NCBI RefSeq assembly: GCF_035084215.1
Contig: NC_090368.1
Coordinates: 5,332,001-5,396,000, forward strand
Reading direction: 5' to 3'
DNA: 64,000 nt
Source of the DNA: Heptranchias perlo
Taxonomy: Eukaryota
Shown here: positions 1-64,000 of the stretch, piece by piece
How the letters are laid out: each line of letters begins with the position of its first letter
How positions within the stretch are numbered: position 1 is the stretch's first letter
Notes under the pieces: generated by a model
The model's database searches: none
Told to the model about the DNA's origin: nothing
Seen by the model: the letters and a program-made list of their open reading frames with translations, nothing else
Position numbers and translations under genes: made by a program

Positions 1-320
1 AAACTGTTTCCAGTGGCAGGAGGGTCGGTAACCAGAGGACACAGATTTAACGTGATTGGTAAAAGAGCCAGAGGTGACATGAGGAAAAATATTTTTAAGC
101 AGCGAGTTGTTCTGATCTGGAACGCGCTGCCTGAAAGGGCGGTGGAAGCAGATTCAATAGTAACTTTCAAAAGGGGAATTGGAGAAATACTTGAAGGGAA
201 AAAATATCCAGGGCTGTGGGGGAAAGAGCAGGGGGGAGAGGGACTAACTGGATAGCTCTTTCAAAGAGCTGGCACAGGCACGCTGGGCCGAACGGCCTCC
301 TTCTGTGCTGTTTCATTCGA
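1..320 (+). mobile_element. CR1 LINE 3' end
   Basis: TRGHRF...QRVVLIWNALP motif and 3' UTR gggccgaacggcctccttctgtgctg. Confidence 0.85.
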
Positions 321-920
321 TCATCCTATTGATGTAATTCTAATATACCCACACTTTCCAGTGGGTATAGGTCACTGGATAGTGATCAGGAAAAGGAATC
401 CTGGGACACAGAGATCAGTCTAAGCTGCTTCCCCCCGGGTGAGATCAGATAACGCAGCACAGGCATTGGAACATCATAGGAACAGGACTAGGCCATTCAG
501 CCCCTCGAACCTGTTCTGCAACTCTAACTCCTACTTTCAGACGCTCCTTAAAACCTACCTCTTTGACCGAGCTTTTGGTCACCTGTCCTGATATCTCCTT
601 ATGTGGCTCGGTGTCAAATTGTGTTTGATAATCGCTCCTGTGAAGCGCCTTGGGACGTTTTACTACGTTACAGGCGCTGGATAAATGCAAGTTGTTGTGA
701 TTGATTGATTAATTGATTCCGTAAGGTTAGATACAGACTAAGGATCGATCCTGGTACCTAACTAATTCAGTTCTACGCCATCTGATGTCTTTGTCAATTG
801 AGCCAAGGAGCAGACTGTATACTCCTTTCAATAATTGTGTGGGCATGTTTGCACTCAAGTTGAGGGCCGTTTGTGCTGGGGAATGGATCACATTCCCACT
901 TCAGCTGGTCAGTGTTGGCA

Positions 921-1237
921 TCAAACACTCCCAGGGCAGGTATAGCATGGGTTAGATACAGAACAAAGCTCCCTCTACACTGTCCCGTCAAACACTCCCA
1001 GGGCAGGTACAGCACGGGTTAGATACAGAGTAAAGCTCCCTCTACACTGTCCCGTCAAACACTCCCAGGGCAGGTACAGGGTTAGATACAGAGTAAAGCT
1101 CCCTCTACACTGTCCCATCAAACACTCCCAGGGCAGGTACAGCACGGGTTAGATACAGAGTAAAGCTCCCTCTACACTGTCCCATCAAACACTCCCAGGG
1201 CAGGTACAGCACGGGTTAGATACAGAGTAAAGCTCCC
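921..1237 (+). repeat. 63/68-bp satellite array (about 4-5 units)
   Basis: Unit gggttagatacagagtaaagctccctctacactgtcccatcaaacactcccagggcaggtaca(gcac). Confidence 0.95.
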
Positions 1238-1544
1238 GATATTCTGCCTCAGCCCCAAGCCCAGAAGCACATGCCTTGCGATATCAGTGTGGCACGAGGC
1301 TTCTATGAGTGAGCTTGCCAATTTAGTGCCAACTAGTGTCGCATTAGGGACATTTCAGTGCAGGGGGTCCATGCCTACTTCGAAGCAGATGGGTATTCTC
1401 TCTGACACGTTATGTAGGACCTCCCAGTCAAGCAAGGTTGGGGGGGGTGATCTTTCACCTCATTCAGGGCTAGATTTAAATCCAGCGCGGTCACTAAATG
1501 GGCCATTTCCCAGCGCTCGGTGTAAACGAGCAGCGTCACCTTAC

Positions 1545-1855
1545 CCTGCTGCTCCTCCTCCTCCTTCTTCGAGTTTCTTAATGGCGGCTGCTTTGGACTG
1601 GGAGATCTTGGAGTCCAGCCTCTTCAGGAAGTCCGAGGCGGACAGCTCCGGGGCCAGCCTGTCGGTCCCTCCAGTGTCCTGAGCCGCAAGGGGGTCGCTC
1701 CCCGCCCCCTCCCCCGGCCTCTTCTCCGGCATGGCCTCGGGCCTCAGCCCGTTCAGGAGGGCCTCCTGCTTATTGGCAGCAGGGATCCTGATGGTCTCCT
1801 TCAGGAAGATGGATTCATTGGTGTAGAGTCGGTTTGCCCTCTTTATCTGCTCTGT
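1545..1855 (-). CDS. LYSMD1: LYSMD1 coding exon 2
   Basis: Acceptor ttcttgccgcAG; TEQIKRANRLYTNESIFLK...ELSASDFLKRLDSKISQSKAAAIKKL; donor GTAAGG at 1544; 311 nt, ends in phase 2. Confidence 0.9.
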
Positions 1856-1954
1856 CTGCGGCAAGAAAAATTAAGCTGCGTCAGCAAAAAAACGGCCTCT
1901 CCCAGTTGCCACCGGGCTTCATTTAACGCAGGAGCAGATCTCCCGAGGCATTAG

Positions 1955-2575
1955 GTACAGAAGTAGGCCACTCAGCCCCTCGAGCCTGCTCTGTCATTCA
2001 GTTTGGTCATGGCTGATCTGCACCTCAACTCCATTTACCTGCCTTTGCTCCATATCCCTTGATCCCCTTACCCAACAAAAATCCATCGATCTCAGTCTTG
2101 AAAGCTCCAATTGATCCACAGCCTTTTTGGGGGGGGGGGAAAAGAGAGTTCCAGATTTCCACTCCCCTTTGTGTGAAGAAGTGCTTCCTGACATCACCCC
2201 TGAACGGCCTGGCTCTGATTTTAAGGTTCTGCCCCCTTGTTCTGGACTCCCCCCGACCAGAGGAAATAGTTTCTCTCTATCTGAGCTATCGAATCCCTCT
2301 AACATTTCAAACATCTCCATTAGATCACCCCTTAACTTTCTAAACTCGAGGGAATACAAGCCTAGTCTGTGCAACCTGTCCTCGTAATTTAACCCTTTTA
2401 GCCCCGGTATCATTCTGGAGAATCTGCGCTGCACCCCCTCCAAGGCCGATATGTCCTTCCTGAGGTGTGGAGCCCAGAACTGAACCCAATATGGCAGATG
2501 GAGTCTGACCAAAGCTCTGAACAACTGAAGCATTATTTCCTCCCCGTAGTATTCCAGTCCCATTGAGATAAAGAT
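1955..2575 (-). mobile_element. CR1 LINE 3' fragment
   Basis: LVRLHLPYWVQFWAPHLRKDI...RLGLYSLEFRKLRGDL. Further + strand CR1 ends lie at about 2635-2853 and 3450-3770. Confidence 0.88.
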
Positions 2576-2954
2576 GTTATCACCATTCTATAGGGACAGG
2601 AGTGTTAAGCCATATATTATAAAATATATTATTCTTCTGGGGTGGTAGAAGTTTGGAACTCTCTTCCGCAAACGACAATTGATACTAGCTCAATTGCTAA
2701 ATTTAAATCTGAGATAGATAGCTTTTTGGCAACCGAAGGTATTAAGGGATATGGGCCAAGGGCAGGTATATGGAGTTAGATCACAGATCAGCCATGATCT
2801 TATCAAATGGCGGAGCAGGCACGAGGGGCTGAATGGCCTACTCCTGTTCCTATGGTAAAGTGAACCAGAGTCCCCTTAAGACCACAGTGCTTAGCTGCTG
2901 TTAAGTAAACAGTGGCGGAGGTCAATTAGAGTTCAATAGCTTTTAAGTATTAAC

Positions 2955-3415
2955 CATGTCTCAGTGGGTAGCACTCTCACCTCTGAGTCAGAAGGTTGTG
3001 CGTTCGAGCCCCCACTCCGAGACTTGAGCACATAAACCAGGCCGACACTCCCACTGCCAGTACTGAGGAAGTGCCGCACTGTCGGAGGTGCCGTCTTTCG
3101 GATGAGACGGTAAACTGAGGCCCTGTCTGCCCCTCACAGGGTGGATGTAAAAGATCCCACGGCCACTATTCGAAGAGCAGGGGAGTTCTCCCCGGTATCC
3201 TGGGCCAACACTTAACCCTCAACCAACAACTAAAACAGATGATCTGGTCATTAATTTCATTCCTGTTTGTGGGACCTTGCTGTGCGCAAATTGGCTACTG
3301 CGTCTCCCTACATTACAACAGTGACTACACTTCAAAAAATACTTCATTGGCTGTAAAGCGCTTTGGGACGTCCAGAGGTGGTGAAAGATGCCATAGAAAT
3401 CCAAATCTTTCTTTC
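2955..3415 (+). mobile_element. tRNA-derived Deu-domain SINE (SacSINE1/AmnSINE-like), full length
   Basis: A-box/B-box head (ctcagtgggtagc...gttcgagccc), central gatgagacg.taaac.gagg...aaagatccca...ccccggt.tcctgg domain, and a 3' tail shared with the L2 LINE. Confidence 0.85.
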
Positions 3416-4959
3416 TTTTCAAGGATGTGGGTAAGAATCCAGGATGACCTGAGAGATTGTTTCCCCTGGCTGGAGAGTCTAGAACGAGGGGACATAGTCT
3501 CAGGGTAAGGGGTCGGCCATTTAGGACCGAGATGAGGAAAGATTTCTTCACTCAGAGGGTTGTGAATCTTTGGAATTCTTTACCCCAGAGGGCTGTGGAT
3601 GCTCATTGAGTATATTCAAGGCTGAGATTGATAGATTTTTGGACTCTAGGGGAATCAAGGGATATGGGGATCGGGGCAGGAAAGTGGAGTTGAGGTCAAA
3701 GATCAGCTATGATCTGAATGAATGGCGGAGCAGGCTCGAGGGGCCGAATGGCCTACTCCTATTTCTTCTGTTAAACATCACAGCCGAGCCCAGCTCTCTG
3801 GGGTAAAGGAAGCTGAACTGCCTCAAGAGAGAGAATTACATTACCTCACTTATATCACAGCACTGCCTTCAGAGAGTGAGATGCACAAGAACAGCACAGG
3901 GGGAAGACTACAGAGGTGACTCAGCAATCTGGCACTCCCGGGGGGAAGAGTGGGGCTCACATCCCACAAGTTCCCCGTGAGTGCCATTCCTGCCCGGGAG
4001 CGTTAGGTCCTATCTGTGGCCTGATTGTGGAGTCACCTCCGATAATTAGTGCAAAGGGAAAGCGCTTACTCATCCTGTGGAGAGAGTGAGAGTGAGAAAC
4101 AACGACATTAATTCATGCCTTGATGTCTTCCGCGATCGGTGGTCACCGCAGGGTTAGAGAGCGTCTTGTGGACATCGATAATAAAATAACATCCTGATTT
4201 CGTTGGGAAGGGATCCCTTTGTTGTTGGTGGGACTTGACGCTTAAAGAAGACGTCTTTTTACTTTGATTGGACCATCCAATATTAGTGGTGCCCTAAAAG
4301 GGGCAGTTGTTGTGATGATTTTTGTTTGGTGACCCTGGGGTTTAATCAGGGACTGCTGCCCATATCAGGCTAACCATTTGTCATCACCATGGGCGTGAAA
4401 TACAAAGGTCTCACTTGTAATGTATTAACACGCCGACTATTTCGTGCAGTTCAGTAAGCGCTCAGCTGGATCTAAAGGCTCCGCCGACTTCAGGCCAAGT
4501 CAGGTCTTTGGGCAGCTTCCATCAGCTGTGGGCACTGTCGATAATTAAGTGTTAGAAAACACGCCAAGCTCCACACATCCTGGTTTTCCAGCATGTCGGA
4601 AAAGCGGAGGCTTCAAGGCAGCGTCAGGAGTTATGGCATCGCCTTGGTTTGACCAACCGCCACATATAGCGGGCATGTCGCATCTCCACGAATGTGCAGC
4701 TATTTGCCGTAGGGACTGTAATGTGCTTTATGTTCGAGCAGGGGCCGCTGAGGACCCCCTCGAGCTTTGGGCGGGGGGGGGGGGGTGGAAATCAGGCTGG
4801 GAGGGGTTACTGAGCCCAGTGAACAAGGGAGCTGAATTAACAACTGCTTCAGTGTTATCACCTGAATGGGAGCCGTGCATGTTAATCAGGCACAACTGCG
4901 ACCGCCTGAAATATAGAAAAGGACCCAAACCCAATGGCAATCCAGCCACTCCTGTTGGA

Positions 4960-4970
4960 GTGAGAGAGAG

Positions 4971-5021
<51 letters not shown>
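4960..5021. repeat. (GA)n(GT)n microsatellite
   Basis: Read directly. Confidence 0.95.
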
Positions 5022-5023
<2 letters not shown>

Positions 5024-5039
5024 ACGCACGCCCTGCTAT

Positions 5040-5465
5040 GCCTTTAACGTAGTAAAACGTCCCAAGGTGCTTCACAGGAGCGAATGATTATCAGATAAAA
5101 TTTGACACCGAGCCACATAAGGAGATATTAGGACAGGTGACCAAAAGCTTGGTCAAAGAGGTAGGTTTTAAGGAGCGTCTTAAAGGAGGAGAGAGAGGCG
5201 GAGAGGTTTAGGGAAGGAATTCCAGAGCTTGGAGTCTAGGCGGCTGAAGGCACGGCCGCCAATGGTGGGGGCGAAGGGAATTGCCAGAGGCCAGAATTGG
5301 AGCAATGCCGAGATCTCGGAGGGCTGTAGGAGGTTACAGAGATTGGGGATGGGGGTGGTGCCAGATCACGGAGGGATCTGAACATGAGGATGAGGATTTT
5401 AAAATCGAGGCACTGCCGGACCGGGAGCCAATGTAGGTCAGCCTGCTCAGGGGGAGACGGGTGCA
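5040..5465 (-). mobile_element. L2-clade LINE 3' end
   Basis: ADLHWLPVRQCLDFKILILMFRSL. Confidence 0.85.
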
Positions 5466-6759
5466 TTAGATAGGCTGCCGACACCTAGCTGCCCAGGCTC
5501 ACAGGTGTAGAGTGGTCCCTTTGGCAAGCACTCAATGGGCGACTGGTGCCATGTAGAACCACACACAGCGAGAGACTCAAATCCTTCAGGAGAAGAGGAG
5601 ACAAAAATCAGCAGGGGAAAACAGCACTGTAAATTTTGCAATGACTTAAAATGGGGACGGCTGACAGAGTCCTTGTTGAGGAAGTGCCCCTCCTCCCACC
5701 CCGGAGTGTACTTTTCGTTGCATATTATCTAATTAATGCGGAGAAGCTGAATAGCATCAGAGTAATTACACATTTCAGCAGCAGCAAGAAAACACTCATT
5801 CAGAACAAATCAGTGAAATCACAGACTTGGAGAATCTTCCATCATTTTCAGCGTCGAGGGAACGGGGGGAAACAAAAAAATCTGGAAAATTAAATTGCGA
5901 GCTAGTGGGACGAGGGGATAGAGGTTCAAACGAGAGAAATACACAGTTGATAGCAGGAAGTTCGTCTTTGCGCGCTGTCTGAGATGGGACAGGCTCCCAG
6001 ATGGAATGGTGCAAGCGAAAACCCTGGAGAGATTTAGCATCTAAATGCAAGTGGCAGTGAAGGGACTTTGGTCTTTCTGGATGGATAGAAAGAATTTCCG
6101 TTTGCAGAGCACCCTTCACCAGCTCAGGACGTCCCAAAGCACGTCACAGCCGATAACGTACTCGTTTTTTGAAGTGCGCCCGCTGTTGTAATGTAGGGAA
6201 ATGCGGCAGCCAAATTATGCACAGCAAGCTCCCACAAACAGCTACGAGATAAATGACCGGATAATCTGTTTTTTAATGATTACATAGAATTTACAGCACA
6301 GAAACAGGCCATTCGGCCCAACTGGTCTATGCCGGTGTTTATGCTCCATATGAGCCTCCTCCCACTCCTCTTCGTCTCACCCTATCAGCATATCCTTCTA
6401 TTCCTTTCTCCCTCATGTACTTATCTGGCTGCCCCTTAAAGGCATCTATGCTATTCGCCTCAACTACTCCTTGTGGTGTTGGTTGAGGGATAAACGTTGG
6501 CCAGGACACCAGGAGAACTCCCCTGCTCTTCAAAATAGTGCCATGGGATCTTTTAGCTCCACCTGAGAGGGCAGACATGGCAACGGTGTAAATCTCAGCT
6601 GAAAGACGGCTCTCATTCAGTACGGCATTGGGAGTTGCTATATTCTAATCCATTGTGTTAGACAGTGAATTAATTTTATTGTGTTTAATGCAATGAATAA
6701 GCAACATCAGTAGACTTCATCAGCTGAATGTGACAATATATATTGCATTCAATTGTCTC

Positions 6760-8000
6760 ATATCAAGTGACACTGTATTTAATCCACTGTATTAGACACC
6801 CTAGTACCACTGTCAGGATCTTAAATCCAGTACATCAGGCACCCCTATAACATCGGCATTATATTAAAACTGCTGCCACTGTATTGAATCCAGCGCACAC
6901 ACCCTTGCACCGGTGTCACTTTAAATCCAGTGTGCACACCCCTGTACCAGTGGCACGGTCTTAAATCCAGTGCGGTGACCTCTGTACCTGTGTCACTGTA
7001 TTGAATCCAATGCATCAGACACACCTGTACTGGTGGCACCGTGTGAAATCCAGTGGGCACACACACACACACCCCTGTACCAGTGTCACTGCATTGAATC
7101 CACGCACACACCCCACCCCGTGCTGTCACTGTATTGAATCCAGTGCATTAGACACAACTTTGTACCGGTGGCACTGTATTGAATCCAATGCACGTGCACC
7201 CCTGTATTGAATCCAGTGCACACACACTCCTTGTATTAGTAGCACCGTATTGAATCCAGTGCGCACATACTCCCCTGTATCAGTAGCACTGTATTGAATC
7301 CAGTGCACAGCTCTCCCCCGTATCAAATCCAGTGCACATACACCCCTGTACCAGTTTCACTGTATCAAATCCAGTGCACAACCCCCTCCCCCACGTGTCA
7401 AACCCAGCGCACAACCCCCCCGTATCAAATCCAGCGCACAACCACCCCCCGTGTCAAATCCAGTGCACACACACACCCCCGTGTCAAATCCAGCACACAC
7501 ACACCCCCGTGTCAAATCCAGCGCACAACCACCCCCCGTGTCAAATCCAGTGCGCGCACACACACGCGTGTGTCAAATCCAGTGCACACACCCCCCCGTG
7601 TCAAATCCAGTGCACACACCCCCCGTGTCAAATCCAGTGCACACACCCCCCGTGTCAAATCCAGTGCACACACACACCCCGTGTCAAATCCAGTGCACGC
7701 ACACACCCCCCGTGTCAAATCCAGTGCACACACACACACCCGTGTCAAATCCAGTGCACACACACACCCCCGTGTCAAATCCAGTGCACACACACACACC
7801 CGTGTCAAATCCAGTGCACCCCCCCCCCGGGCATCAAATCCAGTGCGCACCCCCCCCCCCCCCGGTGTCATATCCAGTGCACACCGCCCCCCGGTATCAA
7901 ATCCAGTGCACACACCCCTCTGTATCAATAGCACTGTATTGAATCCAGTGCACCCAGCCCCCACCCTCTCCATCAAATCCAGTGCACACCCCCCCCGGTA
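6760..8000. repeat. Degenerate ~30-40-bp minisatellite in LYSMD1 intron 1
   Basis: Core (gtgtc/gtatt)(g)aaatccagtgcacac with variable CA/C runs. Confidence 0.9.
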
Positions 8001-8057
8001 CCAGTAGCCCTGGATTAAGCCCGGTCCTTCACAGCCCTCCCCGGGCCGGCTACTCAC

Positions 8058-8252
8058 GCTCACTCCGTATCTCAGCGCCAGCCCCTGCAGGGTGTCTCCG
8101 GGCCGCAGCCAGTGCTCCAGGTGCCTCTGACATGTCGGCGAGCCCGGGTGCCGGGCCGTGCTGCCGTACGAGCGGGCGGGGGCCTGCGCCAAGCCCCGCA
8201 GCGCCCCGCACTCGGAAGCCGGAGAGGAGGAGCCGCCCGCCGCCGCCGCCAT
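8058..8252 (-). CDS. LYSMD1: LYSMD1 coding exon 1 (N-terminal half of LysM domain)
   Basis: ATG at 8252; MAAAAGG...ARSYGS...GDTLQGLALRYGVS; donor GTGAGT at 8057; 195 nt. Confidence 0.9.
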
Positions 8253-8699
8253 CAACACAAACGCCGGCGGAGCCGAGCCGCCTCAACCGGCTCACTGTGG
8301 AGACGATCAACAGCTGGCCGGGCAAGGGGATTCTGGGACTTGTAGTTTCCCCACCCCCTCTGACCACATCCGCTTTCGTTACAATCGGCCGCCCGGCGGA
8401 CTACAGATCCCAGAAGCCACTGCGCTCCCGGCGCGTTGCACTGTGGGAATCGCAGTCCCCTGCCCCTCAGTCGACAGCCGCCGTCCGCCATTTTTTTGAA
8501 ACCCCGCCCCGCCCGCCAAAGTTGGCAGCGAGTTATCAAAACAAATACAAAAACTCACACGGTGGACGCATTTTGCCGACCGCACTCCTGTCACAGATGG
8601 CTATTAGCGCTCGTTATAACTGATTGCGACGAGGTAGAAAGTAAAATCTCTGGCTCTCTGGGGGTTGTAGTTTTCCCTGCCGCTTCTCGACGTCCGATT

Positions 8700-9245
8700 G
8701 CCTCCGACTCCGGCGCAGCGCCGACTACAGATCCCAGAAGCCGCCGCGCTGCGCTCGGGGGAAGGGGTAGCGGTGCATTGTGGGCGTTGTAGTCCACCAG
8801 CCCGGCCCGTCCGCGTTAATCGCCGACTTGTGCACTACAAATCCCAGATGTCATTGCGAAAACCTCAGCGCTGCTCTCAATCGACGCCTGGCCGGGGGTG
8901 GAGCGGTGCATTGTGGGCGTTGTAGTCCACCAGCCCGGCCCGTCCGCGTTAATCGCCGACTTGTGCACTACAAATCCCAGATGCCATTGCGCAAACCTCA
9001 GCGCCGCACACACCGACGCCTAGGGGGGGAGCGGTGCCTTGTGGGTATTGTAGTCCACCAGCCCGGCCCGCCCGCGCTAATCGCCATCTTGCGCACTACA
9101 AATCCCCGAAGCCATTGCGACAACCGCGGCGCTGCGCTCCCCGAATGCCTGGCGAGGTGGGAGCGGTGCATTGTGGGCGTTGTAGTCCACCGGCCCGGCC
9201 CGCCCGCGCTAATCGCCGCCTTGCGCACTACGACTCCCACAATCC
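8700..9245. repeat. ~130-bp tandem repeat x4 within the bidirectional promoter
   Basis: tgc(a/c)ttgtggg..ttgtagtccacc recurs at 8774, 8907, 9035 and 9167. Confidence 0.92.
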
Positions 9246-9347
9246 CTCGCTCGGCCTGGCCCGCGGGGTGCGCTGGGAAAAAGGTGGCGGGTTACTCAGG
9301 AGACTCGGCGAGGCCTTGCGGAGCTTCAGCCTTTCCCTCGCCTCGCC

Positions 9348-9398
9348 ATGGCTTTCAAACGGGAGGGGGACGACCTGAGCCAGCTTAACGCGCTGAAG
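9348..9398 (+). CDS. SCNM1: SCNM1 exon 1
   Basis: gccATGG start; MAFKREGDDLSQLNALK; donor GTCCGT. Confidence 0.92.
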
Positions 9399-9859
9399 GT
9401 CCGTCTCAGGGCGGGTGGCATTGGCAGGAAAAGGTCTCCCCTGCCCGTTGCTAAGGAAAAGGGGGGGAGGGGCACCTGCGGTTGCCATGGCAGTGCCCGC
9501 GCCCTCCTGGACTAAAATGGGCACCGTGTGCCACCACCCACCGCGCAGGGCGCGCCGTCAGGAGATGGCGAGCCGAGCATCCGCCCCTCCCCACCCCCAG
9601 AATCCCGCTCCGTCGCCAGGACCGCCGGCGTCTGCCTCCCGTAACGTCGCCCGTCTCCATTGCCCCTCCGCCCCCCCCACCCCCCCCCCACCATCCCGTC
9701 CGTCTCAGCTCTTCGACTGCTGGAGCCCTCACCATCCCCTCCCCCCTAGTGGCTCTCGCCACCTCCAGACGCCGTTCCAACGCCGTCCCGGCCGGACTCC
9801 CGCCTCCCCACCCCCTCCGTAACCATCCGCTCATCTGAAACTCTATTTCTCCCCCTCCC

Positions 9860-10365
9860 CCGCTGTATCCCTAACTCGCACCGAGCCCCGTTCACCCATC
9901 ACACCCCCGCCCCCCCAACCCTGAGCTCGCTGGACCTACATTGGCTCCCGGTCCGGCAACGCCTCGATTTTAAAATTCTCCATCCTCCTGTTCAAATCCT
10001 TCCGTGGCCCTCGCCCCCCCCTCCCGATCTCCATAACCTCCTCCAGCCCCTACAACCCTCCGAGATCTCTGCACTCCTCCAATTCTGGCCTCTTGCGCAT
10101 CCCCCGATTTCCATCACTCCATCGTTGGCGGCCGTGCCTTCAGCCGCCTGGGCCCTAAGCTCTGGAATTCCCTCCCTAAACCTCTCCGCCTCTCTCTCCT
10201 CCTTTAGACGCTCCTTGAAACCTCCCTCTTTGTCCAAGCTTTTGGTCACCTGTCCTAATATCTCCTCATGTGGCTCGGTGTCAAATTTTGTCTGATTTAC
10301 GCTCCTGTGAAGCGCCTTGGGGACGTTTTACTGCTTTTAAGGCGCTATAAATGCAGATTGTTGTT
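9860..10365 (+). mobile_element. L2-clade LINE 3' end (representative copy)
   Basis: Encodes a degraded DLHWLPV..RLDFKIL..FKS...PKLWNSLP; tail aaggcgctata(ta)aatgca. Other copies at about 530-700, 21115-21270, 23270-23520 and 35225-35445. Confidence 0.85.
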
Positions 10366-10440
10366 TGAGTTGTAACTTCATTGCATTCACGTTTAAAGCA
10401 GCTGTTGGCTGATAGTAACCCGTCTCTGATCTCCTCACAG

Positions 10441-10511
10441 AAACGGCGTGTGGCCGACTTGCTAGCGAGCTACATCCCTGAGGACGAAGCCATATTGATG
10501 AAGAACGGAAG
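10441..10511 (+). CDS. SCNM1: SCNM1 exon 2
   Basis: ctcctcacAG; KRRVADLLASYIPEDEAILMKNG(R); donor GTGAGA. Confidence 0.93.
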
Positions 10512-11453
10512 GTGAGACATCTCTCCAGCCCTCTGTTGTGCTCAGTGCCTTGGGTTTTGCTAATTTATTATGGAGGGCTGTGTTTTTTTTTACTGTTTCC
10601 CACCTCGCACGCCCCAACTGAAGGGGCGTCTCTTGGGATTCCACGCGTATTGGCCCCCGCTCGCTCGAGACATGACCCCAGGACAGTTGAGGGTCAGTCA
10701 GCTATTCGACCGAGTGAGGCCTGGTGGCCGTTTTGCAAGGATGCCCTCGGCATAGCCGTGCTTCAACCCCTTGGCGCGTGCGGCGTTTGCTGAGCTCGGC
10801 CGGAGTCGGGGGCCTCAGTCTCCCACCCCCCACCTCCCCAACCCTGGGGTTAGGGGGAGGGCAAAGACAATAAATCGGCCAGTGCTCCTGCTTCGAATCA
10901 CTAAGCAGTGATTCCTGATGGAAAGGGTTGGAACGTGTTCAGCAAGGACATTGGTGAAGTTGGCCGTGATTCCCCATGCAGTCGAATAGTCCGGCCGAGA
11001 CTGCATTGCAGCGTGGGAGTTTTAAACGACTTCTGTGTTTAGAAAGGGAGCGGTGACACCAGGGACGGAGGTGGGCAAGGTAGTGTTGGGGGGGGGGAGA
11101 AGGATGGTTAATGTAATGGGTATTCTCCAGTAGGTACTAAATCACTGGTTAGGCCACAGCTGGAGTATCGTGTCCAATTGCGAGGGGTGATTCCACAAAC
11201 TAGGGTTGTATGCCCTGGAATTTAGAAGATTAAGGGGTGATTTGATCGAAGTTTTCAGGATAGCAAGGGTAGGGTAGATAGAGAGAAACTATTTCCGCTG
11301 GTTGGGGAGACTGGGACTAGGAGACAGAGCCTAAAAATTAGAGCCAGGACTTTCAGGAGTGAAGTCAGGAAACACTTCTACACGCAAAGGGGTAGTTAGA
11401 AGTTTGGAACTCTTCCGCAAACGGCAGTTGATGCTAGCTCAGTTATTAATTTT

Positions 11454-11727
11454 AATTGTAAACAATTTTACAACACCAAGTTATAGTCCAGCAATTTTAT
11501 TTTAAATTCACAAGCTTTCGGAGATTTTCTCCTTCCTCAGGCAAATGTTTCAAGAGCTCCTTGAAGCCTACGTATTTATACATATTGAACAATACATGGT
11601 GTATTGTTCAATATGTATAAATCTCCGAAAGCTTGTGAATTTAAAATAAAATTGCTGGACTATAACTTGGTGTTGTAAAATTGTTTACAATTGTCAACCC
11701 CAGTCCATCACCGGCATCTCCACATCA
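11454..11727. mobile_element. Fold-back Penelope-like element remnant inserted in a CR1 fragment
   Basis: About 74-bp inverted arms (11454-11527 / 11619-11692), internal hairpin, tail ccccagtccatcaccggcatctccacatca, and duplicated target tattaattttaa (11444-11455 / 11728-11739). Confidence 0.75.
11508..11544 (-). ncRNA. Minimal type I hammerhead ribozyme motif (Penelope-associated)
   Basis: Minus strand reads UUGC-CUGAGGA-A-GGAGA aaa UCUCC-GAAA-GCUU-GUGA. Confidence 0.6.
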
Positions 11728-11978
11728 TATTAATTTTAAACCTGAGATTGATAGATTTTTGTTAACCAAAGGTATTAAGGTACATGGGGCTAAGGCGGGT
11801 ATATGGTCACAGATCGGCCATGATCTCACTGAATGGCGGAACAGGCTCCAGGGGCTAAATGGCCTCCTCCTGTTCCTACGATTCTAGTACATAGGGTCTG
11901 TCTGTAGGCCACAGACAAGCAGCAGTCGTATTCTCCGTTCCGGCAGTAACCCGTTCCGCATTTCCCTCTTTTTTTTAG

Positions 11979-12067
11979 ATACGCCTGCTCCGTGTGCTCT
12001 TATCTGCCTGTCTTCGACACAGTGGACATGTTGGCCGTTCACAGGTCAGGGAAGAAACACGTGGAAA
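11979..12067 (+). CDS. SCNM1: SCNM1 exon 3 (C2H2 matrin-type zinc finger)
   Basis: ttttttAG; YACSVCSYLPVFDTVDMLAVHRSGKKHVE; donor GTAAGT. Confidence 0.93.
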
Positions 12068-12149
12068 GTAAGTCAGCCGGGACACAATACCATACAAGAC
12101 GTGCATTTGACGGCGATGACGCACTTCGTTCAATTGCAGTTCCCTGCCC

Positions 12150-12523
12150 CACTCCAGCACAGAAATCCAGGCCGACCCTCTCGGTGCCAGTACTGAGGGA
12201 GTGCTGCACTGTCGGAGGGCCCCGTCTGCCCCTCTCGGGTGGATGTAAAAGATCCCACGGCCACTACTGGAAGAAGAGCAGGGGGGAGTTCTCCCCGGTG
12301 TCCTGGGCCCGATATTTATCCCTCAACCAACATCACTAAAAAACAGATGATCTGGTCATTATCACATTGCTGTTTGTGGGATCTTGCTGTGCATAAATTG
12401 GTTGCTGCTTCTGCGTTACAACAGTGACTACACGTCAAAAAAAACTTCATTGGCTGTAAAACGCTTTGGGACGTCCTGAGGTGGTGAAAGGCACTGTATA
12501 AATGCAAGTCCTTTCTTTCTTTC
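12150..12523 (+). mobile_element. Deu-domain SINE abutting the SCNM1 exon 4 acceptor
   Basis: Family match; the tail ataaatgcaagtcctttctttcttt runs directly into cAG at 12523-12525. Confidence 0.85.
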
Positions 12524-12525
12524 AG

Positions 12526-12635
12526 GTTTACAGCGTTTCTACGGCCACAAGCAGGGCCTTCGGCTTGAAATCCAGAAGCGGCGACACCAGCAGTACGTCC
12601 GAGAGGAGGAGTCGGGCGCAGCGGGGGCGAAGCAG
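12526..12635 (+). CDS. SCNM1: SCNM1 exon 4
   Basis: tttctttcAG; (S)LQRFYGHKQGLRLEIQKRRHQQYVREEESGAAGAKQ; donor GTAGAA. Confidence 0.88.
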
Positions 12636-13826
12636 GTAGAACCAGGGAGCGCGGCTCACCGCAGGATCGTTCCAGAGTGCTCCGAGCGGCAGGGCGGGAA
12701 GATGGGGAAAGCATGATATTATCCGGTCAGAGTACAGCAGATTACTGCCAAGCATCCTGGCGTGATCCAGGCAATCCCATAATACTTGAATTAGCACTGC
12801 GCGGAATTTGGCGTACGGAGGCGTGACGTCTCGAAACAAAAATGAACACGTTAGCGCCTCCATTAACGTCTCCGTAAACCTTGCTTCCCGCTGTCACGAT
12901 TTTTTTGGTCAAGCTTTTTCTCTCAATGTTTCCCATTATAAATTCCTACGTCAACGATTCCCCCATTGAAATTTGCTATGTAAACAGTCACGGTGTAGTT
13001 GCTGGCTCTGGTCACCAGATGGCGCTGTGGAGCGGGTTTCTGAAGCCCCTTCCCCAAATTCCGTCGTGTTCTTGTGCAATAAGCAACACTCGGTGCGTGG
13101 GGTTGGGGGGAGCTCCACCAGGAATATACAGTCGGCAAAGGACATGTTTGTGACTCCAAACCTTCCCGCAGCTTCGGAAATTTCAAATCCCCATTTGAAA
13201 TCCCAACGGACAAACCCGTTTGCAGGTGCAGTCCCAGAGCACAAACCCCTAGTCCGGGCACGAGAGGGTCAATCTCACAACTGGAATCATCGTCGGCCGC
13301 CTCGATGCGAACCTGACAGCGAGCCTTCCGCAGGATATTCGACTGTGGAGGGCGGCGGGGTCACACACGTGTGCAGGGATACCCCCCTCCGGCCGACATA
13401 TTTTGTTTTCCACCCTCGCTGTCCAACTGAGTCGAGAGTCAGCCTTCCTGTGCTCGTGTGGTCAGCCGGCCTGCAGCTAGCTCACTTTCTGTTTTAATTG
13501 ATCGCTAGGTCGATAATTGATGCTTGGTAGGAAGAATAGAAATGCAGGATATTTTTTGAAAGGTGAGCGATGAAGAAAAACGTTGGTAGTCAGAGGGATT
13601 TGGGTGTCCTCGTACATGAATCACAGGAAGTTAATATGCAGGTACAGCAAGCAGTTAGGGAGGCAAATGGCACGTTAGCCTTTATTGCAAGGAGGTTGGA
13701 GTATAAGAATGAGGAGGTCTTGCTGCAATTATGTAGGGCTTTGGTGAGACCTCACCTGGAGTACTGTGTACAGTTTTGGTCTCCTTATTTAAGGAAGGAT
13801 ATACTTGCCTTAGAGGCAGTGCAATG

Positions 13827-14600
13827 AACATAAGAACATAAGAAATAGGAGCTGGATTAGGCCAATCGGCCCCTCGAGCCTGCTCCGCCATTCAATAAGA
13901 TCATGGCTGATCTGATCCTAACCTCAAATCTAAATTCATGTCCAATTTCCTGCCCGCTCCCCGTAACCCCTAATTCCCTTTACTTCTAGGAAACTGTCTA
14001 TTTCTGTTTTAAATTTATTTAATGATGTAGCTTCCACAGCTTCCTGGGGCAGCAAATTCCACAGACCTACTACCCTCTGAGTGAAGAAGTTTCTCCTCAT
14101 CTCAGTTTTGAAAGAGCAGCCCCTTATTCTAAGATTATGCCCCCTAGTTCTAGTCTCACCCATCCTTGGGAACATCCTTACCGCATCCACCCGATCAAGC
14201 CCCTTCACAATCTTATATGTTTCAATAAGATCGCCTCTCATTCTTCTGAACTCCAATGAGTAGAGGCCCAATCTACTCAACCTCTCCTCATATGTCCGCC
14301 CCCTCATCCCCGGGATTAACCGAGTGAACCTTCTTTGCACTGCCTCAAGAGCAAGTATGTCTTTTCTTAAGTATGGACACCAAAACTGTATGCAGTATTC
14401 CAGGTGCGGTCTCACTAATACCTTATATAACTGCAGCAATACCTCCCTGTTTTTATATTCTATCCCCCTAGCAATAAAAGCCAACATTCCGTTGGCCTTC
14501 TTGATCACCTGCTGCACCTGCATACTAACCTTTTGATTTTCTTGCACTAGGACCCCCAGATCCCTTTGTACTGCAGTACTTTCCAGTTTCTCGCCATTGA
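13827..14600 (-). mobile_element. CR1 LINE 3' fragment, same young family as the 39-kb copy, interrupting an oppositely oriented CR1 (about 13530-13826 and 14601-14950, +)
   Basis: ORF 13936-14658 is nearly identical to the end of ORF 39545-40477; ttcttatg tail at about 13827-13845. Confidence 0.92.
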
Positions 14601-14977
14601 GATAATAACTTGCTCTCCGATTTTTCCCCTGGCTGGAGAGTCTAGAACTAGGGGGCACAGTCTCAGGACAAGGGGTCTGCCATTTAAGACTGAGATGAGG
14701 AGGAATTTCTTCACTCAGAGGGTTGTAAATCTTTGGAATTCTCTACCCCAGAGGGCTGTGGATGCTCAGTCGTTGAGTATATTCAAGGCTGAGATGGATA
14801 GATTTTTGGACTCTTGGGGAATCAAGGGATATGGGGATCGGGCGGGAAAGTGGAGTTGAGGTCGAAGATCAGCCACGATCTGATCGAATGGCGGAGCAGG
14901 CTCGAGGGGCCGAATGGCCTGCTCCCGCTCCTGTTTGTTATGCTCTTATGATAACCTGCTGCTTTCCCTCCCTGCAG

Positions 14978-15078
14978 ACGGCCGACGAGCTGGCACCACT
15001 GCTGAGACAAACCAGAAGGATTGCCCATCACGCCCTCCTGAAAGCAGCTCCCTACAACAGCTGCTGCAAGAGAAGGAG
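14978..15078 (+). CDS. SCNM1: SCNM1 exon 5
   Basis: ccctgcAG; TADELAPLLRQTRRIAHHALLKAAPYNSCCKRR; donor GTACTG. Confidence 0.92.
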
Positions 15079-15654
15079 GTACTGTGTGGTATTTTCTTGC
15101 CCACCTCCCGGGAATGAGTGAAAGGCCGGCAGTTATTGCCCCACCCTTAACTTCCCCCCTCGAGAAGATGGCGGTACGGCCTCCTCCTTCACACGCTGCA
15201 GTCCCGTGCGATTCTTTGTGGCGGTTTTGATACAACTTCACAGGCAGTTAAGAGTCTCTTAATATCACTTCCGCCTCAACCACTAACCCTGAGAGTGAAT
15301 CCCACAGCCTCGCAACTGTCTGCGTGACGAGGTTTCTCCTGCTCTCTGTTCTAAATGGCTCACATGCAACCTTGCAGCTACGGCCCCTCGTCCTGGACCC
15401 CTCGAGCGCTGCAAACGCTCCCATCACTTCGCCCCCTAATTCTAACAAAAATAAAAGACCCCAATTTTTTCAAGCCTTTGTTCCCGAGCTCTCTCCGTGA
15501 TCTGTTTCTCTCCTCGACTTTGCTCCCTTGTGTTTTTCCAACTGTGCTACAATGCTCTTAGCTTCCAGTTTTGAGTTGTGAGGAAGGGTTTCCCCCCTGA
15601 AATATTACCCTGACCCGCTGAATTTATGTCAGATTTTGGCCTTTGTTATATGTT

Positions 15655-16285
15655 TGCCTTTATTGCAAGGGGGGTTGGAGTGCAAGAGTAAGGAAGTATT
15701 ACTACAATTGTCCAGGGCTTTGGTGAGACCTCACCTGAAGTACTGTGTACAGTTTTGGTCTCCTTATCTAAGGAAGGATATTCTTGCCTTAGTGGGAGTG
15801 CAGCGAAGGTTCATTAGATTGATTCCTGGGATGAGAGGGTTGTCCTATGAGGAGAGATTGAGTAGAATGGGCCGATACTCTCTGGAGTTTAGGAGAATGA
15901 GAGGTGATCTCATTGAAACATATAAGATTCTGAGGGGGCTTGACAGGTTAGATGCTGAGAGGTTGTTTCCCCTGGCTGGAGAGTCTAGAACCAGGGGGCA
16001 AAGTCTCAGGATAAGGGGTCGGCCATTTAGGACTGAGATGAGGAGGAATTTCTTCACTCAGAGGGTTGTGAATCTTTGGAATTCTCTACTCCAGAGGGCT
16101 GTGGATGCTCAGTCATTGAGTATATTCAAGACTGAGATTGATAGATTTTTGGACTCCAGGGGAATCAAGGGATATGGGGATCGGGCGGGAAAGTGGAGTT
16201 GAGGTTGAAGATCAGCCACGATCTGATTGAATGGTGGAGCAGGCTCGAGGGGCCGAATGGCCTACTCCTGCTCCCATCTCTTATG
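15655..16285 (+). mobile_element. CR1 LINE 3' fragment
   Basis: ORF 15636-16202: LVRPHLKYCVQFWSPYLRKDI...RNFFTQRVVNLWNSL. Confidence 0.92.
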
Positions 16286-16844
16286 ATCTTATTTCCAAAC
16301 CTTGTGTATTTTTTTGTCCCCTTGGCCTTGCTGTGTCGCGATTCCGTCACCAGAGGGCACAGGAGTCTAATTTTTCCTTTTTAAAGCAGCTCGGCAGCAG
16401 CCCCCCATGGCCGACGTGAGGAGATGCAGGGCTGAAGTGGAGAGGCAGTGCCCACGGAGGGCCCGTCGCCGTCAGGGGCGACTGCCCCTCCCGTGCCTCG
16501 CCGATCCCTGTTTCCCGCCGCACAGCCGCAGGAAGACGAGCCCCTCCCCCAATCGCTGCTCGGTGACCCCTGAAGAAGGACAGGGTCGGGTACAGCCACT
16601 GTGCCTCTCACGGTCGAATAGCCCGCTTACGTCAGCCGACAGGAAGAGAGGCTGCTTGAACGAGGCATCCCCGGACCCCCCACCCCACCCCAGCACGCTC
16701 GTGAGGGTTACAGATCCCACGGCAGTATTCAAAGGAGAGCAAGCGGAGTTCTCCCGGGGGTCCTGGGCCAGGGTTCCACCCTCAACCAACACCACCATAA
16801 ACAGATTAACTTGTTCATTCATCTCTTTGCTGTTGGAAAACCCG

Positions 16845-17330
16845 AACATTGCATTTATATAGCGCCTTTCACCACCTCAAGCACTTTGCTGCCCATGAAG
16901 TACTTTTTGAAGTTGTAATGTGGGAAACGCGGCAGCTAATTTGCGCACAGCAAGATCCCACAAACAGCAGTGTGATGAATGACCAGGTAATCTGTTTTTT
17001 TTAGTGATGTTGGTCGAGGGATAAATATCGGCCCCAGGGCACCGGGGAGAACTCCCCCCCCCCCCCCCCCCCCCCGCTCTTCTCCCAGTAGCGGCCGCGG
17101 GATCTTTTACATCCACCCTAAAAAAGGCAGAGGGGGCCTCAGTTTAATGAATCACCTGAAAGACGGCGCCTCCGACAGGGCAGCACTCCCGCAGTACTGG
17201 CGCTGGGAGTGTCGGCCTGGATTATGTGCTCAAGACTCTGGAGTGGGGGCTCGAACCCACGGCCTTCTGAATCAGAGGCGAGAGAGAGAGAGAGAGAGAG
17301 AGTGCTGCCCACTGAACCACAGATGACACT
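16845..17330 (-). mobile_element. Deu-domain SINE
   Basis: Reverse-complement family match. Confidence 0.83.
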
Positions 17331-17521
17331 TAAAACAGATTAACTGCCCATTCGTCTCATTGCTGTTGGTGCAAAATGGCTGCCGTGTTGGTGCAAAATG
17401 GCTGCCGTGTTTGTCTACACAACGTAACGGCAGTCACTGAACTTCCAACACTAACTCACTTTTTGAGACCTAACGATGAAGCTTTCTCCCAGCGACCGCT
17501 AATGGTGTGTTGGTTTTCCAG

Positions 17522-17700
17522 GCCCGGGGAAGACGACCTTACCATCTCACCCTATCGCAGCGACACGACGGGCGTGAGTCAGCAAACGCCAGCGGGGGCC
17601 TCGCGCGACGTGACTGAGCCGCCAAGGGTCAGCGGTGGGCCCTCGAGCACGGACATGGTGCCAACGGCATCGCTGCCCGCAGGCGATGGGACACGGACAG
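17522..17700 (+). CDS. SCNM1: SCNM1 exon 6 (poorly conserved linker)
   Basis: ggttttccAG; PGEDDLTISPYRSDT...GDGTRT; donor GTAACA. Its phases (2 in, 1 out) exactly bridge exons 5 and 7. Confidence 0.75.
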
Positions 17701-17723
17701 GTAACAGGAACAAAGCATCGCGC

Positions 17724-18842
17724 GGGGAGGGAGAGGTCAGCACGGGGTCGGTCTAGGGGAGGGAGAGGTCGGCACGGGGTCAGTCTAGGGGAGGGAGAGG
17801 TCGGCACGGGGTCGGTCTAGGGGAGGGAGAGGTCAGCACGGGGTCAGTCTCGGGGAGGGAGAGGTCGGCACGGGGTCGGTCCAGGGGAGGGAGAGGTCGG
17901 CACGGGGTCGGTCCGGGGGAGGGAGAGGCAGCACGGGGTCAGCCTGGGGGAGGGAGAGGTCAGCACGGGGTCAGTCTAGGGGAGGGAGAGGTCGGCACGG
18001 GGTCTGCCTCGGGGAGGGAGAGGTCGGCACGGGGTCAGTCTCGGGGAGGGAGAGGTCGGCACGGGGTCGGCCTCGGGGAGGGAGAGGTCGGCACGGGGTC
18101 GGTCCAGGGGAGGGAGAGGTCGGCACGGGGTCGGTCCAGGGGAGGGAGAGGTCGGCACGGGGTCGGTCCAGGGGAGGGAGAGGTCGGCACGGGGTCGGTC
18201 CAGGGGAGGGAGAGGTCGGCACGGGGTCGGTCCAGGGGAGGGAGAGGTCGGCACGGGGTCGGTCCAGGGGAGGGAGAGGTCGGCACGGGGTCGGTCCAGG
18301 GGAGGGAGAGGTCGGCACGGGGTCGGTCCAGGGGAGGGAGAGGTCGGCACGGGGTCGGTCCCGGGGAGGGAGAGGTCGGCACGGGGTCGGTCCCGGGGAG
18401 GGAGAGGTCGGCACGGGGTCGGTCCAGGGGAGGGAGAGGTCGGCACGCGGTCGGTCCAGGGGAGGGAGAGATCGGCACGGGGTCGGTCCAGGGGAGGGAG
18501 AGGTCGGCACGGGGTCGGTCCAGGGGAGGGAGAGGTCGGCACGGGGTCGGTCCCGGGGAGGGAGAGGTCGGCACGGGGTCGGTCCCGGGGAGGGAGAGGT
18601 CGGCACGGGGTCGGTCCCGGGGAGGGAGAGGTCGGCACGGGGTCGGTCCAGGGGAGGGAGAGGTCGGCACGGGGTCGGTCCAGGGGAGGGAGAGGTCGGC
18701 ACGGGGTCGGTCCCGGGGAGGGAGAGGTCGGCACGGGGTCGGTCCCGGGGAGGGAGAGGTCGGCACGGGGTCGGTCCCGGGGAGGGAGAGGTCGGCACGG
18801 GGTCGGTCCCGGGGAGGGAGAGGTCGGCACGGGGTCTGTCTC
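17724..18842 (+). repeat. 32-bp G-rich minisatellite (about 35 units), SCNM1 intron 6
   Basis: Unit ggggagggagaggtcggcacggggtcggtcca. Confidence 0.97.
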
Positions 18843-19176
18843 GAGGAAGGAGGCCATTTGGCCCATCGTGCCTGTGCCAGCTCTTTGAAAGAACTACCAA
18901 TTAGTCCCACTCCACTGCAAATTACCCAATATATCCAAGTGGAGACCCACTGCACCATTTCCTATTCCTGAAAGGTTGGGAACTCCCCGCCTCTCCCCCT
19001 CTCTTTCCCCCCCCCCCCCCTCCCCTCGCCGCCTCCCCCCGACCTTCCCTCCGTCTTCCATCCATTCGGTATACCTCACCTTCTCTCCTACCTCTTCCTA
19101 TCTTGGGGCTACCCCGCGTGCCCCCCTCGGCCGATTGCCCCGAAAAACCCCTTCGCCTCTTTTTGCCGCCTCGCAG

Positions 19177-19312
19177 GTTCCCCCGGTTCGCACGCGGGGA
19201 GCGCCAGAAAGAAAAGCAGGAAGAAGGTCTCCAAGTCCCAGAAGCCACCGCAGTCGACGCCCGCGGACGCCGAGAAACGCAAGCTCATGGAGCATTACCT
19301 CAAGCTCAGAAG
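19177..19312 (+). CDS. SCNM1: SCNM1 exon 7
   Basis: cctcgcAG; SPGSHAGSARKKSRKKV...AEKRKLMEHYLKLR; donor GTGAGT. Confidence 0.88.
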
Positions 19313-19349
19313 GTGAGTCGCTGCCACCGGACATTATTGCAATGTTTGA

Positions 19350-19725
19350 AAGAAAGAACTTGCATTTATATAGCACCTTTCACAACCTCAGGACGTCCCA
19401 AAGCGTTTTACAGCCAGGGAAGTACTTCTGAAGTTGTAATATAGGAAACCCAGTAGCCTGTTTGCGCACAGCAAGATCCCACAAGCAGCAATGTGATAAT
19501 GACCAGATAATCTGCTTTTAATGATGTTGGTTGAGGGATAAATATCGGCCCCCAGGACACCGGGGAGAACTCCCCCCTGCTCTTCTTCCAATAGCGGCCG
19601 TGGGATCTTTTACGCCCACCTGAGAGGGGCAGACGGGGCCCTCGGTTTAACGTCTCATCCGAAAGACGGCACCTCCGACAGTGCAGCACTCCCTCAGCAC
19701 TGGCAGCGGGAGCGTCGGCCTGGAT
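19350..19725 (-). mobile_element. Deu-domain SINE
   Basis: Reverse-complement family match. Confidence 0.83.
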
Positions 19726-19872
19726 CGTGGGTTCAAAAGTATTTCATTGGCTGCGAAGCGCTTTGGGACGTCCTGAGGCGATAGAAATGCAAACTCTTTC
19801 CTTTATCCGAAATACAAACGTGCGTTTTTATTTCCGCAATCTAGTCTCTCCTTTCTTTGTTTGTGCTCTCAG

Positions 19873-19972
19873 CTCCGGCTGGATTCAGGACGGCCGCGGG
19901 AGATGGGTGCGGGACGAGAGGGTGGAGTTCGATTCGGACGAAGAGGAGCCTCCCCCGCTGTCGCTGCCCTGA
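19873..19972 (+). CDS. SCNM1: SCNM1 exon 8 (acidic C-terminus, stop)
   Basis: gctctcAG; SGWIQDGRGRWVRDERVEFDSDEEEPPPLSLP*. Confidence 0.94.
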
Positions 19973-22900
19973 AGTCCTTTGTGGGGGGGAATGGCCTCGC
20001 GGTGAGCTGACTGAACCCGCCCCGCCGCCCCGGGTTCTTTTGCCAATTATCTTAAATCCGTGTCCTCTGGTTCCCGACCCTCCTGCCACTGGAAACAGTT
20101 TCTCCTTGTTGACTCGATCGAAACCCTCCATGATTTCGAACGCCTCTTATCAAATCTTCCCTTAACCGTCTCTGCTGTGAGGAGAATCGTGGAGTGGTGG
20201 GAGCGAGACTTCACAGACGGGCTCCTTCGCTCCTCTCACCGCCCCCTCCTTCCATCCTGGTGCGTTCCTAGTTTCAGCCACCTGAGAAGGAGGGACCTCT
20301 CAGTCTGGGGGCAGTCAGTCAAGGTATGGCAATTGGGACGGGGGAACCGAAGGAGGAGGGAATTGTCCCCCTCGGGTGCGGCCGAGGGGCACCGAACGTC
20401 GCTACCCCGGACACCCACCACCTTGCCCAAGTAGCGATTGAGCCCGGCTGTCGAGTGTCGCCGGGCTATTCGACTGTGGCGTGCATCGCCTCCCAGCCCG
20501 TTCCCGTCCCCCCGGGGGCCCGGCATCCGACACAGACTGCCACTTCCCAGCGGCGGTCACTGGCCGGTGAGCAGGAGCTGATTTCTTTCTTTTTTTTTTC
20601 CCCCTTTCTCTCTTTTCCCCCTCCTCCCCAAGCTCAGGGGCAGTGAGGGTCAATTGTAGGAGTCCTACCGCTGCCCCAGGAGAGAGAGACTAATTCAGCA
20701 CGGGCCGGAGGGTGAATCTGGGGACCTTTCACTCCGTACGACTTAGCGCCACAGCGCGCGTGCCCTCTCGTGCCATGAGGGGAGACCCCTCGAGGGACCG
20801 TTTTAAGGGGAGCACGTCGCACAGCCCTGTACACTGGGGCAAATCGTGGGGAATGGTGGGAGGGGAATCAGTTGTCGGTTACACAGCCACCAAGCAGCTC
20901 GTGGGCTCCTCTTAGTGCCCGAGATAAGAACAGCATTGACTGAGGGAGCGGCTTATCTACCCACTGTACATGGGGGGAGAGAGAGAGAGAGAGAGAGAGA
21001 TTGAGATCTGGTATGGTCGGGGAGGGTGTTTGAAAAGCAACACTTAACTGTATCGGGTGCAAATAGTAAAAGGATGGAGGTTTAATCGTATGTGTGTCCG
21101 TGTGGGCTTCTGTCTCTGCCTCCTTAAAACCTACCTCTTCAACCAAGCTTTTGGTCACCTGTCCTAATATCTCCATCTTTAGCTCGGTGTCACACAGTGT
21201 CTGATAATCGCTCCCATGAAGCGCCTTGGGACGTTTTACTACGTTAAAGGCGCTGTATAAATGCAAATTGTGTGTCTTCATGCATGCGTTTGCAAGAGGG
21301 GGTGTGTGTGTGTGTGTGTCTTTGCGAGTGTGCGTTTGCGAGTGGTGTGTGTGTCTTTGCAGGCGTGCGTTTGCAAGTGTGCACGCACGTGTGTGTGGGT
21401 GCGTGTGTGTGTGTGTGTGTGTGTCCGTCCGTGTCTGTCTCTGTCTGTCTTGAAGAAACCAAAATAAGACTCTGGTCCCTCCACACTCCGTGGCCAAACA
21501 TGGATTTAAATTATTTTTATCCCAGGAGAACTGGATCTGTCACAGACGCCAAGCTCTCAGGTTACTAATCCTCCCCCCATCCTCAGTGACCGGACTGGAG
21601 GCCCGAGCCCGGCTGGAGCCTGCAGTCCGTGGATCGCAGCCTGATGCCTGGCGAGCAGTGAGTCGATGCCCGGTAGAGAAAAGCAGACGGCTTCCATTTC
21701 TCAGGAGACGAGGAGGGAATTTTCCGTTCTCCCCCCCCGCCACCACCCTCAAAGCTTCGGTGCAGCAGGCTCCTCCGCGATGCCCCATGCAGTTGAATAT
21801 CCCGCCGCCATCCGGGTTCACGTGTAAAGAACGGCCACCGAGGAGGTGGGGAGGGGGGGCACCTGTAACAATTCTACGACAGCACGGGTCCAGGGAGGAG
21901 GGGGAAACGAGGCCTGGTTGTACCAGGGACCCCTGTCCCGGGATTGTCCTGAGGTGTAAAGGAGCTAGAAATAGGCGGGGGAGTGGGGGAATGATAGGAC
22001 AGTCGGTGTGGCTCCTTTAAGACAATTCCTACAAAACCATAGGCCTGAAATCTCTCCGTCTACAATAACCTACCATTTCATTTGAAATTCCACTCTCTGC
22101 TATTTTAGTGGACACGTGCTTATTTAAAATAAGTTAGCACCTCCACTGTTATGGCAGAGCGAGGAATTTAAGCATTCACCCGGTTGCATCTCACAATGTG
22201 ATTTCAGGGCCGTAACTATTAAAAAGATCGATGGACAGATCTTGTTTCAGCCCGGACTGCGTTTTTTTTTTTTCCCTTTTTCCCTCCCCCTTTAAATGGA
22301 GTTTATTTTAGATTAGCGACCTGCCGTTTGCAGCAGTCACACGGAAAACCCCCACCCACCCACCCACGCACCGCCCCCAGCTCCAAGCCCAACGCCCGAT
22401 TTCCCACGGTTCCCCGGGGAGGACAGAGGCTAAAGCCAAGAGAGGGAGCGGCAGGGCAGTGGTGAATGGACGAACCAGGGCCTTTCACCACCTCAGGACG
22501 TCCCAAAGCGCTTTACAGCCAATTAAGTATTTTTGAAGTGTGGTCACTGTTGTAACGTGACAGCCAATTTGCGCACAGCAAGATCCCACAAACAGCCATA
22601 TTAACTAGATCATTTTTTTTTAGTGGTGTTGGTTGAGGGATTAAATACTTGGAAGGACAACGGGGAGAACTCCCCCCTGCTCTTCTTCCAATAGTGGCCG
22701 TGGGATCTTTTACGTCCACTCGAGAGGGGCAGACGGGGCCCTCTGTTTAACGTCTCATCCGAAAGACGGCACCTCCCGCAGTGCAGCGCTCCCTCAGTAC
22801 CGGCGCTGGGAGTGTCGGTCTGGGGCGGATGGCGGGGGGGGGTTTGTGAGGGGAGGGGAGAGGAGGGGACTGCAATCCAGCCGGAGTCAGCGCCCCGGAA

Positions 22901-23920
22901 TGGGCGAGAGGGAGAGAGAGAGAGAGAGAGCGAGCAAGGTAACCCAGGCACCGCTGCCATGTCATTGAAACTTGTCCTCCTTTTAAAGAGAGCCGGAGAG
23001 GGCGACAGGCTTGCATTTATGAGGACGCAGCTGCTCATATTTTGGCCCCAGCTGAGCTCGTCATGGGGGGTGGGGGAGGCCGGAATGCATGTCATCGGAG
23101 CAATCTGTGAGGGGCATGCATTCCGAACACGGTCACAGAGGTCCCTCTCCGATTAATAGAGCGGTGTAGCCCCAGTAATTAATTCGAGATAGACGACCCC
23201 CGAGAGGCTACTTTGAATGGGCTCCCAACTCGACAAGGCAGCTGATTCACACCACGGCTCGTACTGTTTTGGATTCCCATCGCTCCACCATTGGCGGCCG
23301 TGCCTTCAGCCGCCCGGGCCCTAAGCTCTGGAATTCCCTCCCTAAACCTCTCCGCCTCTCTCTCCTCCTTAAAACCTACCTCTTTGACCAAGCTTTTGCT
23401 CACCTGTCCTAATGTCTCATGTGGCTCGGTGTCAAATATTGTCTGATTTACGCTCCTGCAAAGCGCCGAGAGGGCGTTTTACTACGTTAAAGGCGCTATA
23501 TAAATGCAAGTTATTGTTCATTCCTATTTCGAGCCCTCAGGCCACAGGGATCTAATAGCAACCTGCCTTTATATAGACCCTCAATGCACTTCAGGCATGA
23601 TTAATTACTGCAGAGGGCAGTCACTTGCTCTGTAGACGTGTGTAGCAGCTATCTTGCACACAGCATGATCCTGCAGCACTTCCCTGAGATGAATGACCAG
23701 TTAATTTGTGTGCTGATTGAGGGAGGAATGTTGGCCAGGACACTGGGAGAACTCCCTGCTCTTCTATTAATAGAGCTGTGGGATCTTTTACATCACCTGA
23801 TTTAGGCAGTCGGGCCCTCTCATCGAAGGGGGCAGAGTGGCACTCAGACCTGTAAACATTTCGATCCAGAGGTGAGAGTGCTACCGACCGAGCCAGGCTC
23901 ACACAACTACAGTTCAGTTC

Positions 23921-24217
23921 AAGCTCCCTCTACACTGTCCCGTCAAACACTCCCAGGGCAGGTACAGGGTTAGATACAGAGTAAAGCTCCCTCTACACTG
24001 TCCCGTCAAACACTCCCAGGGCAGGTACAGGGTTAGATACAGAGTAAAGCTCCCTCTACACTGTCCCGTCAAACACTCCCAGGGCAGGTACAGGGTTAGA
24101 TACAGAGTAAAGCTCCCTCTACACTGTCCCGTCAAACACTCCCAGGGGCAGGTACAGGGTTAGATACAGAGTAAAGCTCCCTCTACACTGTCCTGTCAAA
24201 CACTCCCAGGGCAGGTC
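23921..24217 (+). repeat. 63-bp satellite array (about 4-5 units)
   Basis: Same unit. Confidence 0.95.
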
Positions 24218-25316
24218 CAGCATGAGTTCGAATCCCAATGGACCAAACCACTTCCCATTCACTCCCAGTGAAAGGCTCAGTACCAAACCATGCAGGGTAT
24301 TTACACACTGAATAACACTCCCGTTTGGCATCATATTAGTGATCCTGAGTCAGCGATTGCATTGGGGCCAAGATGTGACTTACGGTGTAAGAAATGTCTG
24401 ACTCACTGCAAAATGGTATTTTCCTTTTACACAGACAAAAGGCTGCAGCCAAAAATAACGCGTTCCTTTTTTGTCCTTTGTTTTATCACATTTCTCCCCC
24501 TCCCCGCAGGCACCGACCCTCGGTCCCATTTTGGCCGACAGGCCTCAGGTTCCTGAGTACAGTGCCGGCGGGTGCTGGCCGGCTATTCGGCCACGGGAAG
24601 CATCGCAGTCAAGCCCACTGCTGCCACCGCTTAATGTCCACACCCACTTTCCAACAGGTGGACACAGGATAATGACCAGGAAGAAAGAACTCGCATTTAT
24701 ATAGCGCCTTTCACAGCCTCAGGCCGTCCCAAAGCGCTTTATAGCCGCTGAAGTACTTTTTTGAAGTGTGGCCACTGTTGTAATGTAGGAAACGCGGCAG
24801 CCAATTTGCGCACAGCAAGATCCCACGAACAGCCACATGATAAATGATCTGTTGGTTGAGGGATAAACATTGGCCCCAGGACACTGGGGGGGGTGGGGAG
24901 AACTCTTCCCCCCCCCCCCCCCCCCCCGCTCTTCTTCCAGTAGTGGCCGTGGGATCTTTTACGTCCACCCGAGGAGGCCTCAAAGCCTCAACCTTCTGAC
25001 TCGGAGGCGAGAGTGCTGCCCACTGAGCCGGGGCCAGAACTGGGGGATGTTTTCTGCTTGTGTCAAAAAAATTGTTTTTTTTTGATATAAGCAGAGTGAC
25101 CTTCCGTACTGTTTGTGGGAGCTTGCTGTGCGCAAATTGGTTACTGCGTTTTCCGACATTACAACAGTGTCCACACTTCAAAATGTACTTACCGGGCTGT
25201 AAAGCGCTTTGGGACGTCCTGAGGTTGTGAAAGGCGCTATAGAAATGCAAGTTCTTTCTAATTTAGTAAACTGTAATCAAAGTGTATAAAAAAGCACTCG
25301 GCCGTAAATACATGGA

Positions 25317-25327
25317 TTTATTTTATT
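25317..25327 (-). terminator. TMOD4 polyadenylation signals (two overlapping AATAAA)
   Basis: TTTATT on the + strand at 25317-25322 and 25322-25327, about 230 nt after the stop codon. Confidence 0.65.
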
Positions 25328-25554
25328 TACAATTTTTCTTCCCGCAAATCGGTCTAGCAAAGGAAGGGCGGGAAGGAGCCACCTTGTCTTGACTCCGAAA
25401 GTCCTATAAAGCAGCTGGTTACATTATAAAATGTACCGGATTGCCCTCGCCAAAATGCGCTCTGTCCAATGTGCTTTGAACTCCTGCCCCCAGACACAAA
25501 AGACGACATTCGCAGTTAAGTTTTACATTCCATCCATCGTTCCCGAGGCCATTC

Positions 25555-25577
25555 TCATCGCCGTCGCTGTTGACGCA
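25555..25577 (-). CDS. TMOD4: TMOD4 last coding exon
   Basis: tctctccccAG; (L)RQQRRR* with TGA at 25557-25555. Confidence 0.88.
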
Positions 25578-25784
25578 CTGGGGAGAGATAAGGGTGACAA
25601 AAAGATTAATCCTCGCCGTTTAGAAAATGATACTCTAGTAGCCGACAAGATGCCCCCCGCCCCCCCAACTCCGAACCACTCAATCGCACGGAAAGAAAGA
25701 AAAAAATAACTTGCATTTATATAGCGCCTTTCACGACCTCAAGACGTCCCAAAAAAAACGCTTTACAACCAATGAGGTACAGCG

Positions 25785-26185
25785 TCAGAAGGTCGTGGGT
25801 TCGAGCCCCCGCTCCAGAGACTTGAGCGCAAAATCCAGGCCGGCACTCCCAGCGCCAGTACCGAGGGAGCGCCGCACTGTCGGATGAGACGTTAAACCGA
25901 GGGCCCCGTCTGCCCCCTCTCAGGCGGACGTAAAAGATCCCACGGCCGCTACTGGAAGAAGAGCAGGGGGGAGTTCTCCCCGGTGTCCTGGGGCCGATAT
26001 TTATCCTTCAACCGACATCACTAAAAAACAGATGATCCGGTCATTTATCACATTGCTGTTTGTGGGATCTTGCTGTGCGCAAATTGGCTGCTGCGTTTCC
26101 TGCATTACAACAGTGACCACACCTCACAAAGTACTTCATTGGCTGTAAAGGTCGTGAAAGGCGCGATAGAAATGCAAGTTCTTTC
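25785..26185 (+). mobile_element. Deu-domain SINE
   Basis: Family match. Confidence 0.83.
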
Positions 26186-26534
26186 ATCTTCTAACCGTCC
26201 CCGAAAACGAGCTTGGACACGCCTCTACGCACAAGTGGGTGGGGCAACATCGGACTTAGCTGCGACGTCCTCACGATCGGGATCGCACGCAAGGAACGGG
26301 CACTCGGGGAGCTGCCCCGGGGTAGGGATCTCGCCAATCAGCCGGCGGGATCTCCGCTCCCGCTCGCCAGCTGGTAAAGGACACCGGGGCGACGCCGCCT
26401 CCCGCAGCCGAACAGCCCGCCGGGGGGGGTGGGGGGCGAATTAGCGAGGCGCCAGGGATTGCAGGAGCTCAACCAGAGCCCCTTCGAGAATGGGGAGTTG
26501 GGGGGGGGGGGCGGGGGGCTTCCGCTGTCCTTAC

Positions 26535-26679
26535 ACAAGTCGTTGTTCTTGGTGATGGCGATGGCAGCCCTTGCTCGCGGCCCCTGTTGCGTGAAGTGGT
26601 AGCCGAATCTGACGACGGTTTTGTTCTGTTCCAGCATCTTGGCGATCTCCATTTCCACAGCATCCCCGAGCTGGTGGCG
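26535..26679 (-). CDS. TMOD4: TMOD4 coding exon 8
   Basis: [48 protein letters not shown]; donor GTAAGG. Confidence 0.94.
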
Positions 26680-26912
26680 CTGCATGTGTGTGGGAGGAGA
26701 AATAATAAAAATATATACTGAACGTACAACGGGCAAAGAGAGACAGAGCTAACCGCGCCCACCTCCCCTCCTCTCCTGAAGGTGCTGACTCTGTCTGGGG
26801 CACAGCTTCAATGGTTATGCTGCTAGACCAGCAATCCAGAGGTGGTGAGTTAAGTCCCACCTCAGACTCACTAAGTAATGCATAGACTGGCACCAGGAAT
26901 CAGGGAAGGGAG

Positions 26913-27737
26913 CCAGTACCCCAGTGAGAGTCAGTGCCCGTGGGACCCGTACCCCAGTGAGAGTCGGCGTCTGTGGGACCCGTACCCCAGTGAGAGTCGG
27001 CGTCTGTGGGACCCGTACCCCAGTGAGAGTCGGCGTCTGTGGGACCCGTACCCCAGTGAGAGTCGGCGTCTGTGGGACCCGTACCCCAGTGAGAGTCGGC
27101 GTCTGTGGGACCCGTACCCCAGTGAGAGTCGGCGTCTGTGGGACCCGTACCCCAGTGAGAGTCGGCGTCTGTGGGACCCGTACCCCAGTGAGAGTCGGCG
27201 TCTGTGGGACCCGTACCCCAGTGAGAGTCGGCGTCTGTGGGACCCGTACCCCAGTGAGAGTCCGTGTCCGTGGGACCCGTACCCCAGTGAGAGTCAGTGT
27301 CTGTGGGACCCGTACCCCAGTGAGAGTCAGTGTCCGTGGGACCCGTACCCCAGTGAGAGTCGGCGTCTGTGGGACCCGTACCCCAGTGAGAGTCAGTGTC
27401 TGTGGGACCCGTACCCCAGTGAGAGTCGGTGTCTGTGGAACCCGTACCCCAGTGAGAGTCAGTGTCTGTGGGACCCGTACCCCAGTGAGAGTCAGTGTCC
27501 GTGGGACCCGTACCCCAGTGAGAGTCGGCGTCTGTGGGACCCGTACCCCAGTGAGAGTCAGTGTCTGTGGGACCCGTACCCCAGTGAGAGTCGGTGTCTG
27601 TGGAACCCGTACCCCAGTGAGAGTCAGTGTCTGTGGGACCCGTACCCCAGTGAGAGTCAGTGTCTGTGGAACCCGTACCCCAGTGAGAGTCAGTGTCTGT
27701 GGGACCCGTACCCCAGTGAGAGTCGGCGTCTGTGGGA
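26913..27737. repeat. 33-bp minisatellite (about 25 units), TMOD4 intron
   Basis: Unit gtaccccagtgagagtcggcgtctgtgggaccc. Confidence 0.97.
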
Positions 27738-27838
27738 GAGAAAATTGGGTGGTGTGAATCCAAGATTAAACCAGGTGGAAAATTTGGGGATGGGGTTTTC
27801 ACCCGGATATGATGGCCCTCCAGGGCCTAACCCCTCAC

Positions 27839-27982
27839 CTGGTTGTCTATCTTTAATTCAGTCACCGTGCGATTCTGCATCATGGCCTTAACTATAGCCC
27901 GCATCGCTGCACCGCTGATGAAGTTCGACTCGATATTAAGACTCTGCAAGGTGGAGTTTTGCTTCAGCATTTCAGCCAGGGC
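27839..27982 (-). CDS. TMOD4: TMOD4 coding exon 7 (LRR)
   Basis: [24 protein letters not shown]...TELKIDNQ; donor GTGAGG. Confidence 0.93.
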
Positions 27983-28599
27983 CTAACCCGGGGGTGGGTG
28001 GGGGGGGAAAGCAGACAAGACACACGGTCAAAAATAATCTGGGAGTTGATCGGAAATAGGTGAGGGTGGAGTTGTTCGGGTGCCTGGGACTAGAAGATTA
28101 ACCTCACCTCCGAGATCAGGCTGCACATCCACAAACCTTCGAAGGTGGCAGGACAAGTTAGAATCACAGAGGGGGGGCGGGGTTGCAGCGCAGAAGGAGG
28201 CCACTCGGCCCATCGAGCCCGTGCCAGCTCACTGTAAGAGCAAACCAGTCAGTCCCACTCGCCCGCTCTTTCCCCTGAGCCCTGCAAATTTTTTCCCTTC
28301 AAATATTTATCATGCGATTCCTTAAAACCCACAGCAAGGTTACTTGTAACTTTTATTTTAATTGAAGTTCACTCATTTCTAGAAATTGCCACAGTCAAAC
28401 GAACAAACTGACTCATCCCCGCTAAGTATCATCAAACCTAACTAGGAGAGTATTGCTATAATTCGCCTTTGGTGTGTCTCCGACCCATCTTTGGTCGAAG
28501 AACCTTCAGCTGCCTGGGCCCACCCTCTGAAACCCGCCCCTTCCCGCCTTCCCAAACCCCTTCACCTCTCCACTTCTCTAAGCGTCAGCTGTGGCTGCC

Positions 28600-29010
28600 T
28601 GGGTCAGAAGGTCGCGGGTTCGAGTCCCCGCTCCGGAGACTTGAGCCCATAATCCAGGCCGACGCTCCCGGCGCCCAGTACCGAGGGAGCGCCGCACTGT
28701 CGGAGGCCCCGTCTTTCGGATGAGACGTCAAACCGAGGGGCCCCGTCTGCCCCTCCCGGTTGGACATAAAAGATCCCACGGCCGCTATTGGAAGAAGAGC
28801 AGGGGGGGAGCGGGGGGGGAGTTCTCCCCGATGTCCTGGGGCCGATATTTATCCCTCAACCAACATCACTTAAAAAAAAACAGATGATCTGCTCGTTTAT
28901 CACGTTGCTGTTTGTGGGATCTTGCTGTGCGCAAATCGGCCAAAGAAACAACGCTGACTACACTTCAAAAGTACTTCACTGGCTGTGAAAAGCGCTTTAT
29001 ATAAATAAGA
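28600..29010 (+). mobile_element. Deu-domain SINE
   Basis: Family match. Confidence 0.83.
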
Positions 29011-29319
29011 GATCTTTCTGTCCTTCAAAACCTCTGCTCAAAAACTATCTTTCCAGCCAGTCGCTCACTCACCCCTCCGCATCTCTCCCTCCGTGACTTG
29101 GTCTCTGTATTTCCGGTTGTGAAATGTCTTTGGATTTTTTTTTAAATATGTTAAAAGCCTGACATTAATACAAGTACTTGTGATGAGCCGGTGATAGTCT
29201 CACTGTAGCAGCTGGCCACGCCATTCCACCCAAAACTGGACCCTGGCACAGAGACTCCCCCACCCAGGGTGCCCATCGGGCAGCAACGGGCACAGGCTCC
29301 ACTCCCATCTACAGCTCCT

Positions 29320-29830
29320 TAATCTTGAACTCATCCAAAACTCTGCCTGCCCCCACCCAATATCCTAACACCAAGTCCCGTTCACCCATCACCCCCTGTG
29401 CTCGCTGACCTACATTGGCTCCCGGTCCGGGAACGCCTCGATTTTAAAATTTTCATCCTTGTTTTCAAATCCCCCTCCATAGCCCTCGCCCCCCTCCCTA
29501 TCTCTGTAAACTCCTCCAACCCTCCGAGATCTCTGCGTTCCTCCAATTCCGGCCTCTTGCGCATCCCCCGATTTCCATCGCTCCACCATTGGCGGCCGTG
29601 CCTTCAGCCGCCCGGGCCCTAAGCTCTGGAATTCCCTCCCTAAACCTCTCCGCCTCTCTCTCCTCCTTTTAAGACGCTCCTTAAAACCTACCTCTTTGAC
29701 CAAGATTTTGGTCACCTGTCCTAATCTCTCCTTGTGTGGCCCGGTGTCAAATTTTGTTTGATAATCACTCCTGTGAAGCGCCTTGGGGACGTTACACTAC
29801 GTTAAAGGCGCTATATAAATGCAGGTTATA
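29320..29830 (+). mobile_element. L2-clade LINE 3' end
   Basis: LADLHWLPVRERLDFKIFILVFKS. Confidence 0.87.
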
Positions 29831-30078
29831 GTTTGTCACGTTAAAGGGCCCTACGTACGAACGGGCAACCCAACGACAATCAGCCTACAGCAAAGGTACG
29901 GCAGCAGCCGGCCAATCAGACAGCCGCGCCATCAAACATATGGAAAGGTCAAAGTGCGCCGTTGGCCAAATCCACCCCCTCCCCCCGATACCAAGTTTCA
30001 CGGAACTAGACCAGTGGTCCCCAACAAAGCTACGACGTATCCCGGGTCCTACTGCTCCCAGGCCCTGGTCGTACTTAC

Positions 30079-30186
30079 GTGAGCAACGGGGTCGTTGCTT
30101 CGAGTGGCCGCCATGGAGAGGCTCTTCACTTGGCTGTTATGCTTCAGGGCCTCTGCAAACTCCATGAGCATTGGTACGGGAATGTC
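30079..30186 (-). CDS. TMOD4: TMOD4 coding exon 6 (LRR)
   Basis: DIPVPMLMEFAEALKHNSQVKSLSMAATRSNDPVAH; donor GTAAGT. Confidence 0.93.
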
Positions 30187-30363
30187 CTGCGGGCAGAGGA
30201 AATGAATGAGACGTTATTTTTCCCGGGTTTTCTCTCTTGAAGGACTTGAGAAATCAGAAATGCAGCAAGTACAAATATAAACCAAGTTTGGAGGGAGTCA
30301 CAAGACACGTACGCCTCAGCACTAAAAGGGTCCCGTCCTTCTCAGTTTGGACACAGCCAATGC

Positions 30364-31146
30364 AGTGTTTGACGGGACAGTGTGGAGGGAGCTTTACTCT
30401 GTATCTAACCCTGTACCTGCCCTGGGAGTGTTTGATGGGACAGTGTAGAGGGAGCTTTACTCTGTATCTAGCCCTGTACCTGCCCTGGGAGTGTTTGATG
30501 GGACAGTGTAGAGGGAGCTTTACTCTGTATCTAACCCTGTACCTGCCCTGGGAGTGTTTGATGGGACAGTGTAGAGGGAGCTTTACTCTGTATCTAACCC
30601 TGTACCTGCCCTGGGAGTGTTTGATGGGACAGTGTAGAGGGAGCTTTACTCTGTATCTAACCCTGTACCTGCCCTGGGAGTGTTTGACGGGACAGTGTAG
30701 AGGGAGCTTTACTCTGTATCTAACCCTGTACCTGCCCTGGGAGTGTTTGACGGGACAGTGTAGAGGGAGCTTTACTCTGTATCTAACCCTGTACCTGCCC
30801 TGGGAGTGTTTGACGGGACAGTGTAGAGGGAGCTTTACTCTGTATCTAACCCTGTACCTGCCCTGGGAGTGTTTGACGGGACAGTGTAGAGGGAGCTTTA
30901 CTCTGTATCTAACCCTGTACCTGCCCTGGGAGTGTTTGATGGGACAGTGTAGAGGGAGCTTTACTCTGTATCTAACCCTGTACCTGCCCTGGGAGTGTTT
31001 GACGGGACAGTGTAGAGGGAGCTTTACTCTGTATCTAACCCTGTACCTGCCCTGGGAGTGTTTGATGGGACAGTGTCGAGGGAGCTTTACTCTGTATCTA
31101 ACCCTGTACCTGCCCTGGGAGTGTTTGACGGGACAGTGTAGAGGGA
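30364..31146 (-). repeat. 63-bp satellite array (about 12 units, inverted)
   Basis: Reverse complement of the same unit. Confidence 0.95.
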
Positions 31147-31189
31147 TCTACCATCAACACAGACACATAAACAAGGGCAAGAGAATCAC

Positions 31190-31326
31190 CTTGATGTTGT
31201 TCAGATTAACCTCGACCAGACCCTTGTCATCGTTCTTTATTTTCTTCAGGGTGTCATCAACATCGGTTTCATTGGGTGGCTCATCGGGATACGGTTTGTA
31301 CTCGTAGGAATCTGGTTTGACCACAC
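31190..31326 (-). CDS. TMOD4: TMOD4 coding exon 5
   Basis: VVKPDSYEYKPYPDEPPNETDV...VEVNLNNIK. Confidence 0.93.
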
Positions 31327-31552
31327 CTGCAAGGCAAAAATAAATTGGAAGAGTTTTTCTTGTTCTGTCCTTGAGGCAATTTTCCTTCTTCATCCCTCTC
31401 TCCTTGAGCCTCCCAGTGCAGCTCCCCCTGAGCCTCCGTTGGGAAGTACACGCTGTTGGTTATGGCACTCTGCCTTGTTATCAGGTTTGACTTTGATTCC
31501 CAGATTGATGCTGGGTGAACCGATCTGAATCAGGGAGATTTCCTTGTGTATA

Positions 31553-32100
31553 AACCACTCGTGGAGCGCTGTGCACAGTTCTGGTCTCCATATACCTTGG
31601 TTAGACCACACTTGGAGCACTGTGCACAGTTCTGGTCTCCATATACCTTGGTTAGACCACACTTGGAGCACTGTGCACAGTTCTGGTCTCCATATACCAT
31701 GGTTAGACCACACATGGAGCACTGTGCACATTATTGGTCTCCATATACCTTGGTTAGACCACATTCGGAGCACTGTGCACAGTTCTGATCTCCATATACC
31801 TTGGATGGACCACACTTGGAGCACTGTGCACAGTTCTGGTCTCCATATACCTTGGTTAGACCACACTTGGAGCACTGTGCATAGTTCTGGTCTCCATATA
31901 CCTTGGTTAGACCACACTTGGAGCACTGTGCACAGTTCTGGTCTCCATATACCTTGGTTAGACCACACTTGGAGCACTGTGCATAGTTCTGGTCTCCATA
32001 TACCTTGGTTAGACCACACTTGGAGCACTGTGCATAGTTCTGGTCTCCATATACCTTGGTTAGACCACACTTGGAGCACTGGGCACAGTTCTGGTCTCCA
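31553..32100 (+). repeat. 51-bp minisatellite (about 10-11 units) derived from CR1 ORF2
   Basis: The unit encodes LVRPHLEHCAQFWSPYT; the last unit continues into the CR1 body. Confidence 0.95.
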
Positions 32101-32600
32101 TATTACAAAAATGATATAGAGGCACTGGAGAAGGTGCAAAAAAGATTCACAAGGATGATCCCAGAACCAAGAGGATATACCTATCAGGAAAGACTGAACA
32201 GACTGGGGCTCATTTCTCTAGAAAAGAGAAGACTGAGGGGTGACCTGATAGCGGTCTTTAAAATTACAAAGGGTCTCGATGGGGTAGACGTAGAGAAGAT
32301 GTTTCCACTTGTGGGGGGAGAACAGAACTAGAGGGCCATAAATATAAGAGAGTCACTAATAAATCCAATCGGGAATTCAGGAGAAACTTCTTTACCCAGA
32401 GAGTGGTGAGAATGTGGAACTCGCTCCCACATGGAGTGGTTGAGGTGAATAGTGTAGATGGATTTAAGGGGAAGCTGGATAAACACATGAGGGAGAAAGG
32501 AATAGAAGGATATGGGGATAGGGTGAGATGAAGAGGTGAGAATGAGGTTCGTGTGGAGCATAAACACCAGCACAGACCAGATGGGCCGAACGGCCTGTTA
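32050..32600 (+). mobile_element. CR1 LINE 3' fragment
   Basis: LVRPHLEHWAQFWSPYYKNDIEALEKVQKRFTRMIP. Related fragments lie at about 54590-55010 and 57110-57715. Confidence 0.9.
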
Positions 32601-32941
32601 ATTCCATGTAATTCTATGTAATATATTCATTCTCAGGATGTGGGTGCTGCAGGCAAAGCCGGCATTTATTGCCCTGTCCCAAGCTACCCTGAGAAGGAGG
32701 CACCCTCTTGGTAATGATGGGAGTTAAGACACAGATCTAATTGAATGGTCACAAGGCGAGGACAGGATGAGGCCTCATGCAGTCGAACAGCCCACCAGTA
32801 CACACCGTCGGGACTCGCACTCGAAGAATGGACACTTGAGTGAGGCAGCCACCAGCCGACAATCCCAGCATGGAGTCATCGCTGGCAGAGCAGGAACAGA
32901 GAGAGAAGGAAAGTGGGAATGGAGTCTCCAACAATACTCAC

Positions 32942-33031
32942 TGTTTATTCCTTCTTTATTCATGATCACTCCACTTCCCAGTGCATCATAATACTGCTTG
33001 TTACTCATCAGTTTGTACATTCCCAGGATAG
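32942..33031 (-). CDS. TMOD4: TMOD4 coding exon 4
   Basis: ILGMYKLMSNKQYYDALGSGVIMNKEGIN; donor GTGAGT. Confidence 0.93.
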
Positions 33032-33075
33032 CTGCAATTGAAAGAAAAGCACATTTACCTCAAGGACTTCTGTGC

Positions 33076-33176
33076 ACGGGTTAGATACAGAGTAAAGCTC
33101 CCTCTACACTGTCCCATCAAACACTCCCAGGACAGGTACAGGGTTAGATACAGAGTAAAGCTCCCTCTACACTGCC
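33076..33176 (+). repeat. 63-bp satellite (about 1.5 units)
   Basis: Same unit. Confidence 0.9.
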
Positions 33177-33864
33177 CTAACAAAGTGTCTGAGCCTCAAG
33201 GACCCCCCTCCATACATGTTTTTCCATTTCACAGGCCCTCGGCCAGTATGAGTAAGATTTTCCATTCCTTCTGGGTTGGGGGCCATTTTGTGCTGGTTTG
33301 GGGGCCATTTTATGCTGGTTTGGGGGCCATTTTATGCTGGTTTGGGGGCCATTTTATGCTGGGTTGGGGGCCATTTTGTGCTGGGTTGGGGGCCATTTTA
33401 TGCTGGTTTGGGGGCCATTTTGTGCGGTGGGCCCATGAGAACTGGATTGAGACCAATGTCCTTTCTCAAAAGCCCCTCACAGCTGACGCGCCCAGGGGTT
33501 TTTCATACCGTCAGTCTGGGCTAGATTCAAACACCGGGCCCAGCCTGTAACCCACTCTGGCACCATCACGTAGAGATAGATGGATAGATCGGTTTGCCAT
33601 ATGTGCTCTATATGAGAGAAGGCTGGGTGACCTTGGCTCTCAGTCTGCTGCTGACCAGTGGGAACTGGAGATCCCTAGAGAGCGAGGTGTGGGACCCAAG
33701 GTTAGTCCAGGGATATTCGAACTGCTTCTTCACTCCCATTTGCAGCAGCTGAATCATGCTCCCCTGCCAAGGAGCTACTTTACTTGGGGCAGTGTCCCCG
33801 TGACCAGCTCCCTTTGCTCGCTGCTGCTCAACACAGTGTTACGTTCCCCCCTCTCGCCTGTCAG

Positions 33865-34320
33865 CCCTGCCTCAGTGGGTAGCGCGCGCTCTCTCTCGCC
33901 TCTGAGTCAGAAGGTCGTGGGTTCGAGTCCCCGCTCCAGAGACTTGAGCACAAAACCCAGGCCCACCCTCCCGCTGCCAGTACTGAGGGAGTGCCGCACT
34001 GTCAGAGGTGCCGTCTTTCGGATGAGACGTTAAACCGAGGGCCCCGTCTGCCCCTCTCAGGTGGACGCAAAAGATCCCACGGCCACTATTGGAAGAAGAG
34101 CAGGGGGGAGTTCTCCCCGGTGTCCTGGGGGCCGATATTTATCCCTCAACCAACATCACTAAAAAAAAAACAGATGATCCGGTCATTTATCACATTGCTG
34201 TTTGTGGGATCTTGCTGTGCGCAAATTGCGACTACACTTCAAAAGTACTTCATTGGCTGTAAAGCGCTTTGGGACGTCCTGAGGTTGTGAAAGGCGCAAA
34301 AGAAATGCAAGTTTTTCTTT
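33865..34320 (+). mobile_element. Deu-domain SINE, full length
   Basis: Same family. More than 20 full or partial copies occur in the window, e.g. about 6085-6620(-), 22480-22820(-), 23620-23900(-), 24685-24975(-), 41130-41345(+), 49462-49800(-), 54283-54510(-), 58695-58880(-), 59665-59880(-), 61595-61950. Confidence 0.87.
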
Positions 34321-34504
34321 TCATAAATATAAGATAGCCCTAAAAGATTAAATAAAGAATTTAGGAGGAATTTCTCTTGCTCAGAGTGGTGAGAATGTGG
34401 CACTCGCTGTCAGTTGAAGGAGAGAGTACAGATGCATTTAAGGGGAGGCTTGATGCACACATGAGGGAGAGGGGAATAGAAGATTACAGCAATAAGCAAC
34501 AATA

Positions 34505-34850
34505 CCCTGCATTTATATAGAGCCTTTAACGCAGTTAAACGTCCCAAGGTGCTTCACAGGAGCGTTAATCAGACAAAATTTGACACCGAGCCACATAAGG
34601 AGATATTAGGGACAGGTGACCAAAAGCTCGGTCAAAGAGGGAGGTTTTAAAGAGCGTCTTAAAGGAGGAGAGAGAGGCGGAGAGGTTTAGGGAGGGAATT
34701 CCAGAGCTTAGGGCCCAGGCGGCTGAAGGCACGGCCGCCAATGGTGGAGCGATGGAAATCGGGGGGATGCGCGAGAGGCCGGAATCGGAGGAGCGCAGAG
34801 ATCTCGGAGGGTTGTAGGGGCTGGAGGAGGTCACGGAGATAGGGAGGGTG
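34505..34850 (-). mobile_element. L2-clade LINE 3' end
   Basis: Reverse-complement match to the 9860-10365 family. Confidence 0.85.
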
Positions 34851-35714
34851 GGCGAGATAATTAGAGTGGGAGGAGGTTCACACGGAGTATAAACACCGGC
34901 CTAGTTGGGCCGCAGGTGGATTCTATGTAATTCACTGGCTGTTTAAGCACTCCTGGTGAGGCAGAGGAGAAGGGGTTACTTGTTGTCGAGCCAGCTCTGT
35001 GCTGAGAGAGTCGACACAGCTCTTTAAATACAAGCCCTGAACACCAGTTGCATGCACCTACTTCACTCAAACGTCAAACAACATTTCACACACTGACACA
35101 CAACCCATGTTACGAGGGAATCTAACACTCCCAGACACCCGCTTTTCGAGTAACTTAATCCTGATTAGCTCCAACTGATCCTTGTGCGGGGAGCTTGGAG
35201 CTGCTAGTGCGTTAGGGAATTGATAGTGCCTTCAACCGCCCGGGCCCTGAGCTCTGGAATTCCCTCCCTAAACCTCTCCGCCTCTCTCTCCTCCTTTAAG
35301 ACGCTCCTTAAAACCTCCCTCTTTGACCGAGCTTTTAATCACCTGTCCTAATATCTCCTCATGTGGCTCGGTGTCAAATTTCGTTTGATAATCGTTCCTG
35401 TGAGGCGCCCTGGGGATGTTAACGGCGCTATATAAATGCAATTTGTTCTTGAATATGTGTCGATACAGTACCTGCCTGTTAATACACACCTCTCCATCTA
35501 TTTGTGCCCTCACCTCTTCCAACTGATTTCTCCTGCGTCTGGCACTCGCTGGGGCACTCGATGAAATGCGTGGGCTCTGAATGCCCCCTCTCCCCGGGTA
35601 CCCTCGTCCAACTGGCCCCCTTCGCCATGAGTCACCCATGTTCGTGAGTCCAAATCAGACGATGAAAGATTAGGCCAGATTTACACCGGGGAATAATCCT
35701 CCTCGTAAAGAAAC

Positions 35715-36140
35715 AAACTCGCATTTCTATCGTGTCTTTCACAACCTCAGGACGTCCCAAAGCGTTTTACAGCCAATGAAGTACTTCTGAAGTGTAGTCA
35801 CTGTTGTAATGTAGGGAACGGGCCAGCAAATTTGCGCACAGCAAGATCCCACGATGAGTAAGATGACCAGATCTGTTTTTTTTTTAGTGATGTTGGTTGA
35901 GGGATAAATATCGGCCCCAGGACACCGGGGAGAACTCCCCCCTGCTCTTCTTCCCCGTGGGATCTTTTAACATCCACCTGAGAGGGGCAGACGGAGCCCT
36001 CGATTTAACGTCTCATCCGAAAGACGGCACCTCCGGCAGTGCGGCACTCCCTCAGTACTGCAGCGGGAGTGTCGGCCTGGATTATGGGGCTCAAGTCTCT
36101 GGAGCGGGGGCTCGAACCCACAACCTTCTGACACAGAGTC
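35715..36140 (-). mobile_element. Deu-domain SINE
   Basis: Family match. Confidence 0.83.
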
Positions 36141-36318
36141 ACTGCCGATCATACCCCGGAAAATTGGCCTCAGCACCCCCTTTGAATGTCATGTATTTTA
36201 TCTCACGCACTCCTGGCCACCCAATCCTATAGACGACCCCCCTCCCCAATGACCCCAGATGTCGGTCGGATATAGGCCTCTCTCTGATGCACCCCTTGCG
36301 TTCCCGACAGACAGATAC

Positions 36319-36444
36319 CTGCAATGTCACACATCTCGGCATCAGAGGCATTAGCGAGAGCTTCCTCCAGCTCTGGCTCCAAGATCACGTCAGCATCCTT
36401 CTCAAACTGCGTCTTCACCCTCTCCTTGGGAACAAATGGCTTTC
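36319..36444 (-). CDS. TMOD4: TMOD4 coding exon 3
   Basis: KPFVPKERV...LEPELEEALANASDAEMCDIA; AG/GT ends. Confidence 0.93.
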
Positions 36445-36560
36445 CTGCACCACACAGAGAAAGAGGGAGTTAAAGGAGAGAGAGAGAGAGAGAGAGAGAA
36501 CACAGAATGAAGGGAGGGACAGCGAGGGGAGAGAGAGAATAACGGAATGAAGGTATCACG

Positions 36561-36968
36561 TGTTAGATACAGAGTAAAGCTCCCTCTACACTGTCCCGTC
36601 AAACACTCCCAGGGGCAGGTACAGGGTTAGAGACAGAGTAAAGCTCCCTCTACACCGTCCCATCAAACACTCCCAGGGCAGGTACAGGGTTAGATACAGA
36701 GTAAAGCTCCCTCTACACTGTCCCATCAAACACTCCCAGGGCAGGTACAGGGTTAGATACAGAGTAAAGCTCCCTCTACACTGTCCCATCAAACACTCCC
36801 AGGGTAGGTATAGGGTTAGAGACAGAGTAAAGCTCCCTCTACACTGTCCCATCAAACACTCCCAGGGCAGGTACAGGGTTAGATACAGAGTAAAGCTCCC
36901 TCTACACTGTCCCATCAAACACTCCCAGGGCAGGTACAGGGTTAGATACAGAGTAAAGCTCCCTCTAC
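36561..36968 (+). repeat. 63-bp satellite array (about 6-7 units)
   Basis: Same unit. Confidence 0.95.
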
Positions 36969-37235
36969 CTTCTGGTAATTTGCTCAAGTGCTCATTCTTC
37001 AAGTGGTGAGGCTAGACAGGCGAGTGGCAATTCGACCGTGGGGGGCTTCACAGAACTAGCCCATTCCTCCAAACGCCTGCCGGGTTAATGATGAGCCGCT
37101 CCGCACCCCCCCCCCCCCCCCCCCCCCCCCATCAACTAGGAGCACCGAGGCCCGACTCCCAGTGCTGCCCAGGCCCAGCGAGCCACTCCCGAGCTGTCGG
37201 AACGGCCCTCAGTTCCCTCACCCGGGACGTCCCAC

Positions 37236-37392
37236 CTCGTTTCTCGCCGGTGAAGGGTATCAGGTCCTCGCGGTCCTCCGCCTCCATGGCCTGCTTCTCC
37301 AGGTAGCCCAGCAGCTGGTCTCGGTCGTAGGGCCCAGTCGGAACCTTCTTCGTCTGGTCCTTCTGACGCATGCCGGCCGGCAGGAGGGCGTT
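37236..37392 (-). CDS. TMOD4: TMOD4 coding exon 2
   Basis: NALLPAGMRQKDQTKKVPTGPYDRDQLL...PFTGEKR; AG/GT ends; 157 nt. Confidence 0.93.
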
Positions 37393-37629
37393 CTGTCGAG
37401 GGGTGGGGGGGGGGGGAACGGAGAGAGGTGTTAGGTTGGCGTGGCCTGGCGGTCCCTGAACAAGGGCGCCCCTCCACCGGCCCCCACCTCACACGCAGGA
37501 GGGCAGGGTGGGAGAAGGAAAGAATGTGGCTATTCGGCCGCAGGAGGCGTCGCGGTCAAGCCCGCTCCTCCCGTCACCTGATGTCCACACCCGCTCTCCA
37601 ACAGGTGTGACACTGGACAACGACCAGGA

Positions 37630-38050
37630 AGAAAGAATTTGCATTTCTATAGCGCCTTTCACCACCTCAGGATGTCCCAAAGCGCTTTACAGCCAATGAA
37701 GTACTTTTGAAGTTTAGTCACTGTTGTAATGTAGGAAACGGAGCAGCCAATTTGCGCACAGCAAGATCCCACAAACAGCAATGTGATAAATGACCGGATC
37801 ATCTGTTTTTTTTTAGTGATGTTGGTTGAGGGATAAATATCGGCCCCCAGGACACCGGGGAGAACTCCCCCCTGCTCTTCTTCCAATAGTGGCCGTGGGA
37901 TCTTTTACGTCCACCCGAGAGGGGCAGACGGGGCCCTCGGTTTAACGTCTCCTCCGAAAGACGGGCACCTCCGACAGTGCAGCACTCCCTCAGCACTGGC
38001 AGTGGCGAGTGTGGGCCTGGATTACGGGCTCGAGTCTCTGGAGTGGGGAC
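37630..38050 (-). mobile_element. Deu-domain SINE
   Basis: Family match. Confidence 0.83.
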
Positions 38051-38254
38051 TGACCGCGTCTCCCACATTACAACAGTGACTACACTCCAAAAATTGGCTG
38101 TAAAACGCTTTGGGGCGTCCTGAGGTTGTGAAAGGCGCTATATAAATGCAAGGACTTCCTAGGAAATTTATTTTCAACAGGTCGGCCAACTCTTCAACCT
38201 CCTCCTTCCCACCCCTCTGTCACCATCGTCCCCGCCATCCGAACCATTCCTCAC

Positions 38255-38371
38255 CTCCGGGTCCATTTCTGTCAGATCGTAGTCCAGCTGCTCGAGCTCG
38301 TGCTCCGAGAGCTGCCCGAGGATTTGGTCCTCGTCGATGTTCAGGTACTTCTCCATCTCGAGATGCGCCAT
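38255..38371 (-). CDS. TMOD4: TMOD4 coding exon 1
   Basis: MAHLEMEKYLNIDEDQILGQLSEHELEQLDYDLTEMDPE; donor GTGAGG. The probable acceptor for the UTR part is at 38447 (tgtttccgacAG). Confidence 0.92.
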
Positions 38372-38639
38372 TGCCGATCTGTGGGGCTCCCCCTGGATTT
38401 AAGGCAGTGTCGTTCTGTGCTCTCGGCAGCCGAAGGACTCCTCGCCCTGTCGGAAACAGCAAACGGACGGATGGGAACGGGAGCGTTAGCGTTACTGGTC
38501 CAAAGTTCGCGGGTTCGAGTCCCACCGTGGCAAGTTAGAACCGTACAGCACAGAAGGAGGCCATTCGGCCCATCATGCCCGTGTCAACTCTTTGAAAGAG
38601 CTGCCCAATTGGTCCCGCTCCCCGTAGCCCCTGCTCGCT

Positions 38640-40840
38640 CGCCTCTGAGTCAGGAGCTCGCGGGTTCGAGCCCCCACTCCAGAGACTCGGGCACAAAATC
38701 CAGGCCGACGCTCCCAGTGGCAGCACTGAGGGAGTGCCGCACTGTCGGAGGTGCCGTCTTTCGGATGAGACGTTAAACAGGTGCCCCTCTCGGGTGGACG
38801 TAAAAGATCCCCCGGCCACTATTTCGAAGAAGAGTTCTCCCCGGTGCCCGGGGGCTAATCCCTCAACCAACATCACCAAAACAGATGATCTGATCAAACA
38901 GGGGACTCTCGGGGGGGAGGAACTAAATACGATTAAAATCACTCAGGAGATGGTACTCAGTAAAATAATGGGACTCAAGGCGGATAAATCCCCTGGACCT
39001 GATGGCTTCCATCCTAGGGTCTTGAGGGAAGTGGCAGTAGGGATTGTGGATGCTTTGGTGATAGTTTTCCAAAATTCCCTGGACTCAGGAGAGGTCCCGG
39101 CAGATTGGAAAACTGCTAATGTAACACCGTTATTTAAAAAGGGTAGTAGGCAGAAGGCTGGAAATTATAGGCCAGTTAGCTTAACATCTGTGGTGGGTAA
39201 AATTTTGGAGTCTATTATTAAGGAGACAGTAACGGAACATTTGGATAAGCATAATTTAATAGGACAAAGTCAGCATGGCTTTATGAAGGGGAAGTCATAT
39301 CTGACAAATTTGCTTGAGTTCTTCGAGGATATAACGTATAGGGTGGATAAAGGGGAACCAGTGGACGTAGTGTATTTAGACTTCCAGAAGGCATTCGACA
39401 AGGTGCCACATAAAAGATTATTACTTAAGATAAAAAATCACGGGATTGGGGGTAATATTCTGGCATGGGTGGAGGATTGGTTATCAAACAGGAAGCAGAG
39501 AGTTGGGATAAATGGTTCATTTTCGGACTGGCAACCAGTAACCAGTGGTGTTCCACAGGGGTCGGTGCTGGGTCCCCAACTCTTTACAATCTATATTAAC
39601 GATTTGGAGGAGGGGAACCGAGTGCAACATATCAAAATTTGCAGATGATACAAAGATGGGAGGGAAAGTAGAGAGTGAGGAGGACATAAAAAACCTGCAA
39701 GGGGATATAGACAGGCTGGGTGAGTGGGCGGAGACTTGGCAGATGCAATATAATATTGGAAAATGTGAGGTTATGCACTTTGGCAGGAAAAATCAGAGAG
39801 CAAGTTATTTTCTTAATGGCGAGAAACTGGAAAGTACTGCAGTACAAAGGGATCTGGGGGTCCTAGTGCAAGAAAATCAAAAAGTTGGTATGCAGGTGCA
39901 GCAGGTGATCAAGAAAGCCAACGGAATGTTGGCTTTTATTGCTAGGGGGATAGAATATAAAAACAAGGAGGTATTGCTGCAGTTATATAAGGTATTGGTG
40001 AGACCGCACCTGGAATACTGCATACAGTTTTGGTCTCCATACTTAAGAAAAGACATACTTGCTCTCGAGGCAGTACAAAGAAGGTTCACTCGGTTAATCC
40101 CGGGGATGAGGGGGCGGACATATGAGGAGAGGTTGAGTAGATTGGGACTCTACTCATTGGAGTTCAGAAGAATGAGAGGCGATCTTATTGAAACATATAA
40201 GATTGTGAAGGGTCTTGATCGGGTGGATGCAGTAAGGATGTTCCCAAAGATGGGTGAAACTAGAACTAGGGGGCATAATCTTAGAATAAGGGGCTGCTCT
40301 TTCAAAACTGAGATGAGGAGAAACTTCTTCACTCAGAGGGTGGTAGGTCTGTGGAATTTGCTGCCCCAGGAAGCTGTGGAAGCTACATCATTAGATAAAT
40401 TTAAAACAGAAATAGACAGTTTCCTAGAAGTAAAGGGAATTAGGGGTTATGGGGAGCGGGCAGGAAATTGGACATGAAGCTGAGTTCGGATCGGTCAATG
40501 CCCTGTGGGTGGCGGAGAGGGCCCAGGGGCTATGTGGCCGGGTCCTGCTCCGACTTCTTGTGTTCTTTAGATTTGTGGTTGGGATCAGATCAGCCATGAT
40601 CTTATTGAATGGCGGAGCAGGCTCGAGGGGCCGATTGGCCTACTCCTGCTCCAATTTCTTATGTTCTTATGTTCTTATGTTCTTATGCTGTTTGTGGGAT
40701 CTTGCTGTGCGCAAATTGGCTGCTGCGTTTCCCACATTACAACAGTGACCACACTTCAAAAAGTACTTCATTGGTTGCAAAGTGCTTTGGGACGTCCTGA
40801 GGTTGTGAAAGGCGCGACAGAAATGCACGTTTTTTTCTCT
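38640..40840 (+). mobile_element. Deu-domain SINE split by the CR1 insertion (38640-38896 and about 40689-40840)
   Basis: The SINE stops at acagatgatctgatca and resumes at ctgtttgtgggatc after the CR1 tail. Confidence 0.85.
38897..40688 (+). mobile_element. 5'-truncated CR1 LINE with reverse transcriptase (single frameshift near 39615), nested inside a SINE
   Basis: [49 protein letters not shown]; 3' UTR hairpin and (TTCTTATG)n tail. Confidence 0.95.
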
Positions 40841-41577
40841 GTGCTGTAGGTTTCTATAAAAATCTATCGTAAAAAAGCAGTGACTCGACGCCCGAAACTG
40901 CAAGGTTCTGGTCCACTGATAAGACAGAGGGGCAGTCACCGCGATCAGATCGTACACAACCTGGAGAGAGGCCCAGCTGGTAGGCTGAGATAGCTGGGCT
41001 GGTCACAGGAGACTCCCTGGCCTGTGCAAATCGGGTCAGAGAGGTCACAAACCCCTCCTAAATACGCCTGGCCTGACCGACGTCCGGGCCCTAATCCCCC
41101 TCACGTTCGCACCCCTCCCAAAACCCTCTCTCGGGTGCCCTGGGGGCCAATATTTATCCCTCAACAAACATCATTCAAAAAAAAAACCAGATGATCTGGG
41201 TCATTTATCGCATGGCTGTTTGTGGGATCTTGCTGTGCGCAAAATCGGCTGCTGCGTCTCCCACATCACAACAGTGACTGCACTTCGAAAAAAAAAGGTG
41301 CTTCATCGGCCGTAAAGGGCTTTTGAGGTCGTGAAAGGGGCAATAGAAATCCTTTAGCCTTTTCTTGTGGCCTCCTGAGACGAGTGGGAAAAGTGAAACC
41401 GCCATTTTGGTTTTTTTTAAAACCGCGGCTTTCTGGAGAATAAACTTCTTGAAAATAAAATATAGAAGGCCGGGGGGGGGGGAACAAAACTCGCGATTTA
41501 AAGTCTGACTAAAGTTGGGGACAAATCGTCGATTAAAACTGGGCCTGAATTTTGGAAGACTGGAACCGAGGAGCAGT

Positions 41578-41929
41578 GGGGTTGCCAACTCTCCAGGGTT
41601 GGCCCTGGAGTCTCCAGGAATTGCAGATTAAACTCCAGGACGCTGCAGGGGGCAAAAAACAAAAAGCCCCGGGGGAAAAAAAAAAATCAAAGCGATCGTC
41701 ACTAATAAAACTTGCTTTGAACACTTTGGTTTTACCGGTGATCAAAATGTCTTGTGTTGGGGAATGGACTGTTTGACTGACAGTCGAGAGGAGTCAGATT
41801 GGCCGTGGGAAGGCGGGGCTCCGAGATGATGGGCATGTCGGGCGACCAATGGCGGGAGAGTGGCGGGGCGGGGTGGTTGACCATGTGACGAGACCTCCAG
41901 GAATACCTCCAGCCAGAGTTGGCAACCCT
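41578..41929. mobile_element. Non-autonomous DNA transposon (MITE) with hAT/Blackjack-like TIRs
   Basis: GGGTTGCCAACTCT (41579-41592) and AGAGTTGGCAACCC (41915-41928) are perfect inverted repeats, with internal CTCCAGG subterminal motifs. No clear TSD. Confidence 0.62.
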
Positions 41930-42920
41930 TGCCTCAGCTCGGTCAGACTCCGCGGAACTGCTCCCAGTGCAGTACCGAGGGAGTGCTGCACTGTCGGAGG
42001 TGCCGACGAGACAGTCAATCTTGAACCTGGATCTTTAAAACGATGAAGGGGTTCGTGGGGTCTCCGCTTGTGGGAGGGGGGTCATAAATATAAGATAATC
42101 TCCAATGGGGAATTCAGGAGAAACTTCTTCACCCAGAGAGTGGTGAGAATGTGGAACTCACTCCCACATGGAGTGGTTGAGGCGAATATGGATTTAAGAG
42201 GGAGAAAGGAATAGAAGCATAGCGTTGAGATGCATTAAATTCTACGTTAAACCGTCTGCCCTCTCAGGTGGGCGTAAAAGGATCCCAGGGCCACTATTTG
42301 GAAACAATTGCCCCTCAAGGTCTCTTTTCGCACGGTGGCGCCTGTCCCTTTAAATAAGACGTTCAGATGGAGAATTCAGGTCACCAGAAGTGCCACAAAT
42401 ATTCAGACCTTACAACACGCCTCGAACTGAACTGGCATCCCTGCTTGCAAGCCAAAAAAAATAAATAATAGCCACAGCAAGAATAAATCCACGCAAAAAA
42501 AGGACCTTTCCCTTTGCAGTTTTAACAGCAAGCAAACATGTTTCAAAGTTAAACCAGCTTTAAATTTAACCCCAGAAAGTTAAAGCCAACTCTGTCGCTT
42601 TAAATGTTCATCAGCCAATACAAAAAGTTGTCGACCATATAAAGTCTGAGCTGGCTGCCTAACACAGAGGCAAGTGTCGAATAGATAACTTAATGCAATA
42701 AACTAGAAAAAGAAATGAAGATAAGAAGACACGTTTTGCAAAAACAAAATCGACTTAAATTTCATTCCCACTTTTTTTTTTGCAACTGACGCACAACTGA
42801 CAAGATAAAAGTTTCCCAGTCGATTTCAACCCCTGCTGAAATAATGCAAAAAAAAAGAAAAAGGTTAATTGTACTTTAGATTACAAACGTGATATTATTG
42901 AAGAGTTTTAGTGGGCTTAC

Positions 42921-43010
42921 CCGAGCCTCCAGGGTGCAAATGGAAGGTTTGTCCGCTGATTGCAGGGAGGAGGAGGAGGGTCAGGGCTGGTCGCGGACTC
43001 TTGTCAAATC
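42921..43010 (-). other. Candidate non-coding first exon of TMOD4
   Basis: G|GTAAGC donor at 42920 in unique sequence upstream of the first coding exon. The 5' boundary is a guess. Confidence 0.25.
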
Positions 43011-43214
43011 AGCAATTACTCATCTGGGATCAAATTCACAAAAGCCCATGGGGAATCTAATGTAAGGAGTTGCCATCTAGCGGCTGCGCCGGCTCAGGGC
43101 CCGATTTATCAATGATGCCTAAAGGAAAAAGCAGTTCCCCTTTGCATATTGGAGGACGGAAATTCCTTTTTTACAAATAAAAATGGAAAAGAGTTGAGAA
43201 ATTAATGTTTGGAG

Positions 43215-44800
43215 GGGAGGAATGGGACTGAGGGGAGGGTTCTTTCAGAGGGCGAGCACGGGGGCGATGGGCCGAATGGGGAATGGGACTGAGGGGAGGG
43301 TTCTTTTGGAGGGAGAGCACAGGGGGTGATGGGCCGAATGGGGAATGGGACTGAGGGGAGGGTTCTTTCAGAGGGCGAGCACGGGGGCGATGGGCCGAGT
43401 GGGGAATGGGACTGAGGGGAGGGTTCTTTCGGAGGAAGAGCACGGGGGCGACGGGCCGAATGGGGAATGGGACTGAGGGGAGGGTTCTTTCGGAGGGAGA
43501 GCACGGGGGCGACGGGCCGAATGGGGAATGGGACTGAGGGGAGAGTTCTTTCGGAGGGAGAGTACAGGGGCGATGGGCCGAATGGGGAATGGGACTGAGG
43601 GGAGGGTTCTTTTGGAGGGAGAGCACGGGGGCGACGGGCCGAATGGGGAATGGGACTGAGGGGAGGGTTCTTTTGGAGGGAGAGCACGGGGGTGACGGGC
43701 CGAATGGGAAATGGGACTGAGGGGAGGGTTCTTTCGGAGGGAGAGCATAGAGGCGACGGGCCGAATGGGGAATGGGACTGAGGGGAGGGTTCTTTCGGAG
43801 GGAGAGCACGGGGCGATGGGCCGAATGGGGAATGGGACTGAGGGGAGGGTTCTTTCGGAGGGAGAGCACGGGGGCGACGGGCCGAATGGGGAATGGGACT
43901 GAGGGGAGAGTTCTTTCGGAGGGAGAGTACAGGGGCGATGGGCCGAATGGGGAATGGGACTGAGGGGAGAGTTCTTTCGGAGGGAGAGCACGGGGGCGAC
44001 GGGCAGAATGGGGAATGGGACTGAGGGGAGAGTTCTTTCGGAGGGAGAGTACAGGGGCGATGGGCCGAATGGGGAATGGGACTGAGGGGAGGGTTCTTTG
44101 GGAGGGAGAGCACGGGGGCGACGGGCCGAATGGGGAATGGGACTGAGGGGAGAGTTCTTTCGGAGGGCGAGCACGGGGGCGATGGGCCGAATGGGGAATG
44201 GGACTGAGGGGAGGGTTCTTTCGGAGGGAGAGCACTGGGCGATGGGCCGAATGGGGAATGGGACTGAGGGGAGGGTTCTTTCGGAGGGAGAGTACAGGGG
44301 CGATGGGCCGAATGGGGAATGGGACTGAGGGGAGAGTTCTTTCGGAGGGAGAGCACGGGGGCGACGGGCAGAATGGGGAATGGGACTGAGGGGAGAGTTC
44401 TTTCGGAGGGAGAGTACAGGGGCGATGGGCCGAATGGGGAATGGGACTGAGGGGAGGGTTCTTTGGGAGGGAGAGCACGGGGGCGACGGGCCGAATGGGG
44501 AATGGGACTGAGGGGAGAGTTCTTTCGGAGGGCGAGCACGGGGGCGATGGGCCGAATGGGGAATGGGACTGAGGGGAGGGTTCTTTCGGAGGGAGAGCAC
44601 GGGGGCGACGGGCCGAATGGGAAATGGGACTGAGGGGAGGGTTCTTTCGGAGGGAGAGCACGGGGGCGACGGGCCGAATGGGGAATGGGACTGAGGGGAG
44701 GGTTCTTTCGGAGGGAGAGCACGGGGGCGACGGGCCGAATGGGGAATGGGACTGAGGGGAGGGTTCTTTCGGAGGGGGAGCACGGGGGCGATGGGCCGAA
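43215..44800 (+). repeat. 61-bp G-rich minisatellite (about 26 units) related to the CR1 3' UTR
   Basis: Unit gaatggggaatgggactgaggggagggttctttcggagggagagcacgggggcgacgggcc; the array runs out into the CR1 tail gaatggactccttctgtgctg. Confidence 0.95.
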
Positions 44801-45074
44801 TGGACTCCTTCTGTGCTGCAAAATTTGATGGTTCCATTGAAAGGAACAGTTGCATTCCCTCTCATCCCGTAACCTGTTCCCACACTGATTCCCGCTCACC
44901 AATCTCCCCCCCCCCGCGTGCTGATCTCCGTTGGTTTCCTCAGATCATTGACTTCAAGATCAAACTCCTCCTTTGCAAATCTCTCCACAGCCGCGCTCCT
45001 CCCTATTGCTACGGAAATTGAACCCTCCCTTTGACCCTGCTCACGACCCCAGTTCCTCCACCTCACGCCCTACC

Positions 45075-45540
45075 CCGCTCTCCCGCTCGCCTGGATGAGT
45101 GCAGCTCCCACAACACTCGAGAAGCTCGACACCATCCAGGGCAAAGCAGCCCGCTCGATCGGCACCCCCTCCACCGCCCTAAACATTCACTCCCTTCACC
45201 ACCGGCGCACCGTGGCTGCAGTGTGTACCATCCACAGGATGAACTGTAGCAACTCGCCAAGGCTTCTTCGACAGCAAACCCGCGACCTCTACTACCTAGA
45301 AGGACAAGGGCAGCAGGCACATGGGAACAACACCACCTGCACGTTCCCCTCCAAGTCACACACCATCCCGACTTGGAAATATATCGGCCGATCCTTCATC
45401 GTCGCTGGGTCAAAATCCTGGAACTCCCTTCCTAACAGCACTGTGGGAGAACCTTCACCACACGGACTGCAGCGGTTCAAGAAGGCGGCTCACCACCACC
45501 TTCTCAAGGGGCAATTAGGGGATGAGCAATAAATGCCCAC
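45075..45540 (+). mobile_element. Non-LTR retrotransposon ORF2 C-terminal fragment (distinct CR1/Jockey-group family)
   Basis: KLDTIQGKAAR...SLHHRRTVAAVCTIH...KSWNSLP; AATAAA at the 3' end. Confidence 0.75.
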
Positions 45541-45814
45541 ATCCCCGAGAATTAATTTCTTTCAAATCCACCGTTGTCAGATCAGCTCATGAATCCTCAC
45601 CCGAAACCCATCTCTCCGTCTGGTCGGCCTCACCTTTTGCCATCCTGCCCTCTATTGGGCTCAGTCGGTACTCCACTCCCACCGTCTCTGGCCCCCAACA
45701 GAGTCGCAGGTTCGAATCCCACCCCAGGACTTCGGCACACCAGGCAGGCTGGCATTCCACCGAGGGAGTGCTGCACCGTCGGAAACGCCCAGGAGCGGGG
45801 AAAAATCTTCATCC

Positions 45815-46910
45815 CGCCTCCCACCCTCCGTAAGCTCCAGCTCATCTGCTGCCCCCGTATCCTAACTCGCGCCCAGTCCCGTTCACCCATCACCCACCCT
45901 GTGCTCGCTGGACCTACATCGGCTCCCGGTCCGGCAACGCCTCGATTTTAAAATTCTCGTTCAATTCCCTCCGTGGCCCCCCCTCTCCCTATCTCTGTAA
46001 CCTCCTCCAGCCCCTACAACCCTCCGAGATCTCTGCGCTCCTCCGATTCCGGCCTCTTGCGCGTCCCCCGATTTCCCATCGCTCCGCCGTTGGCGGCCGC
46101 GCCTTCAGCCGCCTGGGCCCTAAGCTCTGGAATTCCCTCCCTAAACCTCTCCGCCTCTCTCTCCTCCTTTAAGACGCTCCTTAAAACCTCCCTCTTTGAC
46201 CAACCTGTCCTAATGTCTCCTTACGCGGCTCGGTCTCAAGTTCTGTTTGATAATCTCTCCTGCGACTTCTTACTACGTTAAAGGCGCTGGATAAATGCAA
46301 GGTGTTGTTGGGCTGGATTTGAGGCCCCAGAGGCGAAAGGGCAGTGTCTCACTGCCTCACCCAGTCCCCAATATACGTTGCCTGTCCTGTTGGGACTGCC
46401 TCTCTGCACTTCAGAATTCCTGGAGCAAATGGCTGTGTGGCATTGTTCATTGTGGTGCAACTGTGCCACCTGCTGACTGTCCCATGGCACTGCAAGGGGC
46501 ATGAGCCCTTCTGCTGGAAGCCGGTCTGTCTTACTCAGATACGACTTTCATTATATAGCGCCTTTAACGTCCCCAAGGCCCTTCACGGGAGCGTAAATCA
46601 GACAAAATTTGACACCGAGCCACATAAGGAGATATTAGGACAGGTGACCAAAAGCTTGGCCGAAGAGGGAGGTTTTAAGGAGCGTCTTAAAAGGAGGAGA
46701 GAGAGGCGGAGAGGTTTAGGGAGGGAATTCCAGAGCTTAGGGCCCGGGCGGCAGAAGGCACGGCCGCCAATGGCGGGACGATGGAAATCGGGGGACGCGC
46801 GCAAGAGGCCGGAATTGGAGGAGCGCGGAGATCTCGGAGGGTTGGAGGAGGTTACAGAGATGGGGGGGGCGCGAGGCCACGGAGAGGGTTTGAACAGGAG
46901 GATGAGAATT
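45815..46910. mobile_element. Two L2-clade LINE 3' ends, tail-to-tail (45815-46310 +, 46545-46910 -)
   Basis: Same family sequence in both orientations. Confidence 0.83.
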
Positions 46911-47150
46911 ATACGGCTTCAGTTTCTGAAATGCTCCCTGCAGACACAGGCCTGGTGTCAATGGGCAGACTGTAGAATCGTATCACTGGATGTTTCTCTC
47001 AGTTCAGGTTGGTGTCAGATGAAGGCTCCACACACTCACTATTACACTTCACAGAAACCACAGTGACACCATCACAGGTTGGTTACAAAATATATTTATG
47101 TACAAAAATGTTCTAGTTCTTATCTGGACAGCTCTGATTTTTATATATTT

Positions 47151-47156
47151 TTTATT
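47151..47156 (-). terminator. Probable VPS72 polyadenylation signal AATAAA
   Basis: TTTATT on the + strand in an AT-rich patch about 840 nt past the stop codon. Confidence 0.5.
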
Positions 47157-47212
47157 TTTAACTTTTTTTAAAAAAAAGTCATCAATATGAGTCACTTTTC
47201 AGTTCAGACACA

Positions 47213-47658
47213 ATGTCCCATCAAACACTCCCAGGGCAGGTACAGGGTTAGTTACAGAGTAAAGCTCCCTCTACACTGTCCCGTCAAACACTCCCAGGGC
47301 AGGTACAGGGTTAGATACAGAGTAAAGCTCCCTCTACACTGTCCCATCAAACACTCCCAGGGCAGGTACAGGGTTAGATACAGAGTAAAGCTCCCTCTAC
47401 ACTGTCCCGTCAAACACTCCCAGGGCAGGTACAGGGTTAGATACAGAGTAAAGCTCCCTCTACACTGTCCCATCAAACACTCCCAGGGCAGGTACAGGGT
47501 TAGATACAGAGTAAAGCTCCCTCTACACTGTCCCGTCAAACACTCCCAGGGCAGGTACAGGGTTAGATACAGAGTAAAGCTCCCTCTACACTGTCCCATT
47601 AAACACTCCCAGGGCAGGTACAGGGTTAGATACAGAGTAAAGCTCCCTCTACACTGTC
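47213..47658 (+). repeat. 63-bp satellite array (about 7 units) in the probable VPS72 3' UTR
   Basis: Same unit. Confidence 0.95.
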
Positions 47659-47991
47659 TCAATGACGTTTCCTGGTGCCAAATTGCTGATTGGCCCCACT
47701 GTTCCGTTTCCCACACCAGCCATCCTGCGGTCTCTCAGCCTCGCACCAAACGAGGGCGGCCCGTGAACCCTGGGCCCTTGGCAACCGGCTGGCGAGAAGC
47801 CTGGAACCCAATGCATGTCTGTCAGCGGGTAGAGGAGATCCCGCATTCCCGTCGCGTCCGTCCGGGCCGGGAAGTCACCCCCAGCTCCTTTTCCAGAGTC
47901 AGTCTTCCTTCCCTTAAAGGCACAGTCCCCCTGCCCCATGCCCCCCCCACCTCCCCTCCCTCCCCCCCCCCCCCCGGGCACGGCGAGCGCC

Positions 47992-48370
47992 TCAGGTGGG
48001 CGGCACGGCCTGTTTGATGATGATTTTCTGCCGGGTGCGGGTGGCGGTGGCGGCAGGGTCAGTCTGGGCGCTGCCAGGGGCGTTGGGCAGCCCGTGGGCG
48101 GTGATGTACTTCTTGTAGGCCTCGCGGATGATCTTGAAGGCTCGCACGTTGGCGTAAGGGATGTCGGTGATGGGGTCGCGGTAGAGGGCCGGCTTGTGGG
48201 TGACCGGGCACAGCTCCCTGGCTGGCACCTTGGGCGGCCTGGGCCGGGGGAAGGAGCTCTCGAAGGTGGCGTCGTCGCTGAAGGTGACAAAGTTGCGCAG
48301 GCATCTGCCCACGGGCGCCAACACGGCCAGCTGCGGCGCCTCGGCTACCGGCTGAGGCTCGTGGTCCAAT
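47992..48370 (-). CDS. VPS72: VPS72 exon 6 (YL1_C domain, stop)
   Basis: ctccgccAG; LDHEP...RNFVTFSDDATF...AFKIIREAYKKYITAHGLP...RQKIIIKQAVPPT*. Confidence 0.94.
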
Positions 48371-48582
48371 CTGGCGGAGGGAGGGAGGGAAGAAAGAAAC
48401 GGGAAAGCTTACTGATTTGCTTCTCTCCCCCCACCACCCCGGACCCCCAAATAGCAACATGGGAATGACTTTCAAACCTGAGATTGATCGATTTTTGTTG
48501 GCTGAGGGTATTAAGGGTTCGGGAACCAAGGCGGGTAAATGGAGTTAAGATACAGATCAGCCATGATCTAATTGAATGGCGG

Positions 48583-49421
48583 AACAGGCTCGAGGGGCTG
48601 AATGGCCTCCTCCTGTTTCTATGTAACAGGTTCGAGGGGCTGAGTGGCCTCCTCCTGTTCCTATGTAACAGGCTCGAGGGGCTGAGCGGCCTCCTCCTGT
48701 TCCTATGTAACAGGCTCGAGGGGCTGAATGGCCTCCTCCTATTCCTATGTAACAGACTCGAGGGGCTGAATGGCCTCCTCCTGTTCCTATGTAACAGACT
48801 CGAGGGGCTGAATGGCCTCCTCCTGTTCATAGGTAACAGGCTCGAGGGGCTGAATGGCCTCCTCCTGTTCATAGGTAACAGGCTCGAGGGGCTGAATGGC
48901 CTCCTCCTGTTCTTATGTAACAGGCTCGAGGGGCTGAGTGGCGTCCTCCTGTTCCTATGTAACAGGCTCGAGGGGCTGAGTGGCCTCCTCCTGTTCCTAT
49001 GTAACAGGCTCGAGGGGCTGAGTGGCCTCCTCCTGTTCCTATGTAACAGGCTCGAGGGGCTGAGTGGCCTCCTCCTGTTCCTATGTAACAGGCTCGAGGG
49101 GCTGAGTGGCCTCCTCCTGTTCCCAAGTAACAGGCTCAAGGGGCTGTGCGGCCTCCTCCTGTTCCTATGTAACAGACTCGAGGGGCTGAATGGCCTCCTC
49201 CTGTTCCTATGTAACAGACTCGAGGGGCTGAGTGGCCTCCTCCTGTTTCAATGTAACAGACTCGAGGGGCTGAGTGGCCTCCTCCTGTTTCAATGTAACA
49301 GACTCGAGGGGCTGAGTGGCCTCCTCCTGTTTCAATGTAACAGACTCGAGGGGATGAGTGGCCTCCTCCTGTTTCAATGTAACAGGCTCGAGGGGCTGAA
49401 TGGCCTCCTCCTGTTCCTATG
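48583..49421 (+). repeat. 42-bp minisatellite (about 20 units) derived from the CR1 3'-terminal hairpin
   Basis: Unit aacaggctcgaggggctgaatggcctcctcctgttcctatgt, preceded by unique CR1 sequence at 48470-48582. Confidence 0.96.
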
Positions 49422-50014
49422 CAGGTCGAGAAATGACCATCTCTCTATCATCCTGGTACAAGAAAGAACTTGCATTTATATAGCGCCTTTCACGACCTCA
49501 GGATGTCCTGAAGTGCTTTCCAGCACTTGAAGTGTAGTCACTGTTGTAATGTAGGAAACGAGGCAGCCAATTTGCACACAGCAAGATCCCACAAACAGCA
49601 ATGTGATAAATGACCCAGATAATCTGTTTTTTAGTGATGTTGGTCGAGGGGTGAATATCGGGCCCCAGGACACCGGGGAGAACTCCCCCCTGCTCTTCTT
49701 CCAATAGTGGCCCGTGGGATCTTTTACGTCCGCCTGAGAGGGGCAGACGGGGCCCTTGGTTTAACGTCTCATCGAAAAGACGGCCCCTCCGACAGTGCTA
49801 GATCAGTAACCCCCGACAGTGGGATCGCTGGCTATGCGAACAGGAGATCTCAAAGTGGTTGCGTCTGGCAAACACCGAGGACGTTTCAGCCCAAGAACAA
49901 GGCAAGACTTCGAACTCCCGTTGTTTCGAGGCAGTGGAAGAAATCCACAGGCCACAAATACAACAGTGTCTCCGTGAGGGGGTGCGCTGACAATCTAGGC
50001 TGTGGCTGCCCAGG

Positions 50015-50545
50015 AGATCAGTTCTGGGCACCGCACCTCGGGAAGGATAGATCGGCCTTGGAGGGGGTGCAGTGCAGATTCACCAGAATGATACCGGGGC
50101 TAAAAGGGTTAAATTACGAGGACAGGTTGCACAGACTGGGCTTGTATTCCCTCGAGTGTAGAAGATTAAGGGGTGATCTAATCGAGGTGTTTAAGATGAT
50201 TAAAGGATTTGATAGGGTCGATAGAGAGAAACTATTTCCTCTGGTCGGGGGGAGTCCAGAACAAGGGGGCAGAACCTTAAAATTAGAGCCGGGCCGTTCA
50301 GGGGTGATGTCAGGAAGCACTTCCTCACACAAAGGGGAGTGGGAATCTGGAACTCTCTCCCCCCAAAACGCTGTTGAGGCCGGGGGTCAATTGGAAATTT
50401 CAAAACCGAGACTGATCAATTTTTGTTGGGTATTAAGGGTGATGGAACCAAGGCGGGAAAATGGGGTTAAGATACAGATCAGCCATGATCTGATTTAATG
50501 GCAGAACAGGCTTGAGGGGCTGAATGACCTACTCCTGTTCCTGTG
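50015..50545 (+). mobile_element. CR1 LINE 3' fragment
   Basis: QFWAPHLGKDRSALEGVQCRFTRMIPGLKGL; same subfamily as 1955-2575. Confidence 0.9.
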
Positions 50546-50547
50546 TG

Positions 50548-52937
50548 CCCCGAGATTCCTCACTCCCCGAGATTCCTCACTCCCTCTTCCCCCGAGATTC
50601 CTCACTCCCCCTTCCCCCCGAGATTCCTCACTCCCCCTTCCCCCTGAGATTCCTCACTCCCCCTTCCCCCTGAGATTCCTCACTCCCCCTCCCCCCGAGA
50701 TTCCTCACTCCCCCTCCCAAGATTCCTCACTCCCCCTTCCCCCGAGATTCCTCACTCTCCCCGAGATTCCTCACTCCCCCTCCCCCCGAGATTCCTCACT
50801 CCCCCTTCCCCCTGAGATTCCTCACTCCCCCTTCCCCCTGAGATTCCTCACTCCCCCTCCCCCTGAGATTCCTCACTCCCCCTGAGATTCCTCACTCCTC
50901 CTTCCCCCTGAGATTCCTCACTCCCCCTCCCCCTGAGATTCCTCACTCCCCCCGTGATTCCTCACTCCCCCCGAGATTCCTCACTCCCCCCGAGATTCCT
51001 CACTCCCCCTTCCCCCTGAGATTCCTCACTCCCCCTTCCCCAAGATTCCTCACTCCCCCTCCCCCTGAGATTCCTCACTCCCCCCGAGATTCCTCACTCC
51101 CCCTTCCCCTTGAGATTCCTCACTCCCCCTTCCCCCTGAGATTCCTCACTCCCCCTTCCCCCTGAGATTCCTCACTCCCCCTCCCCCTGAGATTCCTCAC
51201 TCCCCCTTCCCCCTGAGATTCCTCACTCCCCCTCCCCGAGATTCCTCACTCCCCCCGAGATTCCTCACTCCCCCCGAGATTCCTCACTCCCCCCGAGATT
51301 CCTCACTCCCCCTTCCCCCGAGATTCCTCACTCCCCCTTCCCCCGAGATTCCTCACTCCCCCTTCCCCCTGAGATTCCTCACTCCCCCTCCCACCTGAGA
51401 TTCCTCACTCCCCCTCCCCCCGAGATTCCTCACTCCCCCTTCCCCCTGAGATTCCTCACCCCCCCTCCCCGAGATTCCTCACTCCCCCTTCCCCCCGAGA
51501 TTCCTCACTCCCCCCGAGATTCCTCACTCCCCCTTCCCCCGAGATTCCTCACTCCCCCCGAGATTCCTCACTCCCCCTTCCCCCGAGATTCCTCACTCCC
51601 CCTTCCCCCTGAGATTCCTCACTCCCCCTCCCACCTGAGATTCCTCACTCCCCCTCCCACCTGAGATTCCTCACTCCCCCTCCCCCCGAGATTCCTCACT
51701 CCCCCTTCCCCCTGAGATTCCTCACTCCCCCTTCCCCCCGAGATTCCTCACTCCCCCTTCCCCCCGAGATTCCTCACTCCCCCGAGATTCCTCACTCCCC
51801 CTTCCCCCGAGATTCCTCACTCCCACTCCCCCTGAGATTCCTCACTCCCGCTTCCCCCGATATTCCTCACTCCCCCTCCCCGAGGTTCCTCACTCCACCT
51901 TCCCCCCGAGATTCCTCACTCCCCCTTCCCCCGAGATTCCTCACTCCCCCTTCCCCCGAGATTCCTCACTCACCCTTCCCCCGAGATTCCTCACTCCCCC
52001 TCCCCCCGAGATTCCTCACTCCCCCTTCCCCCCGAGATTCTTCACTTCCCCCGAGATTCCTCACTCCCCCTTCCCCCCGAGATTCCTCACTCCCCCTTCC
52101 CCCGAGATTCCTCACTCCCCCTTCTCCCCGAGCTTCCTCACTCCCCCTTCCCCCGAGATTCCTCACTCCCCCCGAGATTCCTCACTCCCCCCGAGATTCC
52201 TCACTCCCCCCGAGATTCCTCACTCCCCCCGAGATTCCTCACTCCCCCCGAGATTCCTCACTCCCCCTCCCCCCGAGATTCCTCACTCCCCCCGAGATTC
52301 CTCACTCCCCCCGATATTCCTCACTCCCCCCGATATTCCTCACTCCCCCTCCCCCCGAGATTCCTCACTCCCCCTCCCCCGAGATTCCTCACTCCCCCTT
52401 CCCCCTGAGATTCCTCACTCCCCCTTCCCCGAGATTCCTCACTCCCCCCGAGATTCCTCACTCCCCCCGAGATTCCTCACTCCCCCTCCCCCGAGATTCC
52501 TCACTCCCCCTCCCCGAGATTCCTCACTCCCCCTCCCCCGAGATTCCTCACTCCCCCGAGATTCCTCACTCCCCCCGAGATTCCTCACTCCCCCTCCCCC
52601 GAGATTCCTCACTCCCCCTTCCCCCTGAGATTCCTCACTCCCCCCGAGATTCCTCACTCCCCCCCCCCCGAGATTCCTCACTCCCCCTCCCCCTGAGATT
52701 CCTCACTCCCCGAGATTCCTCACTCCCCCTCGAGATTCCTCACTCCCCCTCCCCCTGAGATTCCTCACTCCCCGAGATTCCTCACTCCCCCTCCCCCGAG
52801 ATTCCTCACTCCCCCTCGAGATTCCTCACTCCCCCTCGAGATTCCTCACTCCCCCTCCCCCTGAGATTCCTCACTCCCCGAGATTCCTCACTCCCCCTCC
52901 CCCAAGATTCCTCACTCCCCCTCGAGATTCCTCACTC
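50548..52937. repeat. Variable 17-27-bp minisatellite (about 100+ units) starting at the VPS72 exon 5 donor
   Basis: Core gagattcctcactcccc plus variable C/T runs. Confidence 0.97.
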
Positions 52938-52939
52938 AC

Positions 52940-53084
52940 TCTTCCACGTCCACATTCTCCTCCTTCACGCTAATCTCGGTGATCAGGGGCATCGTCACAG
53001 AGTGATAGCGAATCATTGGTCCCACGCACTTCCGTTTCTTTAACACCTGCTTCTTCTTGTCTGCCTCCAATCGCTCGTAGTTCT
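52940..53084 (-). CDS. VPS72: VPS72 exon 5
   Basis: NYERLEADKKKQVLKKRKCVGPMIRYHSVTMPL...EENVDVE; donor GTGAGT. Confidence 0.94.
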
Positions 53085-53173
53085 CTGCGGAACAAGACGA
53101 TCCAGAATCAGACCGGCGGACACACAGATTTGTCTCTATCGAGAAAGGTTTTGCCAAGGTGGAGGGAACTGGA

Positions 53174-53626
53174 TGGCACAGTGGGTTACAGGCCGACCCT
53201 TCACCTCTGGCACAGTGCGTTACAGGCCGACCCTTCACCTCTGGCACAGTGCGTTACAGGCCGACCCTTCACCTCTGGCACAGTGGGTTACAGGCCGACC
53301 CTTCACCTCTGGCACAGTGCGTTACAGGCCGACCCTTCACCTCTGGCACAGTGCGTTACAGGCCGACCCTTCACCTCTGGCACAGTGCGTTACAGGCCAA
53401 CCCTTCACCTCTGGCACAGTGCGTTACAGGCCGACCCTTCACCTCTGGCACAGTTCGTTACAGGCCGACCCTTCACCTCTGGCACAGTGCGTTACAGGCC
53501 GACCCTTCACCTCTGGCACAGTGCGTTACAGGCCGACCCTTCACCTCTGGCACAGTGCGTTACAGGCCGACCCTTCACCTCTGGCACAGCGGGTCACAGG
53601 CTGACCCTTCACCTCTGGCACAGTGC
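53174..53626. repeat. 34-bp minisatellite (about 13 units), VPS72 intron 4
   Basis: Unit ggcacagtgcgttacaggccgacccttcacctct. Confidence 0.96.
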
Positions 53627-53935
53627 GAGGGAAAGCTGCCATTTTAAATCGAGAGGGAAGGCTGCCATTTTGAACACTGTAGCTGACAGGAACGCGCTAC
53701 AATGCCGCTGGTCCAACTCGATCAGAGAAGCTGGACCAGCAACAGGGAGGACCTGACTCACATACAAGACTGCCACCTGTTGGCAGGAGGATGTAATTAC
53801 AACGTGACACGTTTACATAGGAAATTACCATTATAAATACGGGCATAGTTCATTTATAACGGGAGTGCGTGCAGACTGAAGATTTTGTAATGGCTGCTCG
53901 TGTTACAGGCATCGATGGGCCAGTCTCCTGCTTAC

Positions 53936-54121
53936 CCAGAGCGCGAAGGTTAATTTCTTCCGTAATCTTGGCTTCTGCCAATAGCTCGTCCTGCGTCAGC
54001 TGGCGGGTCTCGGCGTGCGGGGCCTTCCGCAGCCGCCGGGGCTGCACTTGGCGCTCCTGCACCCGCAGGTAGGTCAGGCGGGTGTGCTCTGTCGTTGACT
54101 GGCGCACGGACTTGCGGCCGC
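53936..54121 (-). CDS. VPS72: VPS72 exon 4
   Basis: GRKSVRQSTTEHTRLTYLRVQERQ...LTQDELLAEAKITEEINLRAL; donor GTAAGC. Confidence 0.94.
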
Positions 54122-55104
54122 CTGGAAACGCAGGAGAGGAACGATAAGTCAGCCTCGCGGAGACAGGCGCCCAAACTTCTGCACAAGGGGACATGCTCCT
54201 TCCTTCTCTCTGGAACTCTCCGGAAGGCGCTGACTCCCACTTTGGTACGGGTTCCACGGGTAGCTGCGTCCCTCTCCCCACTATGCGCACAGCAAGATCC
54301 CACAAACAGCAATCTGATAATGACCAGTTAATCCGTTTTTTTTAGTGATGTTGGTCGAGGGATAAATATCGGCCCCAGGACACCGGGGAGAACTCCCCCC
54401 TGCTCTTCTTCCAATAGTGGCCGTGGGATCTTTTACGTCCACCTCGGTTTAACATCTCATCTGAAAGACGGCACCTCCGACAGTGCGGCGCTCCCTCAGT
54501 GCTGGCACCGGGACAAAATAAAAACGTATCGAAACATACAGCACTGTTTGCAGATTGACAGGATTGTAAACCTGATCACTGTCACAACTATCAGGAAAGG
54601 CTGAACAGACTGGGGCTCTTTTCTCTGGAAAACAGAAGGCTGAGGGGTGACCTGATAGAGGTCTTTAAAATTATGAAAGGGTCTCGATAGGGTAGACGCA
54701 GAGAAGATGTTTCCACTTGTGAGGGAGACCAGAACTAGGGGGCCATAAATATAAGAGAGTCACTAATAAATCCAATAGGGAATTCAGGAGAAACTTCTTT
54801 ACCCAGAGAGTGGTGAGAATGTGGAACTTGCTCCCACATGGAGTGGTTGAGGGGAATAGTGTAGATGGATTTAAGGGGAAGTACATGAGGGAGAAAGGAA
54901 TAGAAGGATAGGGGGAGAGGGTGAGATGAAGTAGGGAGGGAGGAGGCTCGTGTGGAGCGTAAACACCAGCACGGACCAGTTGGGCCGAATGGCCTGTTTC
55001 TGTGCTGTAATGATTCACTCCTGTCACAGTTGCACATCTACTACCCCCTGCGCTGTCTCGCTCTACTTGGTAAAGAGGGCAGGGCGCCCGATTCGCGTCC
55101 TTAC

Positions 55105-55228
55105 ACTCTCCGAACTCGTCCTGCTGCTCCGCGATGTCTCCTTTCTCCACCTTCAGCTTCTCGATGCCACTGGTGGCCGCTGCAGGCTTTTTGGCTTTGG
55201 GTCTGGGTCTGGCCGACTTGACGGGTTC
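55105..55228 (-). CDS. VPS72: VPS72 exon 3
   Basis: ttttgcAG; EPVKSARPRPKAKK...QQDEFGE; donor GTAAGG. Confidence 0.88.
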
Positions 55229-55723
55229 CTGCAAAAAAAAAAGAGGGGGGGGGAGGAGAATGACATCTCAGCGGTTACTAAGAGGCGTACCCTGGGCTAG
55301 CAACGGTGGGTGGGTGGGTGGAAACCAACCAGGGTTTCCCCCAACCCCGACCGTCGCCCGGCAACCGCCGCCGGAAAGCGGGCGCGGTGGTCGGAGGTCG
55401 GTGAGAGGACAACGGGTCGGCCGCGACGCCCCCCTTAGTCGAGCAGCCGGCCGGCAGCTCACTATTCCTCGCGCGAGAGCGGGCCAAGCACAGGTGCCCG
55501 GAACGGGTCAGCCTCGCCAGGAGAGGGAGGCAGAAGACCCGGAGGGGGTGGTGACCCGGATATAGGGGTGGGGGAGTGGAAAGTGGGGGTTGAACAGATG
55601 GGGAGAGGAATCCGATGCATTGGTTGGCTTGTCACACTTGTACTAAGTGTGGCCGCCAAGCTCCAGTGCGCGCGGAACAAACCCGCACTTTTAACCCCGG
55701 CAGATTTCCGAAGGCCCCCTTGC

Positions 55724-55876
55724 CTTGTACACTTTAGTGATGACTCGACGCTTTCTCTTCGGCTCGTCGTCCTCCTGATCGCTGGTCGGCTCCTCGCCCT
55801 CGTCAATGTCAAAGTCCGAATCCACCTCGTCCTCGCTCTCCGACTGGTCCGTGTTGTATTCATCGTCTCCGGATTC
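55724..55876 (-). CDS. VPS72: VPS72 exon 2
   Basis: ESGDDEY...DSDFDIDEG...KRRVITKVYK; ends at a non-canonical GC donor (AAG|GCAAGG). Confidence 0.9.
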
Positions 55877-56064
55877 CTGGCAGGCCAAAACGCAGATCAA
55901 GTTAGCGGCCCGTCGGATTTAGGGGGTGAAGAAAAAGAAGCAAAAAAAAAAAAAAAATCGATTGAAGATAAAAGTCTCGGGTAGTTGCGGCCGGCTCTGG
56001 GAATTTTACCCCAAGTCCTACGGGAGGGAATTCCCAGCAATGGACTGCGCACGCTGTTAAAAAA

Positions 56065-56460
56065 GATCTCGCATTTCTATCGCGCCTTTCACCACCTCAG
56101 GACGTCCCAAAGCGCTTTACAGCCAATTAAGTACTTTTGAAGTGTAGTCACTGTTGTAATGTTGGAAACGCAGCAGCCAATTTGCGCACAGCAAGATCCC
56201 ACAAACAGCAATGAGATAATAACCAGATCATCTGGGGTTTTTTTAGCGATGTTGGTTGAGGGATAAATATTGGCCCCAGGACACCGGGGAGAACTCCCCC
56301 CTGCTCTTCCTCCAATAGTGGCCGTGGGATCTTTTACGTCCACCTGAGAGGGGCAGACGGGGCCCTCGGTTTAACGTCTGATCTGAAAGGCGGCACCTCC
56401 TCAGTACTGGCACCGGGAGTGTCAGCCTGGATTATGTCGTTTGAGTCTCTGGAGTGGGAT
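56065..56460 (-). mobile_element. Deu-domain SINE
   Basis: Family match. Confidence 0.83.
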
Positions 56461-57258
56461 TTGGACCTTGGAAATCTGGAACTCTCTCCCCCAAAATGCT
56501 GTGGATGCTGGGGACAATTGGAGCTTTTAAGACTGAGGTCAATAAGATTTTTGTTGGGTAAGGGTATCAGGATTATGGAGCAAAGGCGGGTGAATGGAGT
56601 TGGATCAGCCATGATCTAACTGGATGGCAGAACATTCGAGGGGCTAAATGGCCTCCTCCTGTTCTTAAGTCAGCATCAGTCAACCCTGACTCCACTGTGC
56701 TTTTGGATATCTTGAGATTACCTTTTTAAATACTCAATTAATGTAAAAAAAACTAAATTAACTGAGATGTTGTCTGCGGCTGAAAAAGGACTAGAGAGCA
56801 GTGGATAAATCGACCAGGGTGGGCAAACATAATTCAGTTCCCATTCTGTCCTTATCTTTGTATTGCCATTATGAATGCCTATATCTGCATTTATAATATA
56901 AACTGCCTATGTAAACTACTCCTAAGGTAATTATTCCCTAACCCCACCCCCCCAAGAGATGGCATTGTGCCCCCAATGGCGGGAGGGTATAATTACAATG
57001 TGACAAGTTTACATAGGCCGTCTCCATTATAAATGTGGGCTTAAGAACTTAGAATGGAAACAGTTGGCAGAAGAGATTTTTAATATATTAGAATTTAATA
57101 TCTAAATCTTTACAAGGATGATACCAGAACTGAAAGCTTACAACTATCAGGAAAGGCTGGGGCTCTTTTCTCTAGAAAAGAGAAGGCTGAGGGGGGACCT
57201 GATCGAGGAATTTAAGATTACGAAAGGGTAGACGTAGAGAAGATGTTTCCCCTTGTGG

Positions 57259-57473
57259 AAATGTAAGGAATCTTACAACACCAGGTTATAGTCCAACAGT
57301 TTTATTTGAAAATCGCAAGCTTTCAGAGGCTTTCTCTTTCGTCACTTCACCTGACGAAGGAGAAAGCCTCCGAAAGCTTGTGATTTTCAAATAAAACTGT
57401 TGGACTATAACCTGGTGTTGTAAGATTCCTTACATTTGTCCACCCCAGTCCATCACCGGCATCTCCACATCAT
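57259..57473. mobile_element. Fold-back Penelope-like element remnant inserted in a CR1 fragment
   Basis: About 86-bp inverted arms (57259-57344 / 57352-57437), same tail as the 11.5-kb copy, and a near-duplicated target tcc(c/a)cttgtgg (57248-57258 / 57475-57485). Confidence 0.78.
57347..57383 (+). ncRNA. Minimal type I hammerhead ribozyme motif (Penelope-associated)
   Basis: UCAC-CUGACGA-A-GGAG aaagc CUCC-GAAA-GCUU-GUGA: stem I UCAC/GUGA, stem II GGAG/CUCC, palindromic AAGCUU at stem III. Confidence 0.68.
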
Positions 57474-57939
57474 GTCCACTTGTGGGAGGAGACCAAAGCT
57501 CGGGAGTCATAAATATAAGAGAGTCACTAATAAATCCAATCGGGAATTCAGGAGAAACTTCTTTACCCAGAGAGTGGTGGGAATGTGGAACCATTGAGGG
57601 GAATAGCGCAGATGGATTTAAGGGGAAGCTGGAGGGAAAAAGGAATTTGCTGATGGAGTGAGACGAAGAAGGGGAGGGAGGAGGTTTGTGTGGAGCATAG
57701 ACCAGTTGGGCCAAATGTAAAATTCCAAGCAAATCAATTAGATTTTATGGAATAATTTTAATTACATGAAAGATTTGCATTTTATTTTAATGTAGGAACA
57801 AAATACTAATGTAAAACCTTTAATTGGCAAAGTGTGGGCGATGTAATTGTAGTATTGAGTTAATTAACACTATAAATGTGAACCGAGTCCCCTGTTCAAT
57901 GGACCCAGGGACATAAAAGATGTCCATAGTAAAGATAGG

Positions 57940-58680
57940 TTGGCCCGCACGCCCCGGCCATGAGTGACACCCCCCGCGGCCAATAGAAAACCAGCATTCC
58001 GATGAGTGGCACGCAACTCCGCCAATCGGAGCACAGATGAGGGGGCGGGACTTCCCCCAAATCCCGCCCCCCCTCCCCTCACTAGCAAGTTAGGTTGCCG
58101 CCTTCCCCGAACGACCGTCGCTCTCCGGCTTAAAAAGATGGCGGTCGCGGGCGCCCGTTTCACCTCCTGGAAGCCTCCGTAAGTGGTCTTGTAGAAATCG
58201 TCCTCCTCCTCCGCGTCCAGCAGCCTCGACATGCGGTTGCCGGCATTTTTCCGCGACGGCCGGTTCTGCGCCAGGCTCATCCTCGGCGGCTTATCGATTC
58301 GCTCGGGCTCCACTGATCGCGCCTGGGCCGCCCCTCCCCCACCTTAGCAACGGCCAGGCGCGACCAATCGACCCGCGGAGTGCATCGATCGCTGGCCATT
58401 CTGGGGGAAGCCTCCATTTCTATTCTAGCTCTGTGTGGCTCTTCCCCCCCCCTCCCCCCCCCCCCCCCCCGGCCCCTTAACAAAACAAAAAACACTTCTG
58501 GGTTGGATGGACGGTCAGCCTCGCCGCAGCGGTCGTTCCGCACCTGCGAGCCCGCGCCAAGGGCTATTCGACTGGGTGGGGCATCTCGGCCAACCCCCCC
58601 CCCCCCCCCCCCCCGCCTATCGTGTCCTGTCGTCTTCTCCCCACACACCCCACACGCCCGAGCGTGCGCTTTCCGGCACA
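57940..58680. promoter_or_regulatory. VPS72 CpG-island promoter / first-intron regulatory region
   Basis: CpG-rich; CCAAT boxes near 57980, 58022 and 58364; GC box GGGGCGGG near 58041; YY1-type AAGATGGCGG near 58135. Confidence 0.7.
58164..58280 (-). CDS. VPS72: VPS72 exon 1
   Basis: MSLAQNRPSRKNAGNRMSRLLDAEEEDDFYKTTYGGFQE; donor GTGAAA. Confidence 0.94.
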
Positions 58681-58959
58681 CGTCACTGGATAAGGAAGAA
58701 AGAACTTGCATTTCTACAGCGCCTTTCACGACCTCAGGCCGTCCCAAAGCGCTTCGCAGCCAAATGACGTACTTTTGGAGCGCGGTCACCGTTGTAATGT
58801 AGGAAACGCGGCCGCTAACTTAGGCACAGCAAGATCCCACAAACAACAATGAGATAAATGAGCGTATAATCTGTTTTTTGACATATATATTAGCTAACAG
58901 GCTATTGGGTTGTATTAATAGAACCACTCAGTATAAATCTCCATTTTGACACTGTACAG

Positions 58960-59660
58960 GTCGCAAGTCAAACTGCACCTGGAGTACTGAGCCCAGTTTT
59001 GGTCCTCCTACATGGTGGGTGATATAATGGCCTTGGAAAAGGTCCAGAGAAGAGCTGCAAGAATGATTCCTAGTTTAAAGAAACTGAGCTTCTCAGGTAG
59101 CTCAAGGATCTTGGCCTATTTACTTTGGAGCAGTGTAAATTTAGAGGTGATTTGATTGAGGCCTATAAAATAATTAAAGGGCTGGATAGCTTCCCTATTG
59201 ATAGATTATTCCAGTTTGGGAAGGAACAGGGGACACCAGTTTAGACTATGGAAGAGTAGGAATAGACTGGGTGTCGAGCAGGTCTTTTACCAGAGAGCAG
59301 TGAGCCTCTGGACTGCGTTACCAGCTAGTGTGTTGTGTGCTGACTCTCTGCCTTCAAGAGGGTGCTGGACCGGTTACTGACTGGGGCAGAAATCGCACCA
59401 TATAGAGAAGTTAAGTGTCTTTATAGATAACACTCAGTCCGTGTGATCTCCTGGACTTGTTTCGATCGCCTGAGGGGGTTAGAGGGGAATTTTCCAGGGA
59501 ATCTTTTCCTTTATTGACCCTGGGTTATTCCTCTGGCCTTTTGCCTCTCCCAGGAGATTACGTGGGGAGGGATGAGATGTCTGGTTGTGATGCTCCAACC
59601 ATCATGGCGCGGGGGCAGTCTTGATGGACCCGCTGGCCTTTTCCTGCCTCTCATTTTCGT
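58960..59660 (+). mobile_element. Diverged CR1 LINE 3' fragment with longer 3' UTR
   Basis: cacctggagtactg...cagttttggtctcc, tttagaggtgatttgattgag and QRAVSLWTALP motifs. Confidence 0.75.
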
Positions 59661-60468
59661 ATGTAACTCCCCTGCTCTTCCTCAAGACAGCGGCCATGGG
59701 ATCTTTTACGTCCGGGCAGACAGGGCCTCGGTTTAACGCCTCGTCCGAAAGACGGCACCTCCGACAGTGCAGCGCTCCCTCGGTACTGGCGCTGGGCGTG
59801 TCGGACTGGATCGCTGGCTCAGGAGTGGGGCTCGAACCCACGACCTTCTGACACAGAGGTGAGCGAGAGGCACTCACTGATACCGGCGATCAAAGGGATT
59901 GAGGGATATGGCCTGAAGGTGGGTCTAAGAGAGGGTTGATCTGTCGAAAATAGCCTGATCTGTCAGGCCCATGGGCCTTTTCTGTTCCGATTAGTGCTTG
60001 CGATGTAGCCGGTTATGAATCACCCAAAAGCGGCCCATCGATCTCGTCCCCATGTTCTGTTCAAAGGAGCAGCCATTTATACACACCCACAATCTACCAA
60101 TGGCATGCAACCTTTGAACATCATGCACACGCACACATACCCTCATGCTCGTGCGTAGAGCCGGCACGGACTCGATGGGCCGAGCGGCCTCCTTCTGTGC
60201 TGTGACCTTTCTATGATACACACACACTCGTGCACGTACATAGACACGCACGCACAGCGTTAACTCGGAGATGGGGGTGTGGGATTCAAAATTGGGATCT
60301 CCTTGTGCTGCACGGCCCAGCGTCGCACGGGACGAACCGATCTGTCGGTGGGACCCTTTCCATTCTCGCAAATTGCTGGTGCACTTTCGGTTTCCATTCG
60401 CTGAGGTTGATGCTCGTCTCGCCCACAGATTGGGGAAGGGAGCCGATCGCACAGACCCAGAGTGACGC

Positions 60469-61503
60469 AGGCCTCCGCCACACGGACCTCCGCCTCACGG
60501 ACCTCCCCCACACGGACCTCCCCCACACGGACCTCCCCCACACGTGGACCTCCGCCCCACGGACCTCCGCCCCACGGACCTCCCCCACACGTGGACCTCC
60601 GCCACTCGGACCTCCGCCACTCGGACCTCCGCCACTCGGACCTCCGCCCCACGGACCTCCGCCACTCGGACCTCCCACACGTGGACCTCCGCCACACGGA
60701 CCTCCGCCACTCGGACCTCCCACACGTGGACCTCCGCCACACGGACCTCCGCCACTCGGACCTCCCACACGTGGACCTCCGCCACACGGACCTCCGCCAC
60801 TCGGACCTCCGCCCCACGGACCTCCGCCACTCGGACCTCCCACACGTGGACCTCCGCCACACGGACCTCCGCCACTCGGACCTCCCACACGTGGACCTCC
60901 GCCACACGGACCTCCGCCACACGGACCTCCGCCACACGGACCTCCGCCACTCGGACCTCCGCCTCACGGTCCTCCGCCACACGGACCTCCGCCACTCGGA
61001 CCTCCCACACGTGGACCTCCGCCACACGGACCTCCGCCACTCGGACCTCCCACACGTGGACCTCCGCCCCACGGACCTCCGCCCCACGGACCTCCGCCCC
61101 ACGGACCTCCACCACTCGGACCTCCGTCTCACGGACCTCCGCCACTCGGACCTCCCACACGTGGACCTCCGCCACTCGGACCTCCCACACGTGGACCTCC
61201 GCCACACGGACCTCCGCCACTCGGACCTCCGCCCCACGGACCTCCGCCACTCGGACCTCCGCCACACGGACCTCCGCCACTCGGACCTCCGCCACACGGA
61301 CCTCCGCCTCACGGACCTCCGCCACTCGGACCTCCGCCTCACGGACCTCCGCCACTCGGACCTCCGCCTCACGGACCTCCGCCTCACGGACCTCCGCCTC
61401 ACGGACCTCCGCCACTCGGACCTCCGCCACTCGGACCTCCGCCTCACGGACCTCCGCCTCACGGACCTCCGCCTCACGGACCTCCGCCACTCGGACCTCC
61501 GCC
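60469..61503. repeat. 15-bp minisatellite (about 69 units)
   Basis: Unit cggacctccgccac(t/a) with interspersed tggacctcccacacg-type variants. Confidence 0.96.
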
Positions 61504-62244
61504 GCACTCTGAACACCAGGCAAATGTCGGGAAGCACTGCAACCAATACTCCCGACTCGTTCCAGAAGCTTCTTTTGGTGCTTGCGAATCAAAAGAAAGA
61601 CTTGCATTTCTATCGCACTTTCAGGACGTCCCAAAGCGCTTTACAGCCAACGAAGTACTTTTTTTCTGAAGCGCGGTCACCGTTGTAATGTAGGAAACGC
61701 GGCGGCCAATTTGCGCACAGCAAGATCCCACAAACAGCGATGTGATAAATGACCCAGATCATCTGGGGTTTTTTTTATTATTGCTATTGGCTAAGGGATA
61801 AATATCGGCCCCAGGACACCGGGGAGACCTCCCCGCTAGAAGGGCAGCACTCTCTCTCGCCTCTGAGTCAGAAGGTCGTGGGTTCGAGCCCCCGCTCCAG
61901 AACTCGAGCCGAGAGCTCCAGCCTCCGTGCCAGTACCGAGGGAGCGGTGGTGGTGGAAAGTTAGCAAAGGGAGAGTTGAATACCAATCAGGAGCTCTGCC
62001 TCCTTCTCTAACCCAGGGGGTGCCCGATGCCAGCTCGATCAACCCCAAACCTCCACCCAGGCTGTAATCAGCAAGCCAAACTGCAACCTCCCCGATCCGC
62101 GCGACTCAGTGGCTGGACAGATCAATTCAGTGAGCCCGGTATCTGTAATGGTGTCTTATGTTCCCCAGAGATCAAGAACATACAGAGGTTTAGTTTTTGC
62201 AATGCCGTTCGACACCACCAGATGGGGGTGTCGCCATACGTTAA

Positions 62245-62715
62245 AGAACTTGCATTTATATAGCGCCTTTCACCACCTTCAGGATGTCGCGAAGCCCTTC
62301 ACGGCCAATGAAATATTTTTTTTGAAGTGCGGTCGCTGTTGTAATGTAGGGAATCGCAGCAGCCAATTTGCGCACAGCAAGATCCCACAAACAGCAACGA
62401 GATAATGACCGGATCATCTGGGTTTTTTTTTTAAGTGATGTTGGTCGAGGGATAAATATCGGCCCCAGGACACCGGGGAGAACTCCCCCCCCCTGCTCTT
62501 CTCCCAATGGTGGCCGTGGGATCTTTTACGTCCATCTGAGAGGGGCCCTCGGTTTAACGTCTCATCCGAAAGACGGCACCTCCGACAGCGCAGCGCTCCC
62601 TCAGTACCGGCGCCGGGAGTGGATTTCGAGGCTCAAAGCCTCTGGAGTGGGGGCTCGACCCCACGATATTCTGACTCAGGGGCGAGAGTGGTTCTACTCT
62701 GAGCCACGGCTGACA
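62245..62715 (-). mobile_element. Deu-domain SINE, full length
   Basis: Family match including the tRNA-like head. Confidence 0.85.
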
Positions 62716-62974
62716 GCTCAAATTTAAGCAGGGCCTTACCACCTCTGAGAAACATCCCTAAACACACGTTGCAACGATGGAAAAGCTGCAGCAGAGATTC
62801 ATTGTTACCGGGGAAGAGAGACATGAGAAGTTTGGCTGTTTTGACTGGAGGGGTAGGGGGTGACCTGATGGAGGGTTACGATAAGGTTCAGAGTGATTGA
62901 TCGCTCCTGCTCGTAAATCTTTTAGAAAATTGGGAGTTTTAAAGGCCACGGGGAACGAGCAAGAGACAGACTCC

Positions 62975-63530
62975 GACTATTCCAACCCTCTCCTGGCCGG
63001 CCTCCCATCCCCCACCCTCCGTAAACTTCAGCTCATCCAAAACTCTGCTGCCCCCCCCCGTATCCCTAACTCGCACCGAGTCCCGTTCACCCATCACCCC
63101 CGCTGTGCTCGCTGACCTCCATTGGCTCCCGGGCTCCGGGAACCCCTCGATTTTAAAAATTCTCATCCTCGTCTTCAAATCCCCTCCATGGTCTCGCCCT
63201 CCCCACCTCCCTATCTCCGTAACCTCCTCCAGCCCCTACAACCCTCCGAGATCTCTGCGCTCCCCCAATTCTGGCCACTTGCCCATCCCCCGATTTCCAT
63301 CGCTCCACCATCGGCCGCCTAGGCCCTAAGCTCTGGAATTCCCTCCCTAAACCTCTCCGCCTCTCTCTCCTCCTTTAAGACGCTCCTTAAAACCTCCCTC
63401 TTTGACCGAGCTTTTGGTCACCAGTCCTAATATCTCCTTATGTGGCTCGGTGTCAGATTCTGTTTGATAATCGCTCCTGTGAAGCGCCTCGGGGACGTTT
63501 CACTACGTTAAAGGCGCTATATAAATGAGA
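62975..63530 (+). mobile_element. L2-clade LINE 3' end
   Basis: DYSNPLLAGLP..TLRKLQLIQNSAA...LADLHWLP. Confidence 0.88.
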
Positions 63531-64000
63531 GTGGAGGAAAATGCTAGCACAGGCTTGACGGGCTGAGCGGCCTGTTTCTGTTCCGGAACATTCTAGGACT
63601 GTTGTTGTTAGATGCAAGATAACAGCCCAGAGAATTCCTGTTTCTCATTTTCAGTAACTCGTAATCTCCCGCCTTCCAAGAATACGATTTTTATCAGGTC
63701 ATTTAATGACTAAGGGAAATAAACATTCGTCTTGTTTTTTTTCGCATCGGAAGAAGTATCCCTCTTAAAGTAAATAAAAAAGAAACACAGGGGGGGGGGG
63801 TAATATCATTCCCCAAGCAGAGACATTGGTTTCAAATTCTCCTCCTCTCGTTTGCGGGCCGAGAGAGGAGGGAAAATCGAGATCTTCCAATGGCGAAAAT
63901 TTTCCCTCAGTGAATGTAGACCTCGACCTAAGAACACAAAGTACGACAGAATTCTTGCATAGTTGTGAGGATTTATTAGTGTCAGGCCGCTGGTATCTAG

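Follow-up and report, generated by a model that had tools for sequence, protein, structure and literature searches.

Intron 1 of VPS72 in Heptranchias perlo (genome 3.25 Gb) carries a fold-back insert of 216 bases (57259-57474) that holds a hammerhead ribozyme motif, and the locus raises the question of how such a mirror-image insertion arose and whether the ribozyme had any part in it. Coordinates are those of the window, the whole 64,000-nucleotide stretch of contig NC_090368.1 that was analysed (Table 1). We consider it quite probable that the insert is a short head-to-head insertion of an abundant hammerhead-bearing, endonuclease-bearing (EN+) Penelope-like element (PLE), likely Neptune, that it was made by two reverse transcription (RT) events on uncleaved RNA, and that its ribozyme is inactive here. 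The VPS72 locus itself is ordinary and its ribozyme motif is of a published kind; the roughly ten thousand insertions of the family bear on how inverted PLE ends form and on what the hammerhead does.

The VPS72 insert and its hammerhead motif

The first-pass annotation had placed the insert at 57259..57473, which is correct at the start and one base short at the end. Its inverted duplication of about 86 bp is confirmed by two 86-nt stretches (57259-57344 and 57352-57437) that are 97% complementary, with the arms differing at three positions, each of which is a left-arm departure from the family sequence. The inverted repeat folds with a z score of -18.5, and 0 of 200 shuffles were equally stable. 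The annotated target duplication of about 11 bp is likewise present, with 1 mismatch over 11 nt, and the flanks of the insert join with a 10-12 nt overlap in four other copies of the interrupted host repeat, which we take to be a LINE (the left flank matched 17 loci and the right flank 20, window included). The assignment to VPS72 intron 1 stands, since exon 1, with its YL1 Pfam match, and exon 2, with a motif at about 55822, lie on either side; the insert sits about 800 nt into the intron. VPS72 is read from the minus strand and the intact hammerhead on the plus strand is therefore antisense to it. The same intron holds a much older inverted repeat (56863-56946 and 56977-57060; 84 nt, 70%), perhaps a decayed MITE, and a SINE-like dispersed repeat (84-87%) lies both in the intron (56059-56219) and upstream of exon 1 (58696-58857).

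Table 1. Features of the VPS72 insert and its surroundings in window coordinates, with the loci of a second PLE family outside the window
Feature	Position	Strand	Remarks
Target-site duplication, left copy	57248..57258	+	11 nt
Inverted arm	57259..57344	-	pLTR copy; its 3' end is the 'short' site of the family
Arm junction	57343..57344		2-nt microhomology; same place as the predicted transcription start (inferred), ~30-31 nt behind the TATA of longer copies
Forward arm	57345..57474	+	pLTR between the predicted start and the 'long' 3' site
Minimal type I hammerhead motif	57347..57383	+	predicted cut between 57379 and 57380 (CUU triplet)
'Tail', ~36 nt	57438..57474	+	one arm only; ends on the ATG that opens the ORF in longer copies
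Target-site duplication, right copy	57475..57485	+
Older dispersed repeat split by the insertion	57121..57720	+	flanks contiguous in 4 other loci
VPS72 coding exon 1	58164..58280	-	YL1, E 1.9e-7
VPS72 exon 2	55724..55876	-	bounds approximate; from translation
Second-family loci	L133-L138, L171, L172, L213-L224		e.g. C1:198.12-198.28 Mb, C4:141.42-141.81 Mb, C13:8-79 kb

Base by base, the motif reads as annotated, with UCAC (57347-57350), CUGACGA (57351-57357), an A (57358) and GGAG (57359-57362) followed by the loop AAAGC, CUCC (57368-57371), GAAA (57372-57375), GCUU (57376-57379) and GUGA (57380-57383). Two earlier interpretations of this sequence required revision. Stem III had been described as the palindrome AAGCUU; because A14 and U17 are core residues, helix III of a dimer is confined to AGCU, 4 bp (A15.1-U16.1). 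[quoted passage not shown] S3 in PMC4209133 (Cervera and De la Pena) have U at position 17, so that neither residue is a new variant. The stretch fits the Fig. S3 consensus of that study position by position, with the CUGANGAH core and its extra nucleotide, the G10.1-C11.1 pair, GAAA, the palindromic 15.2-16.2 positions, NUH, a short stem I and an AU-rich 3' flank. Among the 56 motifs of that figure, none of them from cartilaginous fish, turtle and rotifer entries share GCUU and a lamprey entry shares the stem I strands UCAC/GUGA, whereas stem II here, at 4 bp with an A-C fifth position, is shorter than in most entries. The 37-nt motif alone folds no better than its shuffles (z = -0.85), and an Rfam scan at E values up to 10 returned no hammerhead model among 16 weak matches, which were miRNA-type hairpins only, all below gathering scores. 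Support for the motif therefore derives from the consensus match and from its family rather than from folding energy.

Within the family, core positions were invariant in 64-68 of 68 arms that had been selected by anchors outside the motif, and most losses fell at CpG. Variation lay in N7, loop II and wobble-compatible stem changes, the last mostly one-sided (C-G to U-G in 8/68, A-U to G-U in 10/68), with two double changes in stem I and a paired fifth position of stem II in 40/68. The AGCU palindrome was self-complementary in all 68 arms, with a weak predicted dimer helix (-2.5 kcal/mol), and CUU is a slow hammerhead triplet. In an unrelated second PLE family of this genome the core is unchanged, and each of the three stems has a different sequence that still pairs. 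The pLTR positions on either side of the motif show about the same conservation as the hammerhead core, and selection on the fold is therefore only moderately supported.

The ribozyme of the VPS72 insert is likely inactive in place, being antisense to VPS72 and, by prediction, blocked through pairing with its mirror copy. In modelled read-through RNA the pair probability of stems I and II is 0.000 and the hairpin masks both motif copies, and in a lone forward arm it stays below 0.04 with the tail paired to stem II. In that predicted fold, tail positions 57463-57467 pair with the 5' strand of stem II at 57359-57363, a pairing that could possibly act as an off-switch releasable by protein binding. 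The copy on the VPS72 strand, in the left arm, has G in place of C3, no 5' strand for stem I and three substitutions. Two of these convert G10.1-C11.1 to A-U with stem II still paired, which is probably chance, one being a CpG change. These features bear on the idea that the insert is a domesticated intronic ribozyme or hairpin regulating VPS72, in the manner of the RECK or Clec2 hammerheads. Its position in intron 1 and the predicted 86-bp duplex in VPS72 pre-mRNA, which could be edited or diced, would suit such a role, but the sense-strand motif is without C3 and stem I, and the insert is a young, family-identical copy inside another repeat and one of thousands, leaving regulation of VPS72 a very improbable function.

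A PLE family with short mirror-image copies

Exact pattern searches of the genome returned 7,307 matches to the core 28-mer of the window, 3,868 to a sister pattern and 19,146 to a downstream 36-mer, with 0 matches to the reversed controls of each. The insert is one of thousands of short mirror-image PLE end copies, and its forward arm is 100% identical over 127 nt to the copy at L068. An older head-to-head insertion of the same family lies elsewhere in the window (11454-11541 on the minus strand and 11623-11728 on the plus strand, 86-91% identity), with one short and one tailed end and a duplication.

The same repeat flanks RT/endonuclease ORFs elsewhere in the genome, and this, together with the consensus fit, supports the earlier description of the insert as a ribozyme-bearing Penelope terminal repeat. 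At L170 the order is repeat, ORF, repeat, with the repeats 3,062 bp apart and the ORF opening at the tail end, giving a unit of about 3.06 kb in which a single RT ORF lies between hammerhead-bearing pLTRs; the copies examined are frameshifted. The ORF carries DKG and YIDD, and an RVT_1 Pfam match was obtained in two of five element segments scanned. A CX4CxxC linker is followed by a C-terminal endonuclease region that aligns (E 6e-21) with a PLE protein having a Pfam GIY-YIG match. The Pfam scan of the family's own segments gave no direct GIY-YIG match, NCBIfam gave sub-cutoff RT matches only, and a PDB sequence search gave no match. A linker of the form CX2-5CxxC before the endonuclease marks Neptune and Nematis (PMC8557442), and the ORF fits an EN+ PLE of Neptune or Nematis type, likely Neptune.

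The linkage of the arms to an ORF also decides the fate of a DNA transposon origin, which the first-pass annotation had named as one of the outcomes that would overturn its reading. A MITE whose long terminal inverted repeats hold a hammerhead-like motif by chance would account for a short, hairpin-shaped, duplication-flanked insert of very high copy number; the ends, however, are asymmetric, 5' truncation is variable, and the spacing between paired arms ranges from about 0 to 4 kb, filled in widely spaced pairs by pieces of the RT/endonuclease ORF. An element with fixed symmetric termini and no RT-linked parent is refuted by this linkage, and a MITE origin has a negligible probability.

Known EN+ PLE insertions (PMC3846280, PMC8557442) share with this family the head-to-head arms, the target duplication, the inverted 5' pLTR, a TATA and initiator-like motif in the pLTR and a tail of 30-40 bp that, as here, is on one end. 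They differ in that the whole insert here consists of two pLTR pieces in 216 bp, in that duplications are mostly 12-15 bp here versus 8-10 bp in the rotifer examples, and in copy number, which here amounts to tens of thousands of arms. Family sequence was present in three of four contig-only sequencing runs compared with the L170 pLTR-ORF junction; the 15 contig-only runs had shares of 0.20 or less, and their contigs show no starts, ends or strand. A possible 69-nt intron (57380-57448) found no matching joint in four such runs and is unsupported. Our literature search, with most subscription journals and Repbase outside its scope, returned no paper on shark PLE hammerheads, on twin priming in PLEs or on telomeric PLEs in vertebrates. 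A recent preprint (bioRxiv 10.64898/2026.07.22.740005) includes one cartilaginous fish, and its supplements may list the present family.

How the fold-back may have formed

Arms of the family end 3' at two sites, 57433-57441 and 57470-57476 in window coordinates. In 136 of 154 head-to-head pairs, part of which were picked on hammerhead or truncation patterns, a long (tailed) arm is joined to a short (tail-less) one; two pairs are long with long, two short with short and 14 have another end. A MAFFT alignment, in which the second family was misaligned, was left out of the pair counts. In our samples of 154 pairs, 92 arms and 68 arms, some insertions contribute both arms, related subfamilies are included, and the beginning of contig C1 is the main source. 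A duplication of at least 10 nt (1 mismatch allowed) flanks 87 of 99 pairs, compared with 1.6% of 1,959 shuffled pairs.

The 5' ends are distributed differently. Of 92 arms chosen through a downstream anchor, with positions counted from C3, 36 reach at least 120 nt upstream, 6 end at -119 to -41, 6 at -40 to -16, 24 at -15 to -1 (1.6 per nt), 12 at 0 to +14, 3 at +15 to +29 and 5 further down; the window's forward arm begins at -7/-8. A TATA motif lies at -35 to -44 in most of the long copies listed, in several subfamilies with different upstream sequence, and at -36 in the unrelated PLE family. This spacing would place the start site at -6 to -14, and together with the truncation points it suggests that transcription of the element starts 6-14 nt upstream of the hammerhead core.

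None of the 92 sampled arms has its 5' end at the predicted cut site (+29). Genome-wide, 96 arms diverge there, compared with 126 and 209 at the two positions three bases away, and among the first 30 inspected per position 9 were truncations at the cut site and 5 and 19 at the controls. The resulting genome-wide estimates are about 29 versus about 21 and 132; a local palindrome inflates the higher control (+32), and microhomology leaves the exact junctions uncertain by a few bases. Several of the cut-site cases are accounted for by microhomology with stem I, and two loci represent one insertion. The predicted cut site is thus not enriched among 5' ends.

This distribution weighs against a model in which hammerhead-cut or circularised RNA is the template, so that the copy would be the product of a ribozyme or a unit akin to a retrozyme. 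The structure-preserving variation in the family and the compensatory change of all three stems in the unrelated family would indicate that the fold is maintained, circular templates have been proposed (PMC4209133), a handful of copies have their start at the cut site (L253 and L254 look so on both arms), and a religated circle may serve long copies. The VPS72 copy nevertheless retains the whole motif upstream of the cut, 5' ends show no excess at the cut site, there is no tandem array, and a circle leaves the peak just upstream of the ribozyme unexplained, so we regard a cut template as improbable. Non-LTR retrozymes (bioRxiv 10.64898/2026.07.22.740005) resemble the insert in having a type I hammerhead in a short non-coding pLTR-derived unit, but they form head-to-tail tandems with a hammerhead per unit, whereas this locus is one head-to-head pair with one intact motif, and we rejected a non-LTR retrozyme as its identity.

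The pairing of long and short ends, the 5' peak upstream of the ribozyme and the lack of cut-site enrichment lead us to favour two priming events on uncleaved RNA. A TATA promoter would drive an element RNA from the start site proposed above, and the element protein would make a staggered cut about 12-14 bp wide. Synthesis of cDNA would then begin from one DNA end at the end of the tail (AUG) and from the other about 36 nt further upstream; the two templates would usually be a single RNA or RNAs of one source. With priming in the 5' repeat, both cDNAs would run out of template close to the 5' end of the RNA, at a length of only 90-130 nt, and be joined by microhomology into a fold-back. Any activity of the hammerhead would be limited to transcripts of source elements, where it would be a weak ribozyme aided by dimer formation or by protein.

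The main rival is a snap-back, in which a single cDNA folds back and serves as its own DNA template for the mirror arm; in the variant proposed in PMC3846280, an antisense template primes itself. Gaps of 20 nt or less between the arms in about half of 99 pairs, with junctions often tight and palindromic, fit a snap-back. So does loop II, identical on both arms in 78 of 97 pairs, and the roughly 93% of pairs whose arms belong to one subfamily are also predicted by fold-back of one cDNA. A single folding cDNA, on the other hand, does not explain the fixed second end site in 136 of 154 pairs, nor why either arm may reach further 5' (the short arm in 39 pairs, the long in 22, equal in 24). Arms of different subfamilies, found in 7 of 97 pairs (at least two loop positions differing; about five clear by eye) versus 66% under random pairing, are likewise unexplained by it. 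Taken jointly, the two forms of snap-back appear unlikely.

Two priming events have a precedent in the Poseidon element PAc of Anolis carolinensis, for which PMC11167929 describes in vitro a tail made by two internal RT start sites, cutting and extension of both target strands, and hammerhead mutants that still insert. PAc and the present family are alike in the two fixed RT start sites that bound the tail, the uncleaved RNA template and the lack of cut-site ends. They differ in clade and layout: the ORF of PAc opens within the hammerhead and has the RT start sites some 115 nt inside it, whereas in the present family the ATG follows the cut site at a distance of 92 nt and is itself the position of the long start site. 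The fixed ends, the 5' peak and the absence of cut-site ends reported here fit and extend that single in vitro study. Whether every head-to-head insertion stems from two-ended priming at two fixed sites of one TATA-started RNA, with a tail-blocked ribozyme leaving no mark, is in our judgement an evenly balanced matter. If so, inverted pLTRs and tails would be explained in one step and the role of the ribozyme would shift to RNA turnover or translation.

A second PLE family at telomeric repeats

The unrelated second PLE family lies outside the window (Table 1) and may merit more attention than the VPS72 locus. Its unit of about 7.9-8.3 kb, in copies more than 99% alike, has its own minimal hammerhead (578 exact matches), an ORF1 with a weak GDSL/SGNH match (E 0.011) and an ORF2 with RVT_1 and GIY-YIG; esterase-bearing Neptune-like PLEs of fish are known. 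The first 100 of the 578 matches listed group near contig ends, in head-to-tail arrays whose 5' side faces the contig end, the exceptions lying about 1 Mb inside on C1 and C10. The joint between 5'-truncated copies and telomeric repeat arrays varies in position; at 3' ends, the joint with telomeric repeats is at one fixed point. The family looks like a telomere-targeting, endonuclease-bearing vertebrate PLE with an organisation resembling that of HeT-A/TART or Athena. A third, short hammerhead-bearing unit is interleaved in the telomeric arrays L213, L218, L137 and L219; it has a 3-bp stem II, a longer palindromic stem III, no extra A and a fixed 3' end joined to telomeric repeats, and is possibly a non-autonomous partner or a retrozyme.
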